From: Minisyncoccia bacterium
GTDB lineage: Bacteria > Patescibacteriota > Minisyncoccia > Phycocordibacterales > UBA5272
Assembly: GCA_038256975.1 (NCBI GenBank)
Contig: JBBSJU010000003.1
Span: 4,807-68,806, forward strand
Reading direction: 5' to 3'
Length of the DNA: 64,000 nucleotides
The position numbers and the translations under genes are program-made. Shown here one piece after another: positions 1 to 64,000 of this stretch. Numbering within the stretch: position 1 is the first letter of the stretch; each line of letters begins with the position of its first letter. Below the pieces are notes generated by a model. That model saw only the letters and a program-made list of their open reading frames with translations, was not told where the DNA came from and did no database searches.

Positions 1-729
1 TTTTTCATCAACCAAACGTATAGATGTTTCGGAGCCTCCTACAATAGCACTTTTTGTTCGAGCATAAACAGTTTTATATCGAGGGCTACCGAGAAGTCCT
101 GGAAGTGCAAAATCTGCTTGCCCAATATTATATTGCGCACCGGGCTTATCCGCCGTTATAAGAGCCTGTATTGATCCGGGAGTACTGCTATTCAACATCC
201 TAGGTACGGTGACTCGTCCGTCTAAACGGTATATTTTACCATTTGGAGTTTCAAGTCGTGTACCCGCAACAAGAACTTGCTCAGTAGAGTTTGAGTTGTA
301 GATGGTCACGGTACCTTTCGCTTTCACAAGTGCCGGTGTTCCGGTGCTTGTTTTTATTTCTATGGACGTTGACGTACTCACAGATAGTGTCTGTAGGCTA
401 CTACCAGGTATTACAATATTGGCATCTTTGAATGTCAGGATTTCTTGTTTACTGGTTATATATATCGTAGCGCTTTTCTGAAAGTGCAGAAATCCACCAA
501 CCGCAACAAGTACTGTAATAATAAACAAAGAGAGTCTCCAACCACGTTTCTTTTCCTTTGGATAAAATTCAGCTTTTGTATGTGGGTATTCATCAAACTG
601 AGAATTCACTTCTTGTGGTTGCTTGATCACATTTGGAACTTTTTGGTACAAAGGTTCTGGCACCACACTCCCCGGCACATGAGGTTTAGTAATTTCTCGA
701 ATACTTTTTTTAGGAACAATATCTTGCAT
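1..729 (-). CDS. hypothetical membrane-anchored protein, partial (start ATG at 729; C-terminal part lies beyond the window edge)
   Basis: Uninterrupted ~243-codon frame on the minus strand (MQDIVPKKSIREITKPHVPG...LSLFIITVLVAVGGFL...), with one hydrophobic helix then a Thr/Ser-rich extracytoplasmic part. Absent from the ORF track because it runs off the window. A stop-free frame this long in AT-rich DNA argues for coding. Confidence 0.5.
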   Translation of the reverse strand, partial: MQDIVPKKSIREITKPHVPGSVVPEPLYQKVPNVIKQPQEVNSQFDEYPHTKAEFYPKEKKRGWRLSLFIITVLVAVGGFLHFQKSATIYITSKQEILTFKDANIVIPGSSLQTLSVSTSTSIEIKTSTGTPALVKAKGTVTIYNSNSTEQVLVAGTRLETPNGKIYRLDGRVTVPRMLNSSTPGSIQALITADKPGAQYNIGQADFALPGLLGSPRYKTVYARTKSAIVGGSETSIRLVDEK

Positions 730-742
730 AGAATGTTTGTAA

Positions 743-1732
743 TTATTGTACCTTATTTTTAATAATATATGCGAGACGCGCATCTACGCCTTTGTATATT
801 TCTACAAAATCTATATTTTTCTCTTGAGCTAGAGCATCCTCAACAATTGGAAGCATAAAAGAGTCTCCTACATATACTGTCGGATACAAAATATCAGTTG
901 ACAAGAGGCTCTTTTTAAAACTATCAGAGAACGTCTGTGCAAAATCTTTTACAATCTCTTTGTACACAGTATTCTTTGTACCATGAGCACGTTCAATGCT
1001 CTTGAGTGTACTTTCTATTTGCAAAAAAGGCTGCCCGTGTATTTGAGCACATTTTAAGATCGCAATTCCTGTACCTGTATTTAAAACCAGGCTTTTATTT
1101 TTGTGATAGTACACACTCACAATCTCTCCAAGCATCAACATATCGGTATTGGTTTTTCCCGTCACAAGATTTGGCAAAAAAACCTGCTTACCTAAAGAAT
1201 ACATCTGTTTGGCATTCTGAATGGAAGTGTAAACATTTCTTTGTATCCATTGTTGAACAACATTAGCCTTTCTTTCTCCTGACAAAGAAAGGTTTGAAGT
1301 GACATAACCATTTATTGTATGATTTTGCGGCGGATGTTCAAGAACAATTCCATCGAAAACATGTCGTCCAAGAAGTTCCGTATACGTATTAGGCAAATCA
1401 AGTGTGTCACCTATTTCTTTTATATTCTCTTCAAAAAAGGTCGCATCTTCTTTTTGGAACAAAACTTCATGCGCTTCAGCGAAAGACAGAGGTGCATCTA
1501 TAAAAATGTATGTTTGCGCAACTTTCTTTTTGGAAACAAGTTTCTCAAGTGTTTTTTGGAGAAGTGCTTCTGTTTGTGCGAGAAGTTTTTGTGGATCCTT
1601 TTCAGAAATAATAGACGCCTTGTTGTGAGATACGTGTTCTATGACACCATTTTTTACTATTGCACCACTAACACCGCCAAGATACATATCAAGCACAAGA
1701 GAGCAGCTTTCTTTTTGCAAAACATCACTCAT
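743..1732 (-). CDS. actin-like ATPase (ASKHA) superfamily protein, possible sugar kinase or PilM-like; product uncertain
   Basis: 329-aa ORF. N-terminal LVLDMYLGGVSGAIVKNG resembles a phosphate-1 motif and an internal LVLNTGTGIAI is Gly-rich. No confident family assignment from sequence alone. Confidence 0.45.
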   Translation of the reverse strand: MSDVLQKESCSLVLDMYLGGVSGAIVKNGVIEHVSHNKASIISEKDPQKLLAQTEALLQKTLEKLVSKKKVAQTYIFIDAPLSFAEAHEVLFQKEDATFFEENIKEIGDTLDLPNTYTELLGRHVFDGIVLEHPPQNHTINGYVTSNLSLSGERKANVVQQWIQRNVYTSIQNAKQMYSLGKQVFLPNLVTGKTNTDMLMLGEIVSVYYHKNKSLVLNTGTGIAILKCAQIHGQPFLQIESTLKSIERAHGTKNTVYKEIVKDFAQTFSDSFKKSLLSTDILYPTVYVGDSFMLPIVEDALAQEKNIDFVEIYKGVDARLAYIIKNKVQ

Positions 1733-1756
1733 TTGTATCAGTATATATTATTTTAC

Positions 1757-1792
1757 CAAAAATAATAAAACCAGGTATGCCATTACCTGGTT
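1757..1792 (-). terminator. rho-independent terminator for the minus-strand transcript
   Basis: Perfect 9-bp stem aaccaggta/tacctggtt with loop tgccat. On the minus strand it is followed by ttttattatttttgg. Lies ~130 nt downstream of CDS 1923..2303. Confidence 0.4.
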
Positions 1793-1922
1793 ATGGAAGG
1801 AACGCTTCTGCTGATCAGATCGGCGGAGAACTTCCTTGATGAAACATATTTTCTACTGAAACCCTAACTTAAATACCACAACAACTTCCAACCACACTTA
1901 AATCCATATCAAGACAACTTCA

Positions 1923-2303
1923 TTACACTTTAGTTATTCTTGGTGAAAACAAGTACCAATGAAGAATCCCCGTTATCCAACCAAGGAAAAGTGCGAATGA
2001 GAACGCTCTAAACCTCAGATTAACTACTTCTTGCAATTGATCAGATGGAGTGCCAATGAAAACTATCAAAAACAGTAGGATGAAATGAATCACCACCATC
2101 AGTACTGGCATACCAAGAAACAAGATTGTTCTGGGATCAGTAAAAAAGGAGTTCGCGAATCCAATCTTTACTGCCACAAAACACGTGGCAAGGAAACATA
2201 GAATTCCTACCCCTCTTCCTCCTACTAAAAATCCTACCAACGCAGAGAAACTTGCGAAAAACACCAGTACTGCAAAAAACCAAAATGTCTTACTCATGAA
2301 CAT
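1923..2303 (-). CDS. small integral membrane protein (4 predicted TM helices), function unknown
   Basis: 126-aa ORF made almost entirely of hydrophobic segments. Confidence 0.5.
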   Translation of the reverse strand: MFMSKTFWFFAVLVFFASFSALVGFLVGGRGVGILCFLATCFVAVKIGFANSFFTDPRTILFLGMPVLMVVIHFILLFLIVFIGTPSDQLQEVVNLRFRAFSFALFLGWITGILHWYLFSPRITKV

Positions 2304-2342
2304 GTCTCCATTGACATAACGAAGCAGAATTGCTTCGTTTAC

Positions 2343-2370
2343 AATTTATCATACAAAATATATTTGTCAA
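2343..2370 (-). promoter_or_regulatory. putative sigma70-type promoter (TTGACA-16-TAAATT) for membrane-protein gene 1923..2303
   Basis: Minus-strand reading ttgacaaatatattttgtatgataaatt. An 8-bp-stem hairpin acgaagca-gaat-tgcttcgt (2319..2338) falls in the predicted 5' UTR. Confidence 0.25.
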
Positions 2371-2391
2371 TGCTCTCTAAACTACTGATTT

Positions 2392-4347
2392 TTAAATTAG
2401 AACAGCTTTTATGCGACGTATACCTGCACTCACTGCTTCTTCTTTTTGAATTTTAAATATTCCAAGGACTCCTAAGTGTTCAACATGCGGACCGCCGCAG
2501 AATTCAATAGAGTAGAGATTACTATCCCCTCTTTTTTTACCTTCTCCGATACGATAAATACTCACCACATCACTATATTTATCTTCAAAAAGTCCAATTG
2601 CTCCACGAGCCTTTGCTTCTTCAAATGAAACTTCTTCACGAGTCACAGGTAAATCTGCCTGTATTTTTGAATTAATAATGTCTTCTACTTTCTTCTTTTC
2701 CTCGTCGGTCATTTTTGTATCGTGTGAGAAGTCAAAACGGAGACGTTCAGGTGTAATGTTTGAACCTTTTTGAAACACATGCTCGCCTAGCACTTCACGA
2801 AGCGCTTGATGAAGAAGGTGTGTTGCTGTGTGGTATTTTACTTCCATTTCCCCATCACCTCCAAGTCCACCTTTGAATTTTCCAGCTGATGCGGTGCGAG
2901 AGCTTGCAGCATGAGCTTCTTTAAGTGTGTCGAATTCAACTCGATCCACTCTACCTTTTTTCTCTTTTACAATCTCCTCCGTAAGTTCAATAGGAAAGCC
3001 GTCATTCTGCCATAAGTCAAACGCTATTTTTCCAGACAAAACCCACTCAAGCACTAAGTTTGGATCAAAATTTTCTCCAACAGAATCAAGTTTTGCCCAA
3101 GCTTCATCGCCTTTGTCTCTAGCTATTAATTTTTCAGTTTTCTTGAGACCATTTTCAAGTGTCTTTCTAAACTTCTCTTCTTCTTTGGTTATTTCGTTCA
3201 ATATTTCAGCTTTCTTTGTTTCAAGATTTTTGTACTCATCTTTATAGACTTGAATAAATGAGTCGGCAACTTTTGCACAAAAGTTTGTATGAATATCAAG
3301 ATTACGAGCGAAGCGCACCGCGCGGCGAATGAGTCGGCGCACAAAATAACTTTGGTCTTTGTTTCCTGGAAGCACGCCGTCACTAATTAAAAATGTTGCG
3401 GCACGAATGTGATCGAGAATAACTCGAAAAGCATACTGAGCCGTGCCTTGATACGTTTTACCTGAAAGTCGTTCGATCGTTGCTTTTGCAACATCAAACA
3501 CATCCATATTAAACACATCAGCATCATTTTGTGTTGCTGCAGTCATGCGCTCAAGTCCACCGCCAAAGTCTACATTTTGCTGTGCGAGTTTTTCAAAACC
3601 ATTTTCTGTTTTAACGTACTCCATGAAGACATTGTTACCAATTTCCACAAAACGTCCGCAATCGCAGTTTACGTGGCAAAATTCGCCACTCCAAGCTGTG
3701 TTTGGAATACAACTTCGTCCAAGGTCTGGATAGAAGTCGTAAAACATCTCAGTATCTGGGCCACCTGGCTCACCCACTGGCATATTTCCTGGTACTCCTG
3801 ATCTACTCCACCAATTTTTCTTTTCAGGATAATAAAAAATTCGTTCACCAACTTGTATACCGTCAACTTCAGGATTCTCACCTATTTTTGCATCAACCCC
3901 TTTTGTTTTAAAAAGTTTTTGCCAAAGTTCTGCTGACTCTGTATCTTTTGGAATTCCAAGAGACTCATTTCCCTTGAAACAAGAAAAATAAAGACGTTCG
4001 TGGTCGAGTTTAATTTCCTCTGTCAAAAATTCCCACATCCACGGAATTTGTTCTTGCTTAAAAAAATCACCAAGTGACCAGTTTCCAAGCATTTCAAAAA
4101 ATGTTGTGTGGCGATTGTCACCCACTTCCTCTATATCCTGACTACGAAAACATTTTTGAGAATCCGTAATCTTTGTTCCAAGTGGATGCTTTTGCCCTAA
4201 AAGGTATGGCACCATCGGCTGCATTCCAGAGCCTGTAAACAAAGTCGTTGGGTCATTTTCTGGCACGAGCGGAGATGAAGGAACAATTACGTGCCCTTTC
4301 TTCTCCATAAACTTCAAAAATAACGATCGTAGCTCGTTTGTTTTCAT
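2392..4347 (-). CDS. alaS: alanine--tRNA ligase, short form lacking the C-terminal C-Ala domain
   Basis: N-terminal class II catalytic core (LFTGSGMQPMVPYL). Editing-domain HxxxH motif (HTATHLLHQALREVLGEH). Only 651 aa versus ~870 for canonical AlaRS. Confidence 0.9.
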   Translation of the reverse strand: MKTNELRSLFLKFMEKKGHVIVPSSPLVPENDPTTLFTGSGMQPMVPYLLGQKHPLGTKITDSQKCFRSQDIEEVGDNRHTTFFEMLGNWSLGDFFKQEQIPWMWEFLTEEIKLDHERLYFSCFKGNESLGIPKDTESAELWQKLFKTKGVDAKIGENPEVDGIQVGERIFYYPEKKNWWSRSGVPGNMPVGEPGGPDTEMFYDFYPDLGRSCIPNTAWSGEFCHVNCDCGRFVEIGNNVFMEYVKTENGFEKLAQQNVDFGGGLERMTAATQNDADVFNMDVFDVAKATIERLSGKTYQGTAQYAFRVILDHIRAATFLISDGVLPGNKDQSYFVRRLIRRAVRFARNLDIHTNFCAKVADSFIQVYKDEYKNLETKKAEILNEITKEEEKFRKTLENGLKKTEKLIARDKGDEAWAKLDSVGENFDPNLVLEWVLSGKIAFDLWQNDGFPIELTEEIVKEKKGRVDRVEFDTLKEAHAASSRTASAGKFKGGLGGDGEMEVKYHTATHLLHQALREVLGEHVFQKGSNITPERLRFDFSHDTKMTDEEKKKVEDIINSKIQADLPVTREEVSFEEAKARGAIGLFEDKYSDVVSIYRIGEGKKRGDSNLYSIEFCGGPHVEHLGVLGIFKIQKEEAVSAGIRRIKAVLI

Positions 4348-4380
4348 ACCTAAGTCTGTATTCTTCGAGTATAGCAGCGA

Positions 4381-4875
4381 TTACTTTATGAATCCAATAG
4401 ACCTAAAAAATGACTCAAACGACGCCCATGGAAGCGCGACAAGTAATGTTCCAAGAAGTACAAAAAGTCCGCCGATCGCAGTTTTTACGGTAAAAGATTC
4501 TCCCAAAAAAAGTGCGGCTAAAATAAGAGTAAAGATAAGACTCAGCTTGTCGAGCACTGTTACACCTTGCGCAGGACCAATAGAAAGCGCTTGAAAGAAC
4601 AGAAGCCAAGAAAGCGCGCCGCACACAGCGGAAAGAACGATAAACACCCAAGCAGAAAATGGTAATTCAAAAAACGAAGAGGCCTGTACCTTTTTTGAAA
4701 CGAAAAGGGTAAATAAAGTGACAACAATTGCCATAACAATTCCACGGATTGTCGTGACAATATGTGAAGGAATGTCTGCAAGACCAACTTTAGCAAAAAC
4801 AGTACCGAGAGATGCTGCAACAGCCCCGAGGAGCGCAAGAGTGACCCAACTATTTAATATCATCATGTGGGGCAA
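4381..4875 (-). CDS. small EamA/DMT-like membrane protein
   Basis: 164 aa, 4-5 TM helices, Gly/Ala-rich helices typical of DMT half-transporters. Start codon uncertain because of overlap with the upstream gene. Confidence 0.45.
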   Translation of the reverse strand: MPHMMILNSWVTLALLGAVAASLGTVFAKVGLADIPSHIVTTIRGIVMAIVVTLFTLFVSKKVQASSFFELPFSAWVFIVLSAVCGALSWLLFFQALSIGPAQGVTVLDKLSLIFTLILAALFLGESFTVKTAIGGLFVLLGTLLVALPWASFESFFRSIGFIK

Positions 4876-5302
4876 TAAACTTATCTTCTATTTTCCAAAG
4901 AATGGTCAGGGTTACAACCGTTGCAACAGTTGCAATTGTTGCGAGTGTATAGAAGCCGAAACCACATGCAATACCAATACCAGCAGCAACCCAAAGTCCT
5001 GTCGCGGTAGTAAGCCCTGTCACGTGATTATCACGAAACATAATAGCTCCAGCACCAAGAAATCCAATACCTGCAACAACTTGCGCAGCAATACGAAGCG
5101 AATCAGTTACACCAACACCAACTTCTCCCATAATCTGTCCTGAAACCACAAAAAGTGCGGCACCCATCGCAACAAGTCCATAGGTTCGAGGCCCTGCTGT
5201 TTTGTGTGCACGAACTCGTTCAATACCAATAAGAAGTCCTAAGACAAGAGCAACAATAATTCGAATGGAAAAATCAATTTCTATATCTGATATAAAATTC
5301 AT
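4850..5302 (-). CDS. MgtC/SapB family membrane protein
   Basis: N-terminal IRIIVALVLGLLIGIERVRAHKTAGPRTYGLVAMGAALF matches the MgtC signature (IGxER...AGxRT). Confidence 0.75.
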   Translation of the reverse strand: MNFISDIEIDFSIRIIVALVLGLLIGIERVRAHKTAGPRTYGLVAMGAALFVVSGQIMGEVGVGVTDSLRIAAQVVAGIGFLGAGAIMFRDNHVTGLTTATGLWVAAGIGIACGFGFYTLATIATVATVVTLTILWKIEDKFIAPHDDIK

Positions 5303-6369
5303 TACACTATTATACCTCCACCAAGAACTTTTGTACCATTTTTGTTGTAGATAACTGCCGATTGTCCCGGAACAGCAAGTGAAGCTTCTTTCAAAATAAT
5401 TATTGTATTATTTTTATCCTGCACACATCGTGCCTCAATCAAGGCTTGGCGGTATCGTAAACGCACAGATACTTCAGCGTCATTCAGAATTCCTTCAGTC
5501 ATTTGAAATGCGCGTAACTTAATTTCTGTTTCTGGTTTTGTTTGAGGTTTTTTCGTTGAAACAGTGATCGTATTTTTTTCTACATCCCTATCTACAATGA
5601 AAAATGCCTCGTCGTGAGGTGTTTTGTGTGTAATGGTAAAACCATGTCGTTCGCCTAATGTGTAGAGCATTGCTCCGTCATGCGTACCGATTATTTCACT
5701 TTTTTCATTTAAAACACTGCCTGGCTTTGGCGAAAGCTCTTGTTTCAAAAGATCTTTAAACGAGATAGTTCCTACGAAACAAAGCCCTTGGCTATCTCTT
5801 TTGGGCGCGGTGTACAGTTTTGCTTTTTCCGCAATTATACGCACGTCTTTTTTTTCAAGATGCCCAATAGGAAAAAGTACATGTGCTAATTGTGACTGTC
5901 CGAGTGTCCATAAAAAATATGTTTGATCTTTCTCAGTATCTTTACTAACATGCATCTCATACACTTCCCCATTCTTTTTTACCTGAGCGTAGTGTCCTGT
6001 GGCGATATAGTCAGCTCCATGTTTTAAAGCGAAATCCAAGAATGCGCCAAATTTAACTTCTCGATTACACATGACATCAGGATTTGGTGTGTTTCCTGCT
6101 TGGTACTCTTCTAGCATATAGTCTATGACCCCCTTTTTATATTCTTCCTCTAAATCAAGTGTGAGAAATGGAATATCAAGTTGTGCCGCTATGCGCATGG
6201 CGTCAAGACGATCTTCTTTGGCAGTACAAGGAAAACCTTCTGGCTGCCACACTTTTATAAAAACCCCGACTACATTGTAGCCAGATTCTTTGAGCAAATA
6301 TGCCGAAACAGACGAGTCCACTCCGCCTGACATTCCAACAAAAACGGTTTTTGGAAAGTTTTTAAGCAT
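5302..6369 (-). CDS. mnmA: tRNA-specific 2-thiouridylase MnmA
   Basis: PP-loop VGMSGGVDSSVSAYLL near the N-terminus. Conserved FPCTAKED, NPDVMCN and IATGHYA blocks. Confidence 0.9.
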   Translation of the reverse strand: MLKNFPKTVFVGMSGGVDSSVSAYLLKESGYNVVGVFIKVWQPEGFPCTAKEDRLDAMRIAAQLDIPFLTLDLEEEYKKGVIDYMLEEYQAGNTPNPDVMCNREVKFGAFLDFALKHGADYIATGHYAQVKKNGEVYEMHVSKDTEKDQTYFLWTLGQSQLAHVLFPIGHLEKKDVRIIAEKAKLYTAPKRDSQGLCFVGTISFKDLLKQELSPKPGSVLNEKSEIIGTHDGAMLYTLGERHGFTITHKTPHDEAFFIVDRDVEKNTITVSTKKPQTKPETEIKLRAFQMTEGILNDAEVSVRLRYRQALIEARCVQDKNNTIIILKEASLAVPGQSAVIYNKNGTKVLGGGIIV

Positions 6370-6913
6370 TCATCATTTTTTTGTACACCTCAAAGAGTGC
6401 TTTTGTATCAGCGAGCGCAGTGTGGGCGCGTTCGTTCTTGATACCATACATTTCACAAAGATAACGTAATGAATATTTATCGACTTCAGATTTATTATAG
6501 TGTTGCGCAAAAGCAATTGAGAGCGTATCGAGTCTTTGAAAATGTAGTGTGTTTTCTACACCGGTTGATTTAAATGCTTTATCAATAAAAGCGGCATCAA
6601 ACGTAAGGTTATGAGCAACCATAATCGCCCCTTTTGCTTTTTTTGCAAGATGTTCCATGGCATTCTTTAGGTCAATTGCAAATACCCATTCCATTTCATT
6701 AAAACCAGTAATCCGAAGGGCTTCCTCTTCTGCGTCCTGTAATCGAGTTGGCGTAACCTTGAGCTCAAATTCTTCAACAATACTTACTTCCGGACCTTTT
6801 CCAATACGTGATGTTTGCTTTGCAATAACACATCCAAGCTGGATAATTTCATGTTTCTCGGCATCGAGCCCCGTCGTTTCCACATCGATAAATGCAAGTA
6901 GTTCTGATTTCAT
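6362..6913 (-). CDS. DEDDh 3'-5' exonuclease (DnaQ/epsilon-like)
   Basis: Exo I motif FIDVETTGLD. H-x4-D motif near the C-terminus (HTALADTKAL). Confidence 0.75.
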   Translation of the reverse strand: MKSELLAFIDVETTGLDAEKHEIIQLGCVIAKQTSRIGKGPEVSIVEEFELKVTPTRLQDAEEEALRITGFNEMEWVFAIDLKNAMEHLAKKAKGAIMVAHNLTFDAAFIDKAFKSTGVENTLHFQRLDTLSIAFAQHYNKSEVDKYSLRYLCEMYGIKNERAHTALADTKALFEVYKKMMNA

Positions 6914-6936
6914 GTGTTTTGATTGTACTTACTTAT

Positions 6937-7848
6937 TTACTTGAGGTAAAGTGCTTTATTTTTCACATGCTCTTCATGTGTACGAGCATAGTACATTTCT
7001 CCGTCATCACCGGTTAAATAGAACAAGTATGGAGAGGCTTCTGGACTCAGTGCTGCAAGGAGGGAGATTTTTCCTGGATTTGAAATAGCTGTCGGTGGTA
7101 ATCCAGTATTTGTATATGTATTATACGGAGATTCTTTCGCCAAATCCGAAGTACTTAATTGAGCAGACGTCTTTCCTCGTTCATAAAAAAGTGTTGCATC
7201 TACCTGAAGCGCCATTCCAATTTTAAGTCGTTTATAGAGAATACCTGAGATAATACGCATGTCTTTTTCAGTATTTGCCTCTTTTTCTAAAATAGAAGCG
7301 ATGATAAGATTTTTTTTCTTTTCTGCTTCAGACAGCTGGGTTAAGATATTTTGTGTTTGTGTAATAAATTCTTTCTCAGCGACCGCAATAAGAGCATCTT
7401 CTGTCTCATTTCCGATAAATTCATACGTGTTCGGAAAAAGATACCCTTCCTTGCCTTGTACCTTTTCTAGAAAACGTTTGGCATCACATTGAGAAAGTTT
7501 TTGAGCACACAAGACGGCGATTTCTTTGTTTGTTGAGCCCTCAGGAATTGTTATTCGAACCGCCTTTCTATAGGTACTCTTTTCAAAAAGAAACAGGTAT
7601 TGAAAAAAACTCTTTTTTAAAGGAATATCATAAAATCCCTCTTGAACACGAACACCAAGAAGCACTCCATATTTTTCAAACAAATTTTTTGAATAGACGC
7701 ACCCAACTTCTTTTAGTTTTGTTGCCACATCATGAACAGAGTCATTTTTTTCAATCGTCAAAGTAAAAGCCTTACATGAAGGAGGTGTGGTATGTATGCA
7801 CAGTAAAATAAAAAAAATAAATCCAAAGAGAATGGGAACATTTTTCAT
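6937..7848 (-). CDS. mltG: endolytic murein transglycosylase MltG (YceG-like)
   Basis: N-terminal signal/TM. C-terminal SPYNTYTNTGLPPTAISNPG matches the YceG signature. Confidence 0.85.
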   Translation of the reverse strand: MKNVPILFGFIFFILLCIHTTPPSCKAFTLTIEKNDSVHDVATKLKEVGCVYSKNLFEKYGVLLGVRVQEGFYDIPLKKSFFQYLFLFEKSTYRKAVRITIPEGSTNKEIAVLCAQKLSQCDAKRFLEKVQGKEGYLFPNTYEFIGNETEDALIAVAEKEFITQTQNILTQLSEAEKKKNLIIASILEKEANTEKDMRIISGILYKRLKIGMALQVDATLFYERGKTSAQLSTSDLAKESPYNTYTNTGLPPTAISNPGKISLLAALSPEASPYLFYLTGDDGEMYYARTHEEHVKNKALYLK

Positions 7849-7851
7849 AAC

Positions 7852-9216
7852 CTAGAGTGGTAGATTAATAGGTGGTTCTGCTTTTGTAGATCCAATACGT
7901 TTTAGTGATGGTGCTGCTGAGACTTGTCCAGGGAAATGGTACACAGTTGCGAGTTCTTCAGTATTTAATATAAAACGAGTTGGGTCATCTTTTACTGATG
8001 GTTTCTTAAAGGCTTTTACAGGATCAACTGAAAAGAAGCGAATTTTAAAAGCTTCCCAAATATCATGAACTACACCACTCGGGATTCCATTATACCAATC
8101 TTCATTACTGTGAGCTTTGTAAAAACCTTTTCGTTTCTGAATTTTAGCGACAGCCTCATCTTTTTTTATAATAAGTTTAAGTCCTGTCGTATCTTCCCAT
8201 GGAAAATCAAAACTTGTTGTATTTTCTGGTCTAAAACCGTTATAGTTGCCATGACCAAATTGACGTAAACACCCTGTTGCTGCATCAATATTTCTTGGAT
8301 CAAAGTGTTTTTTATCAGCAATATACGCAACACGAATCATTACTTCAAAACCCGGTTTAGAAATATTATTATAAATCGCTTCAACTTTTTGTTTATCTGT
8401 ATATGAGAGATCCGAATCCTTTTTTGCTTCTGGGACATTGCCCCGAGCCTTCTCATCTGTTTTTCGTGCTTCTGCAAGTTCAGCCTTGGCTTCTTTAATT
8501 TTTTCTTTTAGCTCATCATTTGTAAGCTCAAGTCCGTAATAAATCTTGTTCAATGCTTTTTGCGCGTCTAATTTCCATGTATCAAATTTCCCATCTACCG
8601 CGCGACAAATAATCTGAAACCAAATTTGTTCGCCTTTTTTAACCGAACCCATCCATTCAATAAGTGGCGCTATCGGATCGACTTTAAACTCTTCTTTCGG
8701 ATCCTTATCGAGTTTATAATCAACATAGGTGCGAATAGGGATAGCGTCCTCCCCTACTAAGGCAAAATCATTTCCCCAAACATCGTGTTCTTTTGGATCA
8801 TAACGAAGATAATTTGTGTAGTCTTCAGCTTCTGTTATTTCTATTCCAGGATACTGTGCGTACAGCGCTGACTCTATGGCATTTTTAAACTTACTGTTTG
8901 TGCGAATAAAAAAGCGTACGTCACCTTCTATAGAGGCAATTTCCAGTGAAAACCAATTCCGAACCTTCCCATCCCAAAATTTTGCATACCACGTACTCGT
9001 TCCACCTCCTTGATGCAAAGAAGTAAGAAACATCTCCATAGCAAGGGGTGATTTAAACAAATCTCGAGGTAAGCGCACTTCAAGTAAAATCCATTTTATA
9101 GAATTGAGAAATTGCGCCTGAACGTGCCGTACCCAATGTCTCCACCAGAGTATGCCGAGTCCTGCAGAAAGTGCGATAAAGAATAATAGCGTAATGATTG
9201 CCCCAAGGTAATTCAT
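7852..9216 (-). CDS. hypothetical N-terminally membrane-anchored protein with a central Lys/Glu-rich coiled-coil
   Basis: 454-aa ORF with one N-terminal TM helix. No recognisable catalytic motif. Confidence 0.5.
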   Translation of the reverse strand: MNYLGAIITLLFFIALSAGLGILWWRHWVRHVQAQFLNSIKWILLEVRLPRDLFKSPLAMEMFLTSLHQGGGTSTWYAKFWDGKVRNWFSLEIASIEGDVRFFIRTNSKFKNAIESALYAQYPGIEITEAEDYTNYLRYDPKEHDVWGNDFALVGEDAIPIRTYVDYKLDKDPKEEFKVDPIAPLIEWMGSVKKGEQIWFQIICRAVDGKFDTWKLDAQKALNKIYYGLELTNDELKEKIKEAKAELAEARKTDEKARGNVPEAKKDSDLSYTDKQKVEAIYNNISKPGFEVMIRVAYIADKKHFDPRNIDAATGCLRQFGHGNYNGFRPENTTSFDFPWEDTTGLKLIIKKDEAVAKIQKRKGFYKAHSNEDWYNGIPSGVVHDIWEAFKIRFFSVDPVKAFKKPSVKDDPTRFILNTEELATVYHFPGQVSAAPSLKRIGSTKAEPPINLPL

Positions 9217-9245
9217 TACGCTATTATACCAAACTTATGAGATTC

Positions 9246-10277
9246 TTATGCTAAATCGTAGAGTCCATCTTTCGTCTTCTTAAAGAAGTCAGTGTTCTGA
9301 AGATTGACCGCAATAGTATTTGCTTTCACTACTCGCTTCTTAAGAACATGGTCAATGACAGCTTCTTTGGTCATTGGTTTCTTTGACTCTTTGAGCACCT
9401 CCACAATGACATCTCGTACCACACCGCCTACATGTCCCCATTCGCGAAGCCCATATACACCTCGTCCGACAAGTACAAAACGTTCATCTTTAATGAGCTC
9501 ATTGTGTGTTGTTGCAACATGTGCTTTTTTACCAAAGTATTTTGAAATATCCTTCGCAACATCCTTGAAGTGCATTGGTGAGCCGAACTTTCGCATCACG
9601 AGGTATGCATAATCTTTGATTCCACGCGTGTGAATATGTGGCGACGATGTCTTACCCCACTCTCCAAGAGCATTTTTACCAATTGATTTTGATATCGCAA
9701 GATACCGTTTGATTATTTCCTCACCTCGATACTCTGGGGCAAGCTCACTTAACTTTGCAGTAAAAGTATCAATAATGTGATCCTCACTTACCAACTCTTC
9801 ATTATCCAAACCAGCATAAAGCTCAGTGAGTGCATTATGAACAAGGTCTGTTACTTTTTGATTGATGGTCCATCGGTGGTGGAAATTGTCATCTTCTTTG
9901 TGTTTTTTAAAATCATCTCCAAGAGTAAGATAGAAATGTACATGATTCTGTGTTTCAGCATCCTTAGAAACCTTACCTAGGAAGTCATGCTCCGCAACAA
10001 TACCACCCAGTTTATGGATAGCTTGTTTAAGCTCCTCAAACACATGTGCGAACTCTCCGTATGTCTCCGACTTTTTAATTGTAGAGAGGGCGAATTGTTC
10101 GATTTGTCGAACTCGTTCACGAGTAATGCCGTACTGCTTTCCAATCGCTTCAAGTGTCTTTCGTTCAGCGCCATCAGTAATACCGAAACGACTAGTAACA
10201 ACATCTTTAGCCCTTCCTGAGAGCGGTGAAAGAAGCTTTTTAGTAACCTGTTTTGGCTTGAATGTTAGTGTAGACAT
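9246..10277 (-). CDS. DNA-binding protein with N-terminal sigma-70 region-4 HTH and C-terminal HARE-HTH domain
   Basis: N-terminus ITDGAERKTLEAIGKQYGITRERVRQIEQFAL is a classic sigma70 r4.2 motif. C-terminus VVRDVIVEVLKESKKPMTKEAVIDHVLKKRVVKANTIAVNLQNTDFFKKTKDGLYDL fits the HARE-HTH pattern. No sigma region 2 is present. Confidence 0.6.
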   Translation of the reverse strand: MSTLTFKPKQVTKKLLSPLSGRAKDVVTSRFGITDGAERKTLEAIGKQYGITRERVRQIEQFALSTIKKSETYGEFAHVFEELKQAIHKLGGIVAEHDFLGKVSKDAETQNHVHFYLTLGDDFKKHKEDDNFHHRWTINQKVTDLVHNALTELYAGLDNEELVSEDHIIDTFTAKLSELAPEYRGEEIIKRYLAISKSIGKNALGEWGKTSSPHIHTRGIKDYAYLVMRKFGSPMHFKDVAKDISKYFGKKAHVATTHNELIKDERFVLVGRGVYGLREWGHVGGVVRDVIVEVLKESKKPMTKEAVIDHVLKKRVVKANTIAVNLQNTDFFKKTKDGLYDLA

Positions 10278-10333
10278 AAACTTTAATAGGACAATTACTT
10301 ATTATATTAAGATACTTCTATAAATTTGTCAAA

Positions 10334-13300
10334 TCATGGCTTAATAACGATGTTTATAATGCGATTTGGCACATAGACCACCTTTATTACCTCTTTTCCG
10401 TCTAGATATTTTAACACATTATTTTCATTTAGGGCAGCCCTTTTGACCACATCTTCCCCGGAATTAGTAGCTACCGTGATGGTGCCACGAAGTTTCCCGT
10501 TTATTTGGACACCGATTGTAATTTCATCATCAACGAGAAGCTTTTTGCTGGCTTTTGGCCAAAGACTTGTGTGTATTCCTTCCCTGTTGCCACATTCTTT
10601 GAACAAGTACTCCGTCACATGAGGAATGAAAGGATTTAGTATTTGAAGTATGAGGGAGAAATCTTTTACTGAAACCTTACAACCATCCATCACATTCATC
10701 GTTTCCATAGCCTTAGCAACGGCAGTATTGAAACTATAACTTTCAATATCCTTGGTTACTTTATTGATAAGCTTATGAATTGCTTTTTCAGCCATAGCAT
10801 CACTTTTTAAAACATTTTCTGTAAGAACGGTTTGAGCCTTCTTATACAATCGCTCAATAAATCGCCGACACCCAATAATACTTTCTTCTGACCATGGAAT
10901 AGATTCTCCATACGGACCCATAAAGGCAATGTAAAGGCGAGTAGTATCTGCACCGTATGTTTCCACAACCTCATCAGGATTAACCACATTTCCCCAACGT
11001 TTACTCATTTTTCTTCCGTCAGAAGCCATAATGAAACCATGTGTCACGAGCTGCTTAAAAGGTTCTTCTGTTGGCACCAATCCATAATCTCTAAGAACTT
11101 TGTGCCAAAAACGAGCATACAAAAGATGCCCTGTGGCATGTTCTGACCCACCTAAATACACGTTCACTTGATTCCAATATTTTATTTCCTTTGGATCTGC
11201 AAAAACTTTTTTGTTTTGCGCGTCCATGTAGCGTAGATGATACCAACTTGATCCTGCCCATCCGGGCATAGTATTCGTCTCATAGCCTGCTTTTTTCCAA
11301 GAGGCAATATTTGCAAGAGGACCTTCTCCGGTACCTGTTGGTTCGTATGAAGCCACATCAGGAAGGGTTAACGGCAACTTTTTAACCTCATGAATTAATC
11401 CCTCTTTATCTTTATAGAGCGGAATTGGCTCACCCCAATAGCGCTGTCGTGCAAAAATAGCGTCTCGCATCTTATATCGAGTCACCAGCTTTCCACCAAC
11501 TGATTTTGTAATTTCCTTTTTTGCTTGTGCTGAAGTAAGTCCAGAAAATGTGCCTGAACGCGCCACAACACCTTCTCCAGAAAACGGTAGATTATAGCCG
11601 AATTTCTCTAAAGCATACACATGTAATACTTCCACGATTTCTTTTTTTGCTTGTTCTTTCGATATCCATTCAACTTTGAATTTACCTTTCTCATTGTTTT
11701 CGAGTGCATCGCCCTTGTTTTCAAGATCTTTAAGTTTTATATGTACAAAACGAGTAAACGCCTGATGAGCTACATTTTTAGAAGTGGCAAAATATTTGTA
11801 ATCAAATATTTCTTCACTAAAGGAAACAACCTTTCCATTACAATAACCTGTCTCTTCTTGGAGCTCGCGCAATGCGGTTTGACTTGGCTGTTCACCATTC
11901 TCTACTGTTCCACCGATAAGGAGTCGCCCACCAAGTTCTGGGCCCCAGTTTATTGTTAATACCTTACCGTCAGGGGCTTCAACAAAAGCAACAATTTTAT
12001 TTTTTTGAGTAAAATTTGTAACACCTTTTACGTCCGCACGAACAAAAATTGGATTGATAACATTTTTAATAGGAAGATTATACTTTCGGGCAAATTCAAA
12101 ATCTCGCTCATCGTGTGCAGGCACTCCCATTATTGCGCCAGTTCCATATCCAGGAAGCACGTAATTTGCAATCCAAACAGGAATCTTTTCTTTTGTGCCA
12201 GGATGTGTAGCAAATATCTGTGTAAAAACTCCTGTTTTCTCTTTCGATGCATCAAAATCATTTTTCTCATGATCTTTAATAACATTTTCAATATACTCTT
12301 TAACATCTTTTGTCGTCTGCCATCCAACATTAAGCCACGTTCGCGCAAGCTCGGCTGAAACCGCAAGGAATGTTGCACCGAAGAGCGTGTCCGGACGAGT
12401 CGTGAACACAGTGACTTCATGTTTTCCTTCTGACTGCCCTGGAACATGCAACGTAAAAACAATTTCTGCACCCTCACTTTTTCCAATCCAGTTTTTTTCT
12501 ATTTCCTTTACGTTGTTTGGCCAAGCAATCGTATCTAAGCCAGACAAAAGTCGGTCAGCATACGCAGTGATTCGTAAAAACCATTGCCGAATATTCTTTT
12601 TTGTAACAGGATATCCGCCACGCTCTGATACTGGTCCGTCTTTACTATCGACAATTTCATCGTTAGCAAGCACAGTCCCGAGTGCTTCACACCAATTCAC
12701 CTGGGCAACGCCCTCATATGCAAGACGGTACTTCATCAATGTCTCTTGTTTCTGTAACGGAGACATCTTTTTCCACTCATTTTTATCAAAACCTAAAACT
12801 GTATCCGATACAAAAGCACTTACATTTTGATTTCCTCTTTTTTCAAAAATCTTTACAAGACCCTCAATAGGTAGTGCTTTCTTTTTAGTCGTGTCGTAGT
12901 AGGAACTATAAAGTTTCAAAAATATCCACTGTGTCCATTTGTAATATTCATGGTCAGTTGTATTTATCTTTTTGTCCCAATCAAAAGAAAAACCAAGTTT
13001 TTTGAGTTGCCCTTCGAAGGTTTTTACATTTATCGCAACAGCTTTCTTGGGGTGTACTTTATTTTGTATTGCAAACTGCTCAGCAGGAAGACCGAAGGCG
13101 TCATATCCCATTGGGTTTAAAACATTGAATCCTTCCATACGCTTCTTGCGAGCCACAATGTCTGTTGCGGTATAACTTCGTGGGTGACCTATATGAAGCC
13201 CTACTCCTGACGGGTACGGAATCATCGAAAGAATATAAAACGGTTTTTTTCTTGTCTTCCCACTTGCGAGCGCTTTAAATGGTTTTTCTTTATCCCATTT

Positions 13301-13402
13301 CTTTTGGAGTACTGGTTCTATTTTTTTAGGATCATACGTAACGGGAATACTTGATGCCTTTTTCGTTACCGCCTTTGTTACGTTTTTTTGAACACGTGCC
13401 AT
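10334..13402 (-). CDS. leuS: leucine--tRNA ligase with an inserted Nudix-hydrolase domain
   Basis: HIGH (HIGH at LHIGHPRS) and KMSKS (KMSKR) motifs. The CP1 editing domain ends at MGVPAHDERDFEFARKYNLPIKNVI. After CP1, an extra ~140 aa carries a perfect Nudix box GTVENGEQPSQTALRELQEETGY (G-x5-E-x7-REUxEExGU). Total 1022 aa. Confidence 0.9.
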   Translation of the reverse strand: MARVQKNVTKAVTKKASSIPVTYDPKKIEPVLQKKWDKEKPFKALASGKTRKKPFYILSMIPYPSGVGLHIGHPRSYTATDIVARKKRMEGFNVLNPMGYDAFGLPAEQFAIQNKVHPKKAVAINVKTFEGQLKKLGFSFDWDKKINTTDHEYYKWTQWIFLKLYSSYYDTTKKKALPIEGLVKIFEKRGNQNVSAFVSDTVLGFDKNEWKKMSPLQKQETLMKYRLAYEGVAQVNWCEALGTVLANDEIVDSKDGPVSERGGYPVTKKNIRQWFLRITAYADRLLSGLDTIAWPNNVKEIEKNWIGKSEGAEIVFTLHVPGQSEGKHEVTVFTTRPDTLFGATFLAVSAELARTWLNVGWQTTKDVKEYIENVIKDHEKNDFDASKEKTGVFTQIFATHPGTKEKIPVWIANYVLPGYGTGAIMGVPAHDERDFEFARKYNLPIKNVINPIFVRADVKGVTNFTQKNKIVAFVEAPDGKVLTINWGPELGGRLLIGGTVENGEQPSQTALRELQEETGYCNGKVVSFSEEIFDYKYFATSKNVAHQAFTRFVHIKLKDLENKGDALENNEKGKFKVEWISKEQAKKEIVEVLHVYALEKFGYNLPFSGEGVVARSGTFSGLTSAQAKKEITKSVGGKLVTRYKMRDAIFARQRYWGEPIPLYKDKEGLIHEVKKLPLTLPDVASYEPTGTGEGPLANIASWKKAGYETNTMPGWAGSSWYHLRYMDAQNKKVFADPKEIKYWNQVNVYLGGSEHATGHLLYARFWHKVLRDYGLVPTEEPFKQLVTHGFIMASDGRKMSKRWGNVVNPDEVVETYGADTTRLYIAFMGPYGESIPWSEESIIGCRRFIERLYKKAQTVLTENVLKSDAMAEKAIHKLINKVTKDIESYSFNTAVAKAMETMNVMDGCKVSVKDFSLILQILNPFIPHVTEYLFKECGNREGIHTSLWPKASKKLLVDDEITIGVQINGKLRGTITVATNSGEDVVKRAALNENNVLKYLDGKEVIKVVYVPNRIINIVIKP

Positions 13403-13450
13403 ATATCTACAGAGTGTATCAAAAATAAAACGAAATGGTATATTAAGTAT

Positions 13451-14014
13451 ATGAAAGACAAAAGAGTGCCAAAAAATGTTGATTATTTTGCTGAAAATAT
13501 GACCTTGTGGCTAGGCTCTTTTTCGTCTCTTATTTTACATACGATTTTATTTTGTATTGTTTTATCACTTCCTTTATTTGGTTTCGCTTTAGAAAAAGCC
13601 CTCCTTGTGCTTACAACTGCCGTATCACTTGAAGCAATATATCTTGCTCTTTTCATACAAATGTCAGTAAATCGTAATACCGCCCAACTTGAAGCAGTAG
13701 AAGAAGACCTCGAAGACATCCAAGAGGAAGTGGACGAGATTGGCGAAGACATGGAGGAAATACAAAAAGATGTTGAGGAAATTTCAGAAGACATTGAAGA
13801 GATCAGTGAGGACGTTGAAGGTATCGAAAAAAATGTTCAAGAAATTAGCGCAGACGTCGAAGAAATCCAGGAAGATGTGGCTGAACTTGAAGAAAGTACC
13901 GACTCAGAGATGATTCGAGAACAGAAAGTTGATGGTGAACAACAAGAGAGGATTGCTAAAATTGAAATCTTGCTTTCGGAGTTGAAAAAGGAATTGGGGG
14001 CGATTAAGAAGTAA
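13451..14014 (+). CDS. DUF1003-family membrane protein with acidic heptad-repeat tail
   Basis: Two TM helices, then SLEAIYLALFIQMSVNRNTAQ, which matches the DUF1003 motif (MSQNRQ). Start taken at ATG 13451 (MKDKRV); the ORF track extends to 13388. Confidence 0.6.
   Translation: MKDKRVPKNVDYFAENMTLWLGSFSSLILHTILFCIVLSLPLFGFALEKALLVLTTAVSLEAIYLALFIQMSVNRNTAQLEAVEEDLEDIQEEVDEIGEDMEEIQKDVEEISEDIEEISEDVEGIEKNVQEISADVEEIQEDVAELEESTDSEMIREQKVDGEQQERIAKIEILLSELKKELGAIKK
13709..13897 (+). repeat. 21-bp in-frame tandem repeat x9 encoding acidic heptads (hEEIxED)
   Basis: LEDIQEE VDEIGED MEEIQKD VEEISED IEEISED VEGIEKN VQEISAD VEEIQED VAELEES. Nucleotide periodicity is 21. Confidence 0.8.
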
Positions 14015-14693
14015 AATTGTTACTTTTCTTTTGGGAGATACTCTGACTAAGACCAGCTATTAGTGTAGCCACACCGACAAGGATTGTAGGAAATCCTATG
14101 ATAACGAAAAAAAAGTTACCAATAAACTCATTTCCCGAAGAAAGAAAGTAAAACAAAATAACACTCGTAGCAATTAAAAATTGCGAAATACCTATCTTCG
14201 TATTTGTATGCAATAGATTAAATGCAAGTAGGAGGTTAATAAGAGCAAGAAAAGAAGTAAAAATAACCTTTGCGAGAGTGATAGCATTAACTCCTTCTAT
14301 CACGGAAAAGATTGAATATGTTGTAAGGAAAATACTCCAAATGAAGTAAGGTGATCTAAAATTTTTAATGACTAGTTCTAAAAGAAATACAATTGGTGTT
14401 AAAAATAGTAGAATGAGTGATAAACGTACCTCTGATAAACTTTTGAAACTTGCGAAATTTCCTGCAATCTTTGTTTCAAAAAATAATGAGAAAATCAAAA
14501 CCGTAGCCATTATTTCAAAAAGATTTACGAAACGATTTGTTGGGACTATATCAAAAGCTAGTATAAGTTGAGTTATACCTAATATACCAAGCACGACGGG
14601 AAACAGTACAGGGACACCGTCCGTATATATAAACATCGCATACATTAAAATAAAAAAGCTTGATGCGAGATAAAGTGGTTTAATGTTTTGCAT
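14004..14693 (-). CDS. polytopic membrane protein (6-7 TM helices), function unknown
   Basis: 229-aa ORF, highly hydrophobic. Confidence 0.5.
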   Translation of the reverse strand: MQNIKPLYLASSFFILMYAMFIYTDGVPVLFPVVLGILGITQLILAFDIVPTNRFVNLFEIMATVLIFSLFFETKIAGNFASFKSLSEVRLSLILLFLTPIVFLLELVIKNFRSPYFIWSIFLTTYSIFSVIEGVNAITLAKVIFTSFLALINLLLAFNLLHTNTKIGISQFLIATSVILFYFLSSGNEFIGNFFFVIIGFPTILVGVATLIAGLSQSISQKKSNNFTS

Positions 14694-14770
14694 ATATAAC
14701 GTAAGTATATCGTAGATTTTTAATTCACTTCACCCGACTCGTTGCAGTAAAGGCAGCAACGTTGCTGGAT

Positions 14771-14809
14771 GATTGAGTTTAGAATTTATTTTAAATTCTA
14801 AACTCAATC
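14771..14809 (-). terminator. 17-bp perfect-stem hairpin spanning the ychF stop codon (putative terminator)
   Basis: gattgagtttagaattt / aaattctaaactcaatc arms. The right arm encodes the last residues of YchF (IEFRI) and the stop. A second small hairpin cagcaacgttgctg follows on the minus strand. No clean T-run, so the terminator role is tentative. Confidence 0.4.
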
Positions 14810-15888
14810 ACATCCCCGTCTTTTACAATGTAGTCTTTTCCTTCAGTACGCACCTTGCCTTGCGTTCGTGCAGCAGCATACGAACCACAGGCAACTAAAT
14901 CTTCATAGGCCACAACTTCTGCCCGAATAAACTTCTCTTTAAAATCAGTATGAATTGCCATACCTGCAACAGGTGCCGTAGATCCTTTTTTGATAGTCCA
15001 GGCTCGCGTTTCCACTTCACCAGTAGTTAAGTATGTTTCAAGTCCTAGCAGTTTATATGCTCCAGAAATAAGTTCTGGAATTCCATCTTTGTGTGCAGAA
15101 AGTTCAGCGCGGAAAGTAACTTGCTCTTCAGGAGAAAAGTCTTTGAGCTCGTCTTCAATTTTTGCATCCACAATAGTTGCAAGTGATCCAGTGCTTGCGA
15201 TGTAGTTTACAAGTTCTTCAAATCGCGGGTCTGACTTTTCATCAAGATTATATGCCCCTGCTTTTTTGTTTAAAATATAAAGCATGGGCTTCATAGTCAA
15301 CAGCTGAAGCGACCTAAGAACACGCAATTCTTCTTCGGTATATGAAAGAGTGATTGCTCGTTTACCTTGATCGAGATGTGGTCGAATCTTCTCAAGAACA
15401 GATTGTTCAAGGAGTGCATCTTTATCCCCTCTTTTTGCATCACGTCCAATGTTTTGTAATCGTTTATCAACTGTTTGCAGGTCGGCAAGGGCAAGTTCAA
15501 GTTCAATGGTTTCCACGTCTCGAAGTGGCTGCACACTACCGTCTACATGTATCACTGCACCATCTTCAAAAATACGCACCACATGCCCTATTGCATCCGT
15601 TTCTCGAATATGAGAAAGAAACTGGTTTCCAAGACCTTCACCGCTTGCTGCCCCGCGCACAAGTCCGGCAATATCAACAAACTCAATTGCGGCAGGAATA
15701 ATTTTCTTTGAACCACTTAGTTTTGAAAGTACTTCTAAACGAATATCTGGCACACCAACAATACCTACCGAAGGGTCAATAGTGCAGAAAGGATAGTTTT
15801 CTGCAGGTACTGTTTTTTTAGTGAGCGCATTAAAGAGTGTACTTTTACCGACGTTTGGAAGACCGACAATTCCGATTGATAATCCCAT
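14791..15888 (-). CDS. ychF: ribosome-binding ATPase YchF
   Basis: G1 motif [21 protein letters not shown]-like C-terminus. 365 aa, typical for YchF. Confidence 0.9.
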
Positions 15889-15892
15889 ATAA

Positions 15893-16384
15893 TTAGAGTT
15901 TTTTACTGAAAGTACCTACACCGTAACGCACAATTGCAAACAAGGCAAGAATAATAAGTATGTATGGGTAGGTAGGAAAATCAAGTGTATTTTCTTGTGT
16001 TCCAACCACAAGCAGCACTGAAGCAAAAACACTATGCGTCACTATTCCCCCCGTAGAAAGAGCCTGTTTTTTGAATGAAATGGTTAGAAAAAAAAGACTT
16101 ATCGTGTAAAGAACAAGTAGTACGCTACGAACAATTTCTTGTGTGTCTTGTAAACGTAAAGACTCATATGCAAGAGGAGTGTACACGCCAAGTCCGACAA
16201 GAGTCGCAAATAAACTAAACACAAGGACAATATACAACTTTTGAGACCAAAATGAAGCAACGTCCCGAATAGCGGCAGGAATTTTTTTAAGAGGAATGTA
16301 AACAGCACACGTGACAAGAGAAATACTTGCAGGAATAGCCACAGTGAGCAAACTTACAAAAAACCAGAGCTCCCGTGTTTCCAT
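15893..16384 (-). CDS. membrane protein (4 TM helices), function unknown
   Basis: 163-aa hydrophobic ORF in a tightly packed operon with ychF. Confidence 0.45.
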   Translation of the reverse strand: METRELWFFVSLLTVAIPASISLVTCAVYIPLKKIPAAIRDVASFWSQKLYIVLVFSLFATLVGLGVYTPLAYESLRLQDTQEIVRSVLLVLYTISLFFLTISFKKQALSTGGIVTHSVFASVLLVVGTQENTLDFPTYPYILIILALFAIVRYGVGTFSKKL

Positions 16385-16387
16385 GGA

Positions 16388-16657
16388 TTATATTTTGATA
16401 TCAGTACCCGCAAGTACGTCCCGTAACTGACTCTGATATTTTTTCATTACATCAATAGATGCTTTCATTTGCCCTTCACCTTGTTTTGTTTTGTGCTCGA
16501 TTTCCTTTGATATCTTTTGAAAAAGCTCTGGATTCTTTTCCATGATTGTCATAATAAACTTCTTTTGTTCCTCAGGAACATTTTTGAGCTTATAATCAAG
16601 AACCTTCTTAAGAAAAAATTCCTTAATCATAGAGAAGTTATTTAAGTGCGGCCTCAA
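16388..16657 (-). CDS. small hypothetical Lys/Glu-rich protein
   Basis: 89-aa ORF with helical, charged composition. No motif recognised. Confidence 0.35.
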   Translation of the reverse strand: MRPHLNNFSMIKEFFLKKVLDYKLKNVPEEQKKFIMTIMEKNPELFQKISKEIEHKTKQGEGQMKASIDVMKKYQSQLRDVLAGTDIKI

Positions 16658-17243
16658 CCGTTGTCACAAAGAGGCCATTTTCAACCTTCAAACCATTAAC
16701 GAAAAATGTTGGGGTTCCTTGGACATCATTTTTTGTCCCCTCTGCTTGATCTGATTTAATTTTTGCTGCAATTTCTGTATCTTTTAAATCTGTTTTGAAT
16801 TGTTCAAGATTGAGACCAAGCTGTGTTGCATATTGCGTGAAAATATCTTCCGCTTTTGAATTTTTTGCCCACTCTGTTTGTCCTTCAAAAAGGAGATCGT
16901 ACATCTCAAAAAACTTACCCTGTTTACCAGCAGCTTCGGCAACTTTTGCAGACGCAATTGCCCGTGGATGTATTTGTGGAATAGGAAAATGTTTGAATGT
17001 AAGTTCAATATCATTTGGATATTTTGCGAGAAGATCGTCCACAATTGGTGCCATTGCCGCACATGCAGGACACTGAAAATCAGCATACTCTGTAATTTTT
17101 ACTTTTGCTGTAGCAGGCCCTTTTGTGTATGGGGTAAAGTTACCAACCACCCCTGTTGTTGTATCTGTGGGCGCACCTTTAAACCACACAAGTGCGAAAA
17201 AACCTAATGCAATAACGAGAATTCCAATAAGAAGCGTTTTCAT
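16638..17243 (-). CDS. DsbA-family thiol:disulfide oxidoreductase (thioredoxin fold), membrane-anchored
   Basis: N-terminal TM helix. CPAC active site in YADFQCPACAAMAP. FKHFPIPQIHP cis-Pro region. Confidence 0.75.
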   Translation of the reverse strand: MKTLLIGILVIALGFFALVWFKGAPTDTTTGVVGNFTPYTKGPATAKVKITEYADFQCPACAAMAPIVDDLLAKYPNDIELTFKHFPIPQIHPRAIASAKVAEAAGKQGKFFEMYDLLFEGQTEWAKNSKAEDIFTQYATQLGLNLEQFKTDLKDTEIAAKIKSDQAEGTKNDVQGTPTFFVNGLKVENGLFVTTVEAALK

Positions 17244-17249
17244 ATTTCC

Positions 17250-18026
17250 TTATTGTACACGGACAGCCTCAATATACAAAAACATTGGAATTTCTTTACG
17301 AGCCTTATCTTCAGCTGATTTTCTTTTACCGGAAAGGCTTTCTTTGTGTGAGCACCACTCTTCTAATCGACGAATGACAAAACCTGTGTTTTGGAGCGTT
17401 TTACTATACACCTGAAGTGGACGATGGAACGTTATTGATTGAGGGGAGTCTTTTTTGCTTGGATTTTGAGCAATACTTATTTTTGATTCGGTCATATAGG
17501 TAAAAACAACGCGACCTTGTTCGTTTCTTTTTTCATCAAACACCCAATCACTCAATTGCGGAATACGAAAACTTGGATGCAGCGTTACTATGTGGAGAGA
17601 GCCATTTTTCGTAAGAGACTTCGCAACAGCTTCAAATACAGTATGTAGAGAATCCATATTTTGGATTGAAAGAATACTGACACAAGCATCGAGGTTTTTA
17701 CATTCTTTCGGAAGTCCCGCACGCACATCTTGAGTAAAATATTGTTCATTTAACTTTGAACCTATTTTTGCTGCATCAATAAGTGTCTTACTGCCATCAA
17801 CGCCAAAAATAACTGCCCCTTGTTCAGCAAAAATATGTCCTACCGCTCCATTTCCGCATCCAAGATCTAAAATCCGTTTATCTTTCACATTACCTAAAAG
17901 ACGGAGAAGGTTTGGGATAATAACTTTGGCATGATACGAGTCTGTGTCTTCTTGCAGATATTTCATGTACCAAAGTGAGACTGGCTCCCAATCTGTTTTT
18001 TTTGCATTAGTTTTCCTTTTTTGCAT
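17250..18026 (-). CDS. class I SAM-dependent methyltransferase
   Basis: Motif I ILDLGCGNGAVG. Start set at the internal ATG (MQKRK) to limit overlap with the upstream gene; the track ORF extends to 18077. Confidence 0.6.
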   Translation of the reverse strand: MQKRKTNAKKTDWEPVSLWYMKYLQEDTDSYHAKVIIPNLLRLLGNVKDKRILDLGCGNGAVGHIFAEQGAVIFGVDGSKTLIDAAKIGSKLNEQYFTQDVRAGLPKECKNLDACVSILSIQNMDSLHTVFEAVAKSLTKNGSLHIVTLHPSFRIPQLSDWVFDEKRNEQGRVVFTYMTESKISIAQNPSKKDSPQSITFHRPLQVYSKTLQNTGFVIRRLEEWCSHKESLSGKRKSAEDKARKEIPMFLYIEAVRVQ

Positions 18027-18049
18027 ATCCTTGCAGAAGTTATTTCTTT

Positions 18050-19090
18050 TTATACTTCTTTTACACTCAATACACAAGGATCTCCGTTCTCTTTTTGGAG
18101 AGAGCCCCCTTCTGTGTACGTATTACACCAATGTATCCTTTCTTCTCCTTCTAACCAGTGTGGTTGATATCGTTCTCGTATAAATGGCTTAAGCTCAATA
18201 GAAACAAGTGTGTCGTCGCTCAATGTTACAAGAAGTGCCAGACCTTCCTGAACATCTGACGTGAACCATTGATCAAAAATAAAATTTCCCAGCGAATAAA
18301 AAATAGGTTTGCCATTATACATTTCCATGTCTTGTACTACATGAGGATGAGCGCCAATGACCATGTCAGCGCCAGCAATAATTGCAGATTGGGCGATTTC
18401 ACGTTCTTTACCCCCTGCTTTTTTCTCATACTCAATGCCCCAATGCGGATAGAGTATGACAAAATTACCTTTCTGTTTTTCTTCTCTTATTTTGTCTTGT
18501 ATCGAAGTAAATTTAGGATTCTCAAATTGATTGTACCCAATAAATGAAATGGAAAGTTTTTCTTTTTTTAGATTTAACGCAAGCCGTGATTCCAAGTTAC
18601 TGGGGTCTCCGAAATAACTAATCTGAGAATTATCTAAATTTACTCGTGTTTGTTGCAAGCCAGATAGTCCAAAGTTATTCGTGTGATTGTTTGCCAAACT
18701 TACAATATCAATGCCGACAGTACTTAAATCAAGAGCAGTATGAGTAGCAAATGTGAACTGTAAATTTTCTTTTGAAACAACAGATTCGTACGTTGTGATA
18801 GGCCCTTCGAGATTAATGAGTGTGATGTGAGCAGCATCAATATCTTTTTGTACGTATTCAAACAAAGCAGCAGTTCCGTGCTCATTTATGTATTTTCGTA
18901 CAGATCGATCAAGCATAACATCTCCAAATACAAGTATTGTGGTTCTCTCCGGTGCCTGTAAAAACGGTATGGCAACACGTTCTTCTGTAAATACGCTATT
19001 GTCAATATTTTTTTGTGATTGATATAAAAAAATAAAACAAAGAAGCATTAAGCCCGCTATACCGAAGTATAAAAATGGCCTGTACGACAT
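18050..19090 (-). CDS. CapA/PgsA-family metallophosphatase-like protein
   Basis: N-terminal TM. ILVFGDVMLDR and SLANNHTNNFG motifs typical of the CapA family. Confidence 0.7.
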   Translation of the reverse strand: MSYRPFLYFGIAGLMLLCFIFLYQSQKNIDNSVFTEERVAIPFLQAPERTTILVFGDVMLDRSVRKYINEHGTAALFEYVQKDIDAAHITLINLEGPITTYESVVSKENLQFTFATHTALDLSTVGIDIVSLANNHTNNFGLSGLQQTRVNLDNSQISYFGDPSNLESRLALNLKKEKLSISFIGYNQFENPKFTSIQDKIREEKQKGNFVILYPHWGIEYEKKAGGKEREIAQSAIIAGADMVIGAHPHVVQDMEMYNGKPIFYSLGNFIFDQWFTSDVQEGLALLVTLSDDTLVSIELKPFIRERYQPHWLEGEERIHWCNTYTEGGSLQKENGDPCVLSVKEV

Positions 19091-19105
19091 AATTTTTAAA
19101 ATAAA

Positions 19106-19933
19106 CTAAACACCACTGTTAGGATTGTTTCGTGCAGAAGAAAGACAAGACTGTAATTCTGTAGTCTGTGTAAACCCACACTCTCCGTTTATTTGGCGTT
19201 CACAACGCGCTGTTTGAAAACAGGCATATTCAGCCCTGTATTCACACGTTGTCATAACGTCTACATCAGAACAAATCTGTCCACTACATCCCGTGCGTCG
19301 GCACTCCTTCTGTCCAGGAGGCGTAAGTAATCCGCTACCAGTATTAGTTTCTTCAAAACGCACCGGTACCCATAAGACACTATTTTTCTTTACATCTCCT
19401 GTAGGGTTTGCTTTGTTAAAAACAAGATAGCCGGTTTTTGTCGCAGGGTCACCATAGGTAATAGTCCCTAAAAAAGACACAAACGCAGTTGAGTTTGTTG
19501 CCCCACTAGCACGAATCGTAAACGCCCCTATTTTTTCTTCTCGTTCATTCCGAACCTCTCCAGAAGCGATACCTTGAGAAAACCATGTTCCTCGTGCAAG
19601 CCCTTCGATTTGTAAACCACTTCGTACGCTACTACCAGAGGTTGGCTCAACGAGTCGAATGTCTTTGTTTGAAAAGCGTGCATTTGTTGCAATACTAGAA
19701 GTTGCTTGTCCATCTGAAAAACGATCACTACAACCTCCGCCTAAAAGTCCACACTTAGGAATACCTAAGAAATCACGCACGATAATTTCCCCGAGTGTTC
19801 TTTTTTTAGTAGCATTATTTTCAGCAATACTGTCAGCAGCTTTTTGAGATGAAGGGAAAACAAGCCATGCAAACAGCGCGATGACAAGAAACCCTATTGC
19901 AAGGAGAGCTATTTTTTTAAGTACGTCAAGCAT
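19106..19933 (-). CDS. secreted protein with a C-terminal 10-cysteine domain, function unknown
   Basis: Signal/TM at the N-terminus. C-terminal ~110 aa contains 10 Cys (CGLLGGGCSD...CRRTGCSGQICSD...CEYRAEYACFQTARCERQINGECGF...SC). Confidence 0.5.
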   Translation of the reverse strand: MLDVLKKIALLAIGFLVIALFAWLVFPSSQKAADSIAENNATKKRTLGEIIVRDFLGIPKCGLLGGGCSDRFSDGQATSSIATNARFSNKDIRLVEPTSGSSVRSGLQIEGLARGTWFSQGIASGEVRNEREEKIGAFTIRASGATNSTAFVSFLGTITYGDPATKTGYLVFNKANPTGDVKKNSVLWVPVRFEETNTGSGLLTPPGQKECRRTGCSGQICSDVDVMTTCEYRAEYACFQTARCERQINGECGFTQTTELQSCLSSARNNPNSGV

Positions 19934-19937
19934 ATAT

Positions 19938-20912
19938 CTATCTTACAATACTTTTTTGATTTTGAGCATACAAATCATTTTGGTACTTTGTAACCGTATC
20001 AAGTATTTTTTCCATATCAGCAAAATTATCTTTTGACTGCAAAACAACAGCAACGAACGTATTGCCTCTTATATCTTGAAAAAGCACAGCCAGGTGTTTG
20101 CGCTCCGCATCTGAAGTTCCTGTTTTTGCGCCCAAAAGAGTATACCCGTGTGCAAAACGGTCTATAAGTTTATTTGTCGAATAAGCAGTAAATGTGTGCA
20201 TGCCCGTAATATCCGAAACAAGCACGGCGGGCATAGTAGTAACTTTCAAAAGTTCTGGTGAAGTTTTATACAAATTCACGATAAGGTGCGCTATGTCATT
20301 CGGTGTAGAAGTGTTTTCAACCCATGTATCAGAAAGAATTCGTTCAGTTCCATCTGCTGAGTATAGTTTTGTATCAGAAAGAGAAAAAGCGACAGCTGCC
20401 ATATTCATGTTTTGAACGAATGCTCGCTCCCCTACTGATGACGCAAGGACTCTAGCAGCATCGTTATTAGACTCAACAAGTACTGCCTCAAGGAGCTCTT
20501 TCAAAGAATACACATCTCCAACCGTAAACTTATTGGATGGCCACGGGCCAGAAATTGCCCAATTTGTGATAGTAAACGTATCTGTTAATCGTCGATTTCG
20601 TGTCGCAACATACGCCGTCATTAATTTTGAAATACTCGCAATTGGAAGTTTTTGATATTCATTTTTAGTATAAAGAGGTGTTATCGTACCTGAAGTAAGG
20701 TCAACCGTACCAACATACAAACCAACTGCTTGCACGGGAATTTCCGGGAAAGATACTGGTGGAAAAGTTTTCGTAGCATCTACAATATTTTCAACAAAAC
20801 TAAATTCTCTTTCAATATCTGCGTAATTTTCACTGTACAAAGACGCAGCACCAACAATCCCAATACTTGTTACAGAGATAGTGACCAAAGCTAAGAGAAT
20901 TTTTTGCACCAT
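19938..20912 (-). CDS. dacA: D-alanyl-D-alanine carboxypeptidase (S11, PBP5-like)
   Basis: SxxK (ASISKLMT), SxN (ESNNDAA) and KTG (GAKTGTS) motifs all present. N-terminal signal. Confidence 0.8.
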   Translation of the reverse strand: MVQKILLALVTISVTSIGIVGAASLYSENYADIEREFSFVENIVDATKTFPPVSFPEIPVQAVGLYVGTVDLTSGTITPLYTKNEYQKLPIASISKLMTAYVATRNRRLTDTFTITNWAISGPWPSNKFTVGDVYSLKELLEAVLVESNNDAARVLASSVGERAFVQNMNMAAVAFSLSDTKLYSADGTERILSDTWVENTSTPNDIAHLIVNLYKTSPELLKVTTMPAVLVSDITGMHTFTAYSTNKLIDRFAHGYTLLGAKTGTSDAERKHLAVLFQDIRGNTFVAVVLQSKDNFADMEKILDTVTKYQNDLYAQNQKSIVR

Positions 20913-20947
20913 GAGTTCTCCTTAGTATACGAAATTTTAATAGAGAA

Positions 20948-21748
20948 TCAAAGTATATTTTTCTCGCACGCTAAGAGGGTGTTTTCAAAAAGTGCTCGCA
21001 CAGTAAGTATTCCTACACCGCCCTTCGTTGGAGTAATTGAAATATCATCACGATCATACAACTCATCTGCAACATCACCATGAATCGCGCCATTTTCCTC
21101 GGCAGTACCTGCGTCAAATACGTACGCACCAGACTGAATATGTGTATTCTTGAGAAGGCTCGTGGCCCCTGTGGCAGAAATTATAACGTTATAATTATGG
21201 AGATCATCTAAACTATCTTCTTTTGTAAAAACTTTTGGCGTAAGGTTTTTCTTTAACAATTCTTTTTCAAGTGGCGCACCTACTAAACGTCCTTTTCCCA
21301 CAAGTGCAATTTTTTTATGCGAAAGGTTTGCAACATGCTTCTCAAGAAGCCAAAGGATTGCTTGTACTGTTGGCGGCACGAAATGTGCGTCTTTGGTAAG
21401 CCCATCAACATCTTTTTCTTTAGTCACTAGATTTAAGACCGTGTCTTGATTAAGTGACGGATGCAGTGGTAACTGCACAATAATTCCATGAATTTCTGGG
21501 TCATTGTTTAAAAAAGTAATTGTTGTTTCTACTTCTTCTGGATTAATATTGTAATGCACCACTTCGACACCAATTTGTTCAGAGTATTTCTTTTTCAATC
21601 GCACATATGTATCAATAACAGACGAGGAAGTAGTTTGAATGATTGCTAATCGAGGAACTATTCCTTTTTTCTCAAATAATTCAACCTGTGCCCTTTGCAC
21701 AATTTCTTGTTCGTCAGCAATTTCTTTTCCTGAAATATATTGCAACAT
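20948..21748 (-). CDS. folD: bifunctional methylenetetrahydrofolate dehydrogenase/cyclohydrolase
   Basis: LAIIQTTSSSVIDTYVRLKKK, GIIVQLPLP-like block and GKGRLVGAPL NAD(P) motif. Confidence 0.9.
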   Translation of the reverse strand: MLQYISGKEIADEQEIVQRAQVELFEKKGIVPRLAIIQTTSSSVIDTYVRLKKKYSEQIGVEVVHYNINPEEVETTITFLNNDPEIHGIIVQLPLHPSLNQDTVLNLVTKEKDVDGLTKDAHFVPPTVQAILWLLEKHVANLSHKKIALVGKGRLVGAPLEKELLKKNLTPKVFTKEDSLDDLHNYNVIISATGATSLLKNTHIQSGAYVFDAGTAEENGAIHGDVADELYDRDDISITPTKGGVGILTVRALFENTLLACEKNIL

Positions 21749-21755
21749 AGGTTAA

Positions 21756-23087
21756 TTATTTTCTAAAACTTGTCATAACAAAAGACCGTATTGCTCGCAC
21801 ATCAGCTTCTACGTTTTTTGAACCGTCAAGAATAATTCCTACTGGTCGAGCTGTTTCACCAAAAGGAATGTCAAAAACAAAAACGGCTGTTTGTCCATTT
21901 ACAGAGCTCCTTACCGAACCGCCAACAAACTGAGCGTCCCCTTTAAAAAGGTTATGGTTTTCTATTCCTGAAAATGCTGGTGCACCATAAATTCGTGTTT
22001 CAGCGGTATCAGCACTTATAGTAAGTAAGAACTTTCTATTAAAATACATGTACCGAAGTAGTTGGTAGAGGTCTGAGACAGTTGTGTTGCTTTGCCCCTC
22101 AGCTATGGTTGTTTTAGTGAATCGCGTTTTTTCCATTCCTATTGCCTTTGCTTTTGCAGTGATTAAATCAATCGTTCGAGAAGTCCCAAGTGCACGAGCA
22201 AGCACATGAACTGCTTCCTGAGATGACTCCTGCAAAAGAATGTACAGATAGTCATAAACAGTATATTTCTTGCCCGCCTCTAATCTCGGTTTTAAGGTAG
22301 AAATATTATCAGAGGGATCAACAGTAATCTTACGCTCTATATCCATATATTCAGCTGAAACAATGGCGATAAGTAAATCTTGTGCAATTGAAGCTGAAGT
22401 TTCATCTCCTGAACCTTCTGATGCAAACGTAAACCCGTCAGCAAGATCAGCAACAAGGAAATGCTCGGCTGTTATGGTGCTCGGTCCAAAAGTATATACT
22501 TTCTCAAAATTAATTACATTAGTAACATTTTCATATACAACAAGAGGTGTTCCTTGTGTAATTAAATCAAATACCTTTTTTGCATCTGCTGTTTCCAAAC
22601 GAATACACCCTCCGGAATAGTTAGTACTCACTTCTGTACCGTCCGGATAATATGGAAGGCCGTGAATAAAAAAGTTTCCTTGAAACTGCATACTCCACGG
22701 CATATAAACGTTTCCGATTGAAGAAAGATGATTTTTCTCTTTCGTTTTTATGCTATAGAGCCCTGCAGGAGTTTCCCACCACGAACCTTCTCGTCCTTTT
22801 GCTTTAATAGGTATCGAAAGTAGCGAGACGTTATCTTTGTATACGTCGAGTTGCATTGTGGTTAAATTTGCCAAAACAAACATTTGCCCACTACTTTGCA
22901 GGCGACTAATCTCTTCTTCTAGAAAATTTTTTGATGTTTCGTTTGGAACTATCTTTTGGCGCAAAGTATTTGGAAGATATCCCTCAACGTTTTGCGCAAT
23001 GGTACGAATGTTAAAAAACTGTTGGAACAAAAAGATTCCAACAACGCCAAAGGCTATTCCTAGAGAAATAAGGAGGGGCGCACGCAT
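21756..23087 (-). CDS. L,D-transpeptidase (YkuD) fused to a catalytically degenerate PBP5/S11-like domain
   Basis: YkuD catalytic motif HGLPYYPDGTEVSTNYSGGCIRL. The C-terminal half aligns to the neighbouring DacA, but SxxK becomes SIAQ, SxN becomes SSQ and KTG becomes VGG. Confidence 0.7.
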   Translation of the reverse strand: MRAPLLISLGIAFGVVGIFLFQQFFNIRTIAQNVEGYLPNTLRQKIVPNETSKNFLEEEISRLQSSGQMFVLANLTTMQLDVYKDNVSLLSIPIKAKGREGSWWETPAGLYSIKTKEKNHLSSIGNVYMPWSMQFQGNFFIHGLPYYPDGTEVSTNYSGGCIRLETADAKKVFDLITQGTPLVVYENVTNVINFEKVYTFGPSTITAEHFLVADLADGFTFASEGSGDETSASIAQDLLIAIVSAEYMDIERKITVDPSDNISTLKPRLEAGKKYTVYDYLYILLQESSQEAVHVLARALGTSRTIDLITAKAKAIGMEKTRFTKTTIAEGQSNTTVSDLYQLLRYMYFNRKFLLTISADTAETRIYGAPAFSGIENHNLFKGDAQFVGGSVRSSVNGQTAVFVFDIPFGETARPVGIILDGSKNVEADVRAIRSFVMTSFRK

Positions 23088-23185
23088 AATTTGTATCTAC
23101 TATAGCGTACTTTTTCACCTCTTCCAAAAAATCCATGTTCGTGTATACTATTTTGCATTGGGTCACCCTGTCCCCAAATAAACAC

Positions 23186-23261
23186 GGGCCCTTAGCTCAT
23201 TTGGTAGAGCACTGGTTTTGCACTCCAGAGGTGAGCGGTTCGAATCCGCTAGGGTCCACCA
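23186..23261 (+). tRNA. tRNA-Ala (anticodon TGC), CCA encoded
   Basis: Cloverleaf folds by hand. Acceptor gggccct/agggtcc carries the G3:U70 identity pair of tRNA-Ala. Anticodon loop ttTGCac. T-arm agcgg-ttcgaat-ccgct. 3' CCA present. Confidence 0.9.
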
Positions 23262-23270
23262 AACGTTAGA

Positions 23271-23297
23271 AAAAGCCAACTGCTTGGCTTTTTTAGT
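23271..23297. terminator. bidirectional rho-independent terminator
   Basis: agccaa-ctgc-ttggct stem flanked by aaaa and tttttt. Sits between the tRNA-Ala 3' end and the 3' end of the minus-strand coiled-coil gene. Confidence 0.6.
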
Positions 23298-23327
23298 TTG
23301 TGACTAAAAAACCATTCCTCTTGTTTT

Positions 23328-24491
23328 CTAAAATCGAATCCCCTGCAATTCCCCCTGCTTTTGCTGTAACTCTAGTTCAAACTTTTTGATTTCGCTTTCT
23401 ACATTTCGCTTACGCTGTTCTTTTTGTTGAAGCACAGTGGACTCGGCAGAAATATGTGAAAGCGCTTCCATCTTTTTTGATTCAAGGACCTTTTTTGCAT
23501 CTAAATCTTTTTCATATTGCGTACGCACCGCTTCTGCTGCATCACGTTGTGCCTTTTCATCAGCAAGAAGTTTTAATTCCTCTTGGTGTGCTGTATTCAA
23601 ACCAGCTTCATCACGTTTCTCAAGACTTTCATCTTGCGTAAATGCGGTCTGTGTCCGTTGAATAACATCTTTTTCCTGATCCAGTTCTCTGCGAATTTTT
23701 TCGTGTTCCTGATTGAGACGATATAGCTCCGCATCTTTGCCTTGTGTTGCCTGAAGCAACATTTGCACCTCTTTGTCCTCTTGCACGTGACTGTTATCAA
23801 TTTGTGTTTTTTCCTGCTCTTCTTTAGAAAGTGTTGTTCTTAAGAGCTGGAGTTCACGCTCTAAATCATGAATTCTTTGTTTTGTATTTTGTATCGATTT
23901 TTCAACACCGTCCCGTTCGTGCTCTCTTTTTGCAAGACTTGTTTGTTTTTGGACAAGTTCTTTCTTTTCTTTATCAACATCAGTCCTTAGTTTTTTTACA
24001 GCAGCATCAACGCGCTCAAACTCGATAGTTAAAGCTTCTTTTTTCTGTGTAGCATTCGCAAGTAGTATTTTTTTGTTTTGAGTAGAACCCTCTTCTTGTT
24101 TTTCTTTAGCTGTAAGTCCACTTAGCTTTGTCCGTAATCCTTGCAGTTTTGTTCTGATTGAATCCAATATCTGAGAAATAACAGTTACCTTTTGACCCTC
24201 TTCCGAAACTTTGCGGTCAATAATTTGTAGATCACGTGTAGCCTCTGCAACTTCCCTTTTTCTTTGTTCAAGAAGTCGTGTACCGTGTTCAGTTTCTTGT
24301 TCAAGAGTAGTTGCTTCCTGTTTTCGTCGGGCTATCTCTTGCTGTATTTTTGCAATATCTGCCTGAAGAAGTTGTTTCTTGCGACGCGCTTCCGCCTCCA
24401 CCTGCATTTTGTGTGTACGCTCAGCAACTTCTCTATCGTGTGCAGCCTGTACACTCGCAGCTTTTTTGTCAAAAGGATCAAAAGTAGACAT
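23328..24491 (-). CDS. coiled-coil protein, Glu/Lys/Gln/Arg-rich, function unknown
   Basis: 387-aa ORF predicted to be almost entirely helical coiled-coil (repetitive EKxxLxQ patterns). Confidence 0.5.
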   Translation of the reverse strand: MSTFDPFDKKAASVQAAHDREVAERTHKMQVEAEARRKKQLLQADIAKIQQEIARRKQEATTLEQETEHGTRLLEQRKREVAEATRDLQIIDRKVSEEGQKVTVISQILDSIRTKLQGLRTKLSGLTAKEKQEEGSTQNKKILLANATQKKEALTIEFERVDAAVKKLRTDVDKEKKELVQKQTSLAKREHERDGVEKSIQNTKQRIHDLERELQLLRTTLSKEEQEKTQIDNSHVQEDKEVQMLLQATQGKDAELYRLNQEHEKIRRELDQEKDVIQRTQTAFTQDESLEKRDEAGLNTAHQEELKLLADEKAQRDAAEAVRTQYEKDLDAKKVLESKKMEALSHISAESTVLQQKEQRKRNVESEIKKFELELQQKQGELQGIRF

Positions 24492-24513
24492 GAAGACATT
24501 ATCTCATGTTCTT

Positions 24514-27114
24514 TTATTTTTTAAGCATCTTTTTCAAATACTTTCCTGTTTCTGATTTTGCATTCGCAGCCACATTTTCTGGTGTACCTTTGGCAACAAG
24601 CTGTCCTCCACCCGTTCCTCCCTCAGGACCAATATCAAGCACCCAGTCTGATGACTTAATAATATCAAGATTATGCTCAATAAGAATCACTGAGTTACCT
24701 TTGTCGGCAAGACGATTTAAAATTTCAATTAGTTTTGCCACGTCATCATAATGAAGACCAATTGTGGGCTCATCAAGCAAATACATCGTCTTTTCTACAT
24801 GTGGACGATAGAGCTCTGAAGAAATCTTCACGCGCTGCGCTTCTCCACCTGAGAGGGTGTTTGCACTCTGTCCAAGCTCAAGATATCCAAGACCAACATC
24901 ATTGAGCGTCTTCAAGCGATCATGTACCGCGGGGATATCTTCAAAAAACGTGAGTCCTTCTTCTACGGTCATTGTAAGTACATCATAAATACTTTTCTTC
25001 TTGAATTTCACCTCTAGCGTTTCTTTCATGAAGCGCTTACCGCCACACACATCACACTTTACATATACAGTTGGCAAGAAGTGCATTTCTACCGCAATCT
25101 CACCATTTCCTTCGCAGGCTTCACAACGTCCGCCTTTTACATTAAAACTAAATCTTCCTGGTCCCCAGCCACGAATACGCGCTTCTTCACTTGAAGCAAA
25201 TAAATCACGCACATGTGTCCATGCACCTGTGTATGTAGCGGGGTTACTTCGCGGAGTACGTCCAATTGGAGACTGGTCTATAAGCACAGTCCGAGAAAGA
25301 TATTCTGCGCCACTAAAAGAGGTACAGTTTATGTTTTCGATAATCTTTTTACGTTTCTCAAGCCGTTCAGCAAGATTTTTGTACAAAATCTCATACATAA
25401 ACGTAGATTTTCCTGATCCAGAAACACCCGTGATGCATACAATACGTCCAAGAGGAACTTCCACCTTCATGTCTTTAATATTAAATGCATTTCCACCTTC
25501 GATGCGAATCATCCCGCGGTCAAATTCTCGACGCTTTGCAGGAACTTCTATTTTCTTTTCACCTCGCAAATAACCAAGCGTACTTGAACCTGATTCATTT
25601 TTCTTTGCAGTGAGAAGATCCTCGAGATACCCAGAAGCAACAACATTTCCACCATGCACTCCAGCGCCAGGACCAATGTCTACAAGATAGTCTGAGGCGA
25701 AAATAGTATCCTCATCGTGTTCTACGACAATAATGGTATTACCGATATCGCGAAGTTCGGTGAGAGTCTTGATCAATTTGTCATTATCACGTTGATGAAG
25801 ACCGATGGTTGGCTCGTCGAGCACATAGAGAGCTCCCACAAGTTTTGAGCCAAGCTGAGAAGCCAAACGAATACGCTGCGCCTCACCACCTGAGAGTGTG
25901 TTTGCAGTACGACTTAAATGCAAGTACTCAAGACCAACATTAAGCATGAATTGTAGCCGAGAAACAATTTCATTTACAACAACTCGAGAAATTTCTTCTT
26001 CCTGATCTGTAAGTTTAAGGTCAGTGAAAAATTCATGCGCCTCTTTAATAGTAAGGTTTGTTGCTTCTACAATGTTTATTTTTCGATGACTTTCATCTAA
26101 AAAAACATTCATTGCTTCCTTGCGTAAACGCTTACCTCCGCAATCTTCACACGGATCAAGCGACCCGAAATACTTTAGTCCAAGACCATTACACGTAGGA
26201 CACGCGCCGTACGGAGAATTGAAAGAGAAAAGACGTGGCTCTATTTCAGGAAATGAAGCGCCGCACGTACCACACATAAACTTAGAACTCATGATGTGAT
26301 TTTCGCCATTCACATGAATTTCCACTAAACCTTCAGATTCCAAAATTGCGCGTTCTACAGATTCAGAAAGGCGCACCATTGCATCTTTATTGTCTTTCCG
26401 ACGAAGCTCATCAATACCGATTTCATCTACCACAATACTAATATCGTGCTTTTTTTGTTTATCAAGGACTACTTGCTCACGAAGACTCTTCATCTCACCA
26501 TCAACAAAGGCTTTAGTGAATCCCTTTGAAAGCATGTCGTAGAGTAATTGGTAGTACTCACCTTTTCGTCCTCGAACGATTGGTGAAAGAATGGTGAGAG
26601 ATGTTTCTGAATACGCAACACCTAAAACTTCTTTAGAAACTTTTTTGAGATCAACTTTTTTAGCACGCTCAAGAATAAAGTTGATGATTTCTTCATTTGA
26701 AAGTTTCTTGATGTGCGAACCGCACTCAATACAAAATGGTTTTCCAATGCGAGCATACATCACACGCATGTAGTCGTAGATTTCAGTAATTGTCGCAACT
26801 GTTGAACGCGGATTGTTTGAGCGAGATTTTTGGTCAATAGAAATAGCAGGTGAAAGTCCAACGATTTCGTCTACATCAGGCTTTTGCATCTGATTAAGGA
26901 ATTGTCGAGCATATGAAGAAAGGGATTCAATGTAGCGTCGCTGCCCTTCGGCAAAAATAGTATCAAACGCCAAAGAAGACTTTCCTGATCCAGAAAGTCC
27001 GGTAAAAACTACCATCTTATTGCGTGGCAATTCAACGCTGATGTTCTTCAGATTGTGAGTGCGCGCACCACGAACGATAATCTTGTCACTTGGCTCAATT
27101 TTCTTTTTACTCAC
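24514..27114 (-). CDS. uvrA: excinuclease ABC subunit A
   Basis: Two ABC ATPase modules ([12 protein letters not shown] and [10 protein letters not shown] Walker A). Zn-finger cysteines. LSGGEAQR signature present twice. Confidence 0.9.
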
Positions 27115-27218
27115 AAGTATAAATGTAACACAAAGGACGAAAACGGACGATTATTACAATAAAAAACACCCCAACGCCATCGCGTCGAGGACTTGTTTGG
27201 TAGTATTTGATCTTATGA

Positions 27219-27431
27219 TCACCGAGCTACCCTCTCAGGGTCTCTCAGGGTCACAATTCCCATTACGGTTTCGAGGTCATCGAGACCAACTTGGTCAGGA
27301 TCATCCGCCGGAAGAGTCCGACTGTCCTCATCTTGGCGAACAGTCACGTGACTCCTCTCGTCCCATCGACCTGGAAGAACCTTTTGTTTATAATCGCCGA
27401 ATCGGTTAATAGGACGCTCTTTTTTTGCCAT
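27219..27431 (-). CDS. small hypothetical protein (70 aa) in a GC-rich cassette
   Basis: Strong SD aaggagg 8 nt upstream of the ATG. ~52% GC against a ~37% background. Followed on the minus strand by a GC-rich hairpin plus tgttttttatt terminator (27150..27185). Confidence 0.4.
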   Translation of the reverse strand: MAKKERPINRFGDYKQKVLPGRWDERSHVTVRQDEDSRTLPADDPDQVGLDDLETVMGIVTLRDPERVAR

Positions 27432-27496
27432 TTCGAATCCTCCTTGGTTACAATTTATTTATAACATCAAAAATATTATACTGTCCTCAAGTAGAT

Positions 27497-29509
27497 TTAT
27501 TGCGTCATCCGCTCTTTCAAAATCTTTATTTCGTCACGCAAGATTGCTGCGGTTTCAAAATCAAGCACCTTCACCGCTTCTTTCATTTGTTTTTCTTTTA
27601 TCTTGAGGAGCTTATTTGGATTTTTATCAAAAAGTTTTCTATCGATAGCAAGCTCTCCCTGTACCGCTTTGTCGTGGACTTTACTCAACTGATTAGTAAT
27701 ATCTTTAATATTCTTTTGAATCGTCTGTGGAGTAATGCCGTGTTCCTTGTTGTAGGCAATTTGCGTATCACGACGGCGTGTTGTTTCGTTGATAGCGCGC
27801 ACCATTGACCCCGTCATATTGTCGGCATACAAAATAACCCGACCTTTGTCATTGCGCGCAGCACGTCCAATAGTTTGAATAAGTGATGTTTCGCTACGCA
27901 AAAATCCTTCTTTGTCAGCATCCAAAATACCAATAAAAGAAACTTCAGGTAAATCCAAGCCTTCACGAAGAAGGTTTACACCCACCAAACAATCAAATTC
28001 CCCTCTTCGGAACTGGGTAAGAATCTGAATACGTTCGATGGTCTTAATATCACTGTGTAAATATTCTGCTTTTATTTTCTGTTCTTTTAAGAAAACACTC
28101 AGATCTTCGGCCATTTTTTTAGTGAGGGTTGTTGCGAGGACTCGTCCACCTGTTTTTATTTCTTTTACGGCCTCGGCAATAAAATCCTGCACTTGCCCCC
28201 CGTAGGTTCCCTTCTCAAGTACTGGACGCACAGAAAGTTGCGGATCCAAAAGCCCTGTTGGACGAATGATCTGCTGAACTATTTGTTCTGAATTTTCACG
28301 CTCAAAGTTTCCCGGTGTTGCAGATACATAAATAGTTTGTCCTACTCGATTAGCAAACTCTTCATAGCGAAGCGGACGATTATCTTTTGCACTTGGAAGA
28401 CGGAAGCCGAATTCAACAAGAGTATTCTTACGAGACTGATCACCGGCATACATACCGTGTAGTTGTGGCAAAGTAACGTGACTTTCATCTATTACTGTCA
28501 AAAAGTCCGGGGTACCATCTTTTTTGTGAGGGAAATACGCAATAAGAGTATCTGGCGGTTCGCCGACTGTTTTTCCTGAGAGATGACGAGAATAGTTTTC
28601 AATTCCAGAACAAAAACCAATTTCTCGAATCATTGCTAAGTCATATGTGGTGCGACGCTTGATGCGCTCGTATTCTAGAAGCTTCCCTTCGTCTTCAAAT
28701 TTCTTCAACTGCATTTTAAGTTCTGCTTCAATTGTCTTTACTGCCCTATTTCTTGTTGGCTCATCTGAAATGAAGTGCTTTGCCGGGAAAATAAAATAAT
28801 CTTGTACATTTTCAAGGAGCTTCATGGACACTGGGTCAATCACCGCAAGTGCTGAAATAACTCCAGCTGAAAAATCAATTGAGAGCATTACCGTCTCAGA
28901 CACTGGCATGACATCAACTCGGTTTCCCACTGCACGAAACTGTCCTGGAGAAAGATCTGCATTCGTGCGTTCATAGTGGATAGCCACGAGTCGCTTCATG
29001 ATGTCTACCTTGGTGTACTTCTCACCAATCTTTAAATGAATATTTTCTCGTTCATATTCTTTTGGACTTCCCAAACCATAAATACAAGAAACGGAGGCAA
29101 CAATAATGACGTCTTTGCGTGTAAGTAACGCCTGGGTTGAGGCATGACGAAGCCGATCTATCTCTTCATTTATCATTGCATCTTTTTCAATGAAAGTGTC
29201 AGTCGCAGGCATATATGCCTCTGGCTGATAGTAGTCGTAGTAGGACACAAAATAATGCACCGCAGCATCAGGAAAAAATTCTCGGAATTCTTGGGCGAGT
29301 TGAGCGGCGAGAGTTTTATTGTGCGCAATCACAAGAGTTGGCTTCTGGATTTCTTGAATAACACTTGCAATAGTAAATGTTTTACCTGTTCCGGTAGCAC
29401 CAAGAAGGGTTTGCGTTTGCATACCCTTCTTAATTCCTTTCACAAGACCCTTTATAGCTTTTGGCTGATCGCCTGCCGGGGTAAAACCTTTGAGATTAAA
29501 ATGATTCAC
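27497..29509 (-). CDS. uvrB: excinuclease ABC subunit B
   Basis: FTPAGDQPKAI near the N-terminus. Walker A GATGTGKTF. DESH box. UvrB-UvrC interaction domain at the C-terminus. The track ORF extends to 29590 via TTG. A GTG at 29509 (MNHFNLKGF...) gives a canonical-length N-terminus. Confidence 0.85.
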   Translation of the reverse strand: MNHFNLKGFTPAGDQPKAIKGLVKGIKKGMQTQTLLGATGTGKTFTIASVIQEIQKPTLVIAHNKTLAAQLAQEFREFFPDAAVHYFVSYYDYYQPEAYMPATDTFIEKDAMINEEIDRLRHASTQALLTRKDVIIVASVSCIYGLGSPKEYERENIHLKIGEKYTKVDIMKRLVAIHYERTNADLSPGQFRAVGNRVDVMPVSETVMLSIDFSAGVISALAVIDPVSMKLLENVQDYFIFPAKHFISDEPTRNRAVKTIEAELKMQLKKFEDEGKLLEYERIKRRTTYDLAMIREIGFCSGIENYSRHLSGKTVGEPPDTLIAYFPHKKDGTPDFLTVIDESHVTLPQLHGMYAGDQSRKNTLVEFGFRLPSAKDNRPLRYEEFANRVGQTIYVSATPGNFERENSEQIVQQIIRPTGLLDPQLSVRPVLEKGTYGGQVQDFIAEAVKEIKTGGRVLATTLTKKMAEDLSVFLKEQKIKAEYLHSDIKTIERIQILTQFRRGEFDCLVGVNLLREGLDLPEVSFIGILDADKEGFLRSETSLIQTIGRAARNDKGRVILYADNMTGSMVRAINETTRRRDTQIAYNKEHGITPQTIQKNIKDITNQLSKVHDKAVQGELAIDRKLFDKNPNKLLKIKEKQMKEAVKVLDFETAAILRDEIKILKERMTQ

Positions 29510-29526
29510 ACGTAGAAGTGTACCTG

Positions 29527-29580
29527 AAAATATTAAAAATAAGAATGCGCTCCCCGACGAGCGGGGGCGCATGTTTTCTT
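29527..29580. terminator. GC-rich hairpin with flanking A/T runs immediately upstream of uvrB (putative intrinsic terminator/attenuator)
   Basis: gcgctcccc-gacgagc-gggggcgc. Preceded by aaaatattaaaaataagaat and followed by atgttttctt. Confidence 0.4.
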
Positions 29581-29613
29581 GAATGTTCAACGGAACCTCG
29601 GCAACACCGTTGC

Positions 29614-29706
29614 CTAGCGGCCCGTCACCTCGCCGCGATCAACGCCGCAGACACCGGCGATGACGGCGATGTTGTCCGAGTGCGTTTTCTTGATGTCCTC
29701 GATCAT
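29614..29706 (-). CDS. putative 30-aa small ORF/leader peptide (MIEDIKKTHSDNIAVIAGVCGVDRGEVTGR) in GC-rich segment upstream of uvrB
   Basis: SD-like gaggaaag 5 nt upstream of the ATG. 27 of 30 codons end in G/C, a strong GC3 bias that is foreign to the host. Followed by hairpins and the terminator above. Confidence 0.25.
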   Translation of the reverse strand: MIEDIKKTHSDNIAVIAGVCGVDRGEVTGR

Positions 29707-29769
29707 GACACTTTCCTCAAACGTCCGTGGCGAGATTACCACACCCTAAATCTACTCCGCTGACAAAAA

Positions 29770-31125
29770 ATGTCAATTTCTTATTCACGTGGCATAATGA
29801 AAGAAATGGAAAAAGTCTTCACTATTCACGCCCCGAAGGTTGCTGAGAACAAAGCAATCTATACCTATTCCTATACCGACGGAGCTACTTCTTTTTCATT
29901 TCAAGAAGAACACCTTTTCCCTTTTGTAATTTCCGATTCCAAAGCACTCCGAGCCCTTGCCATTGCGACATCCATTAGCTATTTCAAACTTCACCTTGCC
30001 ACACAGATTCATATTGAGTGGTCACTCAATGATGCTGAAAAAGAATTTTGGCAGTGGCTTTTTAGGAATGGTTTTTCTGAACTTGTGTACCAAAACAGGC
30101 TCGAGTGGAATGTTGTCGACCAGATACAAATAACTTGTGAAGAAACAGGTACCACACAACCACTTGAGACAACGTCCTCCTACGAACCAAAAGCTATTGT
30201 CGGAATCGGTGGTGGTAAAGATTCTTCGCTTGCAGTAGAACTTCTCAAAAGAATAAATGTCCCTGTGACAGGTTTTGCTACAAAAGTTCGATCCATTCCG
30301 TTGCTCATTGAAAATACTCAAGCACTTAGTATTCCTCTTCTTGAAGTAGTCCGCAAAACAGACCCGCAACTACTAACACTCAAAGAAAATGTTTTTCTCG
30401 GACATGTTCCTATCTCTCTTATTTATGCCTTCACAGGAGTAGTGCTTGCAGAGCACGAGCAAAGTAAGTATGTCGTTGTAGCAAACGAAACAAGTGCCGA
30501 TGAATCAAACACGGAGTGGCTTGGCCGGCCAGTAAACCACCAATGGTCAAAGACAAGTGACTTTGAAAAAAAAGTTCAAGATTTTGTACACCAAACTATT
30601 TCTCCTGAAATTACCTACTTTTCTATTTTGCGACCACTGGGCGGACTTCGAGTGACAAACTTATTCGCAAAATTATGTCCTCACGTGTTTCCTGCTTTTA
30701 GTAGCTGCAATAAAAACTTCACCATAGAAGAAACCGGTGCGAACAGATGGTGTGGTGTGTGTGCGAAATGTCTTGGCACAAATATACTTTTATCGCCCAC
30801 GCTCTCCCTTGAAAAAAGGGCCGCGATATTTGGAAGTGATGTATATCAAAATGAAAGCCTTGCTCCGCTCCTCAAAGAGCTCCTCGGGCTTTCGCCTGTA
30901 AAACCTTTTGACTGTGTGGCAACACGAGCTGAGATGTGCCGCGCAGCAATTCAAAGTGATGATTTCAAAAATTCACCACTTGGCAAAAAACTTTCTCCCG
31001 AAGAATGGATCAGTGTTGAAAGCGAAGCAAAACATGCAGATAGCTTCCTTACCCATTACCACCCCCACTTTATTCCCAAGGAGCTAAATACTCGGTTACG
31101 CGCTATTATAGAAACATGCGAATAG
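29770..31125 (+). CDS. PP-loop ATP pyrophosphatase-family protein (AsnB C-terminal-domain-like); candidate muropeptide-modifying enzyme (MurL-like epimerase or amidotransferase)
   Basis: AIVGIGGGKDSSLAVELL resembles the SGGxDS PP-loop of the AsnB synthetase domain. No N-terminal glutaminase Cys. CxxC pair (WCGVCAKC) near the C-terminus. The stop overlaps the murD start by 10 nt. Confidence 0.55.
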   Translation: MSISYSRGIMKEMEKVFTIHAPKVAENKAIYTYSYTDGATSFSFQEEHLFPFVISDSKALRALAIATSISYFKLHLATQIHIEWSLNDAEKEFWQWLFRNGFSELVYQNRLEWNVVDQIQITCEETGTTQPLETTSSYEPKAIVGIGGGKDSSLAVELLKRINVPVTGFATKVRSIPLLIENTQALSIPLLEVVRKTDPQLLTLKENVFLGHVPISLIYAFTGVVLAEHEQSKYVVVANETSADESNTEWLGRPVNHQWSKTSDFEKKVQDFVHQTISPEITYFSILRPLGGLRVTNLFAKLCPHVFPAFSSCNKNFTIEETGANRWCGVCAKCLGTNILLSPTLSLEKRAAIFGSDVYQNESLAPLLKELLGLSPVKPFDCVATRAEMCRAAIQSDDFKNSPLGKKLSPEEWISVESEAKHADSFLTHYHPHFIPKELNTRLRAIIETCE

Positions 31126-32426
31126 GAATCGTTGGATTTGGCCGGGAAGGCAAAATGGCACTTGAATATTGGGGCAACCAAGCCCAAGAAATTTCTGTGT
31201 ACGACCAAAATGAGTCACTTGAGATTCCTGCACAGTGCACAAAAAGACTTGGATCAAATTGGAAAGAGCTTCTTCTTGCAGATTCTCCTACACTTGATCT
31301 TATTGTCCGGTCTCCTGGAGTGCCCCTTTGGGATATTGAAGATACAGTCCAAGGGAAAGTTACCACTCTCGCTAAAGAGTTTTTTGACCTTTGTCCTTGC
31401 CCTATTATTGGCGTGACGGGCACAAAAGGAAAAGGTACGACGGCAACACTCATCTATGAAATTTTAAAGACTGATGATAAAGACGTGTATCTTGTGGGAA
31501 ACATCGGCACGCCCTCACTTTCTATTCTCCCAAAACTTACGCCGCAGTCTATTGTTGTCTACGAACTTTCAAGCTTTCAACTTTTTGATCTTCATAAAAG
31601 CCCGCAGATAGCTGTGTGTCTTTTGGTAACCGAAGACCATCTCGACTGGCATAAAGACATACAGCAATATCAGGCATCAAAGGGAAACATTTTTAAATAT
31701 CAAAAAGAAGAAGATGTGACGATATGGTTTCAAGATAATGTAGTGAGCACACAGCTCGCATCTTTGAGCATTGCAAAGAATAGAATTCCTTACGGAGAAA
31801 ATGCAGTGGTGAAAGTAAGTGAAAAAGGTTTCTTTGTCTACAACAATGAAGAAATATGTGCCGTGCATGATGCCCTACTTCCTGGCAAACACAACGAACA
31901 AAATATCTGTGCAGCAATTGCAGCAACCTGGAATCTTGTAGATAAAAAATCTATCGTACAAGCAATTAAAACATTCAAAGGACTTCCTTTTCATATTGAA
32001 ACCGTCGCAACACACAATGGTATTACGTTTGTAAATGATTCTTTTGCCACAAACCCTACAGCAACGGCTGTTGCTATTGAAAGCATGACTGCTCCGGCCA
32101 CACTCCTTATTGGTGGTGTAGACAGAGGTCTTCATTTGGAACCACTTGTTACAAGTATTCAAAAATCATCTCTTATTAAAGAAGTTGTCGTATACGGCGC
32201 AGAACGAGAACGTATAGCAAAATTACTCTCTCTCCATAATATTTCACATGTTGTTATTGATGGAAACTTCGAAGAGGTCTTCCGGACGGCAATAGAAAAA
32301 ACAAAGGCCGGAGAAACTATTCTTTTTTCTCCGGGCGCACCAAGTTTCGATATGTTCAAAGATTACCAAGATCGAGGGCTCACATTTAATGCGCTCGTAG
32401 CCAAATACGCACAAGGTTTGCTATAG
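31116..32426 (+). CDS. murD: UDP-N-acetylmuramoyl-L-alanine--glutamate ligase (MurD or MurD2-type)
   Basis: IIGVTGTKGKGTTATL P-loop. Mur ligase middle and C-terminal domains (GNIGTP, HNEQN). Confidence 0.85.
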   Translation: MRIGIVGFGREGKMALEYWGNQAQEISVYDQNESLEIPAQCTKRLGSNWKELLLADSPTLDLIVRSPGVPLWDIEDTVQGKVTTLAKEFFDLCPCPIIGVTGTKGKGTTATLIYEILKTDDKDVYLVGNIGTPSLSILPKLTPQSIVVYELSSFQLFDLHKSPQIAVCLLVTEDHLDWHKDIQQYQASKGNIFKYQKEEDVTIWFQDNVVSTQLASLSIAKNRIPYGENAVVKVSEKGFFVYNNEEICAVHDALLPGKHNEQNICAAIAATWNLVDKKSIVQAIKTFKGLPFHIETVATHNGITFVNDSFATNPTATAVAIESMTAPATLLIGGVDRGLHLEPLVTSIQKSSLIKEVVVYGAERERIAKLLSLHNISHVVIDGNFEEVFRTAIEKTKAGETILFSPGAPSFDMFKDYQDRGLTFNALVAKYAQGLL

Positions 32427-32436
32427 TACGGAAAAT

Positions 32437-32931
32437 ATGGAAATAGTCCAGGTTGGCGAAAAGGTACTCCGAAATAAAGCAGAGAAAGTCCCTGAAAACT
32501 TCTTCAAAACGGCGAGGCTTTTTAATATGCTTAATGAAATGAAAGCCGCTCTTGATAGCCAAAAGGATGGCGTGGCAATCGCAGCCCCTCAAATCGGTCT
32601 TCCGTATCGTATTTTTCTTGTTTCTGAAAAAGCCTACCATGGTAACGCAAAAGACATACCGCTTGTATTTATCAATCCAACTATCACAAAAAAATCAAAG
32701 AAGACAGAGGTAATGCCTGAAGGCTGCCTTTCGGTACGCTGGAAATACGGCGAGGTAAAACGAAGTGTCAATACCACTGTCGAGGCATATGACCAGAATG
32801 GAGTAAAATTTACGCGTGTTGGTGGTGGACTACTCTCTCAAATATTTCAACACGAAACAGACCACCTCGATGGCATTCTCTTTATCGACAAAGCCAAAAA
32901 AGTGGTCGAACAGCCGCCACAGGAAAAATAA
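32437..32931 (+). CDS. def: peptide deformylase
   Basis: GVAIAAPQIG, EGCLS and HETDHLDG motifs. Confidence 0.9.
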   Translation: MEIVQVGEKVLRNKAEKVPENFFKTARLFNMLNEMKAALDSQKDGVAIAAPQIGLPYRIFLVSEKAYHGNAKDIPLVFINPTITKKSKKTEVMPEGCLSVRWKYGEVKRSVNTTVEAYDQNGVKFTRVGGGLLSQIFQHETDHLDGILFIDKAKKVVEQPPQEK

Positions 32932-32936
32932 AACCC

Positions 32937-33788
32937 ATGAACATACCTTTCATTTTTTTTGGTACCCCAGAATTATCGACACACACCTTAAATGCCTTAG
33001 AGAAAGAAGGCTTGCTTCCGACCGCGATTGTAACTGCTCCTGATGCTCCTGCTGGCCGAGGGCTTGTTCTTGCTCCATCACCAGTAAAAATCTGGGCACT
33101 TGCAAAAGGCATTCCTGTATACGCGCCAGAAAAAATTCGAAACAACGGAGAAATACACGCACTCTGTCGGCAATTCCAATTTGCAATCTTAGCCGCATAC
33201 GGCAAAATAATTCCTCAATCCATTCTTGATTGTTTTCCAAAAGGAATCTTGAATGTCCACCCCTCACTTCTGCCATTGTACCGTGGACCAAGCCCTCTTG
33301 AATTTCAAATTCTCAATGATGAAAAAGAGTTTGGGGTTACTATAATTAAACTTGATTCAGAATGCGACCATGGAAATGTAATCGCTCAACGAGAAATTAC
33401 TTTTACAGAGACACCTTCAAAACAAAAGCTTGGTGAAATTGGCTTTTCTGAAGGAGGAAAGCTTATCGCCCAGTATCTTGGCCCATACATATCTGGAGTA
33501 TTACCCACCCTTGAACAGAATCACGAACTCGCAACGTTTACACAGAAGATAGAGAAAAAAGATGGTGAAATACTTCCGACCGACACGGAAAGACAAAAGT
33601 ATTTAAAATACTTAGCGTATCAACCTTGGCCCGGCACATTCTTTTTTGTTGAACATACTGGTAAAATGATTCGGCTCAAGATAACACAAGCACGGTTTGA
33701 AGATAATACATTTATAATCGAAAAAGTTATTCCCGAAGGCAAGAAAGAAATACTTTATACTGATTTTCTCCGCGGCTTACATAAATAA
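32937..33788 (+). CDS. fmt: methionyl-tRNA formyltransferase
   Basis: N-terminal FFGTPE. HPSLLPLYRG formyltransferase motif. C-terminal tRNA-binding domain. 283 aa. Confidence 0.9.
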   Translation: MNIPFIFFGTPELSTHTLNALEKEGLLPTAIVTAPDAPAGRGLVLAPSPVKIWALAKGIPVYAPEKIRNNGEIHALCRQFQFAILAAYGKIIPQSILDCFPKGILNVHPSLLPLYRGPSPLEFQILNDEKEFGVTIIKLDSECDHGNVIAQREITFTETPSKQKLGEIGFSEGGKLIAQYLGPYISGVLPTLEQNHELATFTQKIEKKDGEILPTDTERQKYLKYLAYQPWPGTFFFVEHTGKMIRLKITQARFEDNTFIIEKVIPEGKKEILYTDFLRGLHK

Positions 33789-33820
33789 AAAACCTCTCAA
33801 CTTGAGAGGTTTTTTATTTA
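33786..33820. terminator. bidirectional rho-independent terminator between fmt (+) and PPIase (-)
   Basis: aaaaacctctcaa-cttg-agaggttttttattt: 9-bp stem with an A-run before and a T-run after. Confidence 0.65.
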
Positions 33821-33827
33821 CAATTAA

Positions 33828-34541
33828 CTACTGCAAAATGATTTTCTCAATAATCACATCTTTCACCGGTCTGTCACCTGGTACTGTGGCTACATTGTCT
33901 ATTGCAAGAGCAATATCCAAACCACGGGTTACTTTTCCAAAAATAGTATGTTTGCCCACGAGCCAGTCTGTACCTTGTGGGGCCGTAACGATGAAGAACT
34001 GACTTCCGTTTGTGCCAGGTCCTGCATTTGCCATAGCAAGCACACCTTGATTCATTTCATCGTTTTGGAAAACTTCATCTTTAAATACATATCCTGGTCC
34101 TCCTGTTCCCCATTCATTTTTAAGATTAAGATCTTTTGACTTTGGGTCACCACTTTGGATCATAAAGTTTTTGATAACTCGATGAAAACGTACTCCATCG
34201 TAAAATCCTTCTTTGGCGAGCTTAATAAAGTTTGCAACAGTTACAGGAGTTTCTTTTCGAAAAGCAACTGTGATATCTCCGTAATTTGTTTTAAATGTTG
34301 CTTGAGTGATTTGTGCTTCGTTCATAATTTTAGGTGTTTGTGATGTGGACTTAGTATTCTTAAGGTTTGTTGAAAGTGTGAGATTTGCATTTGCAATTTC
34401 ATTCATTTTAACAATATCTTGACTGATTTTTTCTATTTCTTTATTTGTTGTTGCAACCGCTTGGTATATGACTCCAAAAGCGGAGAAGATTACAAAGATA
34501 AAAAGAACCCAGTTGGTAACATTTTTTGTTTCAAGACTCAT
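33828..34541 (-). CDS. ppiB: cyclophilin-type peptidyl-prolyl cis-trans isomerase, membrane-anchored
   Basis: N-terminal [24 protein letters not shown] and [15 protein letters not shown] motifs. Confidence 0.85.
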
Positions 34542-34562
34542 ACTAAATAATAATGTATTTAA

Positions 34563-34952
34563 TTAATTCCCACTTCTCTTTCTAAATATGTCTCCTACGC
34601 CCTTCATCATTGCTTTTACTGTGGCGGCACCACGACGCATCATGGTTCTATCTTTATCTTTGTACGAGTTAAGCTCACGGGCTAATTCATCTTTCATTTC
34701 ATCAATGGCAGCATATAAGTCGTCCTTCACCGCAACAGCACGAATCAGTGTGTGTGCAAGGTGAAAGTTTACCTCTGCCCGGAAAACATCCCCTTGTTTG
34801 TGGTGTTGCGTTGTCTTCCCTATTTCCACTGCCGCGTGGAGAGATTCGTCAGAAATAGTGGTGAGCTTTCGTACTGATTCGATTCGCTCGGTTACGTATG
34901 AGCGAAGCGGTTCAGTAAGATCAATGTTTGTGGCTTTAATTGATATTCTCAT
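34563..34952 (-). CDS. hpf: ribosome hibernation promoting factor (HPF/RaiA family)
   Basis: MRISIKATNIDLTEPLRSYVTERIE N-terminus, typical of the sigma-54 modulation protein/S30EA family. 129 aa. Confidence 0.75.
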   Translation of the reverse strand: MRISIKATNIDLTEPLRSYVTERIESVRKLTTISDESLHAAVEIGKTTQHHKQGDVFRAEVNFHLAHTLIRAVAVKDDLYAAIDEMKDELARELNSYKDKDRTMMRRGAATVKAMMKGVGDIFRKRSGN

Positions 34953-34970
34953 GCTCTCATTATACCGTCT

Positions 34971-35192
34971 TTAGACCAATGTAAATATATCGACAATTTT
35001 GTGAGGTGTTGTGTGGCCTTTTATTATCTTAATGTGCTTTGTTTTAAAGTAATCTTTAAGAATCTCAAGCATTTCCTTATTCGCCAAACCACGTTCTTTT
35101 GATGCCTGAACGTGAACTGTATACGAATCATGAGCAATCTCCATAATGAGTTGCTTTTTTGCTTCAGCTTTAACGCGAACTTTTACTAACAT
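34971..35192 (-). CDS. DUF167 (YggU-like) family protein
   Basis: 73 aa. VKVRVKAEAKK...GLANKEMLEILKDYF...IKIIKGHTTPHKIV resembles YggU. Confidence 0.5.
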   Translation of the reverse strand: MLVKVRVKAEAKKQLIMEIAHDSYTVHVQASKERGLANKEMLEILKDYFKTKHIKIIKGHTTPHKIVDIFTLV

Positions 35193-35203
35193 ATAGATAA
35201 AGA

Positions 35204-36322
35204 CTACTCTTCAAGAAGCTTCGGTTTTTCAATGGGAGCGATCTCATACTCATTACTTTCCCCAGTGATTCGATATACATCTTTATCAATCTTTTTGAGT
35301 TCTTTATCAGCAGCATTGTAGTGGTTCACCACTGTTGAAAGTGTCATGCCCATTTTTTTGAAGTATTCTTCGTAAGCACCGATATGCTTCATAAGCTGAC
35401 TTACGTTTGCCTCTATCTTTTTTGCATTTTCTTCAACCTTAAACGCTTTCAAGCCATAGAGCACAGATTGGAGATATGCAGCAAACGTTGTTGGAGAAAC
35501 AATAATTACTTTTTTGTCATTGTAAGCGTAATCAATCAAACTTCGAGTATTTACTTTTACACCTCCAACTTCATTAACCAAAAGATCATAATAGATACCC
35601 TCAGCAGGAATAAACATGAATGCAAATGGAAGTGTACCTTCTTCAATACGCACATATTTCGCGGTCTCATCAATTCGCTTTTTAAGATCCTGCACAAACA
35701 TCTTCTCAAGCTCTGCTCGCCGCACATCATCACGCTCATTCATCACTCGTGAATAGTTATCGAGTGAAAACTTCGCATCAACAGGAATGAGTCCGTCACG
35801 TGTCATAATAACCGCATCTACAACTTCCCCATTTGCAAATCCGTACTGCATTTGAAAACCATTTGCCGGCAAGATATTCGAAAGGATGAGTTCGAGCGAC
35901 GCTTCGCCCAAATTCCCACGTTGCTTTTGATGCTTGAGCACCTTTTCAAGGTTTTGAAGTTGTTCAGCAATGGTGAACACTTGCTTGTTTGCTTCGCGGA
36001 CTTCGGCAACTTTTTCGCGCACCTCACTTACTTTATCGGTAATATCTTTAATGAGAATCTGCGATTCAGAAAACTGCGTACGTACATGACTTTGCATGTC
36101 GCGATTGCTCTCAACAAATTTTGAATCAAGTGAACGAACATTCGTTTCAAAACGACTAGCTAAATTCTCCATTTGCTGCTGAAGCGAGCTCTGCACAAGA
36201 CGAAGTCCATCATTATCTCCCTGTTTCATCTGACGCATCATTTTTGAGATAAAGAAAATAAGGCCTACAGCAAAAAGTGCGAAAAGGATGACGAGTACTA
36301 CAATAATCACCAAAGTATTCAT
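35204..36322 (-). CDS. rmuC: DNA recombination protein RmuC
   Basis: N-terminal TM, long coiled-coil, then the conserved RmuC C-terminal block (LPFAFMFIPAEGIYYDLL...VIIVSPTTFAAYLQSV). Confidence 0.85.
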   Translation of the reverse strand: MNTLVIIVVLVILFALFAVGLIFFISKMMRQMKQGDNDGLRLVQSSLQQQMENLASRFETNVRSLDSKFVESNRDMQSHVRTQFSESQILIKDITDKVSEVREKVAEVREANKQVFTIAEQLQNLEKVLKHQKQRGNLGEASLELILSNILPANGFQMQYGFANGEVVDAVIMTRDGLIPVDAKFSLDNYSRVMNERDDVRRAELEKMFVQDLKKRIDETAKYVRIEEGTLPFAFMFIPAEGIYYDLLVNEVGGVKVNTRSLIDYAYNDKKVIIVSPTTFAAYLQSVLYGLKAFKVEENAKKIEANVSQLMKHIGAYEEYFKKMGMTLSTVVNHYNAADKELKKIDKDVYRITGESNEYEIAPIEKPKLLEE

Positions 36323-36373
36323 AGATACCCTGCATTATATACTGAAAATATAATTTCACTTCAAAATCATCCT

Positions 36374-36492
36374 AAAAACACTTGTCGAGCCGACTTTCGC
36401 AGGCTGACTGAGCCGAGAATGACCCAGTAGGTCATTCTGCTGAATGAGCGAAAAATCCCCAGATTTTTACGCGACGGCGAGAAAAGTGTTTT
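36374..36492. repeat. ~120-bp GC-richer intergenic element bounded by 10-bp inverted repeats (aaaaacactt / aagtgttttt) with internal hairpins; possible MITE-like insertion or small RNA
   Basis: TIRs at 36374..36383 and 36483..36492. Internal perfect hairpin gaatgacc-cagtag-ggtcattc (36417..36437). Second hairpin aaaaatc-ccca-gattttt. Lies in the rmuC/yqeY divergent intergenic region. Confidence 0.35.
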
Positions 36493-36502
36493 TGGAGGGA
36501 TT

Positions 36503-36532
36503 TTTAAAAGAGCATTCATTTTATGGTAGAAT
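36503..36532 (+). promoter_or_regulatory. extended -10 promoter (TGgTAGAAT) ending ~7 nt before the yqeY ATG (near-leaderless transcript)
   Basis: ttttatggtagaatagccatATG. TG dinucleotide one base upstream of TAGAAT. Confidence 0.4.
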
Positions 36533-36538
36533 AGCCAT

Positions 36539-36994
36539 ATGACAATTCAAGAAACAGTAAAAGCAAAGTTAAAGGAGGCTATGATTGCAAAGGACAGTGT
36601 GGCTCTTATGGCGCTTCGTGGCATTAGTTCTGGATTTACTAATGAACTTGTAAACAAAGGTATTCCTCCCCAAGAACCTATTTCTGATGAAGATGCGTTG
36701 AACGTACTCAAACGTGAGCAGAAAAAGCGTAAAGACTCTATCGAACAATTTGTAAGTGGTGGACGTGAAGACTTAGCTGATAGTGAAAAAGCAGAGCTTG
36801 CTATTATCGAGCAATTCTTACCGACAATGATGACTGAAGCTGAAATTGAAACTATTGTAAAAGCAAAAATTGCCGAAGCAGGAACAGTAGACAAAACAGC
36901 ACTTGGAAAATTCACTGGAATGATTATCAAAGAACTATCTGGAAAAGCAGATGGCGGAGATGTGAAAAAGGTTGTTGATCGATTGGTACAGTAA
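36539..36994 (+). CDS. yqeY: GatB/YqeY domain protein
   Basis: 151 aa. Conserved YqeY blocks (ALMALRGI..., KREQKKRKDSIEQF, GKADGGDVKKVV). Confidence 0.8.
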   Translation: MTIQETVKAKLKEAMIAKDSVALMALRGISSGFTNELVNKGIPPQEPISDEDALNVLKREQKKRKDSIEQFVSGGREDLADSEKAELAIIEQFLPTMMTEAEIETIVKAKIAEAGTVDKTALGKFTGMIIKELSGKADGGDVKKVVDRLVQ

Positions 36995-37010
36995 AAAATA
37001 CAAAACAAAT

Positions 37011-37044
37011 AAAAAGCCACTTGATTAGTGGCTTTTTATTTTTG
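37011..37044. terminator. bidirectional rho-independent terminator between convergent yqeY (+) and methyltransferase (-)
   Basis: aaaaagccact-tgatt-agtggctttttattttt: 10-bp perfect stem. Confidence 0.7.
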
Positions 37045-37776
37045 TAGCTTAATTATTAAAAACTGAGGAATTTTGGAATGAATTTGGTAAAATTCAAGGT
37101 CTTCTTTTTCAGCCCGAGCAATTGGCTTTGGCTCAGATACAGAGACAAGAGTAAATTGAGAATCCAAAACTTCTTTAAGAATATCTGATACGGATTGATG
37201 ATAAAACTCAACCTCAAGACCTCCGAGCCACACGTCTTTTATTTTTCTTTTATTCAAGTAATCGCCGTAGACTTTTACACCACTTTTTCCTTTCTCATAC
37301 CCGAGCATCGCAGAATATTCTGCCCCACGGATAATGTCTGCACCAAACTTCACTGGGTGATTAAGCGACATTACAAAGATCCCGCCCGGACGTAATGACT
37401 GCCACACCCGAGAAAATGTTTCTTTCCAGTCTGGAATATAGTGCATAACTAAACTTGCAATACAAATATCAAATGTTTCTTTCTGCACATTAAAGGCTCG
37501 AATATCTTCACAAGAAAAAGTACGCCCCGGATATTCCCGCTGTGCTATTTCAATAAGTCCCGATGCGCTATCTATGCCATGAACTTTGCGTGCGCCTTTT
37601 TGTACAAGCTCGTCACACTCAACCCCTGAGCCACACCCAAGTACTAAAATGTCTTGATCGCGCACATCTCCGATAGCTTCATAGATTCCTGGTTTTTCTA
37701 TGTACTCTTTGGAATGACTGCGTTTGTTCTTTCTGTTCTCATGCCACTCTGCGGCATATTCACTGTAATCTGCCAT
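37036..37776 (-). CDS. class I SAM-dependent methyltransferase
   Basis: Motif I ILVLGCGSGVE. Post-I acidic (IDSA). Motif IV ICIASLVMHYI. Start set at MADYSEY (37776) so it does not overlap the upstream stop; the track ORF extends to 37812. Confidence 0.6.
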   Translation of the reverse strand: MADYSEYAAEWHENRKNKRSHSKEYIEKPGIYEAIGDVRDQDILVLGCGSGVECDELVQKGARKVHGIDSASGLIEIAQREYPGRTFSCEDIRAFNVQKETFDICIASLVMHYIPDWKETFSRVWQSLRPGGIFVMSLNHPVKFGADIIRGAEYSAMLGYEKGKSGVKVYGDYLNKRKIKDVWLGGLEVEFYHQSVSDILKEVLDSQFTLVSVSEPKPIARAEKEDLEFYQIHSKIPQFLIIKLQK

Positions 37777-37778
37777 AT

Positions 37779-39692
37779 TTACTTTTCGTCCCATTTCCAC
37801 ACACCTTTCCAACTTGCAAGATCGATAGTTTTCATGCGTTCAACAAGCATTTTCGACGGCTCATCACCATGTGCTGCTAAGGTTTCTAAATATTTCTTCG
37901 CGGTTTCAAAATTCCCTTTTACATACGCATCAAAACCAGTCTCATAGTTTTTTACAAACTCTCGCATAGAGTCACTTGCTCGAAGTGGCTCATAAATAGT
38001 TGTGGGTTCACTTTTTCCTTTCACTGTCATTACGTCAAGTTTACGGAAAAGAATTTTATCATCAGTAATAGCATTTCGTGTTGACTCACCTACCATAGTT
38101 ACGACACCATATTTTTTCGTTAGACCTTCAAAACGAGAGCCTGTGTTTACTGCATCACCCATAATCGTGTAATTAAAGCGCGCATCACTTCCCATGTTTC
38201 CTACCACCATTTCCCCACTATTTATTCCAATACCAATCCCAAGCTTCATGCCATTTGCATCTGCTTTTTCTTTGTTAAAAGCAACTAGCGCTTCTTGCAT
38301 AGCAAGTGCCGTCTCGACAGCTAAAAGCTCGTGGTTTTCCGTGACCACAGGCGCATTCCAAAATGCCATAATTGCGTCACCAATATACTTGTCGATTGTG
38401 CCTCGACGTTCCAAAACAAGCGGTGACATTGTGTTTAAATAATCATTCAAAAGGTCTACAAGCCCCTCTGGTGAAAGTTTTTCCGAAAAAGTGGTGAAAC
38501 CACGAATATCAGAAAAAAGCACGGTCATATAGCGTTTTTCACCACCAAGTTTTAGCTTTGTCGGATCACTAATAAGTTCTTCCAGAAGCGACGGATGTAC
38601 GTATGTACCGAAAACCTTTTTGAGATACTCATTTTTCCGAATATTAGATACGTACGAATACAAGAGACTTAAACCGTATGAAAAGAGTGGCAGCCCTACT
38701 GCCCACGGCACGTAGGTTTTATAGCCATATTCATAACCAATAATCGCTCCGAAAAACGTTGCGCTCGCAACAAGTACAAGAATGATTATTTGTGTAGAAA
38801 AACGTTTGACGAAGAAAGGAAGGAAAGCGATCAAGAATGCAAAGATAATATTTACCAAGAGTGTTACGTGACTTGGAACAGATATTAAGCGAACATTATT
38901 GAGGCTATGGGCAATCGCACTTGCGTGAATTTCGACTCCATTAATTTTACTTCCTAAAAGTCCGAAGAAAGAATCTTGCTCAAGATCTGTTGTGGCAAAT
39001 CCGATAAGAATTACTTTATCTTTAAGGGTTTCAAGGGGAACATCTGTATCAACAACATCAACAAATGATACTTTTGGAATGTTTTCTTGGTAACGGAAAA
39101 GTTTTTGCTCAGTATCACAACTCCCTGGCATGTATTCACTCATTTTTGTAGCAACGGAAAGAATTTTTTTTGAAAATGAAGGCAAGCATTCTTTGTTATA
39201 CAAAAAGTAATTTTGCACTGAACGCACCTTGGCATCGTTGTCAGGAAAAACGTTCACCACTCCTTCATGAACACGTGGCGAAATATCACCATACAAAGAC
39301 GAAATATACGTATCTTCTTCTACTTTTGTTGCAAAAACAACATCAGTCTTCATGGTACGAAGCGTATTTTTAAACACCTCATCTCCCGCCCGTGACTCAG
39401 CAAACAAAATATCAAAACCAATCACCCGAGGATTATAACTATCGAGTGAGGTGAGTAGATTTGCGTAAATATCCCTATCCCATGGAAAAGCTCCGTACCG
39501 CGCCAAGCTCTTTTCATCAATACCAATAATAACAACATCCTTTCGCTCTGTTCCTGTGGTAAGTGGATCAAAAAAAATATTATTTATGTTCTGAAAGAGA
39601 TTCCATTGCAAAACCCACGTAAAAAAAACGATACTTACAACCCAAACAATGAAAAAGGTTTTGTGTGTCGTGATGTTTAGATTTTTTTTCAC
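37779..39692 (-). CDS. CHASE2 sensor-domain class III adenylate/guanylate cyclase
   Basis: N-terminal TM plus CHASE2-like extracytoplasmic domain (VVIIGIDEKSLARYGAFPWDRD). Three TM helices. The CYCc domain carries FSDIRGFTTFSE...KYIGDAIMAFWNAP...GINSGEMVVGNMG. Confidence 0.75.
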   Translation of the reverse strand: MKKNLNITTHKTFFIVWVVSIVFFTWVLQWNLFQNINNIFFDPLTTGTERKDVVIIGIDEKSLARYGAFPWDRDIYANLLTSLDSYNPRVIGFDILFAESRAGDEVFKNTLRTMKTDVVFATKVEEDTYISSLYGDISPRVHEGVVNVFPDNDAKVRSVQNYFLYNKECLPSFSKKILSVATKMSEYMPGSCDTEQKLFRYQENIPKVSFVDVVDTDVPLETLKDKVILIGFATTDLEQDSFFGLLGSKINGVEIHASAIAHSLNNVRLISVPSHVTLLVNIIFAFLIAFLPFFVKRFSTQIIILVLVASATFFGAIIGYEYGYKTYVPWAVGLPLFSYGLSLLYSYVSNIRKNEYLKKVFGTYVHPSLLEELISDPTKLKLGGEKRYMTVLFSDIRGFTTFSEKLSPEGLVDLLNDYLNTMSPLVLERRGTIDKYIGDAIMAFWNAPVVTENHELLAVETALAMQEALVAFNKEKADANGMKLGIGIGINSGEMVVGNMGSDARFNYTIMGDAVNTGSRFEGLTKKYGVVTMVGESTRNAITDDKILFRKLDVMTVKGKSEPTTIYEPLRASDSMREFVKNYETGFDAYVKGNFETAKKYLETLAAHGDEPSKMLVERMKTIDLASWKGVWKWDEK

Positions 39693-39702
39693 AAGCTACG
39701 CC

Positions 39703-41007
39703 TTAGAAAGGATAATTTTCAGTGTACCCTTCATCAAGAATTCGATTGTCTGTATCAGTTGAAGAACAGAATAGTTTTAATGCTCGAAGGAAATTAAGAA
39801 TTCCATCTTTGTTTGGTACCGTGCCTTTGTATGTCGTTTCGAAAGCAAGCAAACGTGCTTTAAGTATTTCAGGAGTAAGTGGATTCACCCGCGAGCACAG
39901 TGTTGCTTTGTCTGAATAGATTGGGAACCAATATTCATAGCGTCTATCAAACTCAAGAACAAAAGGATCATTACTATCACTCATGCTCGGGTCAAGCGGA
40001 GGGAGATTTTCATCGTCACTTAAAAGGTTTGCCGTATCATCTATTCGTGTCTCATTTGCAAGAAGTGTTGGTTTGATTAATGTTGTGTCTTCTGTGCTGA
40101 CATCTGTTTTTGCGACAAGAACTTTTGAATTATCTTCCGAAATGGATTCATCTTGTATTCCTTTTTCCTGTTTAAACTTCTTAACTCGATCACGAAGTGC
40201 GTCCATTTTTTCTTTGTCAGTCATTCCCTCTTTTTGTTTCTTCACTTCCTCGATCATCTTTTCGATAAACTCACGACGGTTTTCTGGCTTCTCTGTTGCT
40301 TCGTCAACAATTTCATTTTTCTCCATCCAACCACCATCTCGTTTATCTTTTTCTCCCATGCGAAAAGGCGCAAGTGGTCGTGTAATTTGAATAGATGTGT
40401 CTGGAATATCAACTTGAGAACCTTCCTCAACAACAACTTCTTCAAGTACCACTGGTGCTTCTTTGAGCGGCTTAGTGCTGTCGAGCTTCTTAACACTTAC
40501 TTTACTTTCAGTTACTTTTACATTCGACTTTTTAGTACTCTTATCAAAGAAAACCGCAAACTTTGTACCCCGAACCGCAGCCAATGTTCCCGGAGTACGT
40601 ACTTCGTATTGTTGCCCTGATTCGAGCGTCTTTACGCGGTGGTAGGTATTTCCAAGTGTTTGAAGAATAGAAATTTTTTCTTTTGAATATTCAATGGTTA
40701 CAGCGGTATTTTTATCAATCGACATCATTGAGTTATCTGGGAAAAGTACGTACGCCGATCCTTCAGCTGTTCGCACGTAAGTACCTGTCTGAATCACAGT
40801 ACTTGAATAATCTTTATCAAGTTTTACTTCCTGTGCTCTCTTGTTGGTGTAAAAGACTTCTCCTGACTCCCAATAAAGGGTAATCATATCCTTGTCAGTA
40901 AAACCATTTTCAACCGGCTGACCATTTGGGCCTGTTTTTGAGGTAAACACAAAAAAGAGTGCCCCCGCTACAAGAACGCCAAGTAACGCAATACCTATTT
41001 TCTTCAT
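39703..41007 (-). CDS. membrane-anchored FecR-domain protein with acidic Lys/Glu-rich linker and C-terminal domain
   Basis: Signal/TM. FecR-like beta-rich block (YVRTAEGSAYVLFPDNSMMSIDKNTAVTI...VRTPGTLAAVRGTKFAVF). Confidence 0.55.
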   Translation of the reverse strand: MKKIGIALLGVLVAGALFFVFTSKTGPNGQPVENGFTDKDMITLYWESGEVFYTNKRAQEVKLDKDYSSTVIQTGTYVRTAEGSAYVLFPDNSMMSIDKNTAVTIEYSKEKISILQTLGNTYHRVKTLESGQQYEVRTPGTLAAVRGTKFAVFFDKSTKKSNVKVTESKVSVKKLDSTKPLKEAPVVLEEVVVEEGSQVDIPDTSIQITRPLAPFRMGEKDKRDGGWMEKNEIVDEATEKPENRREFIEKMIEEVKKQKEGMTDKEKMDALRDRVKKFKQEKGIQDESISEDNSKVLVAKTDVSTEDTTLIKPTLLANETRIDDTANLLSDDENLPPLDPSMSDSNDPFVLEFDRRYEYWFPIYSDKATLCSRVNPLTPEILKARLLAFETTYKGTVPNKDGILNFLRALKLFCSSTDTDNRILDEGYTENYPF

Positions 41008-41086
41008 CCATATATCCTAACACAGAATGAAGAGAGGTATTGAAAAATATACACAAAACAGGTACAGTTTGAAACGTATCCACATC

Positions 41087-41158
41087 GGCCCTATCGTCTA
41101 GTGGTTAGGACAGCGGGTTCTCAATCCGTCAACCGGAGTTCGACTCTCCGTAGGGTCA
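41087..41158 (+). tRNA. tRNA-Glu (anticodon CTC), CCA not encoded
   Basis: Acceptor ggcccta/tagggtc. D-arm tcgtctagtggttaggaca, typical of Glu/Gln tRNAs. Anticodon loop ttCTCaa. T-arm cggag-ttcgact-ctccg. Discriminator A. Confidence 0.85.
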
Positions 41159-41171
41159 CACGTACAAAAAA

Positions 41172-41195
41172 CGCTGCGCAGGCAGCTATTTTTGT
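41172..41195 (+). terminator. short hairpin + T-run downstream of tRNA-Glu
   Basis: gctgc-gcag-gcagc followed by tatttttgtt. Confidence 0.35.
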
Positions 41196-41196
41196 T

Positions 41197-41244
41197 GTGT
41201 GACCCTAAGCAAGCAAACTGCTTTGCTTGCGTCGGAGAGTCGAA
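41197..41244 (-). repeat. inverted partial copy of the tRNA-Glu 3' end (T-loop through acceptor 3' strand, 22 nt) split by a 25-nt hairpin insert
   Basis: The reverse complement of 41197..41244 is ttcgactctccg + acgcaagcaaagcagtttgcttgct + tagggtcaca. The tRNA 3' end at 41139..41160 is ttcgactctccgtagggtcaca. Confidence 0.6.
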
Positions 41245-41355
41245 AAGCTTTTCCATGTTTTGAGAATCTTTGATACGATAAAACAGGAAAAGGTGTACTG
41301 CGACTGTAGGTCGAGACTCTCGTTTAATCACCATCAACAGCTAGCACCAGTAGCG

Positions 41356-41388
41356 TACAAAAACCTCCTATTTGGAGGTTTTTGTACT
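41356..41388. repeat. perfect 14-bp-stem palindrome gtacaaaaacctcc-tattt-ggaggtttttgtac upstream of gene A
   Basis: Direct inspection. Could act as a bidirectional terminator or operator. Confidence 0.55.
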
Positions 41389-41392
41389 TGTG

Positions 41393-41424
41393 AAAAAAAA
41401 TTGAAAAAGTTATATAATCTTTTT
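41393..41424 (+). promoter_or_regulatory. AT-rich promoter-like region with TATAAT hexamer ending 8 nt before the ATG of gene A (near-leaderless)
   Basis: ttgaaaaagttatataatctttttATG. A -35-like ttgtga/ttgaaa lies upstream. Confidence 0.3.
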
Positions 41425-42318
41425 ATGAAAACCATGTTTACAGACAAATTTCCCGACGACATGAAATCTAACACGGAGCTCGAAGCAGTAAAAATTAAAT
41501 ACCCTAATTATGACGACTATTACGTTGCGAGCGGATCGATAAAAGAACGTAGAGAGAGGTTCGATGAAATGTATCAAATATATGCTCCATATGCGGATAG
41601 ACATTTTCTATCAGATCTCAAAAAGCAATTTCATCAACGAACGTGGGAGATGTATATTGGATATGTTCTTGTAAAAAACAGTGTTATTTTCACCTCGACC
41701 GACAAAGGCCCAGATTTTCTTATAGAAACTCCTGGCGGAAAGATTTGGATTGAAGCAGTTGCGTGTGGTCCAGGAGAAGGACCAGATCGAGTTCCTGCAA
41801 TGGTGTATGGTGGAGTAAGTAACGTCCCTCAGGAAGAAATGATCATACGTATAGTTAGTAGTCTTGATTCAAAGTATAAAAAATTTAAAAAATACCTAGC
41901 TGACGGTATTGTGTCTCCGGAAGATAAATTGATAATTGCCGTAAACGCAGGCGGATTTTCACACATTGTTGACGGAGATATGCCACTTATTTTAAAGGCA
42001 ATTTTTGCCATTGGCCACAAAACACTGTCATGGCCTATAAATTCTGATCATAGTGTTCCTGGAAAATCAGGTGTTTCGACCAGAAATTTTATCGAGAAAA
42101 GAAATGGGAGTAAGGTGCCGACAACTTTTTTTCTTGAAGAAGACCATAAAATAATCAGTGCCATAATGTATTGCAGTAAAAACATACTGAATCATGAAAA
42201 TCCCCCTGGGATAGATATTTCAGTTGTGAGAAACTACATCGCTACCAATTCACTCCCAGAAACTGAGTTTCCGTTTATGGATTATATTAGTACAAAAAAC
42301 GGAGAAATTCTAATATAG
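41425..42318 (+). CDS. hypothetical protein (islet gene A), possible PD-(D/E)xK-like nuclease fold
   Basis: 297 aa from ATG 41425 (MKTMFTDKF...). The track ORF starts at 41227 but would span the palindrome and tRNA fragment. GPDFLIETPGGKIWIEAVA is weakly reminiscent of a D...ExK motif. No confident family. Confidence 0.5.
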   Translation: MKTMFTDKFPDDMKSNTELEAVKIKYPNYDDYYVASGSIKERRERFDEMYQIYAPYADRHFLSDLKKQFHQRTWEMYIGYVLVKNSVIFTSTDKGPDFLIETPGGKIWIEAVACGPGEGPDRVPAMVYGGVSNVPQEEMIIRIVSSLDSKYKKFKKYLADGIVSPEDKLIIAVNAGGFSHIVDGDMPLILKAIFAIGHKTLSWPINSDHSVPGKSGVSTRNFIEKRNGSKVPTTFFLEEDHKIISAIMYCSKNILNHENPPGIDISVVRNYIATNSLPETEFPFMDYISTKNGEILI

Positions 42319-42322
42319 TACA

Positions 42323-43450
42323 TTATTGAGGTTGCTTATCTTTCAAAAAGTTTAATAGGCAGTGACGAACAAGCGATTCAAAGAAATGGGCGAATGGTAA
42401 TTTTTGCGAACCAGAAAATGATCTATTGTCGATAGTCATACCCATACTTGGATCGGTATCCCAAGTCCTAGCCTCTTTCATTCTTAGTGGCATACTCAAG
42501 TACATTGATTCGCCACTATGGAGATACGCAGATCTGGCACTATATATGGTTTTTAGTGTCGGAACTAAGGCATCTTTTCTTATTTTACAATGTTCGGCTC
42601 TAGATTTTCCGCCTTTAAAAAATCTTGTGCAATATTTTTTAATAAAGGAAACAAAACGTAACTTAGAATTCCTGACAGAAAAAATCTCCTTCAATTTATC
42701 CTGTTGTTCTTTTGACAAACTAGTGACATCCACGATTTCGTGTATTTCCCTTGCACTAAAAATATCCACTGAAGAATCCATATCTATATACTTACTTAAA
42801 ATTTCTACGGCCGAAACAAGTCGAATGAATACCATTTCGGTGTCTAGACTAACTTGTCTCAAGGATTGTAAATATTGAAATGATGCCCATAAGAAATCTT
42901 GATGGAACTCCGTGGGTAGAGATCTGATCTTGTCTAAAAATTCAACAAGCCCAACACTAAAACTACGGGTCTTGTCTGAAAAAATAGTCGGATGAATCCC
43001 ACCTTCTGTACGCCTGTATTTTAAATATCTTTCGGATCGATGTTTTTGTCCATTTGAAAAAATGGTACTAGTCGCAACGATATAAAATCTGCATTGAAAA
43101 TATAAAGAGAATAAAGATATAAATTCTTCTGCCACCCCCTCCTTAAAATAGTAACCGCTTTTGTGGACATCTAGGTAACGCGAGTCGTTCTGTTCTCCAT
43201 GTGTGGCAGACTTTATTCGGAGAAGATATTTATATAAACCATTTTCATCTTTTTCAAAAGTTAAAAATGAACATGAAATTAACCCTTTCTCGTAATCAAG
43301 CCCGCCGGTTATACGGCATTCAGTGGCAATTTCATATTCTTCAAAATACTGATCTTTCTTTTTTCTAAATTTAACACAGTCAATATGCCTGACCCAGGAC
43401 ATTCTATTGTCTAGTTTTCTTCTGACTATGGACATATCTAAATAGTACAC
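42323..43450 (-). CDS. hypothetical protein (islet gene B) with C-terminal Rx4H HEPN-like motif; candidate abortive-infection/defence RNase
   Basis: 375 aa. C-terminal TIYSARSAYLHSGE matches the R-x4-H HEPN motif. Convergent with gene A, stops 4 nt apart. Confidence 0.45.
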   Translation of the reverse strand: MYYLDMSIVRRKLDNRMSWVRHIDCVKFRKKKDQYFEEYEIATECRITGGLDYEKGLISCSFLTFEKDENGLYKYLLRIKSATHGEQNDSRYLDVHKSGYYFKEGVAEEFISLFSLYFQCRFYIVATSTIFSNGQKHRSERYLKYRRTEGGIHPTIFSDKTRSFSVGLVEFLDKIRSLPTEFHQDFLWASFQYLQSLRQVSLDTEMVFIRLVSAVEILSKYIDMDSSVDIFSAREIHEIVDVTSLSKEQQDKLKEIFSVRNSKLRFVSFIKKYCTRFFKGGKSRAEHCKIRKDALVPTLKTIYSARSAYLHSGESMYLSMPLRMKEARTWDTDPSMGMTIDNRSFSGSQKLPFAHFFESLVRHCLLNFLKDKQPQ

Positions 43451-43508
43451 TCCCCCTCCCTAAACCCCAAAAGCCCCCAACACGGCCTTCCCCCCAAAGA
43501 TACATACC

Positions 43509-43582
43509 CAAATAAAAAACCCACCAAATTTGGTGAGCATTCTTGGTCTAAGGTGACATGGAGTCACCTTAGACCACTTTTT
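43509..43582 (-). terminator. tandem-hairpin terminator downstream of islet gene C
   Basis: 13-bp perfect stem ggtctaaggtgac-atgga-gtcaccttagacc. Second hairpin caccaaatttggtg. On the minus strand a gggttttttatttggg T-run follows. Confidence 0.55.
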
Positions 43583-43590
43583 CGGCAAGC

Positions 43591-44181
43591 CTAGCGCTTA
43601 CCCTTCTTGCCGCTGCCTGCACTCGCACCTTTACGAGCCTGGCATTCGCCATTCCTAGCAGCATGGTTCGCCCAGCGACGACTCTCGACACCGGCTGCTT
43701 TTGCACGGGCGGTTTTGCCCGTCGAGGCGCGTTGTTTCAGCTTGAGCCAGGCGGGAACGTCCATACTTCGCGGCAGAGACTTCGGCTGGAGGTCGTTGAA
43801 ATAAACCGACCAGCCATTTTTGTTCTCGAACGTACAGTTGACCAGCTCCTGTTCCGGACTACCGAAGAATCGGTAGGAGAACGCTCCGGGTTGCAAAAGC
43901 ATATTTTCGATGCCGGCAGCGGCAACCATCTTACTTGCTTTCGCGAGCAGCCAGGTTGCCCCGATTGCCCGGATGTCGGAGACCTTGAGGAGAAAAGCGT
44001 TCCCCTTGCCGGTAAACTCACGACCCGTGTCGTGAGCAAAAGTTGCGTTCACGAGGAATGACCCTGATGACTGAATGATTCCCCGATCATTCAGTCGCAC
44101 CAGAGTCATTCGAGGATCGTTGACCAGATCATCGAATGAGATCCATGTGCTATGCTTTGTCACAACGTTCATGTTGTTCAT
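43591..44181 (-). CDS. hypothetical protein (islet gene C), 54% GC, with Lys/Arg/Ala-rich basic C-terminal tail
   Basis: Start at ATG 44181, preceded by strong SD AGGAGA with a 5-nt spacer (MNNMNVVTKH...). The track ORF extends to 44220. GC is ~17 points above the genome background. The C-terminal 45 aa are highly basic (KQRASTGKTARAKAAG...KGASAGSGKKGKR). Confidence 0.5.
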   Translation of the reverse strand: MNNMNVVTKHSTWISFDDLVNDPRMTLVRLNDRGIIQSSGSFLVNATFAHDTGREFTGKGNAFLLKVSDIRAIGATWLLAKASKMVAAAGIENMLLQPGAFSYRFFGSPEQELVNCTFENKNGWSVYFNDLQPKSLPRSMDVPAWLKLKQRASTGKTARAKAAGVESRRWANHAARNGECQARKGASAGSGKKGKR

Positions 44182-44376
44182 GGTTGTCTCCTGATAGCTC
44201 CATCGAACCCTTATCCCCATGAAGGAAAGGTGGAGGGGTCCTTGACCCAGATTGGAAGTTTAGTCCGACCGTTCGAAAGTCTTTATGGACAAACTTGGGA
44301 AATATTTCCCGAAAAATATCTAAATAATTAGTTTTTAGGTTCTTTTCAGGAAACATTTCCTTTCAAAGATCAGGCT

Positions 44377-44418
44377 GTATACTAATACCAGTATACTATA
44401 TATACATAATTTTGTCAA
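44377..44418 (-). promoter_or_regulatory. consensus sigma70 promoter TTGACA-17-TATACT with palindromic operator overlapping the -10/TSS, driving islet gene C
   Basis: Minus strand reads ttgacaaaattatgtatatatagtatactggtattagtatac. The palindrome gtatact-aatacc-agtatac (44377..44396) overlaps the -10 box. A ~200-nt 5' UTR follows. Confidence 0.5.
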
Positions 44419-44446
44419 GTATAGCCTCCCTTGTATTAATAGGACG

Positions 44447-45757
44447 TTACCTCCCCCTCCACTCCTCGTTCTGCCGTACCAAAAGTTCATCTTTCATTTC
44501 TGGATATCGCAAGAGTTCTTCTGTAGCACGTTCCATACGAATACCTTGAGAGGCTTTGAGAAGCACTACGTCCCCTTCTTCTAGTAAACTCTCAGCAAAT
44601 TTTCCTGCACTACGCGAATCTTCAAACTGAAAAATATTATCCTCGTGCATACCATCATTAAGCGCACCTTCGACAATAAAGCGTGCTCGCATACCAACAG
44701 TAATAAGCTTGTGTGCTGCCTGGCTTGCGTCTTTGCCGATTTCTTTATGTACTCGTTCAGTATGTTTACCAAGCTCAAGCATGTCACCTAAAATTGCTAT
44801 TTTCTTTCCTCGGACTTCGATTTCCCGCAGAGTCTCGAGAGCGTGCTTCATAGCTTTGGGAGCAGCGTTGTAAGTGTCATCAAGAAGAATTGCGCCCTTC
44901 ACACCATCTAAGATCCGCATTCGCCCAGATTCTGGCGTGTATTCTGAAAGTGCGTTATCAAGAAGCGTGAGATCAACATCAAGCACTTGGGCAACAGCAC
45001 CCGCAGCGGCGCCTGCAGCAGCGTACACACGACCTAGATAGCCTTTGCGCTCAATATGCACCACTTTTCCATCCTGAGTGTGGAGCTCATACTGCATACC
45101 TGAAATATCTTTCTTTGTTTCGTCTTTTTTGTCGTACAAATATGAGTCGTTATGAATCGAAACGGTATTGTCTGCATTAAAGCCGAAAGTAACTTTTGTG
45201 TGCGTAATGTCTTCGGCAATTTTTGTTGCATCAGCATCATCGCCACAATATACAAAGACGCCGTCTTTTTTCAATGCTTGTGGCAGAAAAGCTTTTTCTT
45301 TGATTATAAGGTCGCGATTGTTTTGGAAATTTTCTATGTGTACTGGAGTCTCACCAAACTGAGTAAGTACCGCAATGTTTGGCTTGAGCCATTTTGTGAG
45401 TGTTTCGATATCACCGGGTGCGTCGGCACCAACTTCAAGCACCAGCCACGTGGGGTATTCCTCACGAACAATGAGACGGAGCGTACTTCGCACAAGAAGT
45501 GCAAGCCAGCCAAACGGATTACTCCACTGATTGTCTTCACCTAAGATAGTCAGCGGTACTCCTATTTCACTGTTAAAACTTTTGTAGCTTTTGCGGGCAG
45601 AATATGTGGTGGCGATGGCGGCAAAGATTGCATCTTTACTTGAAGTCTTACCAATATTTCCGGTGACAGCGATAATTTTTGGCTTATAGGCCTTAAGTGT
45701 TGCCTGAGCAAGGACGCGCAACAAGAATACAACGACGGGCTTAAAAAATGATTGCAT
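44447..45757 (-). CDS. murF: UDP-N-acetylmuramoyl-tripeptide--D-alanyl-D-alanine ligase
   Basis: IIAVTGNIGKTSSKD P-loop. Mur ligase domains. C-terminal LLKASQGIRMERATEEL is MurF-like. Confidence 0.85.
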   Translation of the reverse strand: MQSFFKPVVVFLLRVLAQATLKAYKPKIIAVTGNIGKTSSKDAIFAAIATTYSARKSYKSFNSEIGVPLTILGEDNQWSNPFGWLALLVRSTLRLIVREEYPTWLVLEVGADAPGDIETLTKWLKPNIAVLTQFGETPVHIENFQNNRDLIIKEKAFLPQALKKDGVFVYCGDDADATKIAEDITHTKVTFGFNADNTVSIHNDSYLYDKKDETKKDISGMQYELHTQDGKVVHIERKGYLGRVYAAAGAAAGAVAQVLDVDLTLLDNALSEYTPESGRMRILDGVKGAILLDDTYNAAPKAMKHALETLREIEVRGKKIAILGDMLELGKHTERVHKEIGKDASQAAHKLITVGMRARFIVEGALNDGMHEDNIFQFEDSRSAGKFAESLLEEGDVVLLKASQGIRMERATEELLRYPEMKDELLVRQNEEWRGR

Positions 45758-45792
45758 AACGAATGATACACACCATTGTACCTCACTTTTTC

Positions 45793-47532
45793 TTACTCCC
45801 TATTACGGTCTGGTGGCACCGAGAAATAAGACAAAAGAGTGTGTGCTATGTCAAAAAATGGCGTGGTAAGAGTTTGAGAAGCATACTGGGCGCTTGCCCC
45901 ACCTTTTGGGTGAACTTGGTATAAAAGTACAATAAAACGAGGTTCATATGCAGGATAATATCCAAAGAATGAATGCAAGTATGCGTCATCACGATATCCG
46001 CCACCTGCCTTAGGGATTTCAGCCGTACCTGTTTTTGCGGCAAGTGCGTACTCTTTCATTGAGAGCTTTCCTTGAGCAAGCTCTGTGTCTACCACATGTA
46101 CAAGCATTCGAGTGATAGTTTCGCTTGATTCTTTTTTGAGTGTCTGCACCGGTTCTTTGTGCGGAATCTTCTCTCGTGTACCGTCTTTATATAAAATTTC
46201 ATCAGCGACATACGGACTTACGAGATACCCACCATTTGCCAAAACAGCAAGTGCACGAATGGTTGCGATGGGAGTGAGAGCGATACCTTGTCCAAAAGAC
46301 GCAGTGGCGTAGTTTACTTCTTCTTTTGACTGTAAGTTTTTAACTAGATTATTTACTTCATTCGGTAAATCTATTCCTGTTTTTTCTACAAAGGCATACA
46401 CCTCTCGGAAATAACGAGCAAATTCTTTCTGTCCCATTTGTTGCATTATAAATGTTACTCCAGTGTTTAAAGACTTGTTGAGGACTTCCTGCATCGAAAC
46501 AATGCCCCGTATCTTTTTGTCAAAATTACTTACTTTATAGCCATTCAAAACAAGCGAGCCTTTATCGTTATATGTTGTCTCAGGTGTTACAACACCAGCA
46601 TCTATCCCCGCTGCCATGGTGAGCGCTTTAATAATTGAACCCATTTCAAATACTGACTCAACGTTTGGATTTACAAAACGTGCCGTTTTATATTCGGCGT
46701 ATGTGTTTGGATCGAACGATGGCAATGAATCCATAGCTAAAATCTTACCTGTTCTTGGGTCCATGATTATTCCACCAACCATTTCCGGACTCCACTTTTC
46801 CTGTACCGACACGAGTGCTTTATGAAGAACGTCGAGAGTCAACGGATCCATGGTAAGCACAATGTCTGCATCTTCTTTTTTCACCTTGGCACGAAGTGTG
46901 TCGTCGATGTCTGAAAACACATCAGCAAAAACATTAATTGGCGCACTACTGATACGCTCTAAAGTATCCTCGTAACTACGCTCAAGTCCATACTGTCCAC
47001 GAAAAGTGGCTCCATCGCTTCCTACAAATCCAACTACCTGGCTACCTGTTGATTGCTGTGGATATATTCGGCGATAATTTTTATTAAAGAAAAGTCCAGA
47101 TATCTTTTTCTCTTTTAAAACATCAACTGATTTTTTTGAAACATCTTTTACAATTTCCTCATACGGATCATCCGTCTTGGCTGTTTTTTGACGAATAAGA
47201 CTGCCATCAAAAGTAACACCAGCTTGTGTTAATTCCCTCAGAAGTCCGTCTACACTTACAATCCGGTTTGGCTGTATTGCAAGAGTATAATATTCTTCGA
47301 GTGAAGCAATAGGAACCTCTTCACCACCCTTTGCTTTTAAAAAAATGTTTCCTCTGTTGAAGATTGGAGTAACCACAGGTACATACTGCCCTTCTGCTTG
47401 TTTTTTATACTCCTTACCTTGCACACCTTGTACGAATACAAGTCGAACAATAAAAAGAAGTACAACAACCGTGGCAACAATACTAAAGAGCGGGACTCGG
47501 TCTATAGAAGAAACAAATGTGCGTGGAGCCAT
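45793..47532 (-). CDS. ftsI: penicillin-binding protein, class B transpeptidase (FtsI/PBP3-like)
   Basis: N-terminal TM and PBP dimerisation domain. SxxK (GSIIKALT), SxN and KTGTAEI motifs. Sits in the dcw cluster. Confidence 0.85.
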   Translation of the reverse strand: MAPRTFVSSIDRVPLFSIVATVVVLLFIVRLVFVQGVQGKEYKKQAEGQYVPVVTPIFNRGNIFLKAKGGEEVPIASLEEYYTLAIQPNRIVSVDGLLRELTQAGVTFDGSLIRQKTAKTDDPYEEIVKDVSKKSVDVLKEKKISGLFFNKNYRRIYPQQSTGSQVVGFVGSDGATFRGQYGLERSYEDTLERISSAPINVFADVFSDIDDTLRAKVKKEDADIVLTMDPLTLDVLHKALVSVQEKWSPEMVGGIIMDPRTGKILAMDSLPSFDPNTYAEYKTARFVNPNVESVFEMGSIIKALTMAAGIDAGVVTPETTYNDKGSLVLNGYKVSNFDKKIRGIVSMQEVLNKSLNTGVTFIMQQMGQKEFARYFREVYAFVEKTGIDLPNEVNNLVKNLQSKEEVNYATASFGQGIALTPIATIRALAVLANGGYLVSPYVADEILYKDGTREKIPHKEPVQTLKKESSETITRMLVHVVDTELAQGKLSMKEYALAAKTGTAEIPKAGGGYRDDAYLHSFFGYYPAYEPRFIVLLYQVHPKGGASAQYASQTLTTPFFDIAHTLLSYFSVPPDRNRE

Positions 47533-47558
47533 GGATGCTCATTGTAAAGACTCTCTCC

Positions 47559-47858
47559 TTATTGCGCAAATCCGACTGCAGTTACATCTCGTGAGTCAAT
47601 ATAGGCCGCAACTCGAGATTGTGTACCCACAGGGAAACCAAGGGAAAGCAGTTTTGTTTTTTCTGAAAGCACTTCTTCTTGTTTTGCAACAAGCGCAGCA
47701 ACTTTTTGTGCTTCTTGATTCAATGACTTGCGTCCTACAACATCAAACGTAATCATCCCGACTGTACCGCAATACGCAATAGTAGAAAAAACAAACAACG
47801 CCCACACAAGCGTGTGTGTTGGTATTCTGAATATGTTTTGGATTGTCTGTTTTTTCAT
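47559..47858 (-). CDS. ftsL: cell division protein FtsL-like (small bitopic membrane protein)
   Basis: Start at MKKQTIQ (47858) abuts the rsmH stop (47861). Single TM plus a short coiled-coil. Lies between rsmH and ftsI as in canonical dcw clusters. Confidence 0.5.
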   Translation of the reverse strand: MKKQTIQNIFRIPTHTLVWALFVFSTIAYCGTVGMITFDVVGRKSLNQEAQKVAALVAKQEEVLSEKTKLLSLGFPVGTQSRVAAYIDSRDVTAVGFAQ

Positions 47859-47860
47859 AA

Positions 47861-48757
47861 TTATTTTTTTATATACACTCGTAATTTTGCGCTGCGTGAT
47901 CGTGGATTTTCTTTTTCTTCTTGAAGAGTTGGTGTCACCGGTTTTTTTGTAACTGGTTGCCAATCTTCTTTGTTATCTCTAAAATAGTTTTTCACTAATC
48001 GGTCCTCTACACTGTGAAATGAAATGAACCCGACCCGACTCCCCGAGATAACGGCCTCTGGAAGCGAATGAAGTAGCTCTTGAAGGGCACCAACTTCGTC
48101 ATTGACCGCCATCCGAATGGCTTGAAAGGTTTTTGTCGCTGGATGAATCTTTCCTTTCTTGTATGCCACCGGAACTGCGTGATACACAATGTCGGCAAGT
48201 TGTTTTGTTGTCGTAATAGGTTTAACTTCTCGTGCCTCAACGATATTACGAGCAATTCTTCCGGCAAATGACTCATCACTAAATCCTTTGAGGATGTCTA
48301 CCAGGGTCTCCTGTAACCATTCATTTACTACTGTGTATGCAGTAATAAGAGCGTCAGGGCGAGAAGAAAGTGTCATTTGAAGAGGTTCTTCTTTTTGAAA
48401 CGTAAAACCACGTCCTGAAGTGTCGAGCTCCTGCGAACTTAAACCTAGGTCTGCAAGAAGAACATCTACGTGTGTAATCTTTTTTTCTTTAAGCACACCT
48501 ACAACATGCCGAAAGTTTGTTTCACACACAATGACATGAGGGATATTTTTTCCAAGTTCTTTTTCAAGAACTTTTTTCCCTTCCTCGAGCGCTACGTGAT
48601 CAAGATCAAAACCAATGAGTGTCCCCTCTTTACCTATTTTTTTTGCTAGTTCCACACTGTGCCCTGCACGATTGAATGTACAATCAAGCACGATGTTTCC
48701 GTGTTTTGGCCCAAGGAGGTCTATTGTTTCCTGTAAAAGAACTGGAATGTGTCCCAT
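47861..48757 (-). CDS. rsmH: 16S rRNA (cytosine1402-N4)-methyltransferase RsmH (MraW)
   Basis: MGHIPVLLQETIDLL N-terminus. SAM-binding DCTFNRAGHS. Confidence 0.9.
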   Translation of the reverse strand: MGHIPVLLQETIDLLGPKHGNIVLDCTFNRAGHSVELAKKIGKEGTLIGFDLDHVALEEGKKVLEKELGKNIPHVIVCETNFRHVVGVLKEKKITHVDVLLADLGLSSQELDTSGRGFTFQKEEPLQMTLSSRPDALITAYTVVNEWLQETLVDILKGFSDESFAGRIARNIVEAREVKPITTTKQLADIVYHAVPVAYKKGKIHPATKTFQAIRMAVNDEVGALQELLHSLPEAVISGSRVGFISFHSVEDRLVKNYFRDNKEDWQPVTKKPVTPTLQEEKENPRSRSAKLRVYIKK

Positions 48758-48760
48758 ACC

Positions 48761-49195
48761 CTAGATGAGACCAACTTCTCCGAGTTTTTCTGCCAATGCA
48801 TCCGCTTCTTGAGCTACATTCTTCACATATGTACTCCATCGTGTTTCATCCCAAATTTCCACACGATTTTGTACGCCCGTAAGAATCACTTTTTCTTGAA
48901 GCCCTGCAAAGTCTTTTAAAAACTCTGGAACCAAGATACGTCCAGCTGAATCAATTTCTACTTCTTCTGCACCACCGAGTAAAAATCGATTGAAACTTCG
49001 TGTACTAGCGTTACCAAATCCGAGATTACCAAGCTTAGATGCTATCGTTTGCCACTCTTTAATACTGTAGACAAAAATACAGTGATCGAGACCGTTTGTC
49101 AGCACTACTTTTTTTCCAAGTTCTTTTCTAAACTTCGCAGGAAGCGAAATTCTTTTTTTAGGATCTAAAGTATGTACGTGTTGGCCAATTAACAT
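48761..49195 (-). CDS. mraZ: transcriptional regulator MraZ
   Basis: Start at MLIGQHVHTLDPKKRISLPAKFR. Two MraZ half-domains (DxxxR motifs). 145 aa. Confidence 0.85.
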   Translation of the reverse strand: MLIGQHVHTLDPKKRISLPAKFRKELGKKVVLTNGLDHCIFVYSIKEWQTIASKLGNLGFGNASTRSFNRFLLGGAEEVEIDSAGRILVPEFLKDFAGLQEKVILTGVQNRVEIWDETRWSTYVKNVAQEADALAEKLGEVGLI

Positions 49196-49293
49196 TGTAT
49201 TCTTAGGTGGAAATGAAACATGCCACTTCATCCCACTTGATGACATTATATACCACTTCATGAAACGTTGCTACCACCCTGTTCCACAGTTAT

Positions 49294-49331
49294 CCACATA
49301 AAAAGCCGCCTTTTGGCGGCTTTTTATGTGG
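49294..49331. terminator. bidirectional rho-independent terminator (lysS 3' end / upstream of mraZ)
   Basis: ccacataaaaagccgcc-tttt-ggcggctttttatgtgg: extended perfect palindrome. Confidence 0.65.
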
Positions 49332-49342
49332 ATAAAGACCTC

Positions 49343-50800
49343 TTATTCCTTTGGTCTCATTAAAGGAAACAGCTGAGTCTCACGAATCGGCTTATCAACT
49401 AAGAACGAAAACAATCTTTCTCCAAAACCAAATCCACACGTAGGCGGCATGCCGTGTTCGAGCATTTCAACGAATTCCCAATCAGGCATCATAGCTTCCT
49501 TGTCTCCTGCTTTCAATAATTCCTGTTGGTGTTCAAATCGAGCGCGTTGGTCTAAAGGGTCATTAAGCTCAGAATACCCCTTGCCTAGTTCTGCCCCACC
49601 AAGCAGCACTTGGAATTGCTCTACGTATTCTTTATTTTGCGCATCACGTTTTGCGAGCGGCTGCATGAAGTCTGGATATCCAATCACAAATGCCGGGCCA
49701 GAGATATTTTTACGACAATATTTCCACAATGCATCGACAAGGCGTTCTTTTGTTTTTCCATCATGTTTTACGTGAAGTTCTAATAATTTTGCTTCAATAT
49801 CATCCACTGTTGCAGCTAATACATCTAGTCCTGTTTGTTTTTTTATTTCTTCAACATACTGAATTTTTGTCCATTCATCTGCAAGGTCGAAGGTATGTCC
49901 ACGAGTTGTGAAAGATGTCTTATTAAACACCTCTGTTGCTATTCTCCGGTACATTTCTTTTACCAAATCCATTCCCATATTGTAGTCTGCGTACGCCCAA
50001 TAAAACTCCATATTCGTAAACTCTTGAAGATGGTTTGGACTTGAGCCTTCATTTCTATAAACGCGGCCTATTTCATACGTCTTTGGAAAACCAGCTGCCA
50101 TGAGACGTTTTTGCCACAATTCCCCAACGGAAATACGGAGATATACATCGAGGTCGTAATCATTATGATGTGTCGCAAATGGCGCAGCCTCAGCTCCACC
50201 TGTAGTAACTTCAAGTGTTGGGGTGTCCACCGCCATAAAACCTTTTTCTTCTAAGAAGTTTCTGGTTGCTCGCCAAAACTTTGTCTTAAGGAAGAACATG
50301 TCTCTCACTTCACTATTGGTAAGTATGTCGAGATAGCGCTTACGGAAACGTTCATCGTCATCCTGAATTCCATGCCATTTTTCAGGTAAAGATAATAGAG
50401 ATTTTGTCGCCAACACAAACCGTGTTGCCTGCATGCTTTGCTCGCCGCGCTGTGTCACAAAAAAAGTTCCTGCAAAAGAAACAAAATCTCCTATATCAAT
50501 CAAATCAACAAATTGTTGCAGTACTTCTTCACCAAGGACGTCTTTTTTAAGCACTATCTGAAACTGCGATGTGCCATCGTATAACACAATAAAAAGAATT
50601 GCCCCTTGGCCACGAATCGCCATAATCCGTCCCGCAACACTTTTTTCATCTCCGCTTTTTTCTAAAGTTTCAAAAGTATCTTTTACCTCACTTAGGGCAA
50701 TATCCCGAGGAACAGTGCTCGGATACGGAGCTATCCCTAAAGCCTCCAATTTCCTGAGTTTTTCTATACGGATATCCTTGATTTCTTCTTGTGATGCCAT
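49343..50800 (-). CDS. lysS: lysine--tRNA ligase (class II)
   Basis: N-terminal OB anticodon-binding domain. Class II motifs 1-3 (YRNEGSSPNHLQEFTNMEFY, GGAELGKGYSELNDP, GFGFGERL). Confidence 0.9.
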   Translation of the reverse strand: MASQEEIKDIRIEKLRKLEALGIAPYPSTVPRDIALSEVKDTFETLEKSGDEKSVAGRIMAIRGQGAILFIVLYDGTSQFQIVLKKDVLGEEVLQQFVDLIDIGDFVSFAGTFFVTQRGEQSMQATRFVLATKSLLSLPEKWHGIQDDDERFRKRYLDILTNSEVRDMFFLKTKFWRATRNFLEEKGFMAVDTPTLEVTTGGAEAAPFATHHNDYDLDVYLRISVGELWQKRLMAAGFPKTYEIGRVYRNEGSSPNHLQEFTNMEFYWAYADYNMGMDLVKEMYRRIATEVFNKTSFTTRGHTFDLADEWTKIQYVEEIKKQTGLDVLAATVDDIEAKLLELHVKHDGKTKERLVDALWKYCRKNISGPAFVIGYPDFMQPLAKRDAQNKEYVEQFQVLLGGAELGKGYSELNDPLDQRARFEHQQELLKAGDKEAMMPDWEFVEMLEHGMPPTCGFGFGERLFSFLVDKPIRETQLFPLMRPKE

Positions 50801-50869
50801 GATAGTTTTAACTGTAACAAAAAAAGCGGCTATAAACCACTTTTCTGTTTTGTGAGTTTTCTCTCCAGA

Positions 50870-51328
50870 TTATTCGATTGAGTCTATTGTGTACTCAACG
50901 ACACCTTTTGGAGTTACAATACTTACTGTGTCACCTACCTTCTTGTTCATGAGCGCCTCACCAATTGGAGAGTGAAATGAAATTTTTCCTGATGCAGTGT
51001 CGGCCTCTTCACCTCCTACAATAGTAAATGTCCGTTTTGTTTTGTCGCCCTTTTTGATTAACATAACAGTAGAGCCAACAGAGACCGTGTCTGTGGAGTG
51101 CTTTGTGGCTACTTTGGCCGTTTTGAGAATGTGTTCAATCTTAGAAATGCGATCTTCAAGCTTTGCCTGATCCTCTCGTGCTTGGGCGTATTCTGCATTT
51201 TCAGAAAGATCTCCCAAAGACTTCGCATACACAAGAGAGTCCGTAATTTGCTTACGGCCTTGGGTCTGGAGCCCGAGAAGCTCTTCCTTTAGCTCCTTAA
51301 ACTTTTCTTTAGTGAGTATTTCTACCAT
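50870..51328 (-). CDS. greA: transcription elongation factor GreA
   Basis: N-terminal coiled-coil with GDLSENAEYAQAREDQ. C-terminal FKBP-like domain. Confidence 0.9.
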   Translation of the reverse strand: MVEILTKEKFKELKEELLGLQTQGRKQITDSLVYAKSLGDLSENAEYAQAREDQAKLEDRISKIEHILKTAKVATKHSTDTVSVGSTVMLIKKGDKTKRTFTIVGGEEADTASGKISFHSPIGEALMNKKVGDTVSIVTPKGVVEYTIDSIE

Positions 51329-51395
51329 GGTGGAGAATTATACACCAAAAAGATAATTTTGAGAAGAGACCCTTATAAATAAAGGCTATTTTGGT

Positions 51396-53159
51396 TTATA
51401 GCGGGGTGACACCTTCCTCTAGTCCAGTTCCTATCTCGGTAGTAGTTGCTGTATTGGATTTTGGGCCTTCATTACGAAGGGCTGCGTACTGAGGTCGGTT
51501 TTGAGCAATCCACTGTAAAATTCCCAAACTTGTCTTACCTGCACCAAAGACGGTATCAACAGGCCCATTCTCCAAAACAACAACAAAGGCGTACCGCGGG
51601 TTTTGATATGGGAAAAAGCCCGTCATCCAGGAATTAACTCTCCCTTTACGAATCCCTATTTCAGCAGTTCCTGATTTTGCCGCAACTGAAAAGCCTGCTT
51701 GTTGTAAGACTGGTGATGAACCAGAAACAACTGTTTGCCGCATGCCTTCACGAATAACCTGCAAATCTTCTTTCGAAACAACATACCTTGTTTCTGTCTT
51801 GCTCACCCTTGGTGCAATAGTCTGCACCAAATACGGCACAATAAGCCGTCCTCCATTTGCAATACTTGCAACCGAGCGGGCAAGCTGTATTGGGGTCACT
51901 TGTGATCCATATTGTCCGATTGAGGTGTGGTACGTATTCCCTAAACGCCACTCTTCATTAAATGTTTTCAGCTTCCATTCTGGAGTTGGAATGAGCCCGG
52001 TAGACTCACCCGGCAAATCAATTCCTGTGGTTTCAGCAAAACCAAACTTTCTCAAATACTCGTCTATTTTCTGTATTCCTAAACCTTTTTGGTCACCATA
52101 TCCACCGCCAATAGTATAGAAGTATACGTCTGAAGATACCGCGATCGCTTCACGCATATCAGTATATCCATGTATCTTCCAATCTCGAAACACAGTATCA
52201 GGACCGCCATACGGATTTTTTACAGTAATCGAACCACGACTTTCTATTTGTTTCAACGGACTTATCACATCTTCCTCTAGCGCTGCAAGAGCCATGAAAG
52301 GCTTAACGGTTGATCCCGGAGAGTAGAGTCCCGAAATAGCACGATTAAGAAATGGTTTCGCGTCATCGGTTTGAGCTTCGGTAAGTTTTTGTGTCCCCCC
52401 TTCTGTGTTAAGTGTGTACAGTGGAAATGAGGGCGCACTCACAAGAGTAAGAAGTTCTCCTGTATCTATATCAATCACAATAGCTGCACCACCTTTAAAA
52501 CCACCCTCTTGCATGGCTTGTTGCAGAACAGCGTAGGAAGCGTCTTGAAGTTCTGCATCTATGGTAAGTGTCAAATTAGTTCCATCCTCTGGCTCTTCTG
52601 TGACATGGATATCTGTCGTCTCACCAAGTGCGTCTACTTGTACAATACGTTTACCATTAACACCCGAAAGAACATCATTGTATTTCTTTTCAAGACCATC
52701 TAACCCAAGATACTCCGTCTGCCAATATCTTCCTGATGTATCTTTTTTAGGATAACTTACAAAGCCAATGAGTGGTGCCATGCCGTCCAGTGGTGCATAT
52801 TCTCGTTTTGCAATTTCAATATGCGTTGTCGTACCGACATTACGGATAAGCGCCATGCCATTTCTGTCGTACATAATTCCTCGCGAACCAAAAAGCGGGG
52901 TTGAAATGATTCGATTATTTTCAGATTTCTTAACAAACTCTTCACCTTGCAATACTTGAAGGGAAAAAGACTTCACGAGTCCTGTAGCAACAAAAAGCGT
53001 GATAACAACACCGACCGTAATAACCACTTTCGAAGAAACAGGTTTTTCTAATCTCCCTTCGAATGTATCTTGATTAAATTGAGGAACATTTTTCGCATCA
53101 AGAAAAATTTCATCTGGAGATATCTCAATAGTGGTTTTTTTTCTGCGAAAGAAATTCAT
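51396..53159 (-). CDS. mrdA: penicillin-binding protein 2 (elongasome transpeptidase)
   Basis: Start at MNFFRRKK (53159). TM, pedestal domain, STVKPF (SxxK), SSD (SxN) and KSGTAEI motifs. Downstream of mreC. Confidence 0.85.
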   Translation of the reverse strand: MNFFRRKKTTIEISPDEIFLDAKNVPQFNQDTFEGRLEKPVSSKVVITVGVVITLFVATGLVKSFSLQVLQGEEFVKKSENNRIISTPLFGSRGIMYDRNGMALIRNVGTTTHIEIAKREYAPLDGMAPLIGFVSYPKKDTSGRYWQTEYLGLDGLEKKYNDVLSGVNGKRIVQVDALGETTDIHVTEEPEDGTNLTLTIDAELQDASYAVLQQAMQEGGFKGGAAIVIDIDTGELLTLVSAPSFPLYTLNTEGGTQKLTEAQTDDAKPFLNRAISGLYSPGSTVKPFMALAALEEDVISPLKQIESRGSITVKNPYGGPDTVFRDWKIHGYTDMREAIAVSSDVYFYTIGGGYGDQKGLGIQKIDEYLRKFGFAETTGIDLPGESTGLIPTPEWKLKTFNEEWRLGNTYHTSIGQYGSQVTPIQLARSVASIANGGRLIVPYLVQTIAPRVSKTETRYVVSKEDLQVIREGMRQTVVSGSSPVLQQAGFSVAAKSGTAEIGIRKGRVNSWMTGFFPYQNPRYAFVVVLENGPVDTVFGAGKTSLGILQWIAQNRPQYAALRNEGPKSNTATTTEIGTGLEEGVTPL

Positions 53160-53163
53160 AATT

Positions 53164-53307
53164 TTATATTCGCAAGAATGGAGAGAAAAGTCGATAGATA
53201 ATAGCAACTACCACCACTACAATAGTGGTCTTTGGGAGATTGTCACTAAACCACATATCAAAAATAAGTGCTAAAAAAAGAATAATCAAAAAGATGGTCT
53301 TTCTCAT
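53164..53307 (-). CDS. small hydrophobic ORF (47 aa) between mreC and mrdA; possible minimal MreD-like membrane peptide
   Basis: MRKTIFLIILFLALIFDMWFSDNLPKTTIVVVVAIIYRLFSPFLRI. It occupies the position of mreD but is far shorter than canonical MreD. Below the ORF-track length cutoff. Confidence 0.25.
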   Translation of the reverse strand: MRKTIFLIILFLALIFDMWFSDNLPKTTIVVVVVAIIYRLFSPFLRI

Positions 53308-54086
53308 GGCAGTTCTTCAATTCGAACAACGTCGATCATTTGCGGATGAAACGGTATGTGTATAAAGATTTCTTTCGAGCGGTCACCTTCGTTATCTTTT
53401 ATTTTTTTAACTGTACCAACGATTAAACGAGGGTGTGCGTCGTAGAAAAAAACATCTCCGATATCAAAATTCATTTCGTGTGGAACCTCAACAATATAGA
53501 CCCCATCATCAATACCTCGCAATGTTAAAACTATTCCTTCTTTACTTGTTCGTGCTAGTAAATTTTCTCCATTCCAAGACAAAGCAACCAGAGATGTTTT
53601 TGTGTCAACCTCTTTCACAACTCCAATAAACGTATCCTGAGGACCAACAACAAGTTGTCCGATATGCATATCATCAGGTGCGCCTTTATTGAGACGAAAT
53701 GTGTTATGGACAATCGTGTCTACGCTTCCAATACGTTTTGCAAACAATACAGACGAGCTTGCTGTTGGACTCTGACGTTCATATTTTTGTAAAGCATCTT
53801 TCAAGATAGTGACTTCGAGATACTTTGCTCTTTCTTCATCAAGAAGCTTATTGAGAAGTATATTTTCTTGATACAGGGCATTATTTGAAGCAACATACAA
53901 GTACATTCGATGAAAAACAGATGCGCCCGAAATATAAACTCGAGACGAAAAGAAACCTAAAGATTCTAAAACAGGAATACCCAACTGTTTAAACGGCGAC
54001 CACAAAAACACAAGCAAGACAAAAATAGTAATGTATATAAAAACTTTTTTAAGGTTCTTATTAGAATCGCGGCGAGATATCATCAT
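53304..54086 (-). CDS. mreC: rod shape-determining protein MreC
   Basis: N-terminal TM, coiled-coil, then beta-rich C-terminal domains with conserved Gly patterns (GLVVG-like QLVVGPQ). Overlaps the mreB stop. Confidence 0.7.
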   Translation of the reverse strand: MMISRRDSNKNLKKVFIYITIFVLLVFLWSPFKQLGIPVLESLGFFSSRVYISGASVFHRMYLYVASNNALYQENILLNKLLDEERAKYLEVTILKDALQKYERQSPTASSSVLFAKRIGSVDTIVHNTFRLNKGAPDDMHIGQLVVGPQDTFIGVVKEVDTKTSLVALSWNGENLLARTSKEGIVLTLRGIDDGVYIVEVPHEMNFDIGDVFFYDAHPRLIVGTVKKIKDNEGDRSKEIFIHIPFHPQMIDVVRIEELP

Positions 54087-55110
54087 GGTTAGTAATGAGA
54101 ACTTCTTTATATTTATCGAGATCTTCTAAAATTATACCCGTTCCACGCGCGACAGCCGAAAGAGGGTCGTCGGCAACAGTAACAGGAATCTTTAAATGTA
54201 GTTGCATAAGTTCGGGCAATCCTCGGATAAGCGCGGTACCACCTGCAAGAATAACCCCCTTATGCATAACATCCGAAAGAATTTCTGGCGGTGTTGTCTC
54301 AAGTACTTCTTTGATAGAGTCAATAATTTGCATAATCGAAGGAGAAAGCGCTTCGCGAATATCCGCATCGGTTACCACTACTTCTCGAGGAAGTCCGGTA
54401 ACTAAATCTCGGCCACGAGCAACCATTTCCATTGGCTCTCCTTCAATAACTCCACCAATAGTAATTTTTATACTCTCAGCAGTTTTTTCACCAATCAGTA
54501 ATTTGAACTCGTCTTTGAGGTACGAAATGATGTCACTACTCAATCTGTCACCAGCAATTTTAAGCGATTTAGAACGCACAATACCCGCAAGAGAAATAAC
54601 AGCAATGTCTGTTGTACCACCACCCATATCAACAATCATGGACCCAATAGCATCTTGAATTGGAAGACGTATTCCAATAGCGGCAGCCATGGGCTCTTCA
54701 ACAATGTACACTTCTCGTGCCCCAGCATTTTTTGTAGCGTCGTATACCGCACGAATTTCTACGTTTGTAATTCCTGTTGGCACACCAACGACAACACGAG
54801 GATTGATAGGTTTTCGCACAACATCATTTACCTTATTCATCAAGTACAACATCATTTCTTCAGTAACTTCAAAATCAGAAATAACACCGTCAACGAGTGG
54901 ACGAATTGCTTTAATATGCGCAGGAGTACGACCAAGCATAAGTTTTGCCTGTTCGCCCACGGCCACAACACGTCCTGTTTTTTGGTTGACCGCAACAACC
55001 GAAGGTTCATTGATTACGATTCCGTGTCCGCCCAAATACACCAAGGTATTTGCAGTACCAAGATCAATTCCAACATCATTAGAATATAGTTTTCGCAGAC
55101 GACTCAACAT
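54061..55110 (-). CDS. mreB: rod shape-determining protein MreB
   Basis: GIDLGTANTLVY phosphate-1 motif. Actin-fold motifs throughout. 349 aa. Confidence 0.9.
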   Translation of the reverse strand: MLSRLRKLYSNDVGIDLGTANTLVYLGGHGIVINEPSVVAVNQKTGRVVAVGEQAKLMLGRTPAHIKAIRPLVDGVISDFEVTEEMMLYLMNKVNDVVRKPINPRVVVGVPTGITNVEIRAVYDATKNAGAREVYIVEEPMAAAIGIRLPIQDAIGSMIVDMGGGTTDIAVISLAGIVRSKSLKIAGDRLSSDIISYLKDEFKLLIGEKTAESIKITIGGVIEGEPMEMVARGRDLVTGLPREVVVTDADIREALSPSIMQIIDSIKEVLETTPPEILSDVMHKGVILAGGTALIRGLPELMQLHLKIPVTVADDPLSAVARGTGIILEDLDKYKEVLITNHDDISPRF

Positions 55111-55168
55111 AATCTTCGTACCCTTAAGAGTACCCTAGTTTAGAACATTTCGCCAATAAATCCGGTCT

Positions 55169-56404
55169 CTAAGAAAACATTGCAATACAAGCCTCAATAG
55201 AGATAATCGCAACTTCCCCGTCAGTCCGTTTTTTATATTCTACACCGCCCGCTGCCAAGCTCTTTTCAGTAATCAAAACTCGATGTGGCATGCCAAGCAA
55301 GTCTGCATCATTGAGTTTTATACCAATAGATACATCTCGATCGTCAAAAAGTACCTCTACCCCCTTTGCAGTCAAAGCAACATAGATTTCCTTTGTTTTT
55401 TCGTCCTGTTTGAATGAAAGTAAATGAACTTTAAATGGCGCGATGCTCTCCGGCCAAACAATTCCCTTTTCATCAGAAAGCAGCTCTACAATAGTTCCCA
55501 TGACACGCCCGGGACCAATTCCGTATGAACCCATAATTACTTTTTGCTTCTCTCCTTTGTCATCAACATATGAAAGATCAAACGCGTCTGAGAATTTAGT
55601 TCCCAGAGAGAAAATATTTCCAACCTCAGCTGATTTTACTTGTTTAAGGTTTCCTCTTTCCACACCTAAATCTTTCAACACTTCGTCGTTTAACACCTCT
55701 TCATTGATTGCAATCTTTTTTTCTTCATCCACATAAATAAGATCTTCACCTGCGTCAGTCAGAGTTTGAAACTCGTGAGAATATTTTGAAAACGAACCGC
55801 CAGAAGCAAAAGTAATGTAAGTTTTTTCCCCAATACCCAACCGATTAAACGTCTGAACATACGCTTGCTTTAATTCTTCATATATCTTTGTATGCTCTTC
55901 CTCCGTGCGCGCAAAAGAATACAAATCTTTCATGACAAATTCTCGCCCACGCATAATTCCAGACTTTGCTCGAGTTTCGTTTCTAAACTTTGTTTGAAAT
56001 TGATATACGGAAATCGGTAAGTCACGATATGAACTGATGTAGTTTCGCATCATGTTTGTAATCGGTTCTTCGTGTGTAAAAGAAAGTCCCACCTCGGTAT
56101 CATTTTTCAATTTCGTTTTAAACCACACATCAACAACATCATCAGAGAAGCGTCCTGTTTTATTCCAAACTTCTTTGTCTTGAAGTGCTGTCATCGAAAG
56201 CTCTTGTCCGCCTACTTTATTCATTTCTTCACGAATTACCTGCACAATGTTATTAAAGACTTTAAGTCCAAGAGGTAAATAGACATACGCTCCGGCCATT
56301 TCTTTGTAGACATACCCTGCACGAATAAGTAATTGCGCATTTTTTGAAACCTCGTCAGCAGGAGCTTCTTTTCGTGTCTTAGTAAAAAGTTTTGATTGCA
56401 ACAT
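55169..56404 (-). CDS. proS: proline--tRNA ligase (short bacterial form without INS editing domain)
   Basis: MLQSKLFTKTRKEAPADEVSKNAQLLIRAGYV N-terminus. Class II motifs 2 and 3 (FRNETRAKSGIMRGREFVMKD, GSYGIGPGRV). Confidence 0.8.
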   Translation of the reverse strand: MLQSKLFTKTRKEAPADEVSKNAQLLIRAGYVYKEMAGAYVYLPLGLKVFNNIVQVIREEMNKVGGQELSMTALQDKEVWNKTGRFSDDVVDVWFKTKLKNDTEVGLSFTHEEPITNMMRNYISSYRDLPISVYQFQTKFRNETRAKSGIMRGREFVMKDLYSFARTEEEHTKIYEELKQAYVQTFNRLGIGEKTYITFASGGSFSKYSHEFQTLTDAGEDLIYVDEEKKIAINEEVLNDEVLKDLGVERGNLKQVKSAEVGNIFSLGTKFSDAFDLSYVDDKGEKQKVIMGSYGIGPGRVMGTIVELLSDEKGIVWPESIAPFKVHLLSFKQDEKTKEIYVALTAKGVEVLFDDRDVSIGIKLNDADLLGMPHRVLITEKSLAAGGVEYKKRTDGEVAIISIEACIAMFS

Positions 56405-56414
56405 AAAGAATACA

Positions 56415-57518
56415 TTAAATTAGACGGGTTATATCTTGCCAAGTAACAAACACCATGAGAAGCAAAAGTAGCCCGAAACCAATAGTATTTGTCCAGGCCT
56501 GAAGCGCAAGCGGGAGTGGACGACGAATAACGCTTTCAATGGCGACAAATAAAATACGACCACCGTCGAGCGCAGGAAATGGAATTAAGTTAAGAATCGC
56601 AAGATTGATTGAAATAATCGCAGCGAAGGTGAAAAGCGCCGCCACTCCGAACACTCGAACTTGATCAACAACACCAACAATGCCAATAGGCCCAGTGAGT
56701 TCTTGTACTCCACCATGACCAGTAAATAAACCTTTAACAAGTCCCACAAAAGCATCTGCGGTAAGAACGGTATATGAAGCGGTTGTTTTCGCCCCTTGCC
56801 ATAATGCCTTGTGTAGCGGAAGATCGAGTACTCCCACCCTATCAACAGTAAGACCAATGATTTTCTTGTCCGATCCAACATACGCACTTGGAGTAATCAA
56901 TTTGTATGTCACCACACCTTCACCCTTCTTTTGATATCCAATAGTCATTTCTGCATCTTGATGTGAAGCAACAAAATCACTTACTTCTTTACCACTTTTT
57001 GGTTCAATAAACTCTTTGAATGTCGCAAGAGAGACGAGTGAATCTCCTGGCTCAATTCCAAGAACGTCTGCGGGTGAAGATTTTGCAACATTTAAAATCG
57101 CCGTGCGCTCATTTTGGACCTGTATATTTTTGGGCACTGCGGTTACTGAAGTTTCTGCTCCAATAATATATGCCCCTGAAAAGAGGACCCACGCAAAAAT
57201 AAGATTCATGGTGATTCCAGCCAAAAGCACCGCCGCTTGAATGTACCGAGGCTTGTGAGCAAAACTTCTTTTTCTATCAACGCCATCTGTTGCTTCACTT
57301 GGATCTTCACCGTAAATCTTTACGTATCCTCCAATAGGAAGAAGATTCACCCGATACTCTGTTTCGCCAAATTTTTTACCGAAGAGTTTTGGTGGAAAAC
57401 CAAATGCAAATTCATCCACACGAATACCTGCCCACTTTGCCACAATGAAATGTCCAAACTCGTGAACAACAACCAAGAAGATGAGGATTGCGAAAAAGAT
57501 AAGAGTTGAAATAAACAT
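56415..57518 (-). CDS. rseP: RIP metalloprotease RseP (site-2 protease, M50)
   Basis: HEFGHF zinc motif in the first TM. PDZ domain. LDGG motif near the C-terminus. Confidence 0.85.
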   Translation of the reverse strand: MFISTLIFFAILIFLVVVHEFGHFIVAKWAGIRVDEFAFGFPPKLFGKKFGETEYRVNLLPIGGYVKIYGEDPSEATDGVDRKRSFAHKPRYIQAAVLLAGITMNLIFAWVLFSGAYIIGAETSVTAVPKNIQVQNERTAILNVAKSSPADVLGIEPGDSLVSLATFKEFIEPKSGKEVSDFVASHQDAEMTIGYQKKGEGVVTYKLITPSAYVGSDKKIIGLTVDRVGVLDLPLHKALWQGAKTTASYTVLTADAFVGLVKGLFTGHGGVQELTGPIGIVGVVDQVRVFGVAALFTFAAIISINLAILNLIPFPALDGGRILFVAIESVIRRPLPLALQAWTNTIGFGLLLLLMVFVTWQDITRLI

Positions 57519-57527
57519 ATAAAAAAA

Positions 57528-58067
57528 TTAATTCATTACTTCTGCTTCTTTTTTAGTAAACACATCTTCAAGAAGACCATTATACTCATCCACCTTTTTC
57601 TGAAGTTCGTCAGATGCTCGCTTTGCATCATCTTCGGGAAGATTTTGTGCCTCAATATCTTTTTGCGTCTCTTGCCGCAACATACGCACCTTCACTCGTC
57701 CATCTTCTAGGCGATCTTTGAGCACCTTCACCAGCTGTGCGCGGCGCTCAGTGGTTAATTGAGGAAAAAAGATGCGTAACCCACCATCATCAACAGAAAC
57801 AGAAAGTCCGAGATCAGCATCATACAGAGCCTTTTCGATTATTTTTACCTGAGACTTATCCCAAGGAGCCACACGAAGTGTGCGGGGGTCTTCAATAGTC
57901 ACAGAAGCCACATGTGGAATAGCGGTGCGAGAGCCATAACTTTCAACACTTACCAAGTCTAAAATTGCTGGAGTAGCTCGACCTGTAGAAATGCCTGTGT
58001 ACTCACGCTTAAGCCACTCAATAACTTCTTTCCCCTGTGTACTAAAATCTGAAAATGAATATGCCAT
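57528..58067 (-). CDS. frr: ribosome recycling factor
   Basis: Typical 179-aa Frr with conserved REYTGISTGRATPAILD-like block. Confidence 0.9.
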   Translation of the reverse strand: MAYSFSDFSTQGKEVIEWLKREYTGISTGRATPAILDLVSVESYGSRTAIPHVASVTIEDPRTLRVAPWDKSQVKIIEKALYDADLGLSVSVDDGGLRIFFPQLTTERRAQLVKVLKDRLEDGRVKVRMLRQETQKDIEAQNLPEDDAKRASDELQKKVDEYNGLLEDVFTKKEAEVMN

Positions 58068-58117
58068 ATTTGTATCTCCTTACTATACACGGGTTTATGA
58101 GCGCAGAAAAGACCGCC

Positions 58118-58156
58118 TACAAAAACAAAACTGCTCCTCTTTGTAGACGAGGAGCA
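58118..58156 (-). terminator. rho-independent terminator after the GC-rich cassette gene
   Basis: ctgctcctc-tttgtaga-gaggagcag: 9-bp stem. On the minus strand it is followed by ttttgtttttgtagg. Confidence 0.5.
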
Positions 58157-58177
58157 GTGTGCAAAAATGAGATAGGT

Positions 58178-58636
58178 TCAGGTCGGCACCCATTCGAACC
58201 CTGAAAAACGAGCTGCGGGATGGCAGTTTCGAAAAACATTGACGAGCGGGTACCAACCTATAGTTATTTCTCGTCCAGTATTACCAAGACCAGGGACATG
58301 AAAAGCGCCCCCTTCAAATTTAACAACAGATTTCCAAAGGAACAGAGTGTCGCCTCCCAGAAAATCACGAATAGGTTTACTGTTAATCTTCGTAATTTCT
58401 TCGCCATCACGAAGATTCAAGCACGTTTTCAGAAGATCACTCCTCTTCAAGTGGGTATACACCTCCGTGCCCGTTGTCTTGCCTTCCCCATATTGTGCCT
58501 CGAGTAGGTATTTTTCTACAGCACTGAATTCATACTCAGACGAACCAGCTGATTCGAGGTCAAGGTGAACCACGACTCGAACGTCTTTGGGGTAGATGGG
58601 CCTGACTAAACGATTAACAACAATGCCGATGTCCAT
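58178..58636 (-). CDS. hypothetical protein (152 aa) in a ~50%-GC cassette inserted between holB and frr
   Basis: Start ATG 58636 with SD GGAGAA and a 6-nt spacer. The track ORF extends to 58699. GC is well above background. No motif recognised. Confidence 0.45.
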   Translation of the reverse strand: MDIGIVVNRLVRPIYPKDVRVVVHLDLESAGSSEYEFSAVEKYLLEAQYGEGKTTGTEVYTHLKRSDLLKTCLNLRDGEEITKINSKPIRDFLGGDTLFLWKSVVKFEGGAFHVPGLGNTGREITIGWYPLVNVFRNCHPAARFSGFEWVPT

Positions 58637-58683
58637 GAATATTCTCCGAATTCTTCTGTGGAGCTTACTGTGAAATACAGTAA

Positions 58684-58743
58684 TTTGCCACAGCCTCAAA
58701 AATTCAAATTATGGCAGAATTTGAATACTGGAAGCTGTGGCAA
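58684..58743. repeat. nested imperfect palindrome (tttgccacagc ... gctgtggcaaa with inner aattcaaatt/aatttgaat arms) upstream of the cassette gene
   Basis: Direct inspection. ~60-bp cruciform-capable element in the 58637..58782 intergenic region. Confidence 0.4.
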
Positions 58744-58782
58744 ACCTTGAGTTAAAGAACTTTCTATCTTTAAGATACAAGC

Positions 58783-59481
58783 TTATTTATCTTTGTCAAG
58801 AACAGGAAGTTGTAGACACACATACTCTACAAGCATCTTAATGGACGCACCTTGGTCGTATGTATATGGTGTGACTGTGGTAAGAACTTGGACCGCTCCC
58901 TTTCTTTTTTCGGAAGAATACAAACTCTGAAGCACGGCTTGTGTCAGATTATTAAAAAATTCATTCACTTTCTCTTTACTTGGCTTTTGCAGACCTGTTT
59001 TAAGAAGTGTTGTAACTTCTTTTTCTAGAAGCCGAGCATGCGGTGGTAATTGGAGCAACGAATCATCATATATCTTTTCTTTGGCAGGTATGCGATAAAC
59101 AACTGCACGTGAAATAATGGTCGGCAGGAGAACACTCACGTCTTTTACGATTAAAATTATTTGCGTATTGCCGCTTGGTTCTTCAAATGTTTTTAAAAGT
59201 GCGTTTTGAGAAATAATTGGAAAGATTGTTGGTGTCAATACTAAAAGTTTACTCACACGATATTGCGGCATACCATCTGTCCATTCTTTTATTTCTCGTG
59301 CAGTCTCAATGGAGAGAGAATCGACTGCACGCACAGAGATGTCTCCGTGACTTTCTACGTCTATACTTTCTGTATCTTTAAAGAAGTTTGTAATAGATAC
59401 AAAAACGTCCTGTGTATTCCCCACAAGAATAAGTGTCTGGAATGGTTGTTTTAAAATGTGAGCAAGGAGAATGTTCTCCAT
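58783..59481 (-). CDS. holB: DNA polymerase III delta-prime-like clamp-loader subunit (no Walker A)
   Basis: QNALLKTFEEPSGNTQIILI sensor-1/SRC region, characteristic of clamp-loader subunits. Short at 232 aa and lacks a P-loop. Confidence 0.65.
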   Translation of the reverse strand: MENILLAHILKQPFQTLILVGNTQDVFVSITNFFKDTESIDVESHGDISVRAVDSLSIETAREIKEWTDGMPQYRVSKLLVLTPTIFPIISQNALLKTFEEPSGNTQIILIVKDVSVLLPTIISRAVVYRIPAKEKIYDDSLLQLPPHARLLEKEVTTLLKTGLQKPSKEKVNEFFNNLTQAVLQSLYSSEKRKGAVQVLTTVTPYTYDQGASIKMLVEYVCLQLPVLDKDK

Positions 59482-59484
59482 ATA

Positions 59485-60498
59485 TTAACGTTTTGCAATA
59501 ATACTCTTCTTATAGAGATCGAGATGGTCAAGTGCGATACCAGTGCCTTTTGCTACACAGTACAATGCGTCTTCAGCCAGCGTTGCCTTCACACCTGTTT
59601 TACGTTCAATAAGAAGTGGTAGATTACGCAAGAGTGAAGATCCTCCAGACATAATAATGCCGTTGTCGATAATGTCTGAGGCAAGCTCAGGAGGAGTTTC
59701 TTGAAAGACATCTTTTATGGCTTTTATAATAAGACGCAGTTCACGTTCAACCGCTTTTACCATTTCATTTGTGGTAATGGTTACGCTTCGAGGAAGGCCT
59801 GTAACATGGTCACGACCTTTGATAGACATACTGAGCTCTTCGTTGAGTGGGAGGGCGCTTCCAACATGAATTTTTATATCCTCGGCTGTTTTGTCGCCAA
59901 TAGCGAGATTATATGTCTTCTTTACGTGATCTACGATTGCTTGGTCTATTTTATTTCCAGCACATTTTACTGATGTTGATGCCACAATGCCACCGAGTGA
60001 GATTACCGCAACGTCTGTGGTTCCCCCACCAATATCTACAATCATTCTTCCTTTTGGTTCATGAATGGGGATGCCGGCACCAATTGCGGCCAAAATAGGC
60101 TCCTTTACTACGTAGGCATTTTTAGCACCTGCTTTTATCGCAGCTTCCACCACCGCACGGCGCTCTGTCGAGGTAATTCCTGCTGGCACTGATACCATCA
60201 CTTCAGGCTTTACAATCACCCATTTGCCGAGCGCCTTATTTATAAAATAACGAAGCATTGCTTCTGTAACTTTGTAGTCTGCAATAACACCGTCTTTCAT
60301 AGGACGATATGCAACGATTGAGTCCGGTGTCTTACCGATCATTTCTTTTGCTTCAAGCCCCACCGCAAGCACCTGCTTCCCTTCTTCAGAAATAGCAACA
60401 ACTGAGGGCTCATTTAATACGACCCCTTTACCCGGTACAAACACAAGTGTGTTGGCAGTTCCCAAATCTATCCCGAGCTTTTTCTTAAAAATTGACAT
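59485..60498 (-). CDS. mbl: MreB/Mbl-family actin homolog (second paralog)
   Basis: GIDLGTANTLVFVPGKGVVLNEPSVVAI. Full actin-fold motifs. 337 aa. Distinct from mreB at 54061..55110. Confidence 0.85.
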   Translation of the reverse strand: MSIFKKKLGIDLGTANTLVFVPGKGVVLNEPSVVAISEEGKQVLAVGLEAKEMIGKTPDSIVAYRPMKDGVIADYKVTEAMLRYFINKALGKWVIVKPEVMVSVPAGITSTERRAVVEAAIKAGAKNAYVVKEPILAAIGAGIPIHEPKGRMIVDIGGGTTDVAVISLGGIVASTSVKCAGNKIDQAIVDHVKKTYNLAIGDKTAEDIKIHVGSALPLNEELSMSIKGRDHVTGLPRSVTITTNEMVKAVERELRLIIKAIKDVFQETPPELASDIIDNGIIMSGGSSLLRNLPLLIERKTGVKATLAEDALYCVAKGTGIALDHLDLYKKSIIAKR

Positions 60499-60517
60499 AT
60501 TGTGTGAAGAAAGAGAT

Positions 60518-61867
60518 TTACTCGGTGTGCCGTGTTATCGAAAGCCCAATAGCCCGCAAACGTTCATCTAAATTCTCATACCCTCTATCTATATTATACA
60601 CATTCCCAATAGTGGATGTTCCTGTCGCAAGTGCCGCAGCAATAACAAAAGCAATGCCTGCACGAAGATCCGGTGATTGCAATTCTTTAGCACGGAGCAC
60701 TGTCTTGCCACGCACAAGAACTTGAAGCGGATTCATGGTTGTAATGTTTGCTCCCATGTTTTGCAATCCTTCTGTATATCTCAATCGATCTTCAAAGATA
60801 GTTTCCCATACCGTACTTTCACCCTTTGCCTGCGTGAGAGCAACCAGCATTGGAGACTGGAGGTCTGTTGGAAAGCCTGGATACTCGTGTGTTTTTATGT
60901 GCACTGGTTTCAAAATTGTTTTCTCATTTCCAAATACACGCACACTATTTTTAGTTGTTTCAAAACGAACACCCATTTCTTTAATATGCTCAAGAAGTGA
61001 CTCAAAGTGTTCTGGTATACAATTTGCAACAGTCACATCTTTTCCTAGGAGTGCCGCAAGAACGACAAAACTCCCAGCTTCTATGCGGTCAGGAATCGTT
61101 ACATACGCTTTTTTTGCAGTCAACGGTTTTCCGTTTGTACCATAGATTGTGAGCGTTGGCGTACCGATTCCGTCTATCTTCACACCAGAATCTTGTAAAA
61201 AGTTTGCCAGTGAAACCACTTCAGGCTCCATGGCTGCATTTCGTAAAACAGTTTTTCCTTTTGCAAGTGATGCGGCCATTAAAACCGTTTCTGTTCCTGT
61301 AACTGAAGGAATACGAAAATGAATATGTCCCCCAACAAGCCCCTTGGGTGCAGAGATGTGATACCGTTCATTTTTATGGGTAATAGTTGCGCCAAGCTTC
61401 TCATAGGCAGTTAAAAACACATCTATAGGCCTTCCACCAAGTACACAACCTCCTGGGTGCGGAAAAGAAACTTTACCATAGCGCGCAAGAAGAGGTCCGG
61501 TAAAAACAACCGACGCTCGAAATTGCTTTGCAATATCAGTTGGCAAATCAGTTATCATTTTCTTTGGCACTGTGATTGTCACATTCCTTTTATTGTCCGA
61601 ATAATGAGTTGCGCCAAGGGATTCTAAAAGTTCATACGAACGATGCACGTCTTCAATCTCTGGCACATTTGAAATAGAGAGTGGGGTCGCAAACAACGGA
61701 CTTGCTGCGAGCACTTTCAAAACCGCGTTTTTTGCTCCAAATACAGGAATAATCCCTTCTAGTTTTCGTTTTCCCGAAAGCCCTTTAATCTTAAATACCC
61801 CGTGTGTCGAGTCAGTCATACTAGAGAGCATATCAAAGTTTTGCGTGAGTCCCAAAAATAAGTACAA
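60518..61867 (-). CDS. murA: UDP-N-acetylglucosamine 1-carboxyvinyltransferase
   Basis: EPT-fold repeats. Catalytic Cys loop region (FPHPGGCVLGGRPID). KIKGLSG N-terminus. Likely start at the internal MLSSMTD. Confidence 0.9.
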   Translation of the reverse strand: MYLFLGLTQNFDMLSSMTDSTHGVFKIKGLSGKRKLEGIIPVFGAKNAVLKVLAASPLFATPLSISNVPEIEDVHRSYELLESLGATHYSDNKRNVTITVPKKMITDLPTDIAKQFRASVVFTGPLLARYGKVSFPHPGGCVLGGRPIDVFLTAYEKLGATITHKNERYHISAPKGLVGGHIHFRIPSVTGTETVLMAASLAKGKTVLRNAAMEPEVVSLANFLQDSGVKIDGIGTPTLTIYGTNGKPLTAKKAYVTIPDRIEAGSFVVLAALLGKDVTVANCIPEHFESLLEHIKEMGVRFETTKNSVRVFGNEKTILKPVHIKTHEYPGFPTDLQSPMLVALTQAKGESTVWETIFEDRLRYTEGLQNMGANITTMNPLQVLVRGKTVLRAKELQSPDLRAGIAFVIAAALATGTSTIGNVYNIDRGYENLDERLRAIGLSITRHTE

Positions 61868-61874
61868 TCGGTGT

Positions 61875-63737
61875 ATGGTACTCCTCCACGTCGCCCTTCT
61901 TACTCATCGAAAAATTCCATCACCGCTCTCATTTTATTCAAAGGATGATGTGTCTGTAGGGGCATTAGTATACGTTACGTTGCGTAAAGAAGAAATGCTT
62001 GGTATCGTTGTCCAAAAAAGTACACTGGCTGAACATAAAGGAGACATTCGCACGCAGACGTTTCAATTAAAAAAAATAAAGAAAAATGACGTTGTTGGAC
62101 ATGTTCCTGAAAAGATTCTTGCCAAGTATATACAGGCGGCAGAAGTGCAAGCTATTCCCTACTCACTTTTTTTTGATGCCGTTATTCCAGAGTCGCTCAA
62201 AAATAATCCTGAGTACGTGCAAAATGCACTCACATACCGACATGAGGAGGGAGAATTAGAGAAAACAATTTCTTACCTTGAAAGCTCTTCTGAGGAACGA
62301 GTCGTGCAATACAAAAGTATTGTGCGTGATATTCTTGCTAAGAAAAGATCCATCCATATCATTGCACCTACAGTTGAACGCGTACTCAAACTTGCATCAT
62401 ATATCGGAAAAGGAATCCAGCACAAAGTAGTTGTACTCCATGGAGAACTCACAAAAAAACAAACTCAGGAAGCTATCACAAAAATATATACTGAGAAAGA
62501 ATATCTGTGTGTCTGCTCAACGCCGCACTTTGCACACATTACCCCAAAAACAATTGATCTCACCATTGTCGACCAGGAATCACATCCGAATTATTATTCT
62601 TTTGATACACCAAGTGTCGACTACATATCACTTTTCAAAACAACGTGGGACACATCACAGGCCAAAACACTTTTTGCAGATACTATTTTACGAATAGAAT
62701 CATACCGAGATTTGGAAGAGAAAAAATACTCTCGGGAATTTTCTATTCACTCACGCTTTTCACACCATGTTCCTATTGAATTATGCACTTTTGAAAAAGA
62801 TGCGCCGTTTAGCACCCTCACAAATCCGGTACGGGAAACAATTACAAAAATGAAGTTATCTGCACACGCATTTTTATATGTTGCTCGCAAAGGAGTCCAC
62901 TCATCTATTCAATGTAGTGATTGTGGTACCGTTGTATTATGTGCCCAGTGCGAAAAGCCAACCACCATTCAAGCGCTTTCGCACAACATACGTGGTTTAC
63001 GTTGTCTCTATTGTGGACACAAAGAAACTTTGCAACAAGATCAAGAAATTATTTGTGGCACATGTGGAAGTTGGAAAATAAAAGGGTACGGAATAACGAC
63101 AAGAACTGTTGCTGAAGAAGTAGAAAAAGTGTTTCCCACTAAAGACGTTTTTGTTCTTGATGGGGACGTTTCGGAAAAAGTGTTCAAAAAAACAATACAT
63201 ACATGGAAAGAATCAGGTGGTATCTTGGTTGGTACCGACGGCGTCCTTCCATATCTTGAACAAAAGTTAGCTGTGGCAGCTATTATTTCGTGTGATTCAT
63301 GGCTTTCGATGCCAGACATAGACACCCATCGAAGGTTGGTGCAAGTGTTGGAACCTATTCTTGAGTACAGCCATAACGCCGTTTTTGTACAAACTCGTAT
63401 TCCAGAAGATCCTCTTTTTGAAATATGTAAAAAAGAAAATATTACCGACTACATTAAAACTGAACTAAAAGAACGTAGGGAGCTCGCTCATGCGCCATAT
63501 ACGACGTTTGTTTTGCTCCGAAAAGAAGGTTCTTTTACTAAAAAAGAAGCTGATTCTCTTGTAGATCTCTTCCCCGCCTGCAAGCCACACATATACAAAG
63601 TACACACTGATATTCGAGTACTTTTGCGAATAACTCACGAACGTTTTATTGAAGACACGGGGCTCCAAAGAAGGCTCCAGGGACTCTATCCGCACGTAAT
63701 CGTAGAGGTAAACCCACAAACCTTATTTAGTAGATAA
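61875..63737 (+). CDS. priA: primosomal protein N' (PriA) homolog with degenerate helicase Walker A/B motifs
   Basis: PriA-type Cys4 Zn-finger insert (CSDCGTVVLCAQC...CLYCGH...CGTCGS) and a C-terminal domain. The expected GxGKT is replaced (YKSIVRDIL...IHIIAPT). DExH is replaced by VDQESH. Start uncertain: track ORF begins at 61845, internal ATG at 61875. Confidence 0.6.
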   Translation: MVLLHVALLTHRKIPSPLSFYSKDDVSVGALVYVTLRKEEMLGIVVQKSTLAEHKGDIRTQTFQLKKIKKNDVVGHVPEKILAKYIQAAEVQAIPYSLFFDAVIPESLKNNPEYVQNALTYRHEEGELEKTISYLESSSEERVVQYKSIVRDILAKKRSIHIIAPTVERVLKLASYIGKGIQHKVVVLHGELTKKQTQEAITKIYTEKEYLCVCSTPHFAHITPKTIDLTIVDQESHPNYYSFDTPSVDYISLFKTTWDTSQAKTLFADTILRIESYRDLEEKKYSREFSIHSRFSHHVPIELCTFEKDAPFSTLTNPVRETITKMKLSAHAFLYVARKGVHSSIQCSDCGTVVLCAQCEKPTTIQALSHNIRGLRCLYCGHKETLQQDQEIICGTCGSWKIKGYGITTRTVAEEVEKVFPTKDVFVLDGDVSEKVFKKTIHTWKESGGILVGTDGVLPYLEQKLAVAAIISCDSWLSMPDIDTHRRLVQVLEPILEYSHNAVFVQTRIPEDPLFEICKKENITDYIKTELKERRELAHAPYTTFVLLRKEGSFTKKEADSLVDLFPACKPHIYKVHTDIRVLLRITHERFIEDTGLQRRLQGLYPHVIVEVNPQTLFSR

Positions 63738-64000
63738 AGATGCGAGACAGGCAGATAAAAGCTCTGTGGGCTGCATACCGATGGCGCGTAGCGTATCTGG
63801 GATTATTTCTTTCGTAAAATCTCGAACTGGCACAGCGTGCATAAGGTACAGTCCCTTTGGTGTGTGTGTAAGCTCAACATGCAGAGTTGGAAAGGTTGAA
63901 TAGTGACCAAAGAGGTTTTCTAATTTTGCAATTATATTTTCTTTAATTTGATGCGAAAGTGAAGATGAAGAAAGTCTAACACCTGAAGGGTGACTTATTT
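63724..64000 (-). CDS. hypothetical protein, C-terminal fragment (N-terminus beyond the window edge)
   Basis: 91-codon stop-free minus-strand frame ending ...DFTKEIIPDTLRAIGMQPTELLSACLASLSTK* at 63724. Overlaps the priA stop by 14 nt. Confidence 0.3.

Follow-up and report, generated by a model that had tools for sequence, protein, structure and literature searches.

We hold, with about even confidence, that the module directly downstream of tRNA-Glu is a miniature, non-autonomous, site-specific insertion element and that the inverted copy of the tRNA 3' end is one strand of its central stem. Such modules apparently form an undescribed family of tiny, gene-less inserts behind tRNA genes in Patescibacteria; a full-text search of the literature found no description of them. 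In the window, by which we mean the whole 64-kb stretch of DNA that was analysed (64,000 nucleotides), the module is about 155 nt long, carries no cargo, starts right after C74 of the tRNA and ends at a decayed copy of the tRNA end. Sequence comparison across the family hints that base pairing may choose the insertion site.

The module downstream of tRNA-Glu

The tRNA-Glu gene is intact and is preceded by a promoter-like TTGAAA-17-TACAGT at 41040-41068. It does not encode CCA: its 3' end reads ...GGGTC-A73-C74, and ACG follows the junction, which was placed after C74 by family comparison. The locus is made up of the following features.

41087 to 41159, plus strand: tRNA-Glu(CUC), found by ARAGORN and by Infernal with the Rfam tRNA model (58.3 bits)
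41139 to 41161, plus strand: core, the 5' strand of the long stem, perfectly complementary to both arms
41160 to 41196, plus strand: P1 hairpin, beginning at the insertion junction (inverted pair; RNA and DNA folds)
41197 to 41207, plus strand: arm 1, GTGTGACCCTA, complementary to the acceptor 3' strand, A73, C74 and 2 nt more
41208 to 41232, plus strand: hp a, the 25-nt insert (covariation counts; independent RNAalifold prediction)
41233 to 41244, plus strand: arm 2, CGGAGAGTCGAA, complementary to the T-stem 3' strand and the whole T-loop (positions 54-65)
41245 to 41294, plus strand: hp b, a long bulged hairpin (41248-41292; folds and RNAalifold covarying pairs)
41295 to 41314, plus strand: linker GTACT and hp c (pair counts; comparison of the window with locus L001)
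41315 to 41333, plus strand: decayed direct copy of tRNA positions 57-76 (identical to the intact sequence in 15 of 21 aligned columns)
41334 to 41347, plus strand: native downstream flank, TCAACAGCTAGCAC, which directly follows the tRNA-Glu CCA in module-free relatives

The first-pass annotation had reported an inverted copy of the tRNA-Glu tail, interrupted by a self-complementary insert of 25 nt, and both were borne out by the repeat search; the insert-bearing inverted copy is not a chance match. Positions 54-74 of the tRNA (41139-41159, with 2 nt more) are exactly complementary to 41197-41207 and 41233-41244. The two arms correspond to two perfect inverted pairs, one of 12 nt between 41139-41150 and 41233-41244 (TTCGACTCTCCG/CGGAGAGTCGAA) and one of 11 nt between 41151-41161 and 41197-41207 (TAGGGTCACAC/GTGTGACCCTA). 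On the minus strand the insert at 41208-41232 reads ACGCAAGCAAAGCAGTTTGCTTGCT, as originally written, and occurs once in the window. With at most one mismatch allowed, the arms matched only the tRNA itself and the inverted copy in the 64 kb; two such matches were reached in 0 of 100 shuffles for the 12-mer versus 10 of 100 for the 11-mer.

The core comprises the T-loop (41139-45), the 3' strands of the T-stem (41146-50) and of the acceptor (41151-57), A73 and C74 (41159), and then 2 nt of the module. P1, with a GC stem (41173-41186) between A- and T-tracts, resembles a bidirectional intrinsic terminator, as predicted from the sequence; its letters change among relatives and its pairing is retained, with compensating changes in L016/L010. 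Arm 1 contains GACCCTA, the equivalent of the acceptor 5' strand, and is the less conserved arm family-wide (61.7% of cells paired with the distal copy). Arm 2 was matched in at least 11 of 12 positions in all family members scored. Between them lies hp a, a stem of 9 bp (41209-17 with 41222-30) closed by a CTGC loop; it exits exactly between the complements of T-stem and acceptor, at the point from which a real tRNA sends out its D and anticodon arms. The bulged hp b is bordered by conserved AAAAG(G/C)...(G/C)(G/C)TGTAC motifs, and its 3' half is identical in 44 of 44 positions between the window and L001. The last hairpin, hp c, has a stem of 4-5 bp (41300-04 with 41310-14) topped by a TGTAG loop, and adjoins the displaced copy of the tRNA end.

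This displaced copy reads GACTCTC-GTTTAATCACCA and holds the original encoded CCA at 41331-33; by its sequence, 41315-41333 is the displaced original 3' end of the tRNA, an attR-type repeat. The first reading had noticed a looser tRNA-like fragment near 41309 and had remarked that integrase att scars are normally direct repeats. The fragment is real, and resolves into the 3' strand of hp c (41300-14) followed by the decayed direct copy; a direct-repeat scar of att type is present and had been half seen. Further downstream, sub-threshold Rfam matches to a terminator hairpin were obtained at 41355-41387.

Stability and covariation of the fold

RNA co-folding, proposed earlier as a check, gave a single predicted three-way junction made of the tRNA end, the terminator hairpin and the arms, with -81.4 kcal/mol and z = -8.7. 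With DNA parameters the same junction reached -45 kcal/mol and z = -12. Mean minimum free energies per 190 nt were -87 kcal/mol for modules versus -44 kcal/mol for module-free trailers. In the family alignment 84% of the helix cells were paired and 17 pairs had changed on both sides, a covariation score that was reached by 0 of 500 shuffles; RNAalifold found compensatory changes in 23 of 33 pairs. Pairing in hp a was retained in 98.7% of cells, with both sides changed in 7 of 9 pairs and zero wobble pairs. Covarying pairs of hp b extend from 55-131 to 69-119 in the RNAalifold model. For hp c, double changes were seen in 3 of 5 pairs, and its stem has fully covaried between the window (GCGAC/GTCGA) and L001 (AAAGC/GCTTC).

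A family matched to different tRNAs

The same architecture was found after genes for tRNA-Glu(CUC/UUC), Val, Ser(CGA), Ser(ACU) and Cys, in Paceibacterota, Saccharibacteria and related MAGs. A scan of tRNA genes detected an inverted copy (at most one mismatch in 12) 48-83 nt downstream in 13 of 115 loci, and in 0 of 112 upstream controls. Seven different tRNA 3' cores, from six tRNA species, are each matched by their own arms with 0-1 mismatch. Matched arms occur in the tRNA-Cys module of L064 (GCGGGAATCGAA versus TTCGATTCCCGC), behind tRNA-Ser(ACU) in L038 and tRNA-Ser(CGA) in L036, and with three core variants behind tRNA-Val (L027, L039, L052, L044), among them a single-nucleotide covariation of C59/G versus A59/T.

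The inverted copy covers precisely tRNA positions 54-74 in all family members. Type 1 members behind various tRNAs have it split between positions 65 and 66 by a covarying hairpin, and in some members the arms are contiguous. The constancy of this span and of the covarying hairpin speaks against the earlier suggestion that the copy is a remnant of an excision or inversion. In type 2 modules the arms are reduced to GTGA and CGGAG-like remnants, and long stems often take in the last 4-5 nt of the tRNA. Insert lengths range from about 155 to 215 nt, without an ORF. The core itself varies among the Glu, Val, Ser and Cys members, and the stems of P1 and hp c on either side of the shared segment vary freely. 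Several copies can occur in one genome: the Bin_53_2_2 MAG carries modules behind both of its tRNA-Glu genes (L016, L060), and in L027 and L039 both the Glu and the Val tRNA are followed by copies. Elsewhere the same module sits between a tRNA and ordinary housekeeping genes.

Direct repeats, polymorphism and the proposed insertion

Across members the direct repeats measure 14-21 nt. Their right end is always C74, their left boundary varies from position 54 to 61, and the distal copy often retains CCA. Intact direct copies of 18-21 nt were found in L022, L041, L027, L064 and L036. The repeat of the window (41142-41159 versus 41315-41331) is decayed and the tRNA is regenerated. Decay of the distal copy is seen in the window, L016 and L060, where the arms are still perfect against the proximal tRNA; the copy in the window is an old one.

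Comparison with relatives revealed both empty and occupied sites. L003/L004 and L059 have no module, and TTGACAGCTAGCAC or TTCAACAGCTAGCAC comes straight after the tRNA-CCA; the native-flank motif follows the distal copy in L001, L054, L056 and L035. At L001, where FecR is 89% identical, a different module type is joined to the 3' half of the window's module. At L010/L016 the FecR is only 58% identical and the window module is 94% identical (97.5% from the arms to hp c). Presence or type of the module differs between close relatives and is not fixed. The first-pass annotation had held that conservation of the arrangement at tRNA-Glu loci lacking any island would count against its proposals; modules indeed need no island, but they are polymorphic among close relatives. 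Contig breaks located exactly at C74 were also seen. The evidence of movement consists of these breaks and of differences between relatives; no excised circle and no empty/occupied pair within one population was found.

Tandem arrays occur in L064, L052 (two identical units), L016, L027 and L039, and the unit nearest the tRNA looks the youngest. P1 extends into arm 1 with the proximal copy (GGGTCACAC/GTGTGACCC) and not with the distal one (GGGTCACCA), a continuity that is expected if core, P1 and arms travel together.

From this anatomy and polymorphism we infer a mode of mobility, a role for the pairing and a kind of enzyme. The element would have entered tRNA-Glu by recombination over a shared segment from the T-loop (about 57-61) to C74, and in the window the core from about G57 (41142) to C74 would have been supplied by the element. 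The functional tRNA would now end in element-supplied sequence, with loss of the encoded CCA, and the original 3' end, its CCA and the native flank would have been displaced about 170 nt downstream, where they decay. The attachment core would be kept inside a hairpin, paired with arms that complement positions 66-74 and 54-65, such that the folded single strand, DNA or RNA, may resemble a tRNA acceptor/T-stem minihelix. Since the members share a common scaffold, carry arms matched to their own tRNA and have junctions that are otherwise unconserved, the arm-core pairing probably sets or displays the site of recombination for a trans-acting enzyme, in place of a protein reading a fixed sequence.

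A more specific version, in which the modules are the non-coding part of a programmable system and a pairing of about 21 nt to positions 54-74 picks the tRNA target, is a possibility that we entertain tentatively and consider improbable as it stands. The folded strand or a transcript would present a three-way junction like a minihelix, and a host or helper enzyme would carry out both cutting and joining after C74. Retargeting would need only new arms and a new core, which would have been achieved at least six times on one scaffold.

Several observations sit less well with the insertion element. Arm 1 is often imperfect and type 2 modules keep only remnants of the arms, so extensive pairing is not indispensable for persistence of a module. 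Replication template-switching at a strong hairpin, and not a function, could keep the arms perfect. Finally, the module has been conserved in place whereas the displaced copy is decaying, which suits a role in the integrated state no less well than a role in mobility.

Search for an enzyme or cargo

Pfam searches of the ORFs on either side of the window module detected no recombinase, transposase, reverse transcriptase or cargo gene. The same holds for the neighbours of nine module-bearing loci, and the 25 most-matched families for 48 ORFs of the window included none of these. The DEDD recombinase families PF01548/PF02371 were absent from the flanking ORFs examined, and the neighbours examined held no Y1 transposase or TnpB. 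NCBIfam gave no match for the three ORFs downstream of the window module. By eye, no GTTRRRY box or dif-like sequence was seen in the module.

Rfam 15 at permissive thresholds returned, for the window, only the tRNA and sub-threshold hairpin matches and, for six relatives (type 1, type 2 and other types), only tRNAs and spurious miRNA-model hairpin matches. Viral contigs searched with arm, scaffold and hairpin patterns gave no evidence of a phage-borne module; the matches were one phage tRNA cluster (L013) and 20 chance matches to the arm pattern without module features. Two further candidates, L053 (Binataceae, a gapped genome match) and L065 (metagenome), were rejected as chance or hairpin-only matches that lack the features of the module.

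Possible functions in the integrated state and other alternatives

An unlikely alternative is that the module encodes a stand-alone, tRNA-shaped structured non-coding RNA, in which the arms bind the distal tRNA-end copy within the same module. Such an RNA would have an acceptor-like stem of 7 bp, a lengthened T-like stem and ACCA at its 3' end, a structure from which RNase P, RNase Z and the CCA-adding enzyme could release a stable functional RNA of about 150 nt; its place behind tRNAs would reflect co-transcription and spread of an RNA gene. The fold between arm 2 and the distal copy is 91% paired, in agreement with RNAalifold, and in the window a reduced fold still forms with z = -3.1. The modules of L064 separate tRNA-Cys from tRNA-Leu on a single strand that has no terminator there, a layout from which co-transcription is expected, and hp b of L064 contains tandem G-A mismatches, an RNA-like motif. 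On average, folds of the tRNA-sense strand are 7-9 kcal/mol more stable than those of its antisense counterpart, which is a weak hint that the structured species may be RNA and not DNA; in this strand comparison the G-U counts (29 versus 19) and the mismatches in the arms gave no decisive answer. However, it is the distal copy that has decayed in the window, L016 and L060, where the arms remain perfect against the proximal tRNA, and several members have a terminator between tRNA and arms with no promoter-like site after it. Zero G-U pairs in hp a and hp c, over about 120 paired cells, is unusual for an RNA family, and no Rfam family was matched.

It is somewhat less probable still that the module acts in cis as a 3' trailer of the tRNA precursor, in which the arms would compete with the tRNA 5' strands for the 3' half of the molecule and tune folding, 3' maturation or turnover of tRNA-Glu, a gene without CCA. 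The perfect complementarity of the arms to the adjacent functional tRNA and the high stability of the combined fold agree with this, and as the module removes the encoded CCA, maturation must change. The first-pass annotation had likewise considered a processing or attenuation structure. Such a reading is weakened by the predicted bidirectional terminator (41173-41186), whose hairpin and T-run precede the arms in the window and in many relatives, and the tRNA would have folded before the arms are transcribed. Moreover, close relatives lack the module or carry another type, and the direct repeat, the tandem arrays and the extra scaffold hairpins are left unexplained.

We consider it very improbable that the arms are functionless products of intramolecular template switching seeded by the terminator hairpin (quasipalindrome correction), which would have copied the tRNA end as its reverse complement and would keep this copy perfect, in a module that is a decaying att remnant. 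P1 would be a perfect nucleus for fold-back synthesis, the arms are perfect where adjacent non-selected sequence decays, and stems that swallow the last nucleotides of the tRNA are common in type 2. Against this, synthesis would always have to stop at position 54, and the type 1 split between 65 and 66 recurs at different tRNAs in distant lineages; the downstream scaffold is conserved and covarying as well, a pattern that independent switches would not recreate.

The least credible reading, and one that we would all but discard, is an integrase inversion or excision scar of a conventional island, or the inverted terminus of a larger tRNA-targeting element with the downstream ORFs as its cargo: the downstream region is a strain-variable, defence-like hotspot and an element with a large serine recombinase shares the C74 junction in L002 and L020/L054, but the gene-less module ends, with the displaced tRNA end and the native flank, ahead of the first ORF, the same module occurs elsewhere without variable genes nearby, no second tRNA-end copy was found elsewhere in the window, none bounding the downstream ORFs, and no integrase was found nearby with Pfam. 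Of the corresponding proposals made at first, the targeting of a tRNA 3' end stood, whereas the inverted termini did not: the arms are set about 37 nt in from the left junction, and by eye the ends are not inverted repeats in the window, L022, L041 or L064.

Implications

Should the insertion-element reading be true, Patescibacteria would carry a widespread, unnoticed class of tiny elements on tRNA 3' ends, which rewrite the last 14-18 nt of a tRNA and remove its encoded CCA. The acceptor 5' strand of at least one lineage seems to have undergone a compensating change after the insertion. Site specificity would appear to be written in base pairing rather than in protein, a compact addition to the insertion systems specified by nucleic acid, such as group II introns, CASTs, IS110 bridge RNAs and IS608 guides. 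A conservative reading, too, would account for frequent contig breaks at tRNA 3' ends in CPR assemblies and for many CCA-less CPR genes of tRNA-Glu, Val, Ser and Cys, and would have the module mark a defence-gene hotspot.

Comparison with known systems

Group I introns have been described at 35/36 in the anticodon loop, where they match Rfam (PMC13011429). Such an intron had been considered for the module on account of the IGS-like geometry of P1. In the window, RF00028, used to look for the catalytic core P3-P9, gave no match at E up to 10. The junction comes after a C-G and not a U-G pair, the terminal base is C and not G, and there is a direct repeat, so that a group I intron was rejected. 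A retrovirus-like primer-binding site was dismissed likewise, as the arm complements the genomic CAC after A73 and not a mature CCA end. A mere intrinsic terminator would leave out the arms, hp a, hp b and hp c, which lie beyond it and are conserved and covarying.

The modules share with tRNA-targeting elements and their integrase-less derivatives (CIMEs), tycheposon-type remnants included, the 3' insertion, the regenerated gene, the partial direct copy from the T-loop, the tandem accretion at a regenerated site and the strain-variable hotspot. They differ in that the members examined have no integrase or cargo, the flanks of the junction are unconserved and the right boundary is always C74; arms complementary to the target and a covarying scaffold are absent from ordinary attP arms. 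Of the hallmarks of a tyrosine-integrase island, the direct repeat was found, whereas integrase and cargo inside the repeats and conserved protein-binding core sites were not. Small size, lack of coding capacity and several copies per genome are as in a MITE. A MITE or casposon reading was nevertheless rejected, with about 15 nt at each end showing no inverted similarity by eye in the window, L022, L041 and L064, and a repeat that varies between 14 and 21 nt. Casposons, which depend on Cas1, reportedly target tRNA 3' ends, with about 14-15 bp of the gene being duplicated. The place of insertion is the same, but the modules show no terminal inverted repeats in the ends compared by eye and no Cas1 or polymerase, and a left boundary that moves from 54 to 61 misfits a fixed staggered cut.

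With the bridge RNA of IS110/IS621 and with group I/II introns (IGS, EBS1/2) the modules have in common the order guide, structured element, guide, a constant scaffold with variable guides, and insertion immediately 3' of the paired target. Unlike these, they show no DEDD recombinase, intron core, junction U-G pair or terminal G; both arms pair with one strand, and there is a direct repeat of 14-21 nt. For IS608 the site is said to be recognised by pairing to an internal guide, a change of which retargets the element. IS200/IS605 (IS608) and PATE resemble the modules as small non-coding hairpin derivatives with a pairing guide near the hairpin foot; here the T-loop TTC, the partner of the arm's GAA, falls outside the repeat in most members. 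The guide is 4 nt there and 21 nt here, a direct repeat is found only here, and the left and right hairpins are alike there, whereas P1/hp a and hp c are unlike each other.

Folded sites are reportedly used by integrons and by the CTX phage, whose prophage end is said to consist of a site, a short spacer and an inverted copy. As in integron attC and CTX attP(+) (XerCD), the core lies in the stem of an imperfect hairpin that is formed with a nearby inverted copy and contains a bulge or branch, and such elements can do without a recombinase of their own. The core of the module does lie in the bulged stem of an inverted repeat, with z = -12 for the DNA fold and seven covarying variants. The differences are that the target is a tRNA 3' end and not attI or dif, that the hairpin copies the target itself and changes with it, and that the bulge is a conserved hairpin of 25 nt. 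A further difference is the small size of the element, about 155-215 nt, with no cargo and no linked IntI or Xer. The closest analogues of the arm-core pairing are a folded attC or CTX-phage attP, or a guide sequence.

A structured module, probably an insertion, behind tRNA-Glu

Downstream of the tRNA-Glu(CUC) gene lie two blocks, arm 1 and arm 2, whose exact complement is the last 21 nt of the tRNA plus 2 nt beyond it; those 21 nt comprise the T-loop, T-stem 3' strand, acceptor 3' strand, A73 and C74. The 25 nt separating the arms fold into hp a, a hairpin of 9 bp closed by a CTGC loop, so that the inverted, hairpin-split tail copy reported by the first-pass annotation was described correctly. 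Neither arm has a further match with one mismatch or fewer within the 64-kb window. Co-folding of the tRNA end with the downstream stretch gave one three-way junction extending to the arms (z = −8.7 for RNA, −12 under DNA parameters). Between the tRNA and arm 1, the segment P1 contains a GC stem predicted as an intrinsic terminator in both directions. The features are, in window coordinates:

41087-41159, tRNA-Glu(CUC)
41173-41186, GC stem of P1
41197-41207, arm 1, complementary to the tRNA end
41233-41244, arm 2, complementary to the tRNA end
41248-41292, hp b, long bulged hairpin 3' of arm 2
41300-41314, hp c, small hairpin with a TGTAG loop
41315-41333, GACTCTC-GTTTAATCACCA, decayed direct copy of tRNA positions 57-76

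The displaced copy at 41315-41333 still shows a CCA, which the functional tRNA-Glu gene lacks, and is directly followed by TCAACAGCTAGCAC. Since in the relatives L003/L004 and L059 an intact tRNA-Glu ends in CCA and runs at once into this same native flank motif, 41160-41314 is best read as an insertion of about 155 nt after C74 (the module), by which the tRNA end was regenerated and the old end displaced.

A palindrome, (A/G)GCTAGCAC or GTGCTAGCAC with NAG(A/T)AG after it, is conserved 5-8 nt past the native tRNA-Glu CCA (window 41334-41350; L003, where it is present twice, L033, L035, L054, L056 and L059). Common to Paceibacterota and Saccharibacteria, it might bind a protein or serve for attachment, marking the start of the variable genes.

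Conserved pairing within the module

Covariation was assessed in an alignment of nine type 1 modules. Hp a was paired in 98.7% of cells, with both sides changed in 7/9 pairs; double changes were also found in 3/5 pairs of hp c and in 4/9 pairs of arm 2 with the repeat. None of 500 shuffles reached the observed covariation, and slid controls were about 35% paired. Hp a, hp b, hp c and the pairing of arm 2 with the repeat were also predicted independently by RNAalifold; compensation was seen in 23 of 33 pairs. Modules folded to −87 kcal/mol per 190 nt, whereas module-free trailers reached −44.

Arm 1 (GACCCTA) corresponds to the acceptor 5' strand, and the CGGAG that opens arm 2 to the T-stem 5' strand; hp a branches off at the point from which the D and anticodon arms would emerge. 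For these reasons the predicted fold is a mimic of a tRNA minihelix, its T-stem extended into the T-loop. No Rfam family matched the module in the window or in the six relatives searched. The hairpin GCCAACTGCTTGGC, identical to hp a of several modules, also occurs in the terminator behind the window tRNA-Ala (23270-23296, AAAAAGCCAACTGCTTGGCTTTTTT) and by itself in L065. Hp a could thus have arisen from a hairpin that is common in the lineage.

Related modules behind other tRNAs

A scan of one genome per species, using the tRNA 3' end as query with a gap allowed, retrieved 50 loci. The same architecture was found within 260 nt after tRNA-Glu in L022, L041, L056, L060, L054 and L027, with direct repeats perfect over 19-21 nt in L022, L041 and L027. 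An arm-free pattern search of metagenomes revealed a tRNA-Cys followed by two tandem modules. Arm 2 of these modules, GCGGGAATCGAA, is complementary to the T-loop and T-stem of tRNA-Cys, and their direct copies match the tRNA-Cys end. Among the other loci, modules also lay behind tRNA-Ser(ACU) (L038), tRNA-Ser(CGA) (L036) and tRNA-Val (L027, L039, L052, L044).

In an unbiased scan of every tRNA in all loci for an inverted copy of positions 54-65 with 0-1 mismatch, 13/115 tRNAs had such a copy 48-83 nt downstream; among upstream controls, 0/112 came closer than 2 mismatches. The arms match seven different core sequences (the tRNA segment from T-loop to C74), and C59 versus A59 in tRNA-Val is mirrored by G versus T in the arm. 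C74 ends the proximal junction and every still-readable distal repeat; the left end of the repeat varies from position 54 to 61, and CCA is often retained in the distal copy. Tandem arrays occur in L064, L016, L027, L039 and L052, the last with two identical units.

Behind tRNA-Glu, a type 2 module is commoner than type 1 (L001 4640-4830, minus strand; L016 170-300; L025, L028, L029, L032-L035, L038, L044, L049, L061, L062). Its order is a long P1 that absorbs the final GTCAC of the tRNA, GTGA-AGN-CGGAG, a small hairpin, GAGGCGGGGTCGCGA, another hairpin and TTGTGACC(ACA), in which a G-T pair is conserved. L005, L018 and L063 have a type 3 module (AGAGAGAGCTAGTTCGAGCACTCGA...), and there are type 1/type 2 hybrids in L027, L036, L039 and L052. 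Some second units have contiguous arms and lack hp a. Searches of IMG/VR viral contigs with arm, scaffold and hairpin patterns found no module copies. One 94-kb viral contig (L013, IMGVR_UViG_3300031576_000015) carries four or more tRNA genes in close succession, beginning with a tRNA-Glu whose T-arm and acceptor 3' end are as in the window and which has no module behind it.

Probable module turnover at the orthologous locus

In L001, whose FecR is 89% identical, tRNA-Glu is followed by a type 2 module and, adjoining it, the hp b 3' half (44/44 positions as in the window), a covaried hp c stem, the displaced copy and the native flank. The more distant L010/L016 (FecR 58% identical) have a window-type module at 94% identity (97.5% from the arms to hp c), then a displaced copy and a type 2 module. 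The module is absent in L003, L008 and L015, and L005 has another type. That the closer relative differs while the distant one shares the module argues that modules turn over and are not simply conserved by descent. Several contigs stop precisely at C74 (L011, L012 and L052) or 1-4 nt past it (L007, L019 and L048); strain variation starting at C74 would produce such breaks.

The L001 displaced copy (GACGACCGTAAGGTTACC) has TAAGG, like the tRNA of L002/L003 (acceptor GGCCTTA/TAAGGTC), whereas the functional tRNA-Glu of L001 and the window has TAGGG with the 5' strand GGCCCTA. This suggests that the acceptor 3' strand was exchanged on insertion and that a matching change in the 5' strand came later.

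Gene neighbourhood

Housekeeping genes flank the window module (FecR-like, CHASE2 cyclase, methyltransferase, YqeY, RmuC, Mur ligase, PBP); their homologues, and genome records with the same tRNA, belong to Paceibacterota, Parcubacteria, Minisyncoccia, Nomurabacteria and Saccharibacteria, which places the host in the Patescibacteria. Variable between strains and defence-like in content, the interval from tRNA-Glu to the Mur ligase gene forms a hotspot in the window, L001 and L005:

Window 41425-42318, + strand, ORF with a PADLOC PD-T7-1/PD-T7-5 match (E = 1e-14)
Window 42323-43450, − strand, ORF with no match in Pfam, NCBIfam or PADLOC
Window 43591-44220, − strand, ORF with no match in Pfam, NCBIfam or PADLOC
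L001 3124-4608, PtuA/GajA/AriA-like AAA_15 ATPase
L005 38-4732, HTH protein and type I restriction-modification genes

Ahead of these window ORFs lies another bidirectional terminator (41355-41387), whose 14 bp are perfectly paired and which has the frame GTACAAAAA...TTTTTGTAC in common with P1. A promoter-like site, GTGAAA-17-TATAAT (41390-41418), comes next. As its −10 element ends just 6 nt before the ATG at 41425, this ORF may be translated from a leaderless mRNA. No recombinase, transposase or reverse transcriptase was found in the flanking ORFs examined, either among the matches listed for the window or in nine module-bearing loci.

DALYDD010000004.1 (adjacent blocks L020 and L054) carries an element of some 9.6 kb that directly abuts C74 of tRNA-Glu(UUC) on one side and a type 1 module on the other (junctions ...GGGTCAC|AAACAGC and ...ATGGGGTCAC|ACGAGC), so that a second kind of mobile element uses the C74 junction. 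Its tRNA-proximal end is homologous to the tRNA-adjacent large serine recombinase gene of L002 (3190-4911).

Origin of the module

The finding is real and not random, and the module is more than a common terminator or a usual att scar. The direct repeat, regenerated gene, tandem arrays and polymorphism point to site-specific insertion like that of integrative elements, here by a unit without cargo or enzyme. P1 runs on into arm 1 only with the proximal copy (GGGTCACAC), not with the distal one (GGGTCACCA), as would be expected if P1, the arms and the proximal 3' segment came with the element and the distal copy were the displaced host end.

Two other readings keep real weight: an RNA gene resembling a tRNA, with the distal copy for its 3' end, and a cis-acting trailer of the tRNA precursor. 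Conservation of the module in place while the displaced copy decays, and the better folding of the sense than the antisense strand, would suit both, but the predicted terminator upstream of the arms and the lack of G-U pairs in the conserved hairpins speak against them. A by-product of template switching around a hairpin is a further rival. A random inversion scar can be set aside, because the inverted copy never extends beyond position 54; nor were inverted-repeat termini seen in the termini compared by eye.

Returning to site-specific insertion, the arms vary with the target tRNA while the sequences flanking the shared segment vary freely, from which we infer that arm-core base pairing specifies or presents the insertion site. 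The window module is an old copy of a widespread Patescibacterial tRNA-tail family with target-matched arms, which is apparently undescribed. Our literature search found nothing comparable; the nearest report describes group I introns at 35/36 in Patescibacteria tRNAs (PMC13011429). Arms of this kind are absent from ordinary att sites. A folded single strand might serve as the recombination site, a possible likeness to integron attC and CTX attP; alternatively, the arms might act as a guide, as in IS608 and mobile introns.

Follow-up and report, generated by a model that had tools for sequence, protein, structure and literature searches.

Organization of the gene C locus

Within the window, that is, the whole 64-kb stretch of DNA that was analysed, gene C lies on the minus strand and encodes a protein of 196 aa. 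Together with its promoter, a long leader, a 3' hairpin and an intrinsic terminator it forms a cassette of ~910 bp (44418..43509, minus strand), the elements of which are as follows.

44413..44418, minus: -35 hexamer TTGACA, invariant in 9/9 distinct long-leader homologous loci; homology with locus L002 starts here
44390..44395, minus: -10 hexamer TATACT after a 17-nt spacer; TATACT in 8/9 distinct loci, TATAGT in L002
44377..44396, minus: 7-6-7 inverted repeat GTATACT-GGTATT-AGTATAC, found as originally described and proposed then as an operator
44182..44383, minus: structured 5' leader RNA, ~202 nt with a predicted transcription start site (TSS) ~7 nt past the -10 hexamer
44365..44374, minus: 5' box CCUGAUCUUU; UGAUCYUU is kept in all leaders and is invariant in alignments A5 and A7
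44298..44360, minus: P1, a 19-bp hairpin with an apical extension (arms 44360..44342 and 44316..44298), showing covariation
44256..44296, minus: P2 hairpin, enlarged to a three-way domain in the distant group of loci, with compensatory pairs within the W-group
44236..44248, minus: P3, a short G+C hairpin GGGUC-AAG-GACCC, helix 5 of the covariation analysis of the leader 3' half
44198..44235, minus: P4, an outer helix CUCCA/UGGAG around a hairpin with a conserved UCAUG loop, showing covariation
44187..44192, minus: Shine-Dalgarno sequence (SD) AGGAGA, GGGAGA in the distant group; predicted P(unpaired) 0.03-0.41 across 9 leaders
44181 (ATG) to 43591 (stop), minus: gene C coding sequence; a core domain at ~residues 12-150, then a long helix, then a basic Gly/Lys tail
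43544..43576, minus: 3' hairpin of 13-14 bp directly after the stop codon, with 3 compensatory pairs when the window is compared with L001 and L002
43509..43538, minus: intrinsic terminator (8-bp stem and T-run) at the cassette end; homology with L002 stops ~10 nt past the T-run

Gene C has a GC content of 0.547 and a GC3 of 0.619, as against means of 0.398 and 0.312 for the 42 other long ORFs of the window (z = 5.9 and 10.0, respectively), and is compositionally foreign. The initial annotation, which had presented it as a foreign gene of ~54% GC in a genome of ~37% GC, was accurate as to the gene and as to an anomaly that exceeds chance, but the background is ~40% and not 37%. Its other descriptive points are borne out. 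The SD that it called strong, AGGAGA, lies 5 nt 5' of the ATG in a window where most neighbours indeed have none (an SD core of at least 4 nt precedes 9 of the 43 long ORFs), and the Lys/Arg/Ala-rich tail is evident in the composition of the C-terminal 47 aa (K6, R7, A11, G7; tail pI 11.9). Likewise, 208 nt separate the -10 hexamer from the ATG, in agreement with a 5' UTR of ~200 nt; this 5' UTR had been mentioned there only in passing, and it is the segment that we describe below as a putative conserved regulatory element.

The island around gene C contains a tRNA-Glu and a PD-T7-1/PD-T7-5-like gene, and the neighbourhood is a variable, defence-type island. An N-terminal extension of gene C starting from an ATG at 44220 was considered and rejected: a stop codon interrupts its frame in L009, and a 46-nt stretch around this ATG is invariant at the nucleotide level, a pattern that fits RNA constraint and does not fit coding constraint.

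Limits, mobility and age of the cassette

Comparison of the window with L002 delineates the cassette at both ends. Identity is 28% upstream of the -35 hexamer, rises to 76% in the promoter and 88.5% in the leader, remains at 77% in the coding sequence and 68% in the 3' UTR, and falls to 29% past the terminator. The same promoter-to-terminator block adjoins murF in three related genomes, L001 and L034 carrying the cassette after murF, and in L002 it sits between unrelated genes, so that at least two contexts unrelated to each other are represented. No neighbours common to the W-group and the other loci were found. This distribution shows the block to have moved as a unit between genomic contexts, in keeping with the initial view of gene C as a transferred element. 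If the reading of the locus proposed below holds, the gene C family would pass among distantly related, uncultured hosts in the form of a compact, plug-and-play expression unit.

The view that the transfer was recent fared differently. Between the window and L034, third-position identity is 0.78 for murF and 0.84 for gene C, indicating that the divergence of gene C from its orthologue is similar in extent to that of the neighbouring gene, and its GC3 is still 0.62 despite this divergence. The comparison of GC3 with the rest of the genome that had been proposed as a check was run, and high GC proved typical of the gene family: every homologue has a GC3 of 0.61-0.84, whatever its flanks. These homologues show high GC3 to be a stable trait of the family. 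Since it is family-wide and has persisted during co-divergence with murF, the transfer would not have been recent. The family would then be a clear counter-example to the assumption that deviant GC signifies recent transfer, its GC3 staying at 0.6-0.8 in hosts whose own GC3 is 0.2-0.4, even as gene and neighbour diverge together. Such maintenance would need explaining, for instance by selection for mRNA structure, by codon-limited expression or by the avoidance of nucleases.

The gene C protein

Codon positions 1+2 of gene C are 86-93% identical between loci versus 56-71% at position 3, a signature of purifying selection. Taken with the searches that follow, this comparison of codon positions shows gene C to be a genuine gene on which purifying selection acts and which has no known family or fold. 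There was no family match in Pfam, PHROG, PADLOC or NCBIfam, and none in PDB by sequence or by profile. An AlphaFold2 (AF2) model built from 8 sequences reached a pLDDT of 76.7 (a 3-sequence model, at pLDDT 44, was unusable), and Foldseek searches with the AF2 model against PDB and BFVD returned insignificant matches only. Protein scans for further relatives in JGI metagenomes and IMG/VR recovered nothing real, and tblastn against INPHARED and PLSDB recovered no relative. By the measure of these collections the protein belongs to an undescribed family and, if this holds, would represent a new small-protein family devoid of detectable sequence or fold relatives.

The invariant residues of the family are mostly hydrophobic, Gly, Pro or basic, and no catalytic residue set was found among them; the protein accordingly has the appearance of a non-enzymatic one. 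The product is basic overall (pI 10.2). The earlier comparison of its tail to nucleic-acid-binding tails was sound as to this basic character, with the tail at pI 11.9; binding itself is a further step, and one that we consider probable for the gene C protein.

A structured leader RNA maintained by compensatory changes

The leader is 94% and 88.5% identical between loci in which third codon positions are 71% and 56% identical, respectively. Its substitutions display no 3-periodicity, no reading frame is open in all sequences, and the MFE of its fold has a z-score of -3.25. This comparison shows the leader to be under stronger constraint than synonymous sites. A leader of this type is also present upstream of homologues that are only 22-30% identical, with strong covariation of its helices. 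The distinct leader sequences number 9 in total and form two tight clusters.

In P1, 98.2% of the cells are paired and both sides have changed in 6/19 pairs, a level reached by 0/500 shuffles, with slid controls at 39-69%. In the 3' half of the leader, for which the alignment had been fitted to the structure model, 93.7% of the cells are paired and both sides have changed in 23/40 pairs (0/500 shuffles; slid controls 38-57%). Within this half, the base helix of P2 (helix 1) covaries across groups, the middle domain, P2, differing greatly in size between them. Helices 6 and 7, which constitute P4, are 95-100% paired with both sides changed in 8/14 pairs; the outer helix, for instance, reads CUAUCUG/CAGAUAG in L006 and CUGCUAG/CUAGCAG in L009. 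These patterns show that helices P1-P4 have been kept through compensatory changes, even upstream of the homologues with 22-30% identity. A covariance model of the distant group placed the W-group leaders correctly, if weakly (E 0.15-1.2), and missed the window itself at E <= 10. One branch of the family (P0004; L003-L005) has a consensus promoter followed by a leader of only ~70 nt that does not contain P1-P4; the protein hence does not strictly require the leader.

Rfam has no family for this RNA: matches to the leader were of the chance miRNA type (21-24 bits against thresholds of 55-90), the distant leaders likewise gave only chance-level matches, and in the window the gathering score was reached by two tRNAs only. 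Searches for additional copies yielded nothing real in IMG/VR with two leader 21-22-mers, nothing real in JGI metagenomes with a three-block leader pattern, and in GTDB genomes 22 matches to the P1 pattern, all of them unrelated GGAAAYRTTTCC palindromes. On this showing the leader RNA belongs to an undescribed family. It would constitute a new structured RNA motif of 200-270 nt with at least 4 covarying helices, with no Rfam entry and associated with just one orphan protein family.

Three other features of the leader were examined as candidates and set aside. An upstream ORF (MFPEKNLK...) starts with ATG, GTG or AUA, its start being lost in L034 (AUA); 6/8 of its changes are non-synonymous and it is missing in the distant group. 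The palindromes GGAAATGTTTCC and GGGAAATATTTCCC were considered as DNA operators, but in the distant group their arms are no longer self-complementary and are still complementary to each other, which points to an RNA hairpin as the source of the constraint. An alternative CUCC:GGAG switch in P4 is confined to the W-group.

The leader as a putative control element

We consider the chances about even that the cassette is an autonomous, horizontally mobile expression unit of the moron type, controlled post-transcriptionally by a new structured leader and encoding a nucleic-acid-binding protein. It resembles the morons of phages and prophages in the pairing of a single gene with a strong promoter and an intrinsic terminator of its own, in the confinement of homology to the block, in a GC content that differs from that of the adjacent genes, and in its insertion between unrelated genes in varied contexts. 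It differs from them in that it is not within a recognisable prophage, has no adjacent phage genes and has no relative found in IMG/VR, INPHARED or PLSDB; in its long conserved structured leader; and in having kept its deviant composition, without amelioration, while it diverged alongside murF.

MFE folding places the SD in a helix in 9/9 leaders, and the 5' box pairs with AUCAGG (44196..44191) in the predicted consensus and MFE folds. The helix closing the SD differs in register between the two groups, contains a mismatch in L001 and displays no clean covariation; closure of the SD by the leader would hence be a matter of fold prediction rather than covariation. We infer that the leader, and not the palindrome at the promoter, would be the conserved control element. 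Transcription from the cassette promoter would be strong and probably constitutive, and expression would be gated after transcription: the leader may fold back on itself, bringing the UGAUC of the 5' box into pairing with the SD region and so restricting the access of ribosomes. As leader and protein have co-evolved over a deep divergence, the most economical trans-factor would be the gene C protein itself, acting in negative translational autoregulation. The P1 duplex, which spans 19-24 bp, could in addition be an RNase III site.

Such an arrangement has parallels in autoregulatory leaders, namely those of ribosomal-protein mRNAs, T4 RegA/gp32, the MS2 coat operator and thrS. The likeness lies in a structured 5' UTR ending at the SD and start codon and in the co-evolution of RNA with a basic product, which in the case of gene C would presumably bind it; a further resemblance is that of the UCAUG loop to the YCAUGA start context. 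The gene C leader differs in being far larger than most such operators (at least 4 helices, 200-270 nt) and in the protein family being undescribed. In another set of leaders, those of E. coli adhE and of lambda and T7 early mRNAs, processing by RNase III unmasks the SD. The long, near-perfect P1 duplex (19-24 bp) between the 5' anti-SD segment and the SD could provide a comparable arrangement.

A possible RNA-protein module and comparison with known systems

The leader could alternatively be a functional ncRNA that is released by processing of the transcript's 5' end and joins the basic-tailed protein in an RNP, where it would serve as guide, scaffold, sensor or RNA antitoxin. We regard this as unlikely, if worth entertaining. 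It agrees with the co-occurrence and co-evolution of RNA and protein across 22-30% protein identity, with a P1 duplex long enough for RNase III processing and with the conserved 3' hairpin after the stop codon, and it draws further on the setting of the distant group. There, the gene C homologue lies within a conserved locus alongside a GHKL ATPase and two uncharacterised genes, and downstream is an element resembling the type III hammerhead ribozyme (RF00008), which would provide an RNA-processing context. These candidates score 44.6 bits in L008 and 35.8 in L009/L033, as against a gathering score of 48.5, with E-values of 6e-7 to 2e-4, and their CUGANGA...GAAA core and stems are intact in the alignment; Rfam detected no hammerhead ribozyme in the cassette of the window. 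Because its distant relatives adjoin the GHKL-ATPase operon and a hammerhead candidate, the gene C family is a reasonable candidate for a role in RNA biology linked to defence or mobile elements. On the other hand, there is no terminator or processing signal between leader and coding sequence, the leader ends in the SD in the manner typical of a cis-regulator, no tandem repeats or variable 'guide' segment are present (the variable parts fall in helices and loops), and the P0004 branch has no such RNA. An elaborated form of this reading, in which the leader RNA and the basic-tailed orphan protein make up a new RNA-protein module whose fuller version in the distant group works with the GHKL ATPase, with two unknown proteins and with a downstream transcript processed by the hammerhead, acting for example as an RNA-sensing or RNA-guided regulator of defence or mobile-element function, with the window carrying a minimal solitary version, is more doubtful still.

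Two classes of known systems invite comparison. The type III toxin-antitoxin (TA) systems (ToxIN, CptIN and TenpIN) share with the cassette the order of strong promoter, structured RNA and small basic protein of ~170-200 aa, as well as a mobile unit in a defence-island context. The gene C leader differs in that it has no tandem array of 34-45-nt repeats and is not separated from the gene by a terminator; searches of PADLOC, Pfam and PDB sequences detected nothing for gene C; and no ToxN, AbiQ or CptN is among the 50 Foldseek PDB matches listed, none of which is significant. With neither antitoxin repeats nor an internal terminator, and with no profile or fold match to ToxN, AbiQ or CptN, membership in this class was rejected.

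VIPR systems consist of a RAMP-like protein, Vipr, and a vrRNA of 9-16 YNNGG pentanucleotide repeats in flanking intergenic DNA (bioRxiv 10.64898/2026.04.26.720920). Here the likeness is a small protein with a Gly-rich C-terminus flanked by long non-coding stretches, a hammerhead ribozyme nearby (a candidate here, in the distant relatives), and an occurrence in defence islands and CPR-like genomes. The differences are that the window and all related loci have no period-5 GG/YNNGG array, that none of the phages in INPHARED matches gene C in sequence, that the secondary-structure order of its model is not beta-alpha-beta-beta-alpha-beta, and that no Cas5, Cas6 or Cas7 is among the Foldseek matches listed. 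A scan for period-5 runs with GG in at least 7/9 units found none in the window or 11 loci; the best runs near gene C have GG in 3-6 of 8 units, shuffles of the L009 region giving 3-5 of 8, and those with 5-6 of 8 fall in G+C-rich stretches. Membership was rejected in view of the missing YNNGG array.

Riboswitches usually govern metabolic or transport genes, often several unrelated ones. A leader in which a small molecule, an ion or temperature opens the SD-closing helix would agree with the multi-helix build with conserved unpaired elements (the UGAUCYUU box, the UCAUG loop and the junctions) and with the predicted sequestration of the SD, and as an RNA with no Rfam match it would be an orphan class. 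We consider it improbable in light of the restriction of the leader RNA, as found, to a single orphan protein family carried on a mobile cassette, and of the very different size of the middle domain, P2, between the groups.

There is also little likelihood that the leader and the 3' hairpin merely stabilise or process a foreign GC-rich mRNA in an AT-rich host by means of stem-loops and RNase III sites, with no switch: the stable hairpins at both transcript ends, each with compensatory changes, and a consensus-strength promoter suggestive of high constitutive expression would fit, but stabilisation of an mRNA requires just a 5'-terminal hairpin, and here at least 4 helices, conserved single-stranded boxes and SD pairing have been upheld over a deep divergence.

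The promoter and its inverted repeat

The promoter preceding gene C, singled out originally as the best in the window, deserves that description: TTGACA-17-TATACT (44418..44390, minus strand) scores 11/12, only two sites in the 64 kb reach at least 11/12, and the perfect -35 hexamer is found in the gene C promoter alone of these. The spacing is 17 nt in all 9 distinct loci and the spacer sequence varies. With hexamers and spacing kept across the 9 distinct homologous loci, this promoter is beyond chance.

The initial annotation had also noted a 7-6-7 palindrome across the -10 hexamer and start site and taken it for an operator conferring tight repression. The repeat is present at 44396..44377, but it is neither statistically unusual nor kept in all gene C loci. 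The window has 119 perfect inverted repeats with arms of at least 7 nt and a spacer of at most 10 nt, or 1.9 per kb (54 +/- 7 in shuffles), which gives a chance of ~5% for such a repeat in any 30-nt stretch. The palindrome at the gene C promoter is not beyond chance.

A dimeric repressor binding GTATACT-N6-AGTATAC across the -10 hexamer and TSS, and silencing a toxic or phage-like gene, could be read into the pattern in the murF-linked loci (n=3), where both arms are unchanged around a 6-nt spacer that varies (GGTATT, AGTGCT and GGCGTT), and into the AGTATA or GTATA partner of the -10 hexamer in the spacer of 4/5 distinct promoters of the distant group. We nonetheless find such a repressor hard to credit. 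The left arm of the palindrome is the -10 hexamer, its right arm is the predicted RNA 5' end and its 6-nt spacer is the untranscribed discriminator; a conserved -10 hexamer and RNA 5' end with an unconstrained discriminator between them would account for the conservation pattern with no repressor involved. Moreover, the gene persists where the palindrome does not, at least in part: in L002 the repeat has decayed to an inverted-repeat match at 4/7 arm positions, and in L033/L035, which retain a gene C homologue, it is missing. In L006-L009, of the distant group, the partner of the -10 hexamer lies on the other side of it from the right arm of the palindrome at gene C. The 64 kb contain no second copy of the site, and no cognate regulator gene accompanies the cassette at the loci compared. 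Where the RNA begins, and with it the status of the palindrome, follows from the predicted TSS, and on that basis the palindrome at the -10 hexamer would most likely be a by-product of the hexamer together with the RNA 5' end.

Composition and expression signals of gene C

All the features that the initial annotation named around gene C were found where it had placed them, and the observation is a real one. The gene and its surroundings comprise:

41087..41159: tRNA-Glu(CUC)
41227-42318, plus strand: 363-aa ORF adjoining the tRNA-Glu, with matches to defence models
42323-43450, minus strand: 375-aa ORF without a family, between the 363-aa ORF and gene C
44181 (ATG) to 43591 (stop), minus strand: gene C, 196 aa
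44396..44377, minus strand: 7-6-7 palindrome
44418..44390, minus strand: promoter TTGACA-17-TATACT, score 11/12
44418..43509: mobile unit (cassette), about 910 bp, made up of promoter, leader, CDS, 3' hairpin and terminator

Gene C has a GC of 0.547 and a GC3 of 0.619, against means of 0.398 and 0.312 in the other long ORFs of the window (n=42; z = 5.9 and 10.0, respectively). The reported GC of about 54% is thus borne out, but going by this mean the background is about 40% and not the 37% assumed. The gene is preceded at 5 nt from its ATG by the strong Shine-Dalgarno (SD) sequence AGGAGA, which most of its neighbors were said to lack; indeed, an SD core of at least 4 nt is found in just 9 of the 43 long ORFs. 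The tail described as Lys/Arg/Ala-rich is likewise evident, with K6, R7, A11 and G7 in the C-terminal 47 residues and a pI of 11.9. The promoter is, as claimed, the best in the window: elsewhere in the 64 kb (both strands) a single site reaches 11/12, and its -35 is imperfect. The distance of 208 nt from the -10 to the ATG agrees with the proposed 5' UTR of about 200 nt.

Most genes (34 of the 43 long ORFs) have no SD; gene C and the 375-aa ORF (GGGAGGGGGA) are exceptions. TATAAT-like sequences lie immediately 5' of the start codon in several ORFs (for example, start regions 9216 and 36322), which suggests that this organism uses short-leader or leaderless mRNAs.

A rare protein family

The gene C protein belongs to a family with exceedingly few members. 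Among 5.8 billion proteins, a word-indexed search recovered only the protein itself and two more (88% and 80% identical); among 1.84 billion cluster representatives, an exhaustive HMM search turned up just three further, remote matches. With profile searches the family grew to about a dozen proteins, which fall into three groups (L numbers denote loci studied beside the window):

W-group (window-like loci): window, L001, L034, L002
P0004 group: L003 to L005
P0006 group (distant group): L006 to L010, L033, L035, L036; 22-30% identical to gene C

Searches of JGI metagenome contigs, IMG/VR, INPHARED phages and PLSDB plasmids yielded no relatives, and neither the Pfam, PHROG, PADLOC and NCBIfam models nor a PDB sequence search gave a match to the family. 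Most of the invariant positions hold hydrophobic residues, Gly, Pro, Trp or basic residues; the motifs LPxGMxVPxW and GKTAR are among them, and they make up no catalytic set. The substitution pattern is that of a CDS under purifying selection, with codon positions 1+2 86-93% identical versus 56-71% at position 3. From composition alone, we infer that the product would have a nucleic-acid-binding, non-enzymatic role.

A giant protein of 4741 aa (P0005), whose Pfam matches are uninformative, contains 11 stretches that match the gene C profile over residues 91-138 (E 3e-11); a repeated beta-rich unit may be common to this protein and the gene C core.

The leader is a structured RNA

W-group leaders show identities of 94% and 88.5%, as against 71% and 56% at third codon positions. 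Its substitutions show no 3-periodicity, and no reading frame is open throughout all leader sequences; an upstream ORF of 33-36 codons starts with ATG, GTG or AUA, and its changes are mostly non-synonymous. The leader folds more stably than shuffled sequence (z = -3.25), and RNAalifold detected three compensatory pairs in three leader sequences. Despite the 22-30% protein identity, the P0006-group loci share a cTTGACA-17-TATACT promoter, followed by leaders of 260-275 nt that share the layout of the W-group. From 5' to 3', this consists of:

5' box: UGAUCYUU
P1: 19-bp hairpin, AGGARRURUUUCC ... GGARAYAYYUCC
P2: middle domain; simple hairpin (W-group) or three-way domain (P0006 group)
P3: short G+C hairpin
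P4: outer helix around a hairpin with a UCAUG loop, with the SD and ATG next; outer helix CUCCA/UGGAG in the window, CUAUCUG/CAGAUAG in L006, CUAUUUG/CAAAUAG in L007 and CUGCUAG/CUAGCAG in L009

In P1, 98.2% of cells are paired across nine sequences, with both sides changed in 6 of the 19 pairs (21 cells); this pairing was reached by none of 500 shuffles, and slid controls gave 39-69%. The 3' half of the leader is 93.7% paired, with both sides changed in 23/40 pairs (0/500 shuffles as good; slid controls 38-57%), in an alignment that was guided by the covariance model and is fitted to it. This model places the W-group leaders correctly but only weakly (E 0.15-1.2). In the P0006 group the P1 arms are no longer self-palindromic yet are still complementary to each other, and therefore the constraint is on an RNA hairpin rather than on two DNA operators.

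The conserved element likely to control the cassette is thus its leader, and a new structured RNA, supported by covariation and governing cassette expression, is the best-supported reading of it. This RNA corresponds to no Rfam family. In the P0004 group a consensus promoter is followed by a leader of just ~70 nt. In the MFE folds of all nine leaders the 5' box is paired with the SD region (SD P(unpaired) 0.03-0.41), and the RNA would probably limit translation by occluding the SD. The register of this pairing differs between the W-group and the P0006 group, so that it is predicted from folding rather than supported by covariation.

The P1 pattern also has a chance match in a 530-bp tandem array (L032 5694-6250 / L011 about 6800-7100; Acidobacteriota MAG JAUPLE01) of 21/42-nt units of GGAAAYRTTTCC palindromes (TRF score 416-748), which is unrelated to the cassette.

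The palindrome at the promoter

The palindrome across the -10 and start site had been proposed as an operator for a repressor. This reading is weak because inverted repeats of such size are frequent in the background: the window has 119 perfect ones (arms of at least 7 nt, spacer of at most 10 nt), a density of 1.9 per kb, whereas shuffles had 54 ± 7, and by itself the palindrome is statistically unremarkable. In the three murF-linked loci its arms are invariant while the 6-nt spacers differ (GGTATT, AGTGCT and GGCGTT), a pattern that would fit an operator. However, it is explained equally well without one: the left arm is the -10 hexamer and, with a start site ~7 nt after the -10, the right arm would be where the conserved RNA begins and the spacer an untranscribed discriminator. 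Moreover, in L002 just 4/7 arm positions keep the inverted repeat, the -10 is without any palindrome partner in L033 and L035, and in L006-L009 the partner (AGTATA or GTATA) lies upstream of the -10, within the promoter spacer. Hence, the palindrome is present, but an operator role for it is unlikely, given that it belongs to a common repeat class and is not kept at every locus.

Limits and history of the cassette

The gene C homologues of L001 and L034 follow murF, which is also the arrangement in the window; in L002, a different genome, the homologue is flanked by two unrelated genes. Comparison of the window with L002 delimits the cassette.

Identity between the window and L002 by region
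Upstream of the -35: 28%
Promoter: 76%
Leader: 88.5%
CDS: 77%
3' UTR: 68%
Past the terminator T-run: 29%

Given the step from 28% to 76%, similarity starts at the -35 hexamer. Immediately 3' of the stop is a 13-bp hairpin whose pairing is kept via three compensatory changes, followed by a terminator with an 8-bp stem.

The gene order is tRNA-Glu, 363-aa ORF, 375-aa ORF, gene C, murF and a penicillin-binding-protein gene. The 363-aa ORF matches PADLOC PD-T7-1 (E 2e-14), PD-T7-5 (E 6e-13) and phrog_8571 (6e-24); by these neighbors, gene C is the member nearest murF in a variable island of small size and defence type, which the 363-aa and 375-aa ORFs mark out between tRNA-Glu and murF.

The initial annotation also took gene C to be recently transferred. 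Third-position identity between the window and L034 is 0.837 for gene C and 0.782 for murF, indicating that the two co-diverged, during which the GC3 of gene C stayed at 0.62 beside 0.36-0.39 in murF. All homologues (L001-L036) have a GC3 of 0.61-0.84 beside genes of 0.21-0.55; thus, high GC is a maintained family trait. Their promoters and leaders are AT-rich. The recent-transfer and operator interpretations are largely not supported. At every locus the strand opposite the GC-rich CDS carries long overlapping ORFs of 132-243 aa (for example, window 43663-44061, plus strand, and L009 4480-5211), which are probably a by-product of high GC.

We give even odds to an autonomous mobile cassette with a cis-regulatory leader. 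The cassette behaves like a moron, differing in that it lies outside any prophage. The leader is similar to autoregulatory leaders, a likeness in layout alone; the cassette's own basic protein may bind the leader RNA, although we regard this autoregulatory step as rather unlikely. Unlike type III toxin-antitoxin systems, the unit has no tandem antitoxin repeats, internal terminator or ToxN-like fold.

Loci of the distant group

In the P0006 group the gene C homologue is divergent from a conserved operon of three genes (L006 1-3138; L009 2-4222), encoding proteins of ~195 aa and ~240 aa and a ~560-aa GHKL ATPase (HATPase_c_3; weak PADLOC TmtA-type matches). These proteins are 53%, 47% and 71% identical between L006 and L009, and the operon may be an uncharacterised multi-gene system. 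Downstream of the homologues by ~200-290 nt, a candidate type III hammerhead ribozyme (RF00008) with an intact CUGANGA/GAAA core was detected:

L009 5627-5681, plus strand
L008 1276-1330, plus strand
L033 1440-1494, plus strand

It scores 44.6 bits in L008 and 35.8 in L009/L033, with E-values between 6e-7 and 2e-4; the gathering score, 48.5, is not reached. It stands just ahead of a 63-aa ORF, which is followed by a 509-aa kinase-like ORF. The window has no hammerhead, and none of these partners (operon, hammerhead, 63-aa ORF, 509-aa ORF) occurs at the W-group loci.

The flanking non-coding RNA, Gly-rich C-terminus and candidate hammerhead led us to consider VIPR (bioRxiv 10.64898/2026.04.26.720920); we rejected membership, as the window and related loci have no YNNGG period-5 array, gene C showed no sequence similarity to any INPHARED phage record, and there is no RAMP among the Foldseek matches listed.

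A further element, GCGCAGUAUCGUCUGCGCCUGACAAAUUAAAACG (hairpin and tail), is nearly invariant in L006-L009, L033, L035 and L036, where it lies ~60-150 nt past the stop of the homologue, inside a structured spacer of ~440 nt that precedes the next ORF.
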